From an uncultured Anaerolineae bacterium (GTDB lineage: Bacteria; Chloroflexota; Anaerolineae; JAADDB01), in contig CAYPUG010000003.1 in the NCBI GenBank assembly GCA_964413905.1, positions 17,896 to 59,599 of the forward strand: a stretch of DNA of 41,704 bases. Direction: 5' to 3'. The translations under genes were made by a program, and so were the position numbers. This document shows, piece after piece, positions 1 to 41,704 of this stretch. The notes under the pieces are model-generated. The model was not told the origin of the DNA, made no database searches, and saw nothing but the letters and a program-made list of their open reading frames with translations. Numbering within the stretch: position 1 is the stretch's first letter; every line of letters begins with the position of its first letter.

Positions 1-1
1 T

Positions 2-1231
2 GATGTGCGGGGACGAGTGCACATGATCGGATATGTAGAGGATGAGATGGTGTACACGCTCATGCGTGGAGCCTTGGCTCTGACGTTTCCTTCCTTGCAT
101 GAGGGATTTGGGTTCCCGGTTTTGGAAGCGCAGGCCCTGGGCGTGCCCGTGCTCACCTCCTCCACTTCCAGTCTGCCTGAAGTGGCGGAGGACGCGGCCT
201 TGCTGGTGGACCCTACGGACACGGACGCGATAGCCGTGGGCTTGCGTCGACTCATGCAGGAGCCGGCCCTTCGGGTAGACCTGGTCCGTCGCGGCCTGGA
301 GAACATCTCCCGTTTTTCCTGGGAACGCACGGCCGAAACCATTCTCGCCCATCTCCTCTCGCTCACTTCCCCATCACGCGCAGGTGTGAAGCATCCCAAA
401 CCTTCTTTGGTGTTGCATACTGACCTTTCCGAAAATGGGCTCTCCGGGTGGAGCGATGAGGAGAAGACCTTTGCTCCTGGCGGGGATACTCGATTTCCTT
501 ACGTGGACATTCTCGGAGTACACGTGCACCGGTTGACGTTCGCCCAGGCGTTGGACGAAATTCAGCGCATGATAGAGCAAGGGGAAAAGGGGTATGTGGT
601 CACCGCGAATCCTGAGATTATCATGCGGGCCCAGGATGCCCCTGAGTACCGGAAGATTCTTAACGCTGCGTGCATGACCTGGCCTGACGGAGTCGGGGTC
701 CTGATGGCCGGACGGTTCCTGGGCGCCCCCATCCCGGAGCGAGTCACCGGATCCGATGGTGTCCCCCTGCTGGCTCAGCGCGCGGCAGAGCAGGGTTGGC
801 GGGTGTACTTGCTGGGTGCAGCGCCTGGGGTAGCGCAACGCGCGGCGCAGGTTCTTCAGGAGCGATATCCGGGGCTACAGGTTGTGGGCGCGGAGCCGGG
901 GGATCCCCGTCCGGAGTTCGATGAAGAGATGGTCCGGCGTATCAACGCGACCCGTCCTCATCTTCTCCTCGTCGCGTACGGCGCGCCCAAACAGGAACAG
1001 TGGATGGCGCGGAACCTCCCCCGATTGCAGGTCAATGTGGCCATCGGCGTGGGCGGAAGTCTGGACTTCATTGCGGGCGTCCAAAAGCGCGCACCCGTGT
1101 GGGTGCGGCGGGTGGGTCTGGAGTGGCTATGGCGTTTGGTGTTGGAACCTTGGCGCTGGCGGCGTCAGTTGGCATTGCCGCGTTTTGTCTGGCACGTGCT
1201 TCGTCGGGGGAGACCTCGGTCCAGGGGATAG
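2..1231 (+). CDS. 5'-truncated GT4 glycosyltransferase (C-terminal half) fused in frame to a WecB/TagA/CpsF (GT26) glycosyltransferase
   Basis: Frame is open from the window edge. GT4 motif FPSLHEGFGFPVLEA...GVPV, then a ~45 aa linker, then TagA motifs VTANPE, PDGVGV, ERVTGSD, GAPKQE, GVGGSLDF and GLEWLWRL. Confidence 0.88.
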   Translation, partial: DVRGRVHMIGYVEDEMVYTLMRGALALTFPSLHEGFGFPVLEAQALGVPVLTSSTSSLPEVAEDAALLVDPTDTDAIAVGLRRLMQEPALRVDLVRRGLENISRFSWERTAETILAHLLSLTSPSRAGVKHPKPSLVLHTDLSENGLSGWSDEEKTFAPGGDTRFPYVDILGVHVHRLTFAQALDEIQRMIEQGEKGYVVTANPEIIMRAQDAPEYRKILNAACMTWPDGVGVLMAGRFLGAPIPERVTGSDGVPLLAQRAAEQGWRVYLLGAAPGVAQRAAQVLQERYPGLQVVGAEPGDPRPEFDEEMVRRINATRPHLLLVAYGAPKQEQWMARNLPRLQVNVAIGVGGSLDFIAGVQKRAPVWVRRVGLEWLWRLVLEPWRWRRQLALPRFVWHVLRRGRPRSRG

Positions 1232-1288
1232 GGGGATAGTCTCCCCGACGCCTGGCTATTCCTGCACAATGCTTTCAATGCTCTATAC

Positions 1289-1358
1289 CTGATGGACTGC
1301 TAAAACTCCATGTATGCACCTTGACTTAAAAAGGGCAGGGGAATTTCTACCCAATCAG
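1289..1358. repeat. Family A element, degenerate copy
   Basis: ctgatggactgctaaaactccatgtatgcaccttgacttaaaaagggcaggggaattt...caatcag aligns with the family start ctgattgactgacaaaactctgcgaatg..cttggcttagaaag seen at 41651 and on the minus strand of 22823-22886. Confidence 0.75.
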
Positions 1359-1473
1359 ATGAGGGTAACAAGCCATATCCCACGCCGACCACCGTTTTGA
1401 TGTACCACGGGTTTTCGGCATCATCGCCCAACTTCCGCCGCATCGATGATCTCCGGGATGTGTTCCGAAGTAC

Positions 1474-1502
1474 TTGACAAGCCCATGCCCTGTTCCTATA
1501 AT
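1474..1502 (+). promoter_or_regulatory. Sigma70-type promoter of the ABC operon
   Basis: Perfect TTGACA (1474-1479), 17 bp spacer, TATAAT (1497-1502). Confidence 0.85.
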
Positions 1503-1517
1503 TTACTCAATCTGAGG

Positions 1518-1652
1518 CCGATTGACTGATAAAATGTTGTCCAATGGACCTTGGCTCAAAAGGAGAGATTCGTGAGATTTGCGTCGCCTTTGACGGCGAA
1601 AATCTCACGAATCATTTCTCTATGCAAAAAGTTCGAGGAGTCAGTCAATCGG
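1518..1652. mobile_element. Family A MITE/REP-like palindromic element
   Basis: Perfect 12-bp terminal inverted repeats ccgattgactga / tcagtcaatcgg. Internal perfect 14-bp inverted repeat gattcgtgagattt (1567-1580) / aaatctcacgaatc (1600-1613). Confidence 0.8.
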
Positions 1653-1724
1653 AACTCAAGTTCTCAAGCATAGATGCTATTCCCCCAATTGTTCCAGTCA
1701 TTTACTCTGAAAGGAGGAGAGGTC

Positions 1725-4241
1725 ATGCGTAAATTGAAGTGGTTTCCTCTCGTCGCGGTCCTCATTATTGCCGCCTTGGTGTTGGCCGCGTGTCCGAAAC
1801 CGACCCCTGAAAAGGTGGTCGAGACCGTGGTCGTTACCAAGGAGGTAGAAAAAGTCGTCACAAAGGAGGTGGAGAAGGTCGTCACCAAAGAAGTCCAGGA
1901 ACAGGACCAGTTGGACAAGTGGATGGCCAAAGGGAAGATCGTGGTCTCCACCGACCCGAATTATCCGCCTCAGTCCTTCCTCAATGATAAAGGGGAACTG
2001 GACGGATTTGATGTCGAAGTCGCGAAGGAAGTCGCCAAGCGTCTTGGTTTAGAATTGGAGTTCGTCACTCCCGATTGGGATCTCATCACCGCGGGGAACT
2101 GGGGTGGTCGTTGGGATATCAGCATCGGCTCTATGACCATTACCAAGGAGCGCATGGAGCGTTTGTATTTCACCGCGCCTTACTACTTCACCCCGGCCCA
2201 ATTCGCGGTCCACAAGGACAGCAAGGCCGAGACGTATGAGGACTTGAACGGCAAGAAGATCGGCGTCGGCACCGCGACCACCTATGAGGATTACCTGAAC
2301 GGCGTCCTCGAACTGGTGGGCGAGGAAATCTTGGTGCCGCCACCGCAGAACGTGGAAGTCGTACCCTACTCCACCGACGCGGAGGCCGTGCAGGACCTGG
2401 CCCTGGGCGACGGTGTCCGCCTAGACGCGGTCCTCACTTCCTTGACCGTGGTGGAGAACGCAATCAAGGAAGGCGTGCCCATCAAGAAACTGGGTGACCC
2501 GGTGTACTACGAGGACTTGGCGTTCGCACTTGACAAGTCCGCGGGGCCCGCCGACAAGGCGCTGGCCAAGTTGAACGAAATCATCGCGGGTATGCACGCG
2601 GATGGCACCCTGTCCGCGCTCTCCATGAAGTGGTTCGGCGTGGACCTCACCAAGAAGGTCGCGCCTAAGGCGATGAAGGAAGCGGGCATGGAGCAGCCGA
2701 GTACAGGCGAGGCAGCCGGCATCCCCGCCCCGAACCCGGATGCCAAGAGCCTGCTGCGGGGCGTGGAGAAGGTGGATGACTACACCGTCCGCCTCTACCT
2801 GAACCGGCCCAACGCGTCCCTCATCAACACCCTGGGTATGAACAACTTCGCGATTATGTCCCCGGCCGCCATCGAAAAGTACGGCCCGGACATCTTCAAG
2901 CACCCGGTAGGTACGGGGCCCTTCAAGTTCGTGGAGTGGATCCCCAACGACAAGATCACGTTGGAGCGCAACGACGATTACTGGGGTGAGCCCGCGAAGC
3001 TAAAGACTCTCGTCTTCCGCTCCATTCCGGACAACACGGCCCGCTTCCTGGAGCTGCAGGCCGGTACCATCGACGGCATGGACAACCCCAACCCGGATGA
3101 TATGCCCGTCGCGGAGAAGGACCCCAACATCCAGGTGCTCCTGCGGCCGGCCTTTAACGTGGGTTACCTGGGTATCAATCAGGCGCACAAGCCTTTCGAT
3201 GATGTGCGCGTGCGCAAGGCCATTGCTCATGCCATCGACAAGAAGGCCATTGTGGATGCGTTCTACAGCGGCCTGGGCGAGCCGGCCAAAGAATTCATGC
3301 CCCCCAGCCTCTGGGGCTACAACCCGGACATCGAGGACTACGCTTACGACCCCGCGAAGGCCAAGGAACTCCTGGCCGAAGCCGGCTATCCCGATGGCTT
3401 CGAGACCACCCTGTGGGTGATGCCGGTGCCGCGACCCTACTTCCCGCAGCCGCAGCAGGTGGGCGAAGCGATCCAGCAGATGCTGGCGGATGTGGGCATC
3501 AAGGCCAAGATCGTGACCAAGGACTGGGGCACCTACCTGGACGAGGTGGCCGCGGGCAAGGCCGACCTGTTCATGTTGGGCTGGACGGGCGACAACGGTG
3601 ACCCGGACAACTTCCTCTGTGTGTTCTTCTGTGGCGGTGACAACTCCTTCGCCCAGGGGCCGCCGGATGAGGAACTGCATCAGTTGCTCCTCAAGGCCCA
3701 GTCCGAGACGGACCAGGCCAAACGCGAGGAGATGTACAAGGAAGCCAACGCCATGATCCATGACATCGTCCCCGGCGTGCCCGTGGTGCATACCAAAGTG
3801 CCTCTCTTCTTCAAGAAGACTATTAAGAACTACATCCCCAGCCCCATGAGCATTGCCCGCTGGGATCTGGTCGAGAACGAGGCCGGCGATACGGCCATCT
3901 TTGGTCGTGGCGGTGACTCGGTGAAACTCGACCCCTCCGATGCCACCGACGGCGAAAGCTTGAAGGTGACGGCGCAGATCCTGGAGGGATTAGTCAAGTA
4001 CAAGCCGGGTACCACCATCCCTGAACCGGGCCTGGCCGTCTCCTGGGAGGCCTCGGATGACGGGTTGGTGTGGACCTTCCACCTGCGCAAGGGCGTGAAG
4101 TTCCACGACGGCACCGACTTCAACGCGGACGCGGTTGTGTACAACTTCATGCGCTGGTGGGATCCGAATCACCCGGCGCACTTCGCGGACTGGGCCTTTG
4201 ACTACTGGGCCTACATGTTCGGCGGGTTCAAGGGAGAGTAA
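1725..4241 (+). CDS. Lipoprotein ABC substrate-binding protein: SBP_bac_3 (polar amino acid type) domain plus circularly permuted SBP_bac_5 (DppA-like) domain
   Basis: RBS AAGGAGG then ATG 1725. Lipobox LAAC and VVTKEVEK repeats. Family 3 motifs YPPQSF, GFDVEVAKEVAKRLG, IGSMTITKER. Family 5 motifs PVGTGPFKF, FDDVRVRKAIAHAID, and at the C-terminus LDP..., LAVSWEASDDGLVWTFHLRKGVKFHDG. Confidence 0.93.
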   Translation: MRKLKWFPLVAVLIIAALVLAACPKPTPEKVVETVVVTKEVEKVVTKEVEKVVTKEVQEQDQLDKWMAKGKIVVSTDPNYPPQSFLNDKGELDGFDVEVAKEVAKRLGLELEFVTPDWDLITAGNWGGRWDISIGSMTITKERMERLYFTAPYYFTPAQFAVHKDSKAETYEDLNGKKIGVGTATTYEDYLNGVLELVGEEILVPPPQNVEVVPYSTDAEAVQDLALGDGVRLDAVLTSLTVVENAIKEGVPIKKLGDPVYYEDLAFALDKSAGPADKALAKLNEIIAGMHADGTLSALSMKWFGVDLTKKVAPKAMKEAGMEQPSTGEAAGIPAPNPDAKSLLRGVEKVDDYTVRLYLNRPNASLINTLGMNNFAIMSPAAIEKYGPDIFKHPVGTGPFKFVEWIPNDKITLERNDDYWGEPAKLKTLVFRSIPDNTARFLELQAGTIDGMDNPNPDDMPVAEKDPNIQVLLRPAFNVGYLGINQAHKPFDDVRVRKAIAHAIDKKAIVDAFYSGLGEPAKEFMPPSLWGYNPDIEDYAYDPAKAKELLAEAGYPDGFETTLWVMPVPRPYFPQPQQVGEAIQQMLADVGIKAKIVTKDWGTYLDEVAAGKADLFMLGWTGDNGDPDNFLCVFFCGGDNSFAQGPPDEELHQLLLKAQSETDQAKREEMYKEANAMIHDIVPGVPVVHTKVPLFFKKTIKNYIPSPMSIARWDLVENEAGDTAIFGRGGDSVKLDPSDATDGESLKVTAQILEGLVKYKPGTTIPEPGLAVSWEASDDGLVWTFHLRKGVKFHDGTDFNADAVVYNFMRWWDPNHPAHFADWAFDYWAYMFGGFKGE

Positions 4242-4252
4242 AGAACGTTCGA

Positions 4253-4279
4253 GGGAACGGGGGCATCGCCTCCGTTCCC
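4253..4279 (+). terminator. Hairpin after the SBP gene (partial terminator or mRNA stabiliser)
   Basis: gggaacgggggc-atc-gcctccgttccc 12-bp stem with one G-U pair, weak U tail. Confidence 0.55.
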
Positions 4280-4315
4280 CCTGTCTTATTCCCACATTGG
4301 AGCGTATCGACTTTA

Positions 4316-5236
4316 ATGAGTCCACGGAAACGGGAACCAACACGGACCAGCAAGTTTGGCGTCTCCGTTCGCGAGAGCCATGATGCCTCACTTTTTTATA
4401 ATCGCAGCCTGTACGCGGACGTCCCGCAAGAGCAACCTGGCCGGTATGTGGAGAACCCTATTCCGTCGGACGTCCTGGATACCGTCATCCTATCTTCCGC
4501 GGAACACATGGCGAACTTGCCCGACAACAGCGTCCACCTAATGGTCACTTCCCCGCCCTACAATGTGGGGAAAGAGTACGACGACAACTTGTCCCTGGAC
4601 GAGTACCTGGCTTTCCTCCGGCGAGTGTGGGAAGAGGTCTACCGGGTGCTGGTGCCCGGGGGACGGGCGTGCATTAATGTGGCGAACTTGGGGCGAAGGC
4701 CGTATTTGCCCTTGCACGCGTTTATCATTCAGGACATGTGGACTATCGGTTTCTTGATGCGGGGGGAAATTATTTGGGATAAGGGCGCGAGCGCGGGCAT
4801 TTCCACCGCGTGGGGCAGTTGGATGTCTCCCACAAACCCCGCGTTGCGGGATACACATGAGTACATTTTAGTGTTCTCCAAAGGGACGTTTCGCCGTGCG
4901 AATCCCTTCAAACGCAAGGCCACGATTCGAAAGGAAGAATTCCTGGAGTACACCAAGAGTGTGTGGCATTTCCCTCCTGTATCCGCGAAGAAAATAGGTC
5001 ATCCGGCTCCCTTTCCGGTAGAATTACCTTATCGACTCATTCAGTTGTACACATTCGCCGGCGAGGTTGTATTGGATCCCTTCATGGGGAGTGGTCAGAC
5101 TGCTCTGGCCGCGATTCGGACAGGACGGCATTTTGTCGGCTATGAGACCGTAGCGGAATATGTGGCCTTGGCCCATGAGCGCATCCAAGCAGAACGGGAA
5201 CGGATAACTTCATCCACCCGGCTTGAGGGGACATGA
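4316..5236 (+). CDS. Site-specific DNA methyltransferase, N4-mC/N6-mA, beta class (orphan)
   Basis: Catalytic motif VTSPPYN precedes HPAPFP and the SAM-binding VLDPFMGSGQT. Confidence 0.92.
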   Translation: MSPRKREPTRTSKFGVSVRESHDASLFYNRSLYADVPQEQPGRYVENPIPSDVLDTVILSSAEHMANLPDNSVHLMVTSPPYNVGKEYDDNLSLDEYLAFLRRVWEEVYRVLVPGGRACINVANLGRRPYLPLHAFIIQDMWTIGFLMRGEIIWDKGASAGISTAWGSWMSPTNPALRDTHEYILVFSKGTFRRANPFKRKATIRKEEFLEYTKSVWHFPPVSAKKIGHPAPFPVELPYRLIQLYTFAGEVVLDPFMGSGQTALAAIRTGRHFVGYETVAEYVALAHERIQAERERITSSTRLEGT

Positions 5237-5239
5237 GCG

Positions 5240-6244
5240 ATGATACGGTATATTGTTCAACGTTTGCTTCTATTAATTCCTGTCCTTATTGGGATTTCCA
5301 TCATCACATTTGTAATGATCCGTCTGATTCCGGGGGACCCGGCCCGCATTATGGCCGGTGAGCGGGCCACAGAGGAACAGGTGCAGCGCGTGCGCGAGAT
5401 GTGGGGCCTGGACAAGCCCCTCCACGAGCAGTATCTCGTGTACATGCGCAACTTGCTTCACGGCAACATGGGCCGCTCCCTCAAGCGAAATGAGGAGGTC
5501 ACCGAAGAACTGCGCTGGGCCCTGCCCACAACCATTGAGCTGGCATTTTCCGCCATGTTTGTTGCCATCCTTATTGGCATTCCCGCGGGCATCATTGCTG
5601 CCTACAAGCAGAATTCCTGGTGGGACCTGATTGTCATGGTCGGGAGCATGGTGGGTATTTCCATGCCTGTCTTCTGGCTGGGGCTTCTCCTCATTTACGT
5701 ATTTGCCCTCAAACTGGGATGGATGCCCCCTTCAGGGCGGTTGAGTGTGGGGATCAAAATTACGCCGATTACGGGAATGTACACGGTGGATGCTCTGTTG
5801 ACCGGAAACTGGCGCGGGCTCTTGGATGCGGTAAAGCACCTGGCCATGCCTGCTATCGCTGTGGGCACCATTCCCATGGCCATTATCGCCCGCATGACCC
5901 GCAGCAGCCTGCTGGAGGTGCTGCGCCAGGATTACATCCGTACGGCCCGGGCCAAAGGACTCAACGAACGCACGGTCATTTTCCGCCACGCGCTGAAAAA
6001 CGCGTTTCTGCCCGTGATCACTATCATCGGCCTTCAATTGGGTACATTACTGGTAGGGGCCATTTTGACAGAGACCATTTTCTCCCTACCCGGCATGGGG
6101 CGTCTCATTGTAGACCGTATTTTGTCCCGTGATTATCCGGTGGTTCAAGGCGCGGTGCTGGTCTTTGCGACCACCTTTGTGTTTATCAATCTCCTGGTGG
6201 ACTTATCGTACGCGTATCTGGACCCACGGATTCGCTATCAATGA
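5240..6244 (+). CDS. dppB: Dipeptide/oligopeptide ABC permease DppB/OppB
   Basis: N-terminal PGDPA motif, multiple TM segments, DYIRTARAKGL loop, C-terminal LDPRIRY. Confidence 0.92.
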   Translation: MIRYIVQRLLLLIPVLIGISIITFVMIRLIPGDPARIMAGERATEEQVQRVREMWGLDKPLHEQYLVYMRNLLHGNMGRSLKRNEEVTEELRWALPTTIELAFSAMFVAILIGIPAGIIAAYKQNSWWDLIVMVGSMVGISMPVFWLGLLLIYVFALKLGWMPPSGRLSVGIKITPITGMYTVDALLTGNWRGLLDAVKHLAMPAIAVGTIPMAIIARMTRSSLLEVLRQDYIRTARAKGLNERTVIFRHALKNAFLPVITIIGLQLGTLLVGAILTETIFSLPGMGRLIVDRILSRDYPVVQGAVLVFATTFVFINLLVDLSYAYLDPRIRYQ

Positions 6245-6268
6245 GGTTTGGATGGGGTCTTCCAATTT

Positions 6269-6330
6269 CTCGGCGTAAAGGGAGAATTGCGTTAAGGTGC
6301 ATACGCGGCGTGTTGTTGGTTAACCAACAC
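6269..6330. repeat. Family A element, internally deleted degenerate copy
   Basis: ctcggcgtaaagggag...aaggtgcatacgcggcgtgttgttggttaaccaacac matches the reverse complement of the 34083 copy (ctcggcgtaaaaaaaggag...aaggcccattcgcggcgtgttgtcagtcaatcaacac). Confidence 0.7.
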
Positions 6331-6364
6331 GAGATTTTACACTCTTGCTTATGGGGACGAGTTT

Positions 6365-7375
6365 ATGACAATAACAACTTCGCGCGTGGCCGAATTCGAT
6401 ACGGAATTGCCCCCGCATGTGGGATATTTCCGTGACGCGTGGCGACGGCTAAAGCGTAATAAGTTAGCCATCGCGGGGATGGTGATTTTGGGTTTCTTTG
6501 TCTTCTTGGCCCTTTTCGCGGACACATCGCTCTTTGTCGCACCCCGCACGCTGTTCCAGGTCGATGTTCACAAGACCGGCATAAATCCTATCGCGTTCCT
6601 CAAGGAATGGCATACGTTGACCAAGGAGGAGGCTAAACCTTTGCTGGCTCCTTATAGTCCCACAAAGGCCTTCCTCCGCCTGCGTAAGGCACCTCCGTCG
6701 CGAGAGCATCCGTTAGGTATGGATGAAGTGGGACGGGATATGCTGAGCCGCATCATTTTTGGCGCTCGGGTATCCCTGCAGGTGGGTATCTTGTCGGTGT
6801 TGGGAGCAATTCTGGTGGGTACCGTCATTGGCGCGGTCTCAGGCTATTTGGGCGGGTGGGTGGACAACGTTGTCATGCGCTTAATGGACATCCTCCTCGC
6901 GTTCCCTAGCCTGCTTTTGGCCCTGGCCATCGTCACTATTTTGGGACCCGGATTGCTCAACATGCTTTATGCTATCGCTATTGTGTCTATCCCCACCTAC
7001 GCGCGCCTGGTGCGCGCTTCGGTCCTGGCCGAGAAGGAAACGGACTACGTGTTGGCCGCGCGGGCGGTGGGGGCCAGTGGGCCCCGAATTCTCTTCCGGC
7101 AGATCATGCCCAACGCGTTGACACCCATTTTAGTCCAAGGTACTTTGGGCATCGGCACCGCGATTTTGGACGCGGCCGCGTTGGGCTTCCTGGGCCTAGG
7201 CGCGCAGCCCCCAACACCTGAATGGGGGACCATGTTGAGCCGTGCACAGCAGGTGTTCTTCTCCGCGCCGCACATCGGTATCTTCCCAGGTTTGGCCATT
7301 ATGCTCACCGTGCTGGGCTTTAACCTGCTGGGTGATGGCCTTCGGGACGCGCTGGATCCCCGCCTGCGGATGTAG
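6365..7375 (+). CDS. dppC: Dipeptide/oligopeptide ABC permease DppC/OppC
   Basis: WRRLKRNKLA, HPLGMDEVGRDMLSR, YVLAARAVGA, PPTPEWG, GDGLRDALDPR. Confidence 0.92.
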   Translation: MTITTSRVAEFDTELPPHVGYFRDAWRRLKRNKLAIAGMVILGFFVFLALFADTSLFVAPRTLFQVDVHKTGINPIAFLKEWHTLTKEEAKPLLAPYSPTKAFLRLRKAPPSREHPLGMDEVGRDMLSRIIFGARVSLQVGILSVLGAILVGTVIGAVSGYLGGWVDNVVMRLMDILLAFPSLLLALAIVTILGPGLLNMLYAIAIVSIPTYARLVRASVLAEKETDYVLAARAVGASGPRILFRQIMPNALTPILVQGTLGIGTAILDAAALGFLGLGAQPPTPEWGTMLSRAQQVFFSAPHIGIFPGLAIMLTVLGFNLLGDGLRDALDPRLRM

Positions 7376-7390
7376 GAGGATCTGTGTTTG

Positions 7391-7630
7391 CTGACTGACT
7401 GGTGAGATTTTAGCCGCCTTCAGCGGCGAAAATCCCACGGATTTCTACTCCTCAGTCAAGCATCATTTGACAGAAAAGGCGGTTTCGTCGGGAAGTCCCA
7501 TGTTGCCGAATCAAGCCGTCTGCATAGCCGTGGGTAGGCGAAGGCACTGCCTTCGCCGAATCTATTTGCAGAGTTTCATCCATCATTCCATGGTTGACGG
7601 AGTACTCTTCTGCTTTTACGCCAAGGTACA
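7391..7630. repeat. Cluster of repeat-element pieces between convergent dppC and holA: family A core, GTAG-REP-like hairpin and family A arm remnants
   Basis: ctgactgactggtgagattttagccgccttcagcggcgaaaatcccacggatttctactcctcagtcaag (7391-7460); gggtaggcgaaggcactgccttcgcc (7532-7557); tttacgccaaggtacata (~7615-7632). Confidence 0.75.
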
Positions 7631-7635
7631 TAAGG

Positions 7636-8643
7636 TTATCCTGCCAGTTGAACGACGAGAATTTGCAACGCGAGAACAGGGTCGATTTTCCCTTGTTTGA
7701 TGTGGGCGTCCACCTCCAGGAGGTGCTCCATCACCCGTTCTAGATAACGCCAGGGAAGGCGTCGAGCAACGTTTAAGTCCCGTTTGACCGTCCACGCCGG
7801 GATGCCTATGGCGGAAGCCATTTCGTCGGGGCGCAGGCCCTGTTCGGCGAGATCTTTTAAGCCGATGTAGATACGATATTGACGGATGATGAGCGCCAAG
7901 ATCTGCAGAGGATGTTGACCGGACGCGAGGTTTTGTTGTAATAGCGTGACAGCTTGGCGTGCGTTGCGTTGCCCTATTGCGGTTATCATCTCGAAAACGC
8001 TGGCTTCACGGGTGTAGGGAACCAGCGTGTGTACCACGTCCGGGGTGATATACCCCTTCTCTCCCACATATACTCGTAATTTCTGTAATTCCTGATCCAA
8101 CAGCCGAAGATTGTGCCCCAAGGCATCTGTCAAAAGGCGTACCGCCTGTGGGTCAATCTCCGCACCGTAAGCGCGTGTTCGGGAACGAATCCATTTCATC
8201 ACGAATTCCCGGCGGTCACGGGCACGGCTGGGCAGGATGAAGGAACGAATTTCGGCTTTTCCCTCCTCGGCTAACGCGGTGATGGTTTTCAAAACCGGGT
8301 GTTTGGATGAGAGCGGTACGGTTTCCACGAATACGAGGTGCGTGCTCTCCGGCAGGGAAAGGAGGTATTCGGCCAAGGCCGCGGCCATCTCCTGCGCTCG
8401 TACACTCCCGGGTCTTAAATCCTTGGCCAGCGCATCCAGCCAACCGTGTACAATAACCAAACGTGTATCTCCCAGGAACGGCACTGTATCCGCGTGGTCG
8501 CGAAGCAGCGTCAAATTGGGTGGGGGATCCAGGTGGACCACATTTAGATCTCCCAGCCCTGTATCCCCTAGCACACGCGAGCGCAGCTCTTGCACGTTTT
8601 CGCTAATAGTAAATTCGTCGTCGCCGTGGAGTAACGTAATCAT
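7636..8643 (-). CDS. holA: DNA polymerase III delta subunit
   Basis: LLHGDDEF start, TVPFLGDTRLVIV, NLRLLDQELQKL, VFEMITAI, LLEVDAHIKQG. Confidence 0.92.
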   Translation of the reverse strand: MITLLHGDDEFTISENVQELRSRVLGDTGLGDLNVVHLDPPPNLTLLRDHADTVPFLGDTRLVIVHGWLDALAKDLRPGSVRAQEMAAALAEYLLSLPESTHLVFVETVPLSSKHPVLKTITALAEEGKAEIRSFILPSRARDRREFVMKWIRSRTRAYGAEIDPQAVRLLTDALGHNLRLLDQELQKLRVYVGEKGYITPDVVHTLVPYTREASVFEMITAIGQRNARQAVTLLQQNLASGQHPLQILALIIRQYRIYIGLKDLAEQGLRPDEMASAIGIPAWTVKRDLNVARRLPWRYLERVMEHLLEVDAHIKQGKIDPVLALQILVVQLAG

Positions 8644-9167
8644 GGGTGATGAGCAATCCGCACAAAGTGAATGGGCATTTTTGTGGAACCCAACCGGCGA
8701 ATGTGGACCAGTTCCACCCGGTCCAGTGTCGCGTCCGTGGTGATGTGTTCTTGAATCCAGTACCCTAGCGGGTGGGCTGCAGCGAGGGCGACGGTCGTCG
8801 CGGCCAGGGCGGTGAATACCTTATCCCACCATCGACGCTTACGCCCGGCGGACGCGAGGACGGTTGCAATGCCGGCCATCACACTGGCCGTGACCAGGTT
8901 TGTACCACAATGAGGGTGAACGGCCAGTCGGCTCTCTCCGGCCTTTAGGCGGGCTATGGCCTCCCGAGCGGCCTGCTCCAATACGTCGATGGGGACGTGG
9001 CCGTAAATGTAGAATCCCCGGGGTGTACTTCGTCCGGCGATGGAAACATGTGGCAGCCGAGAACTCAGTAGATGGATGGTCGCGTGTTCAATGGCGTGAT
9101 TACGTCGCATGTGCGCCACCCACGAAAAGCGCCAGGGATGCGTCAATGCACGTCTGACATCGCTCAT
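8640..9167 (-). CDS. Conserved membrane-associated protein, DUF6391-like
   Basis: RRNHAIEHATIH and LAVHPHCGTNL motifs, recalled from a Chloroflexi/cyanobacterial family. ATGA overlap with holA. Confidence 0.7.
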   Translation of the reverse strand: MSDVRRALTHPWRFSWVAHMRRNHAIEHATIHLLSSRLPHVSIAGRSTPRGFYIYGHVPIDVLEQAAREAIARLKAGESRLAVHPHCGTNLVTASVMAGIATVLASAGRKRRWWDKVFTALAATTVALAAAHPLGYWIQEHITTDATLDRVELVHIRRLGSTKMPIHFVRIAHHP

Positions 9168-9168
9168 A

Positions 9169-9233
9169 GGATTTCACCCTTTTCTACTCTTCTTGACGCT
9201 GAGGTACATAAAACGCTCAGGTACATAAAACGC
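9169..9233. repeat. Family A arm remnant with a 17-bp tandem duplication
   Basis: ctactcttcttgacgctgaggtacata resembles ctactcctttttttacgccgaggtacac (34185-34212). Tandem units acgctgaggtacataaa / acgctcaggtacataaa at 9196-9229. Confidence 0.6.
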
Positions 9234-9356
9234 GATATGTCGCTCAATTAGGATGCCGGGGACGTATTTTACCACACTCGATGGGAGAATGGAATTCAAG
9301 TAGGAGAAACGCGTTTTGTCGAACATCGAACGAGGACACACGTTGAGGAGACAATA

Positions 9357-9388
9357 AAGTGGCCGAGGGAGAGATCCCTCGGCCACTT
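9357..9388 (-). terminator. Intrinsic terminator-like hairpin downstream of gdh
   Basis: Perfect 14-bp stem aagtggccgaggga-gaga-tccctcggccactt. Confidence 0.7.
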
Positions 9389-9422
9389 GTGTTCCTCACC
9401 CCATTGTGAGGGAAGTGGCGAA

Positions 9423-10685
9423 TTATACCCAGCCGCGGAGTTTCATGGCCTTGGCGACTCGCGATACCGCGACCAAGTAGGCGGCCAGACGATTGTGGAC
9501 CTTGCGCTCCTGGGCCATCTCGTGCACATCGTAGAAAGCTCGGGTCATCTTCTGATCCAACTTTTCGTAGACCTCTTCCGCCGTCCAGTAATAGTTCATG
9601 GCATCCTGTACTTGCTCGAAGTAGGAAACGGTCACACCACCCGCGTTGCAGAGGAAGTCCGGAATGACGTAAACGCCGTTTTCGTGCAGGATGAGGTCGG
9701 CCTCCGGTGTTGTGGGGCCGTTCGCCAATTCGGCCACAATCTTGGCTTTGATGTTGTTCGCGTTCTCCTCGGTGATGACGTTCTCCAACGCAGAGGGGAA
9801 GAGGACCGTCACGTCCAATTCCAACAGCTCCTCGTTGGAAATGGGATCGGTATCCGGGAACCCGACAACCGAACCGGTCTCCTTCTTCCAGGCGAGCACC
9901 TTTTCGTAGTCCAACCCGTTGGGATTGTAAATGCCGCCCTTGGAGTCGGAGACGGCCACAATCTTCATGCCCAGAAGTTCCACGGCCAACTTGTGGGCAA
10001 AGGACCCCGCATTGCCGTAGCCTTGGATGGCGCCGGTAGCACCTTTGAGGTCGATACCCAACACCTTTGCGGCTTCTCGAACGGTGTAAATACCGCCACG
10101 AGCCGTTGCGTCAATGCGTCCGGCCGAACCGCCCAGTTCTAGGGGCTTCCCCGTGATGACCCCGGGTTCCTGGTGTCCGACCAGTACGTCGAACTCATCC
10201 ATCATCCAGGCCATAATTTGCGGGTTTGTGTACACGTCCGGAGCGGGGACGTCCACGTTCGCGCCGATGAACCGAGCCACTTGGCGGATGTAACCTCGGC
10301 TCAAGCGTTCCAATTCCCGTTCGGACATTTCCTTCGGGTTACAGATGACGCCACCTTTACCCCCGCCCAGGGGCAAGTTCATCACCGCGGTCTTCCATGT
10401 CATCCACGCGGCCAATGCCCGAACCGTGTCAATGGTTTCGTGGGGGTGGAAGCGAATACCTCCTTTGGCCGGTCCGCGAGCGTCATTGTACTGCACGCGG
10501 AAACCTTTAAAGATCTTGACCGTGCCGTCGTCCATGCGTACCGGAATTTGGAAGTGAAACTCTCGCATGGGCCAACGGAGAAGTTCGTGAGTGGCTTCAT
10601 CTAACCCGAGGTGCTCAGCGGCCTCGTCCAATTGCCTCTGAGCAATAGCAAAGGGGTTCAACTCATTGACAGCCTTGTCGCTCAT
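9423..10685 (-). CDS. gdhA: Glu/Leu/Phe/Val dehydrogenase (glutamate dehydrogenase)
   Basis: [47 protein letters not shown] before ATG 10685. Confidence 0.95.
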
Positions 10686-10818
10686 GGCACCCTCCTCATC
10701 GAGGCTTAAGATGGAGTTAAGAATGACAACGGGGTGGATCGCCCACCCCGCGTACTCTAGCACATTTTAGAATGTTTGTCCAGTTGGCGTTGCCGGAAGG
10801 TCGAGATTTCCCCTTCTT

Positions 10819-12090
10819 CTACCCTTTAATGCGTAAGAACTTGCGGCGCCCCACACGAAGTACGTGTTCCCGACCGTCGGGGGTGAAGATGGCGTTGATA
10901 TCCGTCACCTTCTCCCCGTCCAATTGGACCCCCCCTTGCTGAATGAGTCGTCGTATCTCACTCTTACTCTTGGCCATCCCCGCGGCCGCGGCAATGTCCA
11001 CAATGCGCATAGGTTCGTTGACCGTGAACTCGGGCATCTCTTCGGGGAGGTCCCGTTGTTGGAACACGCGTATGAAGTGCGCTTCAGCCCGTTTGGCTGC
11101 TTCCTCACCGTGGAAGATGCTCACAATTTCCCGGGCCAATTCCATTTTGACGTCCCGGGGATGACGTCGGCCCTCCTTCAAATCGCGTTCTATTTGGTCG
11201 ATTTGATCCGGCTTGTAGCGTGTAACCAGTTTGAAGTAGGTGATCATCACGTGATCGGGCAAACTCATCACCTTGCCGTACATGTCCTCGGGGGAGGCCA
11301 TGATGGGGATGTGATTACCCAGGCTCTTGCTCATTTTCAGGACACCATCGGTTCCCGGCAGAAGAGGCACAATGATGGCCACTTGGGGGCGTTGACCGAA
11401 CGCCTCTTGTAATTTTCTCCCCGCGACTACGATGTTGAATATCTGATCCGTGCCGCCGATTTGAACGTCCGTTTCCAGAGCTACCGCGTCATATCCTTGC
11501 ATGAGCGGGTAGAAGAATTCGTGCAAGAAGATGGCGTCTCCCTTGTCATAGCGCTTGCGGAAGTTTTCCCGAGCCAGAAACTGTTGTACCGTAAAGTTGG
11601 CCGCGATGTGAATGAGTTCGCCGAACGTCAATTTTTCCAGCCACTCATGGTTGTAGCGAATGACCGTCTTTTCGGGGTCGAGGATCTTAAAGGCCTGGTC
11701 CGTGTACGTTTTCGCGTTGGCCATGATAGTATCTAAATCCATGATGGCGCGGGCCTTATCCTTATCACTGGGGTCCCCAACCAGACTGGTAAATGTGCCG
11801 ATGAGGAAGATGGCCGTGTGACCCAATTCCTGGAATTGGCGCAGTTTGCGCATAGGCACAGTATGACCCAGGTGCAAGTCAGACGTGCGTGGGTCTACGC
11901 CCAAGTAGACCCGTAGGGGTTTGCCCGTGCGTTGAGATTCGATAAGTCGGGCACGCAGTTCATCCTCCATGCGTTGTCGCAATTGCTCCGCGTCCGGATC
12001 CCCTTCGGGGCCGTACTGGCATCCCTGCATCAGGTAACGGACCTGTTCGTCAATGCTCATGGTGGCAGCCAAATTTTCCTTCTTCTCCAT
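10819..12090 (-). CDS. tyrS: Tyrosine--tRNA ligase
   Basis: GVDPRTSDLHLGH, YPLMQGYD, QIGGTDQ, KMSKSLGN, C-terminal S4-like domain. Confidence 0.96.
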   Translation of the reverse strand: MEKKENLAATMSIDEQVRYLMQGCQYGPEGDPDAEQLRQRMEDELRARLIESQRTGKPLRVYLGVDPRTSDLHLGHTVPMRKLRQFQELGHTAIFLIGTFTSLVGDPSDKDKARAIMDLDTIMANAKTYTDQAFKILDPEKTVIRYNHEWLEKLTFGELIHIAANFTVQQFLARENFRKRYDKGDAIFLHEFFYPLMQGYDAVALETDVQIGGTDQIFNIVVAGRKLQEAFGQRPQVAIIVPLLPGTDGVLKMSKSLGNHIPIMASPEDMYGKVMSLPDHVMITYFKLVTRYKPDQIDQIERDLKEGRRHPRDVKMELAREIVSIFHGEEAAKRAEAHFIRVFQQRDLPEEMPEFTVNEPMRIVDIAAAAGMAKSKSEIRRLIQQGGVQLDGEKVTDINAIFTPDGREHVLRVGRRKFLRIKG

Positions 12091-12115
12091 GGATTTCCAT
12101 CCCCCATCAACGTGA

Positions 12116-13906
12116 TTAGGCCAACTTCTCTAATTCATCTACCATATCTTTAACCACATCAAACCCTTTTTGCCAAAAATCGGGAGATGTGATGTCCACC
12201 TCCACTTCGGCCAGGATCTCCTGCGGCCGAGCCGATCCTCCGTACGAGAGCAACTTGATGTACTTGGGTTTGAACGATTCTCCCTCTTCTTTGTAACGTC
12301 GATACAAGGCGAGCACCAGCAATTGGCCGAAACTGTACGCGTAACAGTAGAAGGGGGTGTGGTAGATGTGAGGAATACTTACCCATTCGTGCTGGAACTC
12401 GTCGGAAATTTCAACACTGTCGCCGAATTGATCTCGGAGGTTCTCCATGTACATGTGGTTCAAATCGGCCGCGGTGGCACTGTCGCGGTTGATGGCGTCG
12501 TGCGCCTGCAGTTCAAACAGCACAAAATAGGCTTGACGCATGACCGTGGCGTAAATATCGTCCACGGAGGCGGCTAACAAGTTCCGTCGCGCGAGAGGAT
12601 CACTTTCCTCTTCGAGGAGTCGGTCTGTGAGTAACATTTCGGAGAACACGGACGCGGTTTCGGCCAAAGGTAAGGGGGGATGCTGTGTGAACACGTTATG
12701 GTGCTCGGCCAACATACTGTGAATCGCATGGCCCAGTTCATGGGCCAGCGTCGCCACATCCCGCAGTCGTCCGGTGAAGTTCACCAGCACCCACGGTGTG
12801 AAATCCGGGGTCACGGTCATGCAGAACGCTCCCCCCCGTTTGCCCGGCCGCACTTCACTGTCGATGTGGTGCTCCTGGAACACCCGTTCCGCAAGTTGGG
12901 CCATGCGGGGCTCAAACCGATTTAATGTGTCCAACACGAGGTGGACGGCTTCCTCGTAAGAGACCCGTTTATCCGATTCGGCCAGGGGCGCGTAGATGTC
13001 GTATCGGCGCAGTTTTTTCATTCCCAGCCAGCGGGCCTTGAGTCGAAAATATCGTTGGAACAAAGTCCGGTTCTCTCGGGCTACTTGGAGTAGGACGTCC
13101 ACGGCTTGGTCGGGGATGTCGTTGAACAGGTTCCGCACCGCGATAGGCGAAGGAAAACCGCGGAGTCGCACGTTCTCATTATACCAATCCCGCACGCGAT
13201 GTGTGTACATTTGGGCGAGGAGGGGGGATTCCTTTCCGTACACGCGGTACAATTCCCGATATGCCGCGGCCCGCAAGTCCGGATTGGGAGAGTGCACATA
13301 CGCCATGAGTTCATCGCGAGTGAGGTGTTTCTCCTCGCCGTCTACCTCCAAGGTGAACTCGAAGCGATTGGTGTGCATTGCGTAGAGGGTGAGGACGGCT
13401 TGAATGCCATCCGCGTCCTTCAGGTTAATGATCTGTTCGGATTTTTCGTCCAGTGTAAAGGGCTTGAACCGGCGTAACGTGAGCAAATAATGCCGGAAGT
13501 CCTGATATTCATCCCCTTTAGGTAACAAGCGTTCGGCTTCCCGGTCATCCAGGGCTTTCCACCAGAGTTCAAAGAAGAGCAGGCGATTTTGGTAATCGGT
13601 GAGAATTTGTCGGACACGATTTAGAAGAGCCAGCGCGTCCGGCGATTGTGTGTTCTCAGAAAACCAGAGGTGCGCGAAACCGCCCAGGACGTGCAATTCC
13701 CGCACAATAGATTCCAATTGCTGCAATAAGGAGAGGAACTGAGCGGGATCCATGTCCGGGCGTAACGTCTCCCGTGCTGCTTCAAAGGCACTCACCGCGG
13801 CTTCTAAACGTTGTAGGCGTTGATTGAGGGCCTCTTGCCGCGGTTCCGGTAGAAGTTCGGACAGGTCCCAACGTCCGAGTGGATATGTGTGATTCGGTGT
13901 GGACAT
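12116..13906 (-). CDS. pepF: M3 family oligoendopeptidase F
   Basis: WDLSEL, GKRGGAFC, zincin motif HELGH, LAETASVFSE, HIYHTPFYCYAY. Confidence 0.92.
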   Translation of the reverse strand: MSTPNHTYPLGRWDLSELLPEPRQEALNQRLQRLEAAVSAFEAARETLRPDMDPAQFLSLLQQLESIVRELHVLGGFAHLWFSENTQSPDALALLNRVRQILTDYQNRLLFFELWWKALDDREAERLLPKGDEYQDFRHYLLTLRRFKPFTLDEKSEQIINLKDADGIQAVLTLYAMHTNRFEFTLEVDGEEKHLTRDELMAYVHSPNPDLRAAAYRELYRVYGKESPLLAQMYTHRVRDWYNENVRLRGFPSPIAVRNLFNDIPDQAVDVLLQVARENRTLFQRYFRLKARWLGMKKLRRYDIYAPLAESDKRVSYEEAVHLVLDTLNRFEPRMAQLAERVFQEHHIDSEVRPGKRGGAFCMTVTPDFTPWVLVNFTGRLRDVATLAHELGHAIHSMLAEHHNVFTQHPPLPLAETASVFSEMLLTDRLLEEESDPLARRNLLAASVDDIYATVMRQAYFVLFELQAHDAINRDSATAADLNHMYMENLRDQFGDSVEISDEFQHEWVSIPHIYHTPFYCYAYSFGQLLVLALYRRYKEEGESFKPKYIKLLSYGGSARPQEILAEVEVDITSPDFWQKGFDVVKDMVDELEKLA

Positions 13907-14048
13907 GGACGACTCCTTGCAGATGGATATGGGGGTCAGTGTCTGCTAGGGGACTGACGTTTGGATCCCCCCTTCGCGAGGCCTACCCCCTATGGAGGGC
14001 ATTATACCGATTTTGGAGGAAAAGGAGAACCCACAGGCGGCCACAGAA

Positions 14049-14100
14049 CCAGCGCCTAAGCCACCGGTCATCCCCCAGAAACCGGCTGCTTAGGCGCTGG
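14049..14100 (-). ncRNA. Candidate structured leader or sRNA hairpin upstream of pepF
   Basis: Perfect 13-bp outer stem plus 5-6 bp inner stem and a 12-nt loop, beginning a few nt after a predicted transcription start. Confidence 0.4.
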
Positions 14101-14111
14101 AACTGATACCT

Positions 14112-14140
14112 ATTATAACTAAAAGGGGGGCGTATGTCCA
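14112..14140 (-). promoter_or_regulatory. Sigma70-type promoter
   Basis: Minus strand TGGACA, 17 bp spacer, TATAAT. Confidence 0.7.
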
Positions 14141-14194
14141 TAAAAATGATGTAGAAATATCCCCCAGATATTGTAAATCCCCCCGTTTTGTTCG

Positions 14195-16066
14195 TTAATG
14201 ACCCACTTCGTCTATTCGAATAGGCGCGGTGCGCGGTGTTCCGTCCGTTCGCTCCACCCGTTTCAGTGACGGGTATAGGTACATACCCACGCCTAGCCAG
14301 CCTCCGGGAGGTATCTCTTTCTCAAAATCCACCCACGTAATCAACCGGTCTCCTGCGCGCCACGCACGCCAGGGTAGGGGCACGTCCTGCACCATGACCG
14401 GTGTGTCTCGTCCCGGTACATACACGTGATTGAATTGGTGTACCTCCCCCACAGGGTGGGGATTCTCGACCCGCCACAATGTTACCCACCGGAATCCCCG
14501 CTTCTGAGGCATCACTTTCCACCCCTCAAACACTACCCCGTTCGCCAGCGGGACTGGTCTCTCTCGGTGAAATCCCTGAGGGGCCCGGGGGTCGACACGG
14601 GCTACGAGGAAGGGGTATTCACCTTGGCGTTTGGGGACGATGTGAACATCTATGGCCGCTGGCGGGAGGGTTTCCTCTAAAACCTGTCGGGCCGGCAACC
14701 AGAGGGAGACGAAGAAGAGCCAGGAGCGGGTCCTCGGCAGCAACAACGTGTGGCGGCCATCTGCTATCCGGTGGGGATACCCCCAGAACAGTGCTTCTGC
14801 GACCGCGGCATCCCCATCTGTGGCGGGATTATCCCCCACCGCCATAATCACCGCGGGGAGTCCATCCTGCACCTGACGCACGGCTGCACGCTGATACGAG
14901 AGTGGTGTGCTGATCCCTCCCGGCGTAAACCGCGTGCCTGCGATCTTCACCCCTTGTCGGAAAAGGTGCCCGTGTGCCAAGCCGATCACGATGGCTATGG
15001 CCACCCATGCCCGGCGCCATCGGTGCGAGTGTACAGTCCGAACACTCGCACCGGCCAGCAGGAACGCGGCCGGTGCCGAAGCCAGCACATAGTGCAGCCG
15101 TTTTGGCATCCACGGCAGCGACCAAAGCACCGGAGCACTTAACAGCCATATGAGAAGCAAACGTCGTCCTCGAGCCGTCGACCACGTCCACACCCCTGCG
15201 CTTCCCAGGGCTAGCAGCAACAAAACGCCCAGCGCGGCCAGTTGGGCCATCCTGCCTGTGCTCACTTCAAATGTAGGACCAATGAACAGCCAATCCCAGT
15301 TGTACCCATCCACCAGCATCAGGAGGTGGCGCCACACCGTCACCGGGTCTTCTCCCGTTTGTGTCACTTGAGTGAGGTTGGCTTGCACATGGGGCCAAAT
15401 ACGGGGGAGCAAAGGCCATGCCGGGAAGAGAGCCAGGACAAATCCGGCTCCCCACGCGCGTATCCTCTCGCTCCGCTGTATGAGCAAAAATGTCGTAGAC
15501 GCGAGGGCTAGTGTTATACCCGCGTAATGCACCTGCCACGCGAATCCGGCCAGGAATCCCGCGAGGACCGCGGCCCAGCCGCGTTTATCCGCCCACCACG
15601 TGGTAAACGCCCATCCTATTCCCAGCACCGGTAACCAGTTCTGCGCCCAGATGCTCCGGGAATAAAAAACGAAGTACGGCGCGCCTGCGGCCAGCCACAA
15701 CGTGACCAGAGCGCCTTCCGGCCCCCACCAACTACGGGCCAGGGCCCACAGCCCAACCAGCGTGAGGACACTCACTCCGGCCATGAACATCGACGCGACC
15801 AGCGGATCCGTGGAGAGGGCATAAGGAAAGGCGAACAGCCACGCAGCACCGGGGAAGTTCGGTATCCCCACAGATGATACCATGCCCGGCACCCACCAAT
15901 GACCGTGGCGGGCGACATCCAAAGCAATCAGGCTCAACCGCGCTTCATCAAACGCAAATGGCACCACGCCCGGGTACCCTAAGCGCAGCACGCCGGCCCA
16001 TAGCAGCCCCAATACCACCAGGCTCCCTTCCAAAGCGTGCGTCCATCTGTGCTCGCGGTTCGCCAT
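14195..16066 (-). CDS. Polytopic membrane glycosyltransferase, GT-C fold (ArnT/PMT-like), with an extracellular C-terminal domain
   Basis: First TM helix followed by FAFDEA acidic pair, about 10 or more TM segments, YSRSIWAQN. Start moved to ATG 16066 because the upstream extension runs through a repeat array. Confidence 0.7.
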   Translation of the reverse strand: MANREHRWTHALEGSLVVLGLLWAGVLRLGYPGVVPFAFDEARLSLIALDVARHGHWWVPGMVSSVGIPNFPGAAWLFAFPYALSTDPLVASMFMAGVSVLTLVGLWALARSWWGPEGALVTLWLAAGAPYFVFYSRSIWAQNWLPVLGIGWAFTTWWADKRGWAAVLAGFLAGFAWQVHYAGITLALASTTFLLIQRSERIRAWGAGFVLALFPAWPLLPRIWPHVQANLTQVTQTGEDPVTVWRHLLMLVDGYNWDWLFIGPTFEVSTGRMAQLAALGVLLLLALGSAGVWTWSTARGRRLLLIWLLSAPVLWSLPWMPKRLHYVLASAPAAFLLAGASVRTVHSHRWRRAWVAIAIVIGLAHGHLFRQGVKIAGTRFTPGGISTPLSYQRAAVRQVQDGLPAVIMAVGDNPATDGDAAVAEALFWGYPHRIADGRHTLLLPRTRSWLFFVSLWLPARQVLEETLPPAAIDVHIVPKRQGEYPFLVARVDPRAPQGFHRERPVPLANGVVFEGWKVMPQKRGFRWVTLWRVENPHPVGEVHQFNHVYVPGRDTPVMVQDVPLPWRAWRAGDRLITWVDFEKEIPPGGWLGVGMYLYPSLKRVERTDGTPRTAPIRIDEVGH

Positions 16067-16166
16067 ATCCCAATGCCACCTTTTTCCTGAGCGAAGGATA
16101 TTCCCTATTTTGCCATCTCCTTCCACTTTGATGAAAATCACACCAATTCGCCATCTTATAACGGTT

Positions 16167-16274
16167 TTGGAGTGCGGCGACCTGTCGCCGCTTTGATAGT
16201 GACTTGGGCGTGCGGCGACCCGGCGTCGCTTTGATAACTTTAGCGTGCAGCCACCTGCCGCCACTTTAATAACT
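16167..16274. repeat. Three tandem degenerate ~35-38 bp REP-like hairpin units
   Basis: ggagtgcggcgacctgtcgccgctttgata / ggcgtgcggcgacccggcgtcgctttgata / agcgtgcagccacctgccgccactttaata. Confidence 0.75.
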
Positions 16275-16290
16275 CAGGAGGGGGATATAT

Positions 16291-16755
16291 ATGAGCATTC
16301 ATGTAGAGATTCCCGGTCGTGGCACGTATATTCTGGAACATTTAGTCCTCGACGTGAACGGCACGTTGGCCTTGGACGGCATCCTTATAGAAGGAGTGGC
16401 CGAGCGTCTCTTCGCATTGAAAGCCCATCTTACGTTGCACATGCTCACCGCGGACACGCACGGCCGCCAGGAGATTATTGATAAAACTCTGGGGTTCGAG
16501 GCTCAGCGTATTCCGACGTCCGCGGGGAAAACCCGGTACGTGTTGGACTTAGGGGCGGATAAAGTCGTCGCCATTGGCAACGGCGCGAATGACGCGGGCA
16601 TGTTGCGGGCCGCGGCCATCGGCATCGCGGTGATGGGGTCGGAAGGGCTCGCGGTGGACGCATTGGATGCCGCGGACATTGTGGTGCCGAACATCCTTAT
16701 CGCTTTTGATCTGCTTCTCAATCCCCGACGCATGGTGGCCACATTGCGCCGCTAA
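16291..16755 (+). CDS. HAD-family hydrolase, soluble P-type-ATPase-like
   Basis: LDVNGTL, LTADTHG, K, IGNGANDAGML motifs. RBS AGGAGG. Confidence 0.85.
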   Translation: MSIHVEIPGRGTYILEHLVLDVNGTLALDGILIEGVAERLFALKAHLTLHMLTADTHGRQEIIDKTLGFEAQRIPTSAGKTRYVLDLGADKVVAIGNGANDAGMLRAAAIGIAVMGSEGLAVDALDAADIVVPNILIAFDLLLNPRRMVATLRR

Positions 16756-16921
16756 GGGGCTGCACAGGTCGGGATACAGGTGTCCTTAGGCATATGGGGA
16801 GCACGTATTTTCCTCGAGCAAGTTCTTATGCTACAATCGGCAACCGGCTCAGAGGTAGGAAGGCACCCGCTGGATAAGCGCTTTATAAGACTTTTGAGTG
16901 AGGAGGTTGAGGAAGAAACCG

Positions 16922-17848
16922 ATGAAATGGCGTTACATAGGTCTTGCTGTTGTACTTTTGCTGGCATTAACAGTTACGGCTTGTGGCTCTCCGCGCGAAC
17001 AGGCAACGCCTACCCCTACACGCACAATGGTTCCGACATTTACACCCACACCTGAAGGCGCGTTGGGGCCGGCGGTTTCCCACAAGGTGGCCCAAGTTAT
17101 CCCCCCGACGAACACGCCGACGGCCACGCCGGTGCCACCAACACCGACGCCAACGGCTACGGCCACACCCACCGCGACCCCGAAACCCGAGGTCGTGGTG
17201 AAGTCCCAGAAGCTGAACGTGAGGGCCGGGCCGAGCATCCTGCACCCACGCATTGCCCAAATCTCCCAGGGGGAGAAGTTCGAGGTTGTGGGCAAGAACC
17301 CGGAAGAAACGTGGTGGCAAATCCGTTTGCCTGATGGAACCATCGGTTGGGTGTACGCCAAATTAGTGATACCGGAGGGTTCCATTGACACTGTGCAAGT
17401 AGCGGAAAACATCCCAACGCCGCCACCTACACCCACTCCACGCCCTACACCCACGCCAAGACCCACACCCACGCCGGCGCCCCAATACGAGTACAACAAG
17501 ATCGTGCTCTACGGCTGCGAGTTCAACGCGGGTGTCACCGAGGTTCACGGCACAGTGTACCGAAATGGTGTCCGGTTCAACGGCGCCCGTGTTGTCTTCA
17601 GTATTCAACCTGACGGACCGTGGATCACACCGCCGGCCATTACCGGACCGCATCCGGGATACCCGGATTGGCCGGATGGGTACTATTCTCACATTCTGGC
17701 CGCGAACTATGCCCGTGAGGGAGATTGGTACTTCTGGATTGTAGATGAATCTGGCCGGCGCATTTCCAAGATTGCTCACGTGCACACGGATGGTGTGGCT
17801 GCGCCGGGCAAATGTCAGAAGTGGACCCTTGACTGGGATACGCGCTAA
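16922..17848 (+). CDS. Lipoprotein with Pro/Thr linkers, a bacterial SH3 domain and a C-terminal beta domain
   Basis: Lipobox VTAC, PTPT repeats, SH3_3-like LNVRAGPS...WWQI...GWV. Confidence 0.8.
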   Translation: MKWRYIGLAVVLLLALTVTACGSPREQATPTPTRTMVPTFTPTPEGALGPAVSHKVAQVIPPTNTPTATPVPPTPTPTATATPTATPKPEVVVKSQKLNVRAGPSILHPRIAQISQGEKFEVVGKNPEETWWQIRLPDGTIGWVYAKLVIPEGSIDTVQVAENIPTPPPTPTPRPTPTPRPTPTPAPQYEYNKIVLYGCEFNAGVTEVHGTVYRNGVRFNGARVVFSIQPDGPWITPPAITGPHPGYPDWPDGYYSHILAANYAREGDWYFWIVDESGRRISKIAHVHTDGVAAPGKCQKWTLDWDTR

Positions 17849-19643
17849 TCCTTCCCAACCGAATCCCTTCCGCGCGGCATGGGGAGCAATCTTTGGGGCC
17901 CTATGCTGCGCGGTCTTTATTTTCCTGATGATCCTGGCCTTGTGGTGGCGTCAGGAGACGTTGCGCGCGTACCTTTTTGCTCTAACCGGCGAGGAATCCC
18001 TGATGCCGCAGGTGAAAGCGGTGACGGACTTGGTGGCCGACCAATTCCGTCCTCCCTTACGCCTGGCTGAAGACCGGTTTATCCCTCATGTTGACCTTAA
18101 CCCCTTTGGCGTCAACGTCTTCTTGGAACAAGAAGTGGAACCGGCCAAACGAGAACTCGCGGTACGCATGGCCGCAGAGGCCGGGTTTCACTGGTTGCGC
18201 CAGGAATTCCCCTGGGAGGACATCGAAATTCACGGTAAGGGGGATTTCCAGGACCGGCGCAATCGTCCCTATCGGTCTGCATGGGAGAAATACGACCACA
18301 TTGTGGACTTGGCCGAGAAGTATCATATGGACCTCTTGGTGCGTTTGGACAACCCGCCGGCTTGGTCTCGCTCCCAGGGAGATGCCATCGGTACCCACGC
18401 GCCGCCCGACAATTTCCAAGATTTCGCGGACTTCGTCTACGCGGTGGTGTCTCGATATAAAGGACGGGTGCGTTATTACCAGATCTGGAACGAGCCCAAC
18501 ATTTACCCCGAATGGGGAGAACAACCCGTCAGCCCAGAGGCATACACCGAGCTCCTCAAGGCTGCGGCCATTGCTGCACGGCAGGCAGATCCGCACGTGG
18601 TTATTGTCGCGGGTGCGCTGGCTGCCAACATTGAGTATGGCCCCCGAAACATGAACGACCTTCTCTTCCTGGAGCGTATGTATCGAGCCGGGGCCGCACC
18701 TTATTTCGACATCATGGCCACCCAAGGGTACGGTCTCTGGTCCGGACCCACAGATCATCGACTGACTCCCCGAGTGACGAACTTTTCCCGTCCCATGTTA
18801 TTGCGGGACATCATGGTGCGGCATGGAGATGCCGACAAACCTATCTGGATTTGTGAGATGAACTGGAATACCGCCCCACCGGACGTGCCACCTGTGTACG
18901 GGCGGGTGGATGAGGAAACTCAGGCCCGCTATCTCCTCCTCGCTTACGAACGTATTCAGAGGGAGTGGCCCTGGTTAGGGGTAGCCAACGTGTGGTATTT
19001 AAAGCGAGCCGATGATACGTGGCTTCGGGAGCGGCAGCCTCAAGCGTATTTCCAACTCCTCACGCCGGATTTCCAACCTACGCCCGCATACACCGCGCTG
19101 AAGGCGTACATGCATCAATCCCATCCCATGTACCGGGGTCATCACGACCAGTCTCATTGGACGGTGACATATCAAGGACGGTGGAAAACAGTTCAAGATG
19201 AGAGGGCCATTCTCGGAACCTACATTCAGAGCACGACACCCGGTTCCAGTGTCACGGTTCGGTTTGTAGGTACGGGCCTGGATGTGCACTTAATTACTCG
19301 CTCGGATGGGGGACGGTTGGCCGTGCGGGTGGATGGCGTGCAGCGGCGGGCTATTTCTGTGGCCTCGGATGTACCTATGTATCGCCGGATTATCCCGGTT
19401 GTGGCCGCGGCTTCATACGGCGAACACGAGGTGGTTTTAACGTTGGTAGAAGGCCCCCGTGGTCACACCGTGCGTATCGACGGATTCACCGTGCGCGGTC
19501 CAGGGACTTTTCCACGGCACTGGACCTGGGAGGATTTGGGATTTTGGTTGGGTGTTCTAGGAATCTTCACTGTCGGGCGACGGCTACGACAACAGCGTGA
19601 GGCGACAAAACACTTGGATATCCCCCGACGTACGGTTCAATAA
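17745..19643 (+). CDS. Membrane-anchored clan GH-A glycoside hydrolase (GH5/GH39-like); true start probably somewhat downstream
   Basis: WLRQEFPWEDIE, YQIWNEPN (acid/base), IWICEMNW (nucleophile). TM segments near both termini and a C-terminal beta-sandwich. Confidence 0.8.
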   Translation: MNLAGAFPRLLTCTRMVWLRRANVRSGPLTGIRANPSQPNPFRAAWGAIFGALCCAVFIFLMILALWWRQETLRAYLFALTGEESLMPQVKAVTDLVADQFRPPLRLAEDRFIPHVDLNPFGVNVFLEQEVEPAKRELAVRMAAEAGFHWLRQEFPWEDIEIHGKGDFQDRRNRPYRSAWEKYDHIVDLAEKYHMDLLVRLDNPPAWSRSQGDAIGTHAPPDNFQDFADFVYAVVSRYKGRVRYYQIWNEPNIYPEWGEQPVSPEAYTELLKAAAIAARQADPHVVIVAGALAANIEYGPRNMNDLLFLERMYRAGAAPYFDIMATQGYGLWSGPTDHRLTPRVTNFSRPMLLRDIMVRHGDADKPIWICEMNWNTAPPDVPPVYGRVDEETQARYLLLAYERIQREWPWLGVANVWYLKRADDTWLRERQPQAYFQLLTPDFQPTPAYTALKAYMHQSHPMYRGHHDQSHWTVTYQGRWKTVQDERAILGTYIQSTTPGSSVTVRFVGTGLDVHLITRSDGGRLAVRVDGVQRRAISVASDVPMYRRIIPVVAAASYGEHEVVLTLVEGPRGHTVRIDGFTVRGPGTFPRHWTWEDLGFWLGVLGIFTVGRRLRQQREATKHLDIPRRTVQ

Positions 19644-19735
19644 ATTCAACGGTCGCAGCAATTACGCGGCGCTTTGACAGACTACCAGTGGAGGCACAGG
19701 GGAAGGGGTGTTGGAAAGGGGGGCCGCCGGTGTAT

Positions 19736-19764
19736 TTGCCAACCGGCAGGGGGGCTCGTATAAT
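19736..19764 (+). promoter_or_regulatory. Sigma70-type promoter
   Basis: TTGCCA, 17 bp spacer, TATAAT. Confidence 0.65.
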
Positions 19765-19832
19765 GGAAAGTGTGCAAAGAGGGGAAGTGTTGACCCCCAT
19801 CCTCACTTTCATCGCAAAGGAGCAGGGTAACA

Positions 19833-20480
19833 ATGAAGGTGCGCATTGTTTGGTACGGCCATGATGCATTCCGTGTGGAGGGGCCGCCTATTGTGTACAT
19901 TGATCCATGGCGGCTTCCCGATGATCTTCCCCTCGCCGATATCATTTTAATCACGCACGATCATTATGACCATTGCTCGCCGGAAGATGTGGATAAAATC
20001 CTCGCACCGGACACCATCCTGGTCGCGCCGCACCGCGCGATGGATAAGCTGCGGGACATTCCTGCAGAGAAAAAGGTGGTCCAGGCGGGCGATCGTCTTA
20101 CGTTAGGACACCTGCGTTTGGAAGTGGTGCCCGCGTACAACATCAACAAAAAGTTTCACCCTCGACGGGCCGGACATGTGGGCTATATCCTTACCCTGCA
20201 CGGCGTGCGCGTGTACCATGCGGGGGATACGGATTTCATTCCTGAGATGGAGCGCATCCGCTGCGATGTCGCCCTGTTGCCGGTAAGTGGTACATATGTA
20301 ATGGACGCGAAGGAAGCGGCTCAAGCCGCGGCGGTGCTCCAACCCCGTCTCGTCATCCCCATGCACTATGGAGCCATTGTAGGGAGTCGAAAAGATGCGG
20401 AGCGGCTCGCCCGCCTGACGGACATCCCCGTTCGCATCCTGGAACCGGAAGAGGCCATCACGGTGGATGCGAGAGTGTGA
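19833..20480 (+). CDS. MBL-fold metallo-hydrolase (UPF0173/UlaG-like)
   Basis: GHDAF, THDHYDH, YHAGDT, IPMHYG. Confidence 0.9.
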   Translation: MKVRIVWYGHDAFRVEGPPIVYIDPWRLPDDLPLADIILITHDHYDHCSPEDVDKILAPDTILVAPHRAMDKLRDIPAEKKVVQAGDRLTLGHLRLEVVPAYNINKKFHPRRAGHVGYILTLHGVRVYHAGDTDFIPEMERIRCDVALLPVSGTYVMDAKEAAQAAAVLQPRLVIPMHYGAIVGSRKDAERLARLTDIPVRILEPEEAITVDARV

Positions 20481-20488
20481 TGATGCGG

Positions 20489-22114
20489 TCACGCTTCGGC
20501 CAAGGCCGGTACCACTTGTTTCTTGCGGGAGAGCACGCCCGGCAACCAGGCGATTCCGTCTTTTAATGTGACCCCAAACGCTCGTTCCACCACTCGCGTG
20601 TTACCGACCGCAATGACCGTGCTGCCCTCGGCCAGCACATCCGTTACTAAGAGCATGGCTAACTCGTATTTGCCCTGGTCGGCCAGGCGGTGTAATGCGT
20701 CTTTGAATTCGCTTAACCGAGCCATAACCTGCTCCCGGTCCGCGACCTCAACTTGGGCAATGGCCATGCTGATACCGTTCAACACGTAAGGTTTCATGTC
20801 CCCGGTGACAATCTCCCACGCAGAAAGGTCGGAGATATCCGTTTTCGCGCGGTACATATCGGTGCCGAATTTTATTGCGTCCACACCAGCCAGAGGGGCT
20901 AAGAAATCTACCGCCTTACGGTCCATCTCTGTGGTCGTGGGTGACCGAAGGAGCATGGTGTCGGACAGGATGGCGGCCAGCATCAGCCCGGCCATATCGC
21001 GTGGTGGTGTTACGTTCACTTCCCGATAGCGATGAAGGATTAATGTCGCGGAACAACCCACCGGAAGGACCAGTACCCTGAGTGGCGCTTGGGTTTCCAA
21101 GCCGCCTAATCGGTGGTGGTCGATAATCTCCAAGATATCCGCTTCTTCGATGCCGGGTACGGTTTGCTGCGGCTCAGAATGATCAATGAGGATGACCCGA
21201 CGGCGTCGTGGCCGTAACAGGTCATGTCGGGTGAGGATGCCGACCAACCGTTCATTGTCCACCACCAACGCGACCCCATGCCGATCCTGCATCAAATCCG
21301 ACGTGATTTCCCCCAGCAACTCATTGGGGCCGAACATGAGGGGAGCTCGCTCTGCCATAGCAATCGCGGGTAAACTCAGTCGCACCAGACGCATGGTGGT
21401 GGCCGTCGTGTGGGGAGAAAGGATGACCACCGTCCCTTGTTCACGGGCCTTCGCCAGAATCATTTTCCGGGGCCGGATACCGCCGGAGATAATGAGCGCG
21501 CTCGCTCGGTTCTCGATGGCCGTTCTTTGCGCGTCCGTTCGGTTGGCGACGATCACCACATCGCCGGGCCGGATATACCTGCGCATTAGGGCGGGAGTCA
21601 TGGCCCCGATCACCGGCCGGCCGGTGAGTCGAACATCCGGTGTCCCCACTAAGAGTTCTCCTTCCAGCGTGCGTACCACCTGGGCGACGGTGGGCGGTTC
21701 ACTGGCGAAAGAGAATGTGCCCGCTTCGTGGATGTACAGTTCGGCTAACGTGCGGGTGGTGACCACTCCATGGGGCCTGTTGTCCTCGTCCACTAAGGGC
21801 ACCGACCGGATACCCTTTTCCCGCATGAGGAAACCGACTTCATAGGAGGTGGCGTCCACGGGCGCGGTAATCACCTCTGTGACCATGGCCTCGCGCACCC
21901 GTCGGTGGACGTGATCCAGGAGCGGGGGCTCCTCCACGCCGAAATACTCCAACACAAACCGGGTCTCGCGGTTGATCGGTCCCAGGCGGAACGCCCGGAA
22001 AGTCTCGTTTGGCTCCTCACGGGATTTGAGCCACGCATACGCGATGGGAGACGCGATACTGTCCGTGTCCGGGTTTTGATGTCCTACAACGGCGATAACG
22101 GATGTGTCGGGCAT
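20489..22114 (-). CDS. ppaC: Mn-dependent family II inorganic pyrophosphatase with CBS-DRTGG-CBS insert
   Basis: GHQNPDTDS, LIDH, DHHRLG, ILSDT, SRKKQVVP, CBS pair and DRTGG-type segment. RBS GAGGAG before ATG 22114. Confidence 0.92.
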   Translation of the reverse strand: MPDTSVIAVVGHQNPDTDSIASPIAYAWLKSREEPNETFRAFRLGPINRETRFVLEYFGVEEPPLLDHVHRRVREAMVTEVITAPVDATSYEVGFLMREKGIRSVPLVDEDNRPHGVVTTRTLAELYIHEAGTFSFASEPPTVAQVVRTLEGELLVGTPDVRLTGRPVIGAMTPALMRRYIRPGDVVIVANRTDAQRTAIENRASALIISGGIRPRKMILAKAREQGTVVILSPHTTATTMRLVRLSLPAIAMAERAPLMFGPNELLGEITSDLMQDRHGVALVVDNERLVGILTRHDLLRPRRRRVILIDHSEPQQTVPGIEEADILEIIDHHRLGGLETQAPLRVLVLPVGCSATLILHRYREVNVTPPRDMAGLMLAAILSDTMLLRSPTTTEMDRKAVDFLAPLAGVDAIKFGTDMYRAKTDISDLSAWEIVTGDMKPYVLNGISMAIAQVEVADREQVMARLSEFKDALHRLADQGKYELAMLLVTDVLAEGSTVIAVGNTRVVERAFGVTLKDGIAWLPGVLSRKKQVVPALAEA

Positions 22115-22308
22115 GTTCGGTATCTCCTCTCCTTCCCCATCCGGGGCCATAATCAGGTTCGATTCTTCAATATTGTACAATATCTTGGAAAGGGGTAAAA
22201 TGCACACTTGCCTGTAGATGGACTTTTGTCTTCTTCTCATGGCGTGATGTGTCGGGGCGGATTTATCTGTGACGTTATGAGAACATTCTGAGAAACGGGG
22301 CGAACATT

Positions 22309-22737
22309 ATGTGGCAAGAAATTGTCCTGGCAGAAGAGGAACTGGAACACCTTTCCGATGTGGAAAAGCGTATTGGCGGACGCATTATGGACATCCGCAC
22401 CTTAGGGGATGGGAACGCGTTGGTTCGTTATGCCCCTATTGTGAACGATTCCTGGTTTTTGGAAATTATGGGTGGTGAACCCCGTCTCTGCTTTGTCGAT
22501 GAATACGGCTTTATCATGTACGTGGATGAAGCGTTCGACGTATCTCCCGAGGACATCGCGAGGATTATCGAACGCGTCATGAAGGATTACGGCATTACAC
22601 ACGAGGATTCCGGGCAATTCTACCCCATTCACCCGGAGACCGATGCCGCCTTTCAGGCCTTGATCAAGCAGGCCCGGCGCGTGTGGGTACCCGGAACTCG
22701 ACGGTCCCCTGCTGTGCAGAAGGTCAAACCCCGATGA
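22309..22737 (+). CDS. Hypothetical protein (142 aa, acidic)
   Basis: Fills the gap between ppaC and tig with protein-like composition. No recognised motif. Confidence 0.7.
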   Translation: MWQEIVLAEEELEHLSDVEKRIGGRIMDIRTLGDGNALVRYAPIVNDSWFLEIMGGEPRLCFVDEYGFIMYVDEAFDVSPEDIARIIERVMKDYGITHEDSGQFYPIHPETDAAFQALIKQARRVWVPGTRRSPAVQKVKPR

Positions 22738-22743
22738 TGACTT

Positions 22744-22771
22744 TTGCCCGCGTTCTCACGCGGGATATAAT
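22744..22771 (+). promoter_or_regulatory. Probable sigma70 promoter for tig-clpP-clpX
   Basis: TTGCCC, 16 bp spacer, TATAAT. Confidence 0.55.
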
Positions 22772-22822
22772 AGGCCAACGTAAGACGTTTATGAGCGCCA
22801 TCGCGCGTTTTGGACATGTGTG

Positions 22823-22886
22823 CTGATTGACCGACACACTTCCTTCTAAGCCAAGGTGCATTCGCAGAGTTTTGTCAGTCACTCAG
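22823..22886. mobile_element. Short family A element with an 8-bp target-site duplication
   Basis: Ends ctgattgaccgaca / tgtcagtcactcag, flanked by catgtgtg at 22815-22822 and 22887-22894. Confidence 0.8.
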
Positions 22887-23003
22887 CATGTGTGTTGACA
22901 AGTGGATGGCTGATGGATCTAAAACAAGATATATCGGTCAATCAGGGGCAATAAAACGGCCCCGGTGGCCATGAGATTATCCGGTAGAAACGTAGGAGGA
23001 CCC

Positions 23004-24503
23004 GTGAACGAACGAGTAATCGTTGAAGAGTTAGAGAGCGGTAAACCGCGCACTCAATCATTGAAGATTCACGTGCAGGAGGAGGCGCTGCGCAAAGGTT
23101 TGGAGCGCATCGCACGGGATGTTTCAAGACAAATACGCATTCCCGGGTTTCGTCCCGGCCGAGCCCCGTATCCTATTGTGGAACGGCATGTAGGGCGTCG
23201 TTACTTGCTGGAGGAGTTTGTTGAGCGGGAAATTGATAACTTGGTTCAAGAGGCCCTGGACCTTATCAACGTCAAACCCGCGTATCCTCTTGAACTTGTT
23301 CACATTGACCTGGAGCCCCTCACCATTCAAGTGGATGTTCCCTTGGAACCCACCGTGGACTTGGGAGATTATTTGAACATCCGCATTCCCTACGAGCCTC
23401 CTCAGGTGACCGAGGAGGATGTGGATAAGTTCTTTGAAGATTTGTTGGCCTCGCGTGGGACCTGGGAACCGGTGGATGAACCCGCACAAGCCAAGGATCG
23501 AGTGACTGCGACGGTGTCCATCCAGGTAGGAGACCACACAGAAAAGGACGAGAACGTGGAGATTCCGCTGGATGAGGAATCCTACCTGCCCGGGTTCGTG
23601 GAGGAATTGGTCGGAGTGAAGGCAGGCGATGTTCGTGAGTTCGACCTGCCGGTGCCGGAGGATCACCCCTGGCGGGAGCACGGTGAGGAAGCCCACTTCA
23701 CCGTGACCGTCCACGAGGTGAAGCGCCTAAACGTTCCCGAGTTAACGCCTGAACTCATCAAAGAACTAAACCCCGACGTGGAGACTGAAGAAGAACTGCG
23801 TGAGATTGTGCGGGAGAACCTTCAACAGGAACGGGAGCGGCTCGCCCGTCAAGAGTATCAGGAAAAGGTGTTGGAAGCGGTGGAGGAGCAGGCTACGGTA
23901 GAATTTCCTCCCGTCTTGGTCGAGCGATATTTGGATGAATACATTCGTCACTTGAAGGAATACTTCCAGCGTCTGGGCATCACGTGGGACCAATACCTTT
24001 CGCTTCTGCAGAAGAGCGAGGAGGAAATCCGCGAGGAACGCCGAGAAGAAGCGGAGAAGAGCATTCGTCGGGAGATCATCGTGGATCATTTGATTAAGAC
24101 TCACCACCTTTCCATTCGTCACCAGGATGTGCGAGACGTTGCGTTGGATTACATAAGTCGCTATGGGATGTTGGCGGAAGAGTTCTGGACACGGCTGAAC
24201 GAGGACGAATCTTTCCGACAAGAGGTGATACGGGATGCAGGCATTGCGCGGGCATTGGCTTTCTTAGCCGATATTGCCATGGGTAAACCCTTAGAGGAAG
24301 CGGTGAAGGGCGATGAGGAGACAGAGGCCTCAGAGGGTGAGGACGAAGGCAAGGGAGATGTGACAGAGGAAACCTCCTCTGAGGAAGTCGCGAGGGCAGA
24401 GGGTGATGAAGGCGCCCATGCTGGCGATACCCACAGCGAGGAAGAAAAGCGCGCGGAAACAGAGATACGTGACGAAAACATAGCCCCTGAAGGAGAGGCA
24501 TAG
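23004..24503 (+). CDS. tig: Trigger factor
   Basis: IPGFRPGRAP ribosome-binding motif, FKBP-like LPGFVEELVG, acidic tail. RBS AGGAGG before GTG 23004. Confidence 0.93.
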   Translation: MNERVIVEELESGKPRTQSLKIHVQEEALRKGLERIARDVSRQIRIPGFRPGRAPYPIVERHVGRRYLLEEFVEREIDNLVQEALDLINVKPAYPLELVHIDLEPLTIQVDVPLEPTVDLGDYLNIRIPYEPPQVTEEDVDKFFEDLLASRGTWEPVDEPAQAKDRVTATVSIQVGDHTEKDENVEIPLDEESYLPGFVEELVGVKAGDVREFDLPVPEDHPWREHGEEAHFTVTVHEVKRLNVPELTPELIKELNPDVETEEELREIVRENLQQERERLARQEYQEKVLEAVEEQATVEFPPVLVERYLDEYIRHLKEYFQRLGITWDQYLSLLQKSEEEIREERREEAEKSIRREIIVDHLIKTHHLSIRHQDVRDVALDYISRYGMLAEEFWTRLNEDESFRQEVIRDAGIARALAFLADIAMGKPLEEAVKGDEETEASEGEDEGKGDVTEETSSEEVARAEGDEGAHAGDTHSEEEKRAETEIRDENIAPEGEA

Positions 24504-24518
24504 AGGAGGTTGTACGCT

Positions 24519-25181
24519 ATGAGCGATTTAGGTAAACTGATTCGCCCCCACTCCTTGATCCCCATGGTTATCGAACAGACAGGGCGAGGGGAGCGGGCAT
24601 TTGATATTTACTCCTTATTGCTGAAAGAGCGCATCATCTTTCTAGGTACACCGATTAACGATCAGATCGCAAATCTCATTGTAGCCCAGTTACTTTTCCT
24701 CAACCGGGAAGATCCGGAGCGAGACATTCACCTGTACATCAACTCGCCAGGCGGGCATGTCTACCCCGGGTTGGCGATTTACGACACCATCCAGATGATT
24801 CAGGCGCCGGTGGCTACGTTCGCCGTGGGGTGGACGGCCAGCATGGGCACGGTGCTCCTCGCTTCAGGCACCAAGGGCAAGCGATACGCTTTACCTCACG
24901 CCACCATTCACATGCACCCTGCGGGTGGCGGTGCTCATGGGTACACCCCGGATGTGCGCATTCAGGTGCGTGAGTTAGAGCGGATTGAGAATTTGCTTTT
25001 CCACATCCTGTCCAAGCATACCGGGCAACCCCTCGAGCGTATTCGGTCGGACTTTGAGCGCGATTATTACATGAACGCGCTGGAAGCAAAGGAATACGGG
25101 ATCGTGGACGAGGTCATCGGCCACTCCCTGTTCGAGGAAATGGAAGAAGAGGAACGTTCTGCTACGGAACAGGGAGGATAA
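24519..25181 (+). CDS. clpP: ATP-dependent Clp protease proteolytic subunit
   Basis: [30 protein letters not shown] (catalytic Ser), HMHP (His), ERDYYM (Asp). Confidence 0.95.
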
Positions 25182-25184
25182 CCC

Positions 25185-26474
25185 ATGACGGAAGCCCGTT
25201 GCTCCTTTTGCCATCGGTCCCAGGATGAAGTGCGTCGCCTGATCGAAGGTCCGGACGGTGTGTACATTTGTGATGAATGCGTGGAATTGTGTGTGGAAAT
25301 TCTGGCGGAAGAGGGCGTTTCCTCTTCCGTGATGACGACCCCTATTGTCCAGATGGACCGCATCCCCTCCCCAAAGGAGATTGTGCGCCGTTTAGATGAG
25401 TACGTCATCGGCCAAGATCGGGCCAAGAAAGTCCTTTCCGTCGCGGTGTACAATCATTACAAGCGCATTATGGTCGGTGGGGGCGACGAGGAGGTAGAGT
25501 TGCAGAAAACGAACATCCTCCTTATCGGTCCTACCGGCGTGGGGAAGACGCTGTTGGCTCAAACACTGGCTCGTATTCTGGATGTGCCTTTTACCATTGC
25601 CGACGCGACCGGCCTTACGGAAGCGGGATATGTGGGCGAAGATGTGGAGAATATCCTCGTGGGTTTGTTGCAGGCCGCGGATTACGATGTGGAGAAGGCC
25701 AGCAAGGGCATCGTTTACATCGACGAGATTGACAAAATCGCCCGTAAGAGCGGGGATAATCCCTCTATTACGCGGGATGTGTCCGGTGAGGGTGTCCAAC
25801 AGGCGCTTCTAAAAATCATCGAAGGAACGGTGGCCAAGGTGCCTCCTACAGGAGGACGCAAACATCCTCACCAGGAATTTATTCACTTGGACACCACCAA
25901 CATCCTTTTCATCTGCGGTGGTGCGTTTTCCGGCTTAGAAGACATTGTTGCTCAGCGGGTCGGTGTCAAAGGACAAGTAGGGTTTACGACCGCGGCTTCC
26001 GACGGGGGGCGACGGGAGTACACCACCGCGGAGTTACTACAGCAAGTCATCCCGGATGATTTAATTAAATACGGGCTTATCCCGGAATTTGTGGGGCGCA
26101 TTCCGGTGACGGTAAGCGTCGACCCGTTGGACAAGGAAACGCTTGTCCGCATTCTTACCGAGCCTAAGAACGCCATTGTGAAGCAATATCAGCGTCTGTT
26201 CGCTATGGACGGTGTGGAATTGGTCTTCACGCAAGATGCGTTGGAGGCCATCGCGGAAGAAGCTATGAAGCAACAAACGGGTGCTCGAGGGTTGCGCAGC
26301 ATTGTAGAAGGGCTTCTCATGGAGGTTATGTACGAGATCCCGGGCCGGGATGATGTGGTCAAGTGCGTGATCAACGGGGATATTGTACGATCCCACAAAC
26401 GGCCCCTGTTATTGAACGAGCAGGGGGTGGCGGTATTGTGGGGGGAGGATGCGGAGCGGGCGGAAACTGCGTAA
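25185..26474 (+). CDS. clpX: ATP-dependent Clp protease ATP-binding subunit
   Basis: CSFC/ICDEC zinc finger, [28 protein letters not shown] loop. Confidence 0.97.
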
Positions 26475-26499
26475 CCGGCTCCTCATACACGTGTTTATC

Positions 26500-26527
26500 A
26501 GGGCGGACACCGCGGTCCGCCCTTTTT
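26500..26527 (+). terminator. Intrinsic terminator after clpX
   Basis: agggcggac-accgcg-gtccgccct followed by a T run. Confidence 0.8.
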
Positions 26528-26552
26528 CATATACACAGTCGGTGAGGACGCT

Positions 26553-27755
26553 GTGACCTACCTATCACCTTTAGATTTTCCGGTGATTCGCATAGAAGAT
26601 GTGTGGGCTCTCATGCGGCATCAGATTACACCGCTGAAGCCCCGGCGGCTCCCTTTGGCGGACGCGGGAGGACACGTGTTGGCCGAGGAGATTATCGCCT
26701 CCGTGCCTTTGCCTTCTTTTCCCACGGCACGTGTGGATGGGTACGCCGTCCGGGTTGAAGACGGCCCTATGCCGCGACGAGTGGTTGGCGAACAGCGGGC
26801 CGGTCAGGAACCCTGGGTGCAAGTGGGGCCGGGAGAAGCGGTGTGGGTAACGACCGGCGCAGTGGTGCCGGATGGGGCGGACGCTGTAGTTCCCGTGGAG
26901 CAGGTGGATGAAGAGGGATCTGGGAGGGTGCGTCCACGGGGACTTGTTACGCGGGGCATGTACGTTCGTCCTGTGGGCTACGATGTGCAGCCCGGCGATC
27001 GGCTTCTATCCCCGGGGGTACGTCTTCGTTCCGGTGAGGTGGCGCTGCTCGCGAGTGTGGGCGTGTCGAAAGTTTCTGTGTATCCCCGTCCCCGCGTGGC
27101 CGTCTTGGCGACCGGAGATGAGTTACAAGAACCGGGGACGCCCCTCAAACCGGGGCATATCTGGGTCGGCAACCGTTACGGATTGTTGACCGCGGCGCGG
27201 GATGTGGGAGGTGTGCCGGTGGATATGGGTATTGTTCCCGACACCCCCGAAGTGCTGCGTTCGGCCATCCGGGAGTCTGTGCGCCGGGCGGATGTGGTCA
27301 TCTCTACCGGGGGGCTTTCTATGGGGGACGCGGATTGGACACGCGATGTCCTGGCCGAGATGGGTACGGTGTACGTAGGACGGACCACCGCGCGGCCGGT
27401 ACAGTCGGCCATGTTTGTCATGGTGGAGGACACACCGGTTATCGCACTGCCTGGAAGCCCCGTGGCAGCATGGGTGGGGTTCTTTGTTCTAGGATGGCCG
27501 GCCATCCGTTTGCGTGCCGGGGAACAGGGATGGTCGCCGCCGCGTGTGTTCGTGCGAGTGCCTCAAGAGGTGAATTTGGGTGAGAGGGAGGCCTTTGTTC
27601 CCGCGCGTGTGCTCTATCGGGATGGAGAACTATGGGCGGAAATGTTGCCGCGTGGCGTACGGAGCAGTGTGAGGGCGCAAGTTCTCCTGTATATCTCGCC
27701 CCAGTTCATACACACCCGCCCAGGACATATGGTGGAAGCATGGTGGTTACCCTAG
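26553..27755 (+). CDS. moeA: Molybdopterin molybdotransferase (divergent)
   Basis: DGYAV, TGAVVPDGADAVVPVE, ATGDEL, STGGLSMGDAD, LPGSP. Confidence 0.88.
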   Translation: MTYLSPLDFPVIRIEDVWALMRHQITPLKPRRLPLADAGGHVLAEEIIASVPLPSFPTARVDGYAVRVEDGPMPRRVVGEQRAGQEPWVQVGPGEAVWVTTGAVVPDGADAVVPVEQVDEEGSGRVRPRGLVTRGMYVRPVGYDVQPGDRLLSPGVRLRSGEVALLASVGVSKVSVYPRPRVAVLATGDELQEPGTPLKPGHIWVGNRYGLLTAARDVGGVPVDMGIVPDTPEVLRSAIRESVRRADVVISTGGLSMGDADWTRDVLAEMGTVYVGRTTARPVQSAMFVMVEDTPVIALPGSPVAAWVGFFVLGWPAIRLRAGEQGWSPPRVFVRVPQEVNLGEREAFVPARVLYRDGELWAEMLPRGVRSSVRAQVLLYISPQFIHTRPGHMVEAWWLP

Positions 27756-27789
27756 CCCTCTGTAAACCGCAGAATAAGGAGTGGACACG

Positions 27790-28281
27790 ATGGGTGAAAA
27801 CACTTTAACACATTTGGATGTGGAAGGTCGGGCTCGCATGGTGGATGTGACGGCTAAGCCGGAGACGGAGCGTTTGGCCGTCGCCGCGGGCGAGGTGGTC
27901 ATGCGTCCGGAGACGTTGGAGGCTATCATTGAAGGAAATGTAAAGAAAGGGGATGTCTTAGGTACCGCGCGCATTGCAGGCATTATGGCGGCCAAGCGAA
28001 CGGGGGAACTTATTCCCCTCTGTCATCCCTTACTGTTGACCAAAGTGGAAGTGGACTTCACCATTGACCGAGAAGCGAGTAAAATACGTATTTACGCCTT
28101 GGTGAAAACCCGCGGGCAAACGGGTGTGGAAATGGAAGCCCTGACTGCAGTATCGGTGGCCGCGTTGACAATTTACGACATGGCGAAAGCCCTGGAAAAA
28201 ACTATGCGCATTGAGAACATTCGTCTTGTGAGGAAAGAAGGCGGTAAGAGCGGCACATTTGTTCAGGAGGAATACCCCTAA
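27790..28281 (+). CDS. moaC: Cyclic pyranopterin monophosphate synthase
   Basis: [39 protein letters not shown]. Confidence 0.96.
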
Positions 28282-29030
28282 TGCAAGTACATGTGCGTCT
28301 ATTTGCATCTTTGCGCGAATCAGTAGGGCAGGATAAATTGACCGTTGAGGTACCGGAAGGAACGACTGTGCAGGATCTGGTTCGCCGGGTTGAAGCCCAG
28401 TTCCCGACTCTGCGCGGAGCCGCCAGTGCCATTTACGCGGCGGTGAATAACCGGTACGTTTCCCCCACCACCCTTTTGCAACCTGATGATGTGGTGTCCC
28501 TTTTTCCGCCGGTAAGCGGAGGATTTGATGGGGGAGCAAAATTGTTTGAGGTCACATCATCGCGCCTTTCGGTGGATGAGGTGGTCACCCGGGTGGTGGA
28601 CCCCACGTGTGGAGCGGTTGCCACTTTCGTCGGTGTCGTCCGAGGGGTGACAGGGGAACAACGCACTTCATATTTAGAATACGAGGCCCATGCGGAAATG
28701 GCCGAAGCGATGCTGGCCCAAATTGGGGAGGAGATTATGGAACGATGGCCTCACGTGACCAAAGTGGCCATTGTTCACCGCGTGGGGCGCATGGCGGTGG
28801 GTGAAGCTTCCGTAGTGATCGCGGTCGCGGCTCCTCATCGGGACGATGGGGTATTTGAGGCGTGCCGGTACGCGATTGAGCGAATTAAGATGATTGTACC
28901 CATCTGGAAGAAGGAAGTATTAAGTAATGGTGAGTATTGGGTGGAAGGGCCCCGAGATTCTCACCACGTGCCGTCGGATGTGCAGAGGCCCATACCCATT
29001 GTGGAGAGAGACGACGATGTTGATGCTTAG
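28281..29030 (+). CDS. moaDE: Fused molybdopterin synthase MoaD-MoaE
   Basis: Ubiquitin-like VRLFASLRE...PPVSGG (GG at residues 80-81), then MoaE motifs [26 protein letters not shown]. Confidence 0.92.
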
Positions 29031-30024
29031 TCCGGTGATGGCCTTGGGGGTGTTGCTGTTTTTGGCCTTATTTTTCAATTTTTTGAACGGGTTTCACGAT
29101 GCAAGCAATATCGTGGCGACGGTTATTTCATCTCGCGCCATGTCTCCACGCATGGCCTTGACGTGGACGGCTATCTTTGAGTTGCTGGGTCCGTATGTGT
29201 TAGGTGTCGCGGTGGCGCATACCATTGGGGCCGATATTGTAGGCGCGGAGCACATTACAGTCGTGGTGTTGTATGCAGGCCTCATCGCCGCGATCGTGTG
29301 GAATTTGCTCACGTGGTACTTGGGTATTCCGTCGAGTTCGTCCCACGCGTTGATCGGGGGACTGGTGGGTGCAGTGGCCATGGCGGCCGGACCGGGGGCG
29401 ATCCGCTTGCCAGGGCTGGAGAAAGTCTTTATTGCTTTGTTCACTTCTCCGGTCATTGGGTTTGTCGTCGGTTATGTGTTACTGAAGTTTTTGTTGGGTA
29501 TATTGTGGTGGGCGACCCCGAAAATTAACCGTTGGTTTCGGATCGGTCAAGTGTTTACATCGGCGGCCTTAGCATTAAGCCATGGCGCCAATGATGGTCA
29601 AAAGACGATGGGAGTGATTGTGCTGGGGTTGGTGACTTTGGGTTTCTTGCCGGAATTCTCCATGCCCAACTGGGTGATTGTGGCCTCTTCGCTCACCTTG
29701 TCCTTGGGCGCGTACACGGGAGGATGGCGTCTGATTCACACCTTAGGCGCGAAATTTTACCGGATTCGTCCTATTCACGGGTTCAGTGTTCAGTTAACGT
29801 CCGCCAGTGTGGTCATTGGGGCCGCTCTCTTGGGTGGACCAGTAAGCACCACGCAGGTGGTAAGCGCGGCCATTGTGGGGGTGGGGAGCGCAGAACGTGC
29901 GTCTAAGGTACGTTGGCAAGTGTTTCAGGATATCGCTTTGGCATGGCTGTTGACCATTCCCGCGACGGCATTAATTGCCGCAGGTGCTTATTGGGTCCTG
30001 CGACAGTATATCATGGTCATGTGA
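29017..30024 (+). CDS. PiT-family inorganic phosphate/oxyanion transporter
   Basis: [34 protein letters not shown]. Confidence 0.92.
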
Positions 30025-30030
30025 TAGGAC

Positions 30031-30080
30031 CTGATCGCCGGACAAAACTTCGTGTCCGTATGTTGGCTTAAAACGTGAGG
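30031..30080. repeat. Family A end, degenerate copy
   Basis: ctgatcgccggacaaaact...gtatgttggcttaaaa resembles ctgattgactgacaaaact...gtaggttggcttagaa (41651). Confidence 0.6.
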
Positions 30081-30129
30081 TATCTGTCCATCAGACAGTT
30101 GGCAGAGCGCTTTGGGAGGGAGGGGTATC

Positions 30130-30756
30130 GTGGGACTTTTCAACATTTTCGGCAAACGAGAAGATCGCTTTATCCGCCTCTTGCGGGAGCAAGCACGTAC
30201 AACGTTGGAAGGGTTGGAACATCTGGAAGCGTACATGGAAGATCGGAATGAGGAACACGCGCGCGCTTTACACAAGGCGGAAAAGGATGCCGACGAGTTG
30301 CGGCGTATCCTCATCGATGAACTCAACCGAACATTTGTCACCCCTATTGACCGTGAGGACATTTTTGCTTTGTCTCGATCCATCGATGATGTGTTGGATT
30401 ACGCGTACACGACTATCGATGAGATGGAGTTATTGGAAGTCGAACCTAACACATTCCTGCGTCGCATGGCCTCTCTCCTGCGGGAGGCTGCGAATGAGAT
30501 TTACATGGCCATGGAGCGGTTGGAGCATCACCCTCAGGTGGCGGCAGAACATGCGATGCGCGCTAAGGCGTTGGAAAATCGGGTGGAGCGAGTATATCGC
30601 GAAGCCATTGCGGATTTGTTCCACGGCCCGGCTAACGTGGAGCAAATTATGTACATGCTAAAGGTGCGAGAATTATACCGCCATCTGAGCAACGCGGCGG
30701 ATCGGGGTGATGAGACCGCGAACGTCATCAGCGATATTGTAGTGAAGATGGCCTAG
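30130..30756 (+). CDS. DUF47 / PhoU-like PiT accessory protein
   Basis: EKDAD, TFVTPIDREDI, IDDVLD, LENRVE. Adjacent to pit. GTG 30130 follows GGAGG. Confidence 0.88.
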   Translation: MGLFNIFGKREDRFIRLLREQARTTLEGLEHLEAYMEDRNEEHARALHKAEKDADELRRILIDELNRTFVTPIDREDIFALSRSIDDVLDYAYTTIDEMELLEVEPNTFLRRMASLLREAANEIYMAMERLEHHPQVAAEHAMRAKALENRVERVYREAIADLFHGPANVEQIMYMLKVRELYRHLSNAADRGDETANVISDIVVKMA

Positions 30757-30874
30757 AAAAAATTTATGTCAAATTTGTTCATCTGAACCAATCCGCGGAG
30801 GAGACCTTTTCGTATATAAGGATGGAACGTTGTAGGGCGTTCCGCATGGGTGTCTCCTCCTCTGTGGTGTGGGG

Positions 30875-30918
30875 CCAGGGGGCGCCGGTGGGAAACCGCC
30901 GGCGTCCCTTTGGCGTTT
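30875..30918. terminator. Long GAAA-capped hairpin between convergent operons
   Basis: gccagggggcgccggtgg-gaaa-ccgccggcgtccctttggc followed by gtttt. Confidence 0.7.
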
Positions 30919-30959
30919 TGAGCGGAAACACATAGGTCTGGAAAAGGCCGTTGTCGATG

Positions 30960-31715
30960 TTATTCGGTCGTGATCAACCGACGTACGGCTTGAGTCAGGT
31001 GGCCGAATTCCGGCGTGGCCATCATGTCCAGCGTGCGGGGTCGGGGCAAATCGACGAGTACTTCCCCTGCGATCCGGCCCGGCCGCGGGGTCATCACCAG
31101 TACCCGGTCGGAGATAAATACCGCTTCGCTGATGCTGTGGGTGACCATCAGCGCGGTTTGACGGCGATGGGCCCATATGCGCAAAAGTTCCAGGTTCATG
31201 CGCTCCCGGGTCAGCGCGTCCAGTGCGCCGAAGGGCTCATCCAGCAGGAGGAGTCGCGGATCATACACCAGGGCCCGGGCCAGCGCGACCCGCTGCTGCA
31301 TCCCGCCGGACAGTTGGCGCGGATAGGCGCGCTCGAACCCGTCCAATCCCACCAGCGCAATGTACTCCTTCGCTTGCAGGTCCGCCTCCTCCCGGGACAC
31401 GCCGAGAATCTCCAGGGGCAGGCGCACGTTCGCCAGCACTGTGCGCCAGGGCATCAAATTCGCTTGCTGAAACACCATCCCCACTTCCCGGCGGGGACGG
31501 TACAGAGGGCGCCCGTCCACGTACACTTCCCCCTCTGTGGGGACCACCAGGCCCGCCACAATGCGCAGTAACGTGGACTTCCCACAGCCGGACGGTCCCA
31601 CCAGGGTGACGAACTCTCCCTCTTGAGCTTTCAGATAGACATTTCGCAGCGCCCACACCGGTGGGTCATCGGTGAAGCGATGGCTTAGGTTGCGAATCTC
31701 CAAAAAAGCCCTCAC
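30960..31715 (-). CDS. ABC ATP-binding protein, NitT/TauT family (riboflavin transporter ATPase)
   Basis: [31 protein letters not shown]. Start set at GTG 31715, uncertain. Confidence 0.92.
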
Positions 31716-31746
31716 AGGCGTATCCCTTTTCCTAAAAGAAGAGGTG

Positions 31747-31777
31747 CGCCGCATGGCACCTTGAACGCCATGCGGCG
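31747..31777 (-). terminator. Hairpin after the binding-protein gene
   Basis: 11-bp inverted repeat cgccgcatggc / gccatgcggcg with a pyrimidine tail on the minus strand. Confidence 0.55.
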
Positions 31778-31793
31778 TTGGTTTTCTCTTCAC

Positions 31794-32798
31794 TCAAAAG
31801 CCGGCCCGTTTGACAAAGTCGTTGGTCGCGATGTTCGTCACGTCCACGTGCGTATCCAAAAGGTCCATCTCTCGCAGGAATCGTTCTGCTATCTCCCACG
31901 TGTCCAGGTCGGTGTGCCCCAACTTGCGTCCTTCCTTGGGCGTCCACAGGGGCAAGGACGCGTCGAACACCGCGCGGCTGACTTTTTCCTGTTCCCCGCC
32001 CGCCTCGGGCACGTGCTTTAGCGCAATGTGGAAAGCTTCGTCGGGATGGTCCAGCGTGTATTGGATCCCTCGGAGGATGGCGCGTGTCATGCGGGTAACC
32101 AGGTCAGGATCCTGTTGGATGAGTGTCTCACTGGTGACCAGGCCGTTCGAGGGAAGGTCTACGTAGTCAGCCACGGGAAACACGACCACCTCCTTGCCGG
32201 CCAGGCGCAGCCGCACGGGACCGTTGACAATGTAGTCCATGGCCGCGTCCACCTTTCCTTCGCTGACCGCGGCCGCCTGGGTGAAGCCGATGCTTTCCAC
32301 CTTCACCTTGGTCTCATCAATGCCCGTCGCGTAGACAATGGCTTTCCAGCCGATGTAGGTGGCCCCAAAAGGCCCCGGAACGCCCAGGGTTTTCCCTTCC
32401 ACATCCTTGGGGGAGGTCATGCCGCTGTCCTTCAGCGCGAACATCCCCACCGGAAACCGACTGTACCATTGCGCCACATACGTCACAGGCAATCCGCGGG
32501 CCCGACCGAGGATGACCTCTTCGCCGGAGGCAATCACGAAGGGAATTTCGCCCGCGGCCACCAGTTTGAGGAAATCCGTCTCAAACCCGTGGCGGAACTC
32601 CACCTCCAGCCCTTCATCCGCGAAGAAGCCTTTGTCCTGGGCCACGTAAAAGGGGGCGAATTGCACACTAGGGATGTAGCCCAGCGCGAGGACGATGTGT
32701 CGAGGGGTGCTCTGACTGCTCGGGGGCGTGGCCGGCGCACAACCGGCCAGCAAGGCCAGTACGAGAATAAGAAGGGTGAATCTGTAGACGTGTTTCAT
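31794..32798 (-). CDS. ribY: NMT1/THI5-like ABC substrate-binding lipoprotein, riboflavin-binding RibY type
   Basis: Lipobox LAGC, GYIPSVQFAPFYVA..KGFF. Lies under an FMN riboswitch. Confidence 0.85.
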   Translation of the reverse strand: MKHVYRFTLLILVLALLAGCAPATPPSSQSTPRHIVLALGYIPSVQFAPFYVAQDKGFFADEGLEVEFRHGFETDFLKLVAAGEIPFVIASGEEVILGRARGLPVTYVAQWYSRFPVGMFALKDSGMTSPKDVEGKTLGVPGPFGATYIGWKAIVYATGIDETKVKVESIGFTQAAAVSEGKVDAAMDYIVNGPVRLRLAGKEVVVFPVADYVDLPSNGLVTSETLIQQDPDLVTRMTRAILRGIQYTLDHPDEAFHIALKHVPEAGGEQEKVSRAVFDASLPLWTPKEGRKLGHTDLDTWEIAERFLREMDLLDTHVDVTNIATNDFVKRAGF

Positions 32799-32827
32799 TG
32801 TCTCAAATCCTCCTCGTTGATAGAGAT

Positions 32828-33658
32828 TTAATCAATATCCCAGATGATAACGTGACGTTCCAGCCAACCCACCAAGGTGTACAGGGATACCGCGATCATG
32901 ACCAGTACCCCCAAAGTCACAAAGAGCAAGGCCGTGTCCAGGGTGCCCCGAGACGTCAGGTTAATGAGAAAGCCTAGCCCCTGGTCCGCGGCCACAAATT
33001 CCCCTACGACCGCGCCGATGACCGAGAGCGCGGTGCCGATTTTCAGCCCTCCAAAGAGGATGGGCAGGGCAGCCGGGACTTCCAGTTTGGTGAAGATCTG
33101 CCAGCGGTTCGCGTTCAATACCCGCATCAGGTCCATCAGTTCCTGCTCCACAGAGCGAAAGCCGACCATGGTGTTCACCAGGACGGGGAAGAACAAGGTA
33201 AGCGCGGCCACCAGAATTTTGGACAGAAGTCCCGACCCGGCCCAGAGAATGATGAGGGGAGCAATCGCGACCACGGGGACCGCCTGCGCGGCCACCACGT
33301 AAGGGCCCACCAGTTGTTCCAGGAAGGGGCTCTTAGCCAGAAGGTACCCCAACACGGTGGCCGTGAAGAGCCCCAACCCCAGTCCCCCGCCGATTTCCAG
33401 GAGGGTGATCCGGGTGTGGCGCCACAGCGTTCCATCAGCCAGCGCGACGAGGAACTTGTGCCACACCTGCGCGGGCGCAGGCAGGATGTAAGGAGGATAA
33501 TGCTGCCAGCGGATCAATCCCTCCCAGGCCAGGAGGAAGACCCCAAACCCCAAAAGGGTGAACAGGATCCGGGTAAGCCGCGCCCCGGCCCATGTTACCG
33601 AGGGCCATGTCCCCCCTTTATCTGTCCATTTTTGCCAGGTGTCCTGCCAGCGCAGCAT
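32828..33658 (-). CDS. ribX: ABC permease, NitT/TauT family, RibX type
   Basis: ILPAPAQV, PVVAIAPL, PAALP, GAVVGEF..GLG. First gene after the FMN riboswitch. Confidence 0.85.
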   Translation of the reverse strand: MLRWQDTWQKWTDKGGTWPSVTWAGARLTRILFTLLGFGVFLLAWEGLIRWQHYPPYILPAPAQVWHKFLVALADGTLWRHTRITLLEIGGGLGLGLFTATVLGYLLAKSPFLEQLVGPYVVAAQAVPVVAIAPLIILWAGSGLLSKILVAALTLFFPVLVNTMVGFRSVEQELMDLMRVLNANRWQIFTKLEVPAALPILFGGLKIGTALSVIGAVVGEFVAADQGLGFLINLTSRGTLDTALLFVTLGVLVMIAVSLYTLVGWLERHVIIWDID

Positions 33659-33748
33659 CGCCCCCCCTTGTAGAATGACAACGCCCCGGAGGACGGATTC
33701 CTCCGGGGCGTGCGCGAGCGTGCGGTCCGGCGACGGTCATCCGACACG

Positions 33749-33780
33749 AAAAAAGCCCCGCGGATGACCGTCGGGGCCTT
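33749..33780 (-). terminator. Riboswitch expression-platform terminator
   Basis: Minus strand aaggccccgacgg-tcat-ccgcggggc followed by TTTTTT. Confidence 0.75.
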
Positions 33781-33876
33781 CGCGCGATACATCCCTCCCT
33801 GACATGAAGTCCCCGGTGTCAACCCTCTCCAGAGTCCCTGTCAGGGATGGCAAGCGCGTCACGCGTTCGCTGTCTT

Positions 33877-34062
33877 GACCTTCTCCCATCCGGACTATAC
33901 CGTCGGCTCCGGAATTCCACCGGATCTGCTGACACCTCGGTGCCGTCCTGTGACGGCTGGGTCCACGCTTTGGGGATGACATGGACCCCGAGGCCGCTCG
34001 CGGGCTTTTACCGCCGGTCGGGAATTGCCCCACACCTGGGGGCTCACCCTGCCCCGAAGGTC
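33877..34062 (-). ncRNA. FMN (RFN) riboswitch aptamer
   Basis: Minus strand gaccttcggggcagggtga...aattcccgaccggcggtaaaagcccgcga...cagatccggtggaattccggagccgacggtatagtccggatgggagaaggtc, with P1 = gaccttc / gaaggtc. Confidence 0.96.
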
Positions 34063-34082
34063 GTCCTCTTCACTTGTCTGTG

Positions 34083-34212
34083 TTGATTGACTGACAACAC
34101 GCCGCGAATGGGCCTTGGCTTAGAAAGGAGAAGGGAAATTCGTGGGATTTTCGCCGTCGAAGGCGACGAATATCCCACGAATTCCTACTCCTTTTTTTAC
34201 GCCGAGGTACAC
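34083..34212. mobile_element. Family A element, longest copy (long imperfect palindrome)
   Basis: gattgactgacaacacgccgcgaatgggccttggcttagaaaggagaagggaaattcgtgggattttcg...cgaatatcccacgaattcctactcctttttttacgccgaggtacac. The arms ccttggc...ttttcg and cgaata...gccgagg are inverted. Confidence 0.8.
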
Positions 34213-34217
34213 GTTAG

Positions 34218-34246
34218 ATCTTACCATGCACTTACGTGGTGGGCAA
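34218..34246 (-). promoter_or_regulatory. Probable promoter of the riboswitch/ribXY transcript
   Basis: Minus strand TTGCCC, 17 bp spacer, extended -10 TGG-TAAGAT. Confidence 0.6.
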
Positions 34247-34264
34247 GCCATTGCTGTCTTTTGG

Positions 34265-34404
34265 TAGGGCTTTTCAGAAAGCTTAATGGGTAGGCGATGG
34301 CAGGGTAGGCGACGGCATTGCCTTCGCCTACCCTGCCCGACGGCCTTACGATGGCTCAACCGCCGATACAGCGTCTTCGCGTGTCAGAACATTGAAAAGT
34401 CCTG
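34265..34404. mobile_element. Family B MITE with a 9-bp target-site duplication
   Basis: Ends tagggcttttca / tgaaaagtcctg. Flanking gtcttttgg at 34256-34264 and 34405-34413. Internal GTAG hairpin at 34299-34337. Confidence 0.85.
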
Positions 34405-34422
34405 GTCTTTTGGCGCTATGTC

Positions 34423-34974
34423 TCAGCGGCCGTACATGCCCACCAGTTGGCCCTGGGCCTTGATGTGTCCCTTCATGGCCTCCCGCAGCGCGCGAATCGA
34501 CGTCCCGCCAGGGCGCTCCAGGTACGTGTCCAGCGCGTAGAGGGTGAACACGTAGCGATGGGGTTTGCCCGGCGGGGGACACGGCCCCCGGTACCCAATA
34601 AGTCGGAAGTCGTTGATTCCCTGAATGCCCAGCCCTTCCAACCGGGGTTTTTCCTTGGGCACATCCTCGGGCAGTTCGTTCAGGGTGCCTGGAATGTCGA
34701 AGATGACCCAATGCACAAACGTGCCCCCAGGCGCGTCCGGGTCCTCCACCGTGAGCGCGAAACTCTTGACCCCCTTGGGGACATCCGACCACGTGAGGGG
34801 CGGGGAGATGTCCTCCCCCTCACACGTGTACTTGTCGGGAATGGTTTCGCCGTTGGCAAACGCGGTACTGGTCAACGTGAGGGATGCCACGGGTTTTTCG
34901 TGTCCGAGGCCCCCACATGCATTGACTAGCACCGCCAGAATGAGCATAAGGAATATTAGGCTTCCTCGCCGCAT
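34423..34974 (-). CDS. YbhB/YbcL (PEBP) family lipoprotein
   Basis: Lipobox VNAC, DISPPLTW, EDPDAP, FVHW, GYRGPCPP, HRYVFTLYALD. Confidence 0.92.
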   Translation of the reverse strand: MRRGSLIFLMLILAVLVNACGGLGHEKPVASLTLTSTAFANGETIPDKYTCEGEDISPPLTWSDVPKGVKSFALTVEDPDAPGGTFVHWVIFDIPGTLNELPEDVPKEKPRLEGLGIQGINDFRLIGYRGPCPPPGKPHRYVFTLYALDTYLERPGGTSIRALREAMKGHIKAQGQLVGMYGR

Positions 34975-34989
34975 GGGTCTTCCCTCTGG

Positions 34990-35994
34990 TTATTTCCCTG
35001 TGACCATGTACTCGGGTACAGGTTCACCGAGGATTTCCCGGGCCAGTTCGCGGTACCCCTTGTCCTCCAATTCCGCGAGGAAGCGTTCCGCCTCCATGGC
35101 CGCGGCTGCGCCCTGCCCCACCGATGTGGACACCTGCCGATAGCGGTGATCCGCGGCTTCGCCCGCGGCGAACACGCCAGGCACACTGGTGCGCTGATAT
35201 TTGTCGATGGTGATGTACCCGCGTTCGTCCATGGCCAGTTGGCCCCGGAAAATGCCTGTGTTCGGGTCGTGGCCGATGAACACGAACACCCCGTCCGTGG
35301 GGAACTCGGTCACCTCGCCGGTCACCCGGTTGCGCAGGCGCACGCCTGTCACCTTCATGCCGTCGCCTAGGATTTCCTCCACCACGGTGTTCCAGATGAA
35401 CTTCATCTTCTCGTTCTTGAACGCGCGCTGTTGGAGGATCTTGCTGGCGCGCAGTTGATCGCGGCGGTGTACCACGTACACTTCGCTCGCGTATCGGGTC
35501 AGGAAGAGCCCTTCCTCCATCGCGCTGTCACCGCCGCCCACCACGATGACCCGCTTGCCCGTGAAGAAGAAGCCGTCGCACGTTGCGCAGTAACTCACGC
35601 CCCTGCCCGTGTACTCGGCCTCACCCGGAACCTGCAATTTGCGGGCCGTCGCGCCTGTGGCCACGATGATGGTTTTCGCCTGGTACTCTTCCCCTGTCTC
35701 CGAGGTGACCACAAAGGGCCAGCGTTTGAAATTGACCGCGGTGATGTACTCATAGACCACCCGAGTGCCGAATTTCTCGGCCTGCTTCTGGAAGCGTTCC
35801 ACCAATTCCGCGCCGGACACCCCATCCGGGAAGCCCGGATAATTTTCCACCTCATATGTCAGGCTCACCTGTCCGCCGATCTCATGCCCTGTGAAGAGCA
35901 AGGGATCCAGGCTGGCTCGTGCCGTATAAATGCCCGCGGTCCACCCCGCAGGCCCGCTGCCGATAATAATGACATTCTCCACTTTATCGCTCAT
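34990..35994 (-). CDS. trxB: Thioredoxin-disulfide reductase
   Basis: [45 protein letters not shown] before ATG 35994. Confidence 0.96.
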
Positions 35995-36122
35995 GGGTCT
36001 GCCTCCTTTGCCGTGTTGCTGATTGACACAGACGGGAAACGACCGCCGTGTAATAATCGGCCCCCCCGCTGTGCTCAAGCACGCATTTGGTTAGATGCAA
36101 AACGTCCCGAAACGTTTCGCTT

Positions 36123-36848
36123 TTAGGCCAAATCACCCCAATAATGCATCAAAATGGCCGCGGCAATCACTCCGGCCGTCTCTGCCCGCAAAATCCGTGG
36201 ACCCAAGTGGACGATTGTGGCCGTGTGGCCGTGTGCAGCCTCCACTTCTTCTTGAGTAAATCCTCCCTCAGGACCGATGAGTAGAGCTACTTGTTTGGGT
36301 GGCCCTCCTTGCTCACGGAGGACTTCCCTTAGGCGGGGAATGTCCTCGCCGGTGTGCGCGAGGAAAACTTTATCATAGGTCGGGAGGTCCTGGAGAATGT
36401 GTGGAAACATCTGAACATCCTGGAGCGTCGGTACTCTAGAACGGCCACACTGTTCTGTGGCTTCAATAAGAATGCGCTTCCAGCGGGCCCGCTTTTCGCG
36501 ACGTCGGACCACGGTCCGTGCAGTGATAATAGGGATGAACTCGCTGATACCCACTTCCGTTCCCTTTTGAAGTACCCAATCCATGCGTTCCCCTTTCACT
36601 AGAGATTGGTACAATGTGATGTGAAAGGGAGGATCTGCTTGTCCTTTTTCGCGTCCTACAATGGTGCCCCACGCGGCCCGTGATGAGACCTGCTCCAAAC
36701 GTACGGTGTACACCCACCCGGAATTGTCGAACACAAAGACCGCGGCCCCTCGTTCCAGGCGCAACACGCGAGCGATTTGTCGGCTTTGTTCCGGAGAAAA
36801 GTAGACTTGTGTACCTCGAATTGACTCAGGAGGAACAAAGAACCTCAT
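36123..36848 (-). CDS. rsmE: 16S rRNA m3U1498 methyltransferase
   Basis: MRFF, RVLRL, QKGTEVG, EATEQCGR, IGPEGGF, LGPRILRAETA. Confidence 0.95.
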   Translation of the reverse strand: MRFFVPPESIRGTQVYFSPEQSRQIARVLRLERGAAVFVFDNSGWVYTVRLEQVSSRAAWGTIVGREKGQADPPFHITLYQSLVKGERMDWVLQKGTEVGISEFIPIITARTVVRRREKRARWKRILIEATEQCGRSRVPTLQDVQMFPHILQDLPTYDKVFLAHTGEDIPRLREVLREQGGPPKQVALLIGPEGGFTQEEVEAAHGHTATIVHLGPRILRAETAGVIAAAILMHYWGDLA

Positions 36849-37741
36849 TTGCGCACCCACAACCCTATCCAATCTCCTTCCCGCACGCGTTTGATAATAT
36901 GTCCGCCTCGTGCACTTACAGAGAGTAAGATGTCCGTTTCGCGGTCTTCTATGATACCGGAGAGGATAATATGTCCGCCCTCGCGTACTGTATTCCACAA
37001 TCCTCGGTCCAGTAGATTTAAGATGACGTGAGGTAAAATGTTCACGACAACCAGGTCGAATGTTTCATTTCGGGGAAGTGATCCCTCACGCACTTCGACT
37101 CGGTTTTCTACCCGGTTCTCTTGGATGTTTTTGCGTGCTGCGGCGATGGCTTGGGGATCAATATCGGTCGCCACCACGTGTTTCGCGCCGAGTAACGCGG
37201 CCGCAATCGCGAGGATACCCGATCCGGTACCCACATCGAGAACATCCATTTTCGGGGTTAAAGCGTCCTCCAGGAGTTGAAGCGCCAAGCGTGTGGTGGG
37301 GTGCAAGCCTGTACCGAAGGCCAATCCCGGATCCAGCCGGATAATCACCATCTCCTTGTCCACGGCAGGCACTTCTTCCCAAACGGGAAGGATGACCAAA
37401 CGACGACCGACGCGAAGGGGATGGTAATGCTTTTTCCACGCGTGGGCCCAATCTTCCTCGTCGATAACGCGGATGTGCGGTTGTGGCACGGGCTGGATGA
37501 GGTTCAAATGTCCCAGAGCGGTTTCAATACGCCGTGCACGTTCCCACCCTTCAGGTGATTCCACGATGTATGTGCGCACGGTGGCTTGCAGGTGATGCAC
37601 ATCGCCCACGGGATCAAACCCGTCGATTTCTATGACCGCGGATGGCTGCCCTTCTTGTGCCGGGTTTAACCGGTTGAACACTTCGCTTACTGCTTCCGCG
37701 ACTTCAGGGTCTACCGTCACGCTGATCTCTATCCAGCGCAT
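36845..37741 (-). CDS. prmA: Ribosomal protein L11 methyltransferase
   Basis: EDWAHAWK, DPGLAFGTGLHPTT, LDVGTGSGILAI, ILSGI. RBS AAAGGAGG before ATG 37741. Confidence 0.95.
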   Translation of the reverse strand: MRWIEISVTVDPEVAEAVSEVFNRLNPAQEGQPSAVIEIDGFDPVGDVHHLQATVRTYIVESPEGWERARRIETALGHLNLIQPVPQPHIRVIDEEDWAHAWKKHYHPLRVGRRLVILPVWEEVPAVDKEMVIIRLDPGLAFGTGLHPTTRLALQLLEDALTPKMDVLDVGTGSGILAIAAALLGAKHVVATDIDPQAIAAARKNIQENRVENRVEVREGSLPRNETFDLVVVNILPHVILNLLDRGLWNTVREGGHIILSGIIEDRETDILLSVSARGGHIIKRVREGDWIGLWVRK

Positions 37742-37766
37742 GAGGAATTCCCCTCCTTTCACAATA

Positions 37767-37795
37767 ATAGTACAATTCTCCCAGGGGCCTGACAA
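37767..37795 (-). promoter_or_regulatory. Probable prmA promoter
   Basis: Minus strand TTGTCA, 17 bp spacer, TACTAT. Confidence 0.55.
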
Positions 37796-37812
37796 GTATC
37801 CCTGCACCGGCT

Positions 37813-37945
37813 TAGGGCTTTTCAATGCTCTAACACGCGAAGACGCTGTATCGGCGGTTGAGCTATTGTAAGGCCGTCGGGTAGGCGACGGCATTGCCAT
37901 CGTCTACCCGTTTGCCCCTGAGTGTAAGATCTCCGAAAAGCCCTG
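37813..37945. mobile_element. Family B MITE, opposite orientation, with target-site duplication
   Basis: Ends tagggcttttc / gaaaagccctg. Flanking direct repeat caccggct (8 bp; 10 bp if the ends are trimmed by 1 nt). About 65 bp are near-identical to the reverse complement of 34336-34403. Confidence 0.88.
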
Positions 37946-37973
37946 CACCGGCTTAACCGACGAGGATGGTCCT

Positions 37974-38918
37974 ATGGAAGAGTACAGGTTTTGTCCCCGT
38001 TGCGGGCACAAGTTGGAATTCAAACAAATGGGCGATCGGGTGCGTCAGGTCTGTCCCCGGTGCGGTTTTGTCTTTTACGTCAACCCCACACCGGCCGCGG
38101 GCACGTTGGTGGAGGATGATGGACACGTGCTCCTGATTCGGCGCGCGGTGAACCCGCGCAAGGGGTACTGGGCCTTCCCCGCGGGGTACATGGAAGCAGA
38201 TGAGAGCGCGGAGGAGGCGGCCATTCGGGAGACAAAGGAGGAGACCGGGCTGGATGTGGCTTTGGACGCGCTGCTGGATGTTTTCTCTTTTGAAGATGCC
38301 ACCCATCAGCGGGGCGTTCTCATCCTTTATCGCGCCCATGTAGTAGGGGGTACGCTCCAGCCCGGCGACGACGCAGAGGACGCGCGCTGGTTCTCTCCTC
38401 AGGAATTACCTCCCGACGAGGAGATCGCGTTTGATACGCACCGGCGGGCCCTCCGGGAGTGGTTACGCACCCGGGCCGTGGTGTACCGAGAAGCCGGACC
38501 CGACGACATGGCCGAAGTAGGGCAATTGATTGAGGAATACGATCAGCCCCGTTGGGACCTGGACGCGTACTTGCAAGACCCGGCGCGCACGGTGATTGTA
38601 GCCAAAGATCGGGGGCGGGTGGTGGGATATTGCGGCCTTCACGTCCTCCCCGACCGGTCCGAAGCCCTCATTCCTCACGTTTTCGTGTTGCCCAGTCGGC
38701 GACGTTGGGGCATTGGCAGCCACTTGATCCGCCGGGCTGTGGACGTGGCCCGGGACGCGGGTGTTCGCATGGTCACCACAGAGATTGCCGCTGGCAATGT
38801 GGGGATTGTCGTGTACTTGAAGTTAGGCTTTGAAGTGTGCGGGTTAATCACCCGTCCCATCGAGGGTGGGCCCCGGGAACCCCGGTTGCTCCTATGTTAC
38901 GAGATGAAATCGGGATGA
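37974..38918 (+). CDS. Zinc-ribbon Nudix hydrolase fused to a GNAT acetyltransferase
   Basis: CPRCG twice, Nudix box GYMEADESAEEAAIRETKEETGL, GNAT motif FVLPSRRRWGIG, YLKLGF. Confidence 0.9.
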   Translation: MEEYRFCPRCGHKLEFKQMGDRVRQVCPRCGFVFYVNPTPAAGTLVEDDGHVLLIRRAVNPRKGYWAFPAGYMEADESAEEAAIRETKEETGLDVALDALLDVFSFEDATHQRGVLILYRAHVVGGTLQPGDDAEDARWFSPQELPPDEEIAFDTHRRALREWLRTRAVVYREAGPDDMAEVGQLIEEYDQPRWDLDAYLQDPARTVIVAKDRGRVVGYCGLHVLPDRSEALIPHVFVLPSRRRWGIGSHLIRRAVDVARDAGVRMVTTEIAAGNVGIVVYLKLGFEVCGLITRPIEGGPREPRLLLCYEMKSG

Positions 38919-39520
38919 AAGTCGCTGCCGTCGTGTTAGCGGCCGGCGAAGGACGTCGTTTCCGCGCGCCGAAACAGTTGGCCCGTTGGCGCGGAAAACC
39001 CTTGCTTCTGCACGTGCTCGACGCGTTGCGTGGCGCGCGAGTCTGCTGTGTGAGGGTGGTTATTGGGGCTTACGCGGATCGTGTCCGCCCTGTGGTCGAG
39101 GCTTGGGCCGATACCCAGCGACTTCCGTGGTCCGATTGGGACGTGGTGTTGAATCCCCACTGGAGAGAGGGCTTGAGTACCAGCGTGCGGGCCGGATTGG
39201 CGTCTCTCACATCGGTGGACGCGGCCCTTTTCCCCTTGGCCGATCAGCCGCGTGTGACTGCGGACTTATTGAACACTCTTATCGCGGTATACGAACACGA
39301 GCGTTCACCGATTGTCGCTCCACGGTACAACGGCCGTCCCGGCGCGCCTGTTCTGTTTGATGCTTGCCTTTTTCCCGCGCTCAACGCTTTGCGGGGGGAT
39401 GTGGGCGGGCGTGCTCTTATACGGGATCATCCCCGGTGGGTGACCTGGGTGGACTGGCCGGACGCGAGCGCGGGATGGGATGTTGATGTCCCCCAGGATT
39501 TACTCCTGCATGGCGCTTAG
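38915..39520 (+). CDS. mocA: Nucleotidyltransferase, MocA (Moco cytidylyltransferase)-like
   Basis: VVLAAGEGRRF..PKQL, NPHWREGLSTS, LADQP, PVLF, GDVGGR, DVD. ATGA overlap with the upstream gene. Confidence 0.82.
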   Translation: MKVAAVVLAAGEGRRFRAPKQLARWRGKPLLLHVLDALRGARVCCVRVVIGAYADRVRPVVEAWADTQRLPWSDWDVVLNPHWREGLSTSVRAGLASLTSVDAALFPLADQPRVTADLLNTLIAVYEHERSPIVAPRYNGRPGAPVLFDACLFPALNALRGDVGGRALIRDHPRWVTWVDWPDASAGWDVDVPQDLLLHGA

Positions 39521-41092
39521 TTTGTCCTCAATCTCTTTGAGCCGTTGCAGAAGTCGCTCGCGTTCCTCCTGCAGCTTTTCGATCTCCGCTTCCGAGAGCG
39601 ATTCCGGTTGTTTTTGTACGCGGCTATCCGTTACTATCACTTTCATGTGATATCCCCAGACGAGGAACGCGGTGAGCGCAGGGCCGGATGCATTGACGAT
39701 TTCCCCCCAGAGCCTCTGCTCCTCGACCCCCAGGATCCAGAGCCAAACGTGTTGGGCCACCCGGGACAGGTCTACGATAACAATAAGGCCGGCAATCAGC
39801 GCGAAACCGTACAGGTAGATGCGTCTGAGCAGTGAGGTCCTCTCCTGAGGCCCCGCGTCGGGGAGGTGGATCCACTGTTGGGCCTGCCGCCAATGCCAGA
39901 CCCACGTAGGCAATCCCACGGCACTCAGGGCGATGCCCGTCGCAAGGGGGTGATGCCACCAAGCCGGTAAAATGGAGAGGTCGGTGGATTTCCAAAGCCA
40001 TGCGTGCGTCAGAACACGTATAATGTCCGCGATTCCCCACCACGCTACGGCCAAGCCTACCGCAGAGGCAAGGTAGATATACAACCGTTCCACAAGCGAT
40101 GGATACGCTTTTTGAGACAAGCGTTCGGGCAGGAGGTGATGGCGGTACGTCCACCACACCGTCCATCCCACAGGTAAAGCACTTAGCGCAAGACTCAGCA
40201 AAGGCCACCATTGTTCACGGGGGCCAAGCCTTGTCCCGAACATCCACAAAAGGCCTTGCCGGAGCAGGTACGCAAGGGCAACGAGAAAGACGGCCAAGCC
40301 CAGCGCAATGCCGACATAGTAGTACGCTTGACGTAATAGGGACCTCCGCTCTGAATCGGGGGCTGTAGGTCGACTCCAGCGTTCCTCCCAAAACCAACCT
40401 ACACGCCAAAGAAGCAGGCCTATGAGGAGGGTTGCCCCCTGATCGGCCAGGGAAACCATCCACCAGGAGCCGAGTCCTAGGTAAGAGGCCGGCGTTTTGA
40501 AAGGGGGGAATATCGCGTAGCAAATTAGCTGCAAAAAGCCGATGGTCCCCACGATGCTGAAGTAAAGCCCGCCAATTCCGACGAGAAAGACGTAAAGGCG
40601 ACGCCACGTGGCAGCCCAACCCCCTTCACGGCCGAAGTCGCGATCCTGTCTCACGAGCAGGATGCCGTACCAAAGGAGGATAAGCCCGCCTAGGAGAACT
40701 GTGGCCCTCTCCAAGAGGTTGATGGCCCACACGGTGAAATCTGTGAGGGGGTAGCCGAGAGCCGCTCTCAGCAGATCTTTCAACACTTGATACAAGGAAA
40801 CGGCTGCGAGAACCGTTCCTAACGTGAGGATAGCGTAAATGTACAACTTTCGGAGGGAGGCGTGACGCTCCTCTGCATCCCTCCCCAAACGTGCTATCCA
40901 CCAAGCGTGCCCCACGTGCAGTGGAAATGTGACCACAAGGACACCTGCCCATAGGGCGAAATCCTCCACCTCAAAACCCAGTCGGAACGCGTGTTGGATC
41001 AGGATTTGGGCCAGATTGATTAATCCCGACAGGATTCCCACCAGGCTCGTATAGGCCATGACGTAGATGTATATCCGTTGCACGTTACGCAT
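39500..41092 (-). CDS. Polytopic membrane protein, DUF5671-like repeats
   Basis: About 12 TM segments, recurring R-x-Y-x-Y motif, C-terminal coiled coil. Confidence 0.75.
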   Translation of the reverse strand: MRNVQRIYIYVMAYTSLVGILSGLINLAQILIQHAFRLGFEVEDFALWAGVLVVTFPLHVGHAWWIARLGRDAEERHASLRKLYIYAILTLGTVLAAVSLYQVLKDLLRAALGYPLTDFTVWAINLLERATVLLGGLILLWYGILLVRQDRDFGREGGWAATWRRLYVFLVGIGGLYFSIVGTIGFLQLICYAIFPPFKTPASYLGLGSWWMVSLADQGATLLIGLLLWRVGWFWEERWSRPTAPDSERRSLLRQAYYYVGIALGLAVFLVALAYLLRQGLLWMFGTRLGPREQWWPLLSLALSALPVGWTVWWTYRHHLLPERLSQKAYPSLVERLYIYLASAVGLAVAWWGIADIIRVLTHAWLWKSTDLSILPAWWHHPLATGIALSAVGLPTWVWHWRQAQQWIHLPDAGPQERTSLLRRIYLYGFALIAGLIVIVDLSRVAQHVWLWILGVEEQRLWGEIVNASGPALTAFLVWGYHMKVIVTDSRVQKQPESLSEAEIEKLQEERERLLQRLKEIEDKLSAMQE

Positions 41093-41640
41093 CAGTCACC
41101 TCCTTGAGGTGCTGTGTCGTCCGGTTGGGCGCGCGGGGGGATCGGAATGGGGATAGCCTCAAATTCCGGATACACGCCCGGTAATTCTTGGGTGAGACGC
41201 CATTGTCCGTTCTGCCGTTTTAGGTGAACGGATCTTACCTCTACGTGGACGCGACGTCCCCAAAAGGGTTCGGTGTATTCTCTAATGAGATACACGGGCA
41301 CGTAAGCCGTATCGCCTTCCACGGCGGCCGTACCGATTCGCAATTCTCCGTGCCGAACAAATTCAACATGAAGGTGTACGATTTTAGGGTGATGTTCCCC
41401 ATAAGGGGGTGTGGCAAAATAACTCAGGAACCGGTCCACGTCGTCGTACAGGGCGGCTACATACGCGTTGTACACCACATTTTCCGGCTTAGACTCGTCC
41501 GTTCGGTATTTCCATTGATATAGTTCGGTGCGATGCCGAAGCGCCACGACCACGCCCGTCACTAAGATGACGATGACGATGGCGCTTAAGATCGCCCAGA
41601 ACACACGGTCTTCTCTCATTAGTATAGCCTCCTTCATCAT
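41092..41640 (-). CDS. Hypothetical single-TM protein with an NTF2-like extracellular domain
   Basis: N-terminal TM, PENVVYNAYVA, VEGDTAYV, LKRQNGQWRL. 1-nt overlap with the next gene. Confidence 0.7.
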   Translation of the reverse strand: MMKEAILMREDRVFWAILSAIVIVILVTGVVVALRHRTELYQWKYRTDESKPENVVYNAYVAALYDDVDRFLSYFATPPYGEHHPKIVHLHVEFVRHGELRIGTAAVEGDTAYVPVYLIREYTEPFWGRRVHVEVRSVHLKRQNGQWRLTQELPGVYPEFEAIPIPIPPRAQPDDTAPQGGD

Positions 41641-41650
41641 AAGCTGGCAG

Positions 41651-41704
41651 CTGATTGACTGACAAAACTCTGCGAATGTAGGTTGGCTTAGAAAGAGGAA
41701 GGGA
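41651..41704. mobile_element. Family A element, truncated by the window end
   Basis: ctgattgactgacaaaactctgcgaatgtaggttggcttagaaagaggaaggga. Confidence 0.8.

Follow-up and report, generated by a model that had tools for sequence, protein, structure and literature searches.

A single gene in the window (the whole stretch of 41,704 nucleotides analysed here) encodes an 838-aa lipoprotein (1725-4241, plus strand) with two substrate-binding heads of different structural classes. Its N-terminal head is an amino-acid-type SBP_bac_3 domain (head 1); a disordered linker joins this to head 2, a DppA-like SBP_bac_5 domain in circularly permuted order. Purifying selection on both heads is strong. From gene linkage in distant relatives and from orthology, we propose that this receptor probably supplies two ABC importers.

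The receptor gene

The open reading frame, 1674-4241 (+), has no internal stop. Its true start is likely the ATG at 1725, preceded by the ribosome-binding site AAAGGAGGAG; a database copy of the receptor, P0006, begins at the equivalent position. The signal peptide contains the motif LAAC, which we take to be a lipobox. In the AF2 model (mean pLDDT 86.6), disorder is confined to the signal/tether region and the inter-head linker, with pLDDT below 50 at residues 22-56 and 315-331, respectively, of the 838-aa form. A second lipoprotein, encoded where contig C116 ends, bears this tether too. Features are listed in Table 1.

Table 1. Features of the receptor locus (window coordinates)
Feature	Position	Strand	Basis
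Promoter-like site TTGACA-17-TATAAT, upstream of receptor gene	1474..1502	+	consensus match only
Signal peptide and presumed lipobox (MRKLKWFPLVAVLIIAALVLAAC)	1725..1793	+	sequence, RBS, start of P0006
Disordered tether, VTKEVEKV-type repeats, from lipid anchor to head 1	1794..1925	+	sequence, AF2 model
Head 1, SBP_bac_3, amino-acid-type two-lobed binding domain	1938..2639	+	PF00497, E 3.8e-37, aa 89-322
Inter-head linker, Pro/Ala/Gly/Glu-rich, predicted disordered	2640..2744	+	AF2 model, sequence
Head 2, first part, middle and C-terminal portion of SBP_bac_5	2745..3875	+	Pfam profile 62-366; ~ E. coli DppA residues 122-500
Permutation joint NEAG, old C-terminus to old N-terminus of SBP5 fold	3876..3887	+	flank alignment
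Head 2, second part, N-terminal portion of SBP_bac_5, relocated to C-terminus, with stop codon	3888..4241	+	comparison with canonical relatives
GC-rich 12-bp stem-loop directly 3′ of receptor gene	4253..4279	+	12 pairs, 9 G-C
N6_N4-type DNA methyltransferase gene, 306 aa	4316..5236	+	PF01555, E 7.9e-48
DppB-type permease	5240..6244	+	BPD_transp_1 3.9e-44, BPD_transp_1_N
DppC-type permease	6365..7375	+	BPD_transp_1 5.5e-36, OppC_N

The promoter-like site matches the consensus at 12 positions out of 12, and is the only such site between 1200 and 7800 (shuffled sequence yields a mean of 3.2 weaker sites). If this predicted promoter is used, the mRNA leader is ~220 nt long; Rfam families gave no match in it. 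The stem-loop behind the gene has a weak T tail (CCTGTCTTAT), and might act as a partial terminator or stabilise the mRNA.

The fusion is real and common

The cross-class fusion on one lipoprotein, on which the original prediction was built, is genuine. The same uninterrupted gene is present in five species-level relatives (88-97% identity). Contigs from two public DNA runs (two studies, either possibly the source) span 1400-7400 with zero insertions or deletions. In all five family-level relatives searched, the heads share one frame of 830-856 aa, and among the 120 best database clusters, 36 show the gene uninterrupted and with its domain order. Given these intact genes, the two runs' contigs and the dozens of fused database relatives, the fusion is not a sequencing error hiding a stop between the heads, the flaw named in the prediction itself. 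The source being a metagenome-assembled genome in 192 contigs (97% complete), the odd domain order could suggest a misjoin, i.e. two adjacent genes read as one, or an SBP5 domain scrambled through misassembly. The recurrence of gene and order in all these genomes, the runs' contigs across the head junction and a model that is confident over the permutation joint leave such an artefact practically no chance.

SBP3+SBP5 fusions account for 92 of the 120 best clusters, 53 in canonical order and 39 permuted, and six of the 92 have a third head. Fusion recurs as SBP3-SBP3, as SBP3-SBP5 in either order and as SBP1/8-SBP3-SBP5, and permuted SBP5 is found unfused too. The earlier suggestion that the permutation may make the fusion workable is not supported: 53 of the 120 best clusters do with a canonical SBP5, and a permuted one does not need a partner. 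The system had also been presented as a candidate for an undescribed one. A full-text literature search found no published description of a two-headed SBP3+SBP5 receptor, but the architecture is common in Chloroflexota, its database entries standing under generic names. The two-headed cross-class receptor is a design common in the phylum, and apparently undescribed in print.

Both heads look competent

Pfam finds SBP_bac_5 in the receptor with an E-value of 4.2e-115, in two stretches, the best of which (aa 358-657) covers profile positions 62-366 of 368. The domain is thus circularly permuted, the N-terminal part of the profile lying at the C-terminus of the protein. Receptor aa 754-829 match N-terminal positions of the SgrR/DppA profile, and the piece encoded by 3888..4241, which here comes after the middle part, precedes it in the canonical relatives P0124 and P0125 and in 50 fused canonical ones. 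At the joint (...SIARWDLVE-NEAG-DTAIFGRGGD...), the flanks match the C- and N-terminal ends of canonical relatives, and the AF2 model folds confidently. With phmmer, query 15-385 of head 2 aligns to residues 122-500 of the DppA chain 1dpp (E 2.5e-90); best Foldseek matches are DppA 5f1q, 1dpe and 1dpp (E ~1e-38, 37-39% identity over ~390-430 aligned columns). DppA R355/Y357 and D408 have identical aligned counterparts in MPVPRPYFP and GWTGDNGDPDNF, respectively. The score of head 2 on the NCBIfam DppA model, 395 bits, is under the equivalog cut-off of 1005.

The solved structures nearest to head 1 are the GlnP tandem SBDs (6h30, 3.5e-29) and AncQR (4zv1, 2.9e-28), and its fold is confident in the AF2 model. 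No variation occurs in the Thr and Arg of SMTITKER or in the TT of GTATT among 36 fused relatives. Throughout the SBP3 clade of head 1, the Asp of the DAVVTD motif, present in AncQR and other amino-acid binders, is replaced by Ser or Ala; head 1 may therefore bind something other than a standard alpha-amino acid. Compared to five close relatives, dN/dS is 0.006-0.044 for head 1, and 0.016-0.081 for the SBP5 parts. From the model, the alignment to DppA and the invariant pocket residues, both heads look competent.

Genes next to the receptor

The operon had been described as holding DppB/DppC permeases only. Pfam analysis of 35 selected long non-overlapping ORFs (at least 90 aa) indeed revealed no HisQ/M-type permease and no Dpp/Opp-type ATPase in the window, whose sole other ABC set is of the NMT1 type (30960-33658, minus strand), but a methyltransferase gene had been overlooked. 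It sits between the receptor gene and dppB, ending 4 nt ahead of the latter, and is a passenger with no part in transport. It occurs in two of five close relatives, and a thiol-peroxidase-like ORF fills the same slot in four of them. With the receptor-dppBC array split by these genes in the window and in all five close relatives, and with a stem-loop behind the receptor gene, the array need not be transcribed as one unit. The permeases score 356 bits (DppB, cut-off 590) and 306 bits (DppC, cut-off 483) on NCBIfam models, under the equivalog levels.

Distant relatives link the fused gene to two sets of pump genes

Linkage was counted in non-close Chloroflexota loci with at least 6 kb downstream of the fused gene (n = 10). 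In all ten, both a DppBC-type permease set and a HisM-type permease lie downstream of it. Counted gene by gene on the same strand, a HisM-type permease is found downstream in 10/10, DppB in 9/10 and a GlnQ-type ATPase in 7/10; three of the loci end at or inside the HisM-type permease. Labels rely on our own ORF calls and BLAST against own-genome references (E <= 1e-6), by which some genes are missed (DppC 4/10, one ATPase). Unfused members of the head-1 clade (55-73% identical) have a HisM-type permease next to them in 30 of 37 loci, and a GlnQ-type ATPase in 25. These counts favour the suggestion, made originally, that the receptor feeds two transporters. The relatives' composite operons encode all matching permease sets, and in one of them, L114, separate S3 and S5 genes lie adjacent, each with its own signal peptide. 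Two additions mark the relatives' permeases: a WD40 propeller of ~350 aa on the outside, between TM1 and TM2 of the HisM-type protein, which was not found in permeases of the host genome, and an insert of ~500 aa in the first outside loop of DppB.

The missing ATPase had been seen as special. It is no peculiarity of this locus: dppDF is not nearby in 3 of the 10 distant fused loci, nor in any of five stand-alone permuted SBP5 loci, and the host genome has three DppDF-type pairs elsewhere for at least five DppBC-type permease sets.

Candidate pumps in the host genome

A search for a polar amino acid permease operon devoid of an SBP gene, proposed with the original prediction, yielded one. The host genome has a single HisM-type permease above the TIGR01726 cut-off, on contig C45, with no SBP gene beside it. 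Its only HisM-type permease/GlnQ-type ATPase pair lies there, and is the ortholog of the relatives' linked pumps: their permease matches C45:10830-11894 (57-62%, no second match listed), and their ATPase C45:11919-12674 (63-69% over the full length, next best ~38-42%). For the B and C genes of the distant fused loci, the best own-genome matches are the window's dppB (39-55%) and dppC (45-60%). Among 17 DppD/F ORFs of these loci, 13 have the pair on C116 as best match, and the remaining 4 are near-ties with the pairs on C2 or C68; in permuted-head loci, identity to the C116 pair is 53-59%, against 43-47% for the next pair. An orphan dppDF had been proposed as something to look for, but this best candidate is not one. 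Relative G003 has the equivalent pair in the operon of a different SBP5-B-C set, so that one can only guess that the window's DppBC uses the C116 pair.

The receptor gene is linked to neither a HisM-type permease nor a DppDF gene in the host genome and its five closest relatives, so that the pump pairing rests on orthology with the distant loci. Fused gene and permease/ATPase ortholog lie on different contigs in all five family-level relatives. The C45 pump ortholog is intact in the host genome, G001, G003, G006 and G007, and no SBP3 gene was seen in the fetched pump flanks of G003, G006 and G007. The host genome encodes two PF00497 domains, head 1 and a TM-anchored 277-aa protein, 24% identical to head 1 and without the conserved Arg; the latter could serve the C45 pump in place of head 1.

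In complex predictions, head 1 with two copies of the C45 permease core scored 0.53, in the weak range, against 0.02 for the best control. At least 83% of contacts agreed between runs, and partner pLDDT was at least 87. For calibration, 58 of 80 solved complexes got to that mark, compared with 2 of 110 mismatched pairs; scores at the mark but not above 0.60 were those of 7 of the 80 solved complexes and both passing mismatches. Since similar complexes are already solved, the pass may reflect likeness only.

Alternative readings

Could the DppA-like head be the only transport receptor, head 1 serving as sensor input, as a spacer or solubility module, or as a trap passing its ligand to DppBC? 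The HisM-type permease is unlinked to the receptor gene in the host clade, the Asp of canonical amino-acid binders is missing, and SBPs are known to feed signalling proteins (review, PMC8050422). Against this stand the permease following the SBP3 clade in 30/37 unfused and 10/10 fused loci, and an SBP-less ortholog of that exact pump retained in the host genome. No sensor kinase, chemoreceptor or cyclase gene adjoins the receptor gene among the selected ORFs analysed with Pfam in the window. SBP3 proteins are not known to dock on DppBC-type permeases. Both a sensor role and the handing of amino acids to a peptide permease had been raised originally; neither found support, and the HisM/GlnQ-type linkage argues against them. 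We hold this reading to be unlikely.

About equally unlikely is a mainly architectural fusion, in which the chain would tie two different translocators (three in relatives) into a surface supercomplex, coupling the uptake of related nutrients spatially and stoichiometrically; fusing the heads would then serve more than to save an anchor. The fusion does recur with different SBP partners, the composite operons encode every matching permease set, and the WD40 propeller and DppB insert of relatives could be scaffolds; but long disordered linkers fit independent action, host permeases have no propeller and partner genes are dispersed, and L114 works with unfused genes. Loss of the HisM/GlnQ-type linkage in the host clade would also be expected if head 1 were a decaying remnant of an ancestral fusion whose pump genes had moved off. 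This is very improbable: its dN/dS, given above, does not exceed that of the SBP5 head except versus L018, its pocket Thr, Arg and Thr-Thr are invariant, and the pump ortholog is intact in the five genomes named.

We thus favour a receptor for two pumps. Its two binding domains would act independently, strung like beads on a flexible tether at the cell surface. The permuted but complete DppA-like head would capture dipeptide-like ligands and dock on the DppB/DppC encoded downstream, which may borrow a DppD/DppF-type ATPase pair from elsewhere, the C116 pair being closest to the relatives' linked pairs. Head 1 would capture a carboxylate-bearing, amino-acid-like ligand, and dock on the C45 permease and ATPase, which have no binding-protein gene of their own. 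The fusion may have arisen from neighbouring genes of a composite operon, S3 / S5 / dppBCDF / hisM-like / glnQ-like, that persists in other Chloroflexota and would later have been dispersed in the host lineage.

Comparison with known systems

As in importers relying on MsiK (Streptomyces) or MsmX (Bacillus subtilis), the window's DppBC has no ATPase gene in its operon, and ATPase pairs are outnumbered by permease sets in the genome. MsiK and MsmX are ATPases encoded elsewhere and shared by sugar (CUT1) importers, whereas here we infer the sharing of a DppDF-type pair.

Head 1 shares the SBP_bac_3 fold family and the TxxR Arg with the binders of PAAT-family importers (HisJ-HisQMP2, ArtJ/ArtI-ArtQN), and its unfused orthologs adjoin single HisM-type permease and GlnQ-type ATPase genes. 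Unlike those binders, it lacks the DAVVTD Asp clade-wide, is unlinked from its putative pump and is fused to a peptide-type domain; the relatives' permease, moreover, bears an outside propeller.

The locus recalls E. coli DppABCDF (DppA 1dpp/1dpe; complex 8z1z) by the identity of head 2 to DppA, the retained ligand residues and the DppB/DppC-type genes that follow. It differs in having no dppDF and in staying below all NCBIfam equivalog cut-offs. Compared to DppA, head 2 is permuted, with old residues 1 to ~121 at the C-terminus, placed behind an SBP3 domain, and lipid-anchored.

The Lactococcus lactis GlnPQ, with its tandem SBD1-SBD2, also has more than one linker-joined substrate-binding domain per chain, at the surface of a cell without periplasm, and its SBDs are the nearest solved structures in sequence to the SBP3 head. 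In GlnPQ, both SBDs are of the same class, serve one translocator and are fused to the membrane domain. By contrast, the receptor described here is a free lipoprotein with heads of different structural classes (PF00497 and PF00496), whose cognate permeases belong to different families.

The receptor gene and its locus

The receptor is encoded by one open frame of 855 codons, and its true start is likely the ATG at 1725, which is preceded by AAAGGAGGAG and where the database copy (cluster P0006, 838 aa) begins too. The product opens with a lipoprotein signal (...LVLAAC), in which we take LAAC to be the lipobox, from the consensus. Pfam and the structure model place two binding domains of two Pfam families, SBP_bac_3 (SBP3, head 1) and SBP_bac_5 (SBP5, head 2), in one polypeptide, which carries only the lipobox and no membrane domain (Pfam and sequence). 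Coordinates are collected in the table.

The putative promoter is a perfect match to the sigma-70 consensus (TTGACA-17-TATAAT) and is followed by a leader of ∼220 nt that could possibly be regulatory. A riboswitch or other leader RNA there found no support, with no Rfam match (E≤1) over 1200-7800. Behind the lipobox lies a tether of VTKEVEKV-type repeats, common to this and a second lipoprotein of the genome (contig C116); it gives the impression of a spacer module of surface proteins that is specific to the lineage.

Pfam scans covered 35 long ORFs (at least 90 aa), selected across the window so as not to overlap, and detected neither a HisQ/M-type permease nor an ATPase of Dpp/Opp type. This confirms the original prediction of a locus with DppB/DppC-type permeases but without a HisQ/M-type permease and without dppD/dppF. 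The transport genes of the operon are as claimed; the methyltransferase gene between the receptor gene and dppB had gone unmentioned. The dppBCDF set is incomplete in the operon: dppB and dppC are there, dppD and dppF are absent from the window, and three such pairs lie elsewhere in the genome. The methyltransferase is an orphan, with a TSPPY motif and no adjoining nuclease gene, and it stops 4 nt short of dppB; in two distant relatives, L114 and L199 (64% identity in the latter), a homolog stands at the end of a composite transporter operon. Close relatives differ in what lies between the receptor gene and dppB: locus L096 has the methyltransferase, as the window does; L017, L098 and L099 have a thiol-peroxidase-like ORF; and L097 has the two together. 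This space would have turned into a variable slot.

Features of the receptor locus, of other contigs of the same genome (C) and of loci in other genomes (L)
Feature	Location	Strand	Remark
Promoter, sigma-70 consensus	window 1474-1502
Promoter and leader	window 1474-1724
Receptor open frame	window 1674-4241	+	855 codons
Receptor gene	window 1725-4241	+	838 aa; likely start
Repeat tether of the receptor	window 1794-1925		VTKEVEKV type
Permuted SBP5 head	window 2745-4238
Stem-loop	window 4253-4279		12 bp; 3′ of receptor gene
N6_N4 DNA methyltransferase gene	window 4316-5236	+	306 aa; Pfam
DppB-type gene	window 5240-6244	+
DppC-type gene	window 6365-7375	+	then convergent holA
Permease-peptidase frame	C3:869-4468	-	1199 aa
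TM-anchored SBP3 gene	C3:5810-6643		277 aa
HisM-type permease gene	C45:10830-11894		TIGR01726
GlnQ-type ATPase gene	C45:11919-12674
Repeat tether, second lipoprotein	C116:7956-8369
Methyltransferase homolog	C82:9902-10690
Methyltransferase homolog	L114:15916-16812
Methyltransferase homolog	L199:6785-7867	-
Three-headed lipoproteins	L120:8564-12442; L131:8537-12331; L133:8498-12331; L128:4871-8752		1260-1290 aa
Permeases with WD40 propeller	L122:16725-18986; L100:10893-14078; L105:10985-13264; L103:17122-19290; L131:16674-18983; L107:18897-20786		630-1060 aa
DppB-type permeases with insert	L107:12464-14815; L111:12350-14686; L117:3191-5485		∼780 aa

The two binding heads

Head 1 matched PF00497 over aa 89-322 with 127.4 bits (cut-off 26.4, E 3.8e-37, profile 1-131 of 132). 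The named equivalogs (cystine, Lys/Arg/Orn, His, Gln and Arg binders) all stayed under their cut-offs, the best being the cystine model, with 134.6 bits for a cut-off of 312. The nearest solved structures are the tandem binding domains of GlnP (6h30, 3.5e-29), AncQR, a reconstructed protein (4zv1), and an amino-acid binder from Thermus (3vv5). The SMTITKER motif of head 1 aligns with AGMTITEER of AncQR and of GlnP SBD1. Four pocket residues do not vary among 36 fused relatives: T138 and R143 (838-aa numbering) of SMTITKER, and T185 and T186 of GTATT. The Arg of the TxxR motif and the Thr/Ser pocket residues presumably hold the ligand α-carboxylate, and the lobe-2 Asp, we assume, its α-amino group. 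This Asp is lacking in head 1, which reads DAVLTS for DAVVTD in AncQR; Ser or Ala stands at the position throughout its SBP3 clade. Judged by these residues, the ligand of head 1 probably carries a carboxylate, and it may not be a plain α-amino acid. A second SBP3 clade (P0007, P0098, P0101, P0106-P0122), only 30-35% identical, retains the canonical Asp; its fusion partner belongs to the permuted SBP5 clade of the window's receptor (52-80% identity to the latter's SBP5), meaning that heads have been swapped or fused more than once.

Head 2 matched PF00496 with 385.2 bits (cut-off 32.4, E 4.2e-115) in two stretches and out of the canonical order: profile 62-366 comes first, at aa 358-657, and the N-terminal part last. 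Comparison with relatives showed that the 115 residues with which an SBP5 fold usually begins sit at the extreme C-terminus (old residues 1 to ∼121 behind the old C-terminus), where four residues, NEAG, join the old C-terminus to the old N-terminus. We conclude that head 2 is circularly permuted. Its fold is that of DppA: Foldseek retrieved 5f1q (Yersinia), 1dpe and 1dpp (E. coli) at E 4e-38 to 2e-37 and 37-39% identity, with target-normalised TM-scores of 0.61-0.67 that are lowered by the permutation and the extra query domain; the glutathione-binding GbpA came next. With phmmer, receptor aa 359-729 corresponded to DppA 122-500 (E 2.5e-90). MPVPRPYFP lies opposite MPVQRPYNP of DppA, so that R355 and Y357 have their counterparts, and GWTGDNGDPDNF of head 2 is identical to DppA 404-415, D408 included. 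In E. coli DppA, these three residues are the ones we take to hold the dipeptide termini. The NCBIfam DppA equivalog scored 394.7 bits, far under its cut-off of 1005 (permutation and divergence depress this score), and we therefore call head 2 DppA-like rather than DppA.

Prevalence of the fusion and of the permutation

A word-index search yielded 7607 proteins at E≤0.001 among 8000 scored candidates, and the best 120 clusters of the 7607 were classed by BLAST of three query pieces. SBP3 followed by a canonical SBP5 accounted for 50 of the 120, and SBP3 followed by a permuted SBP5 for 36, the window's own cluster included. There were also 25 SBP3-SBP3 tandems, six SBP3-SBP5 proteins with an extra N-terminal domain (five PF13416, one PF13458/PF01094), two canonical SBP5 alone and one permuted SBP5 alone. 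Fused clusters that had a name bore generic ones, with Anaerolineae or Chloroflexota as organisms, and all 22 fused loci from the genome contigs were titled with Chloroflexota lineages.

The permuted DppA-like fold exists both fused and as stand-alone genes (L024, L030, L064, L067 and L088; also P0115), only in Chloroflexota among the fetched loci. Matches of the form "query 358-852" had suggested that it is common in other phyla; upon re-analysis, 70 of 70 non-Chloroflexota-type loci were canonical. As canonical fused and stand-alone permuted proteins both exist, permutation and fusion are independent of each other, and the proposal that the permutation may make the fusion geometry workable finds no support. 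One locus, L103, has permuted and canonical fused genes in tandem.

Three-headed lipoproteins (SBP_bac_8/1, SBP_bac_3 and SBP_bac_5) were found in four loci and in clusters P0035, P0040, P0052, P0067 and P0092; in P0104 (1132 aa) the extra domain is of Peripla_BP_6/ANF_receptor type instead. Two sugar-type permease genes directly precede theirs, and dppBC(DF) and HisM/GlnQ-type genes follow, so that one receptor chain stands beside three permease sets.

Gene neighbourhoods in relatives

Searching genome contigs with the SBP3 part gave 80 loci, whose ORFs of at least 100 aa were labelled by BLASTP (E≤1e-6) against own-genome references. Genes were counted on the same strand within 10 kb, and only where at least 6 kb followed the focal gene, which excluded 7 of 17 other fused and 14 of 51 unfused loci. 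The labelling is crude: DppC was missed in several loci, and one ATPase was missed. The three loci of the close clade all had DppB and DppC, and none had a HisM-type permease, a DppD/F-like or a GlnQ-type ATPase. In the 10 other fused loci, a HisM-type permease was present in 10, DppB in 9, DppC in 6, DppD/F-like ATPases in 8 (true DppD/F in 7, that of L124 being another kind of ATPase) and a GlnQ-type ATPase in 7, a count limited by three loci that end at or in the permease. Around unfused single SBP3 genes of the same clade (n=37), 30 HisM-type and 25 GlnQ-type genes were counted.

With S for binding domains, B, C, D and F for DppBCDF-type genes, M for the HisM-type permease and Q for the GlnQ-type ATPase, a typical order is S3-S5, B, C, D, F, M, Q (L122); L131 and L133 have sugar-type permeases, then S1-S3-S5, B, C, D, F, M, Q. 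The fused loci L120, L124 and L141 have B, M and Q without DppDF, with C also in L120 and L141. DppDF was nearby in none of the five stand-alone permuted loci. The unfused state is seen in L114, where the same composite operon opens with an S3 and an S5 gene that are separate and encode a signal peptide each. L116, scored as unfused by the script, was rejected as a second example, since frameshifts in its long-read assembly interrupt what is a fused gene.

In many Chloroflexota, the HisM-type permeases beside the receptors carry a WD40 β-propeller (Pfam E 1e-27 to 7e-50). It sits between the first TM helix and the membrane core, and thus probably faces outward; the C45 permease of our genome has none. 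Some DppB-type permeases have a ∼500-aa insert between TM1 and TM2, in an outside loop, with a weak Reg_prop match only; it may be a second extracytoplasmic scaffold.

Partner genes in the own genome

The genome (2.73 Mb, 192 contigs, 97% complete) holds at least five DppBC-type sets, three DppD/F-type pairs (C2, C68 and C116; PF08352) and a single HisM-type permease above cut-off, on C45. This permease is preceded by a divergent phosphoglucose isomerase gene and followed by a GlnQ-type ATPase gene, and no binding-protein gene lies beside the two. The polar amino acid permease operon without a binding protein, for which the original prediction had proposed to look genome-wide, is thus present. 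Only two PF00497 domains occur in the genome, head 1 and a 277-aa protein encoded 12 kb upstream of the window. The latter is a less likely natural partner of C45, to judge from its TM anchor, its 24% identity to head 1 and its lack of the conserved Arg. It adjoins an unusual permease-peptidase fusion, ∼13 kb upstream of the window and itself next to an amidohydrolase gene, in which DppB-like and DppC-like domains are followed by a C-terminal peptidase M28.

Neighbouring genes from 17 distant loci (three unfused S3-M-Q, the others fused or composite) were matched to their best hits in the genome. Their permease matched that of C45 only (57-62% over the membrane core), and their ATPase that of C45 at 63-69% over full length, the next best reaching about 38-42%. 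Their B and C genes had the window dppB and dppC as best match. For DppD/F, the C116 pair was best for 13 of 17 ORFs, the remaining four being near-ties with C2 or C68; in loci with a permuted head, identity to the C116 pair was 53-59%, and 43-47% to the next pair. The C45 pair is therefore orthologous to the pair linked in relatives, and unlinked to the receptor gene. This dispersed layout is kept in five family-level relatives, where the fused gene and the M-Q ortholog are on different contigs; the permease orthologs share 75-96% identity, and Q adjoins in the four checked.

An orphan dppDF, also part of the original prediction's search, did not materialise in C116: the contig end starts a canonical SBP5 lipoprotein, which has the tether repeats of the receptor, and in the family-level relative G003 the counterpart of the pair stands ahead of S5-B-C (sugP-sugP-S1-(D)-F-S5-B-C). 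No exact end overlap was found between C116 and C83.

A proposed receptor for two pumps and its alternatives

The simplest account, and one we hold to be rather probable, is a two-headed receptor for two pumps. Adjacent S3 and S5 genes of a composite two-pump operon would have fused into one lipoprotein, a Rosetta-stone case; in the window's lineage, the operon would later have broken up into receptor and dppBC, the C45 pump without a binding protein, and DppDF pairs elsewhere. We infer that the window's DppBC shares an ATPase. The linkage and orthology pattern behind the two-headed reading is strong. The architecture is widespread, and its mechanism is most likely additive.

That the fusion is an artefact, a sequencing error hiding a stop, is next to impossible: the same uninterrupted gene, with its parts in the same order, is followed by dppB and dppC, with no ATPase, in five species-level relatives (L016-L020, 88-97% identity), and 5 of 5 genomes at family level have their best PF00497 match inside an open frame of 830-856 aa. 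Database clusters keep the fusion too, and in two public DNA runs, each of a different study (at most one independent, as either may be the window's source), contigs cover 1400-7400 without insertions or deletions, one record spanning 1400-4184 with zero differences. No RNA run was listed among the public runs that contain this DNA. The fusion as originally read therefore stands. Decay of head 1 is very improbable; against the five relatives, the SBP3 head has a pairwise dN/dS of 0.006-0.044 and the two parts of SBP5 have 0.016-0.081, ratios that are rough because dS is high (0.46-2.7) and clear in direction. With 36 fused relatives as input, AlphaFold2 gave a model (mean pLDDT 86.6, pTM 0.61) that fell under pLDDT 50 only at the first four residues, at 22-56 (tether) and at 315-331 (inter-head linker), a pattern that fits two folded heads on flexible strings.

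Docking of head 1 on the C45 permease received weak support from one complex prediction. Run with two copies of the permease core and with custom alignments, it scored 0.53 against 0.02 for the best control, with at least 83% of contacts agreeing between runs and partner pLDDT of at least 87. This is in the weak range: of 80 solved complexes, 58 reached the mark, as did 2 of 110 mismatched pairs, and scores of at most 0.60 comprise only 7 of the 80 and both passing mismatches. The pass may show likeness only, similar complexes having been solved. Head 1 might serve a purpose other than transport, which we find unlikely. A bolder form of the two-headed idea, about as improbable as a non-transport role, is that the fusion itself builds a supercomplex. 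In its general form, to which we give similarly little credence, covalent chains of two or three heads of different structural classes (SBP1/8, SBP3, SBP5) in Chloroflexota would bridge two or three different ABC translocators into an uptake supercomplex, with the permease propellers as docking scaffolds in many of them; the window protein would be a dispersed-gene member, its fusion coupling the uptake of peptides and of amino-acid-like compounds.

Significance and comparison with known systems

The claim that the system is undescribed holds within our full-text literature search (subscription journals and supplements lay outside it), which returned no description of cross-class fused or of permuted peptide-binding proteins; one may exist. 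Passages of PMC8050422 and bioRxiv 10.1101/2021.02.01.429150 have no bearing on such proteins. The permuted DppA fold adds a further natural permutation in a well-studied scaffold. Annotation is concerned as well, as genes named "peptide/nickel" or "substrate-binding protein" hide an amino-acid-type receptor, and the matching pump seems to be without one. Chloroflexota are abundant in sediments, hot springs and wastewater sludge, and this one phylum offers natural comparison sets: fused and unfused, canonical and permuted, two- and three-headed.

Work on how ABC importers are found and activated by their binding proteins has been built on a single protein or class for each pump. A natural cross-class chain is a direct test bed for asking whether heads are independent, compete, or bring two pumps together. 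Tandem binding domains are textbook knowledge from GlnPQ, where they are of one class, serve one pump and are fused to the membrane domain. Like GlnPQ, the receptor has two or more binding domains per polypeptide; unlike in GlnPQ, these come from two Pfam families and sit on a free lipoprotein without a membrane domain. In relatives, such chains combine up to three classes and are encoded beside the matching permease sets.
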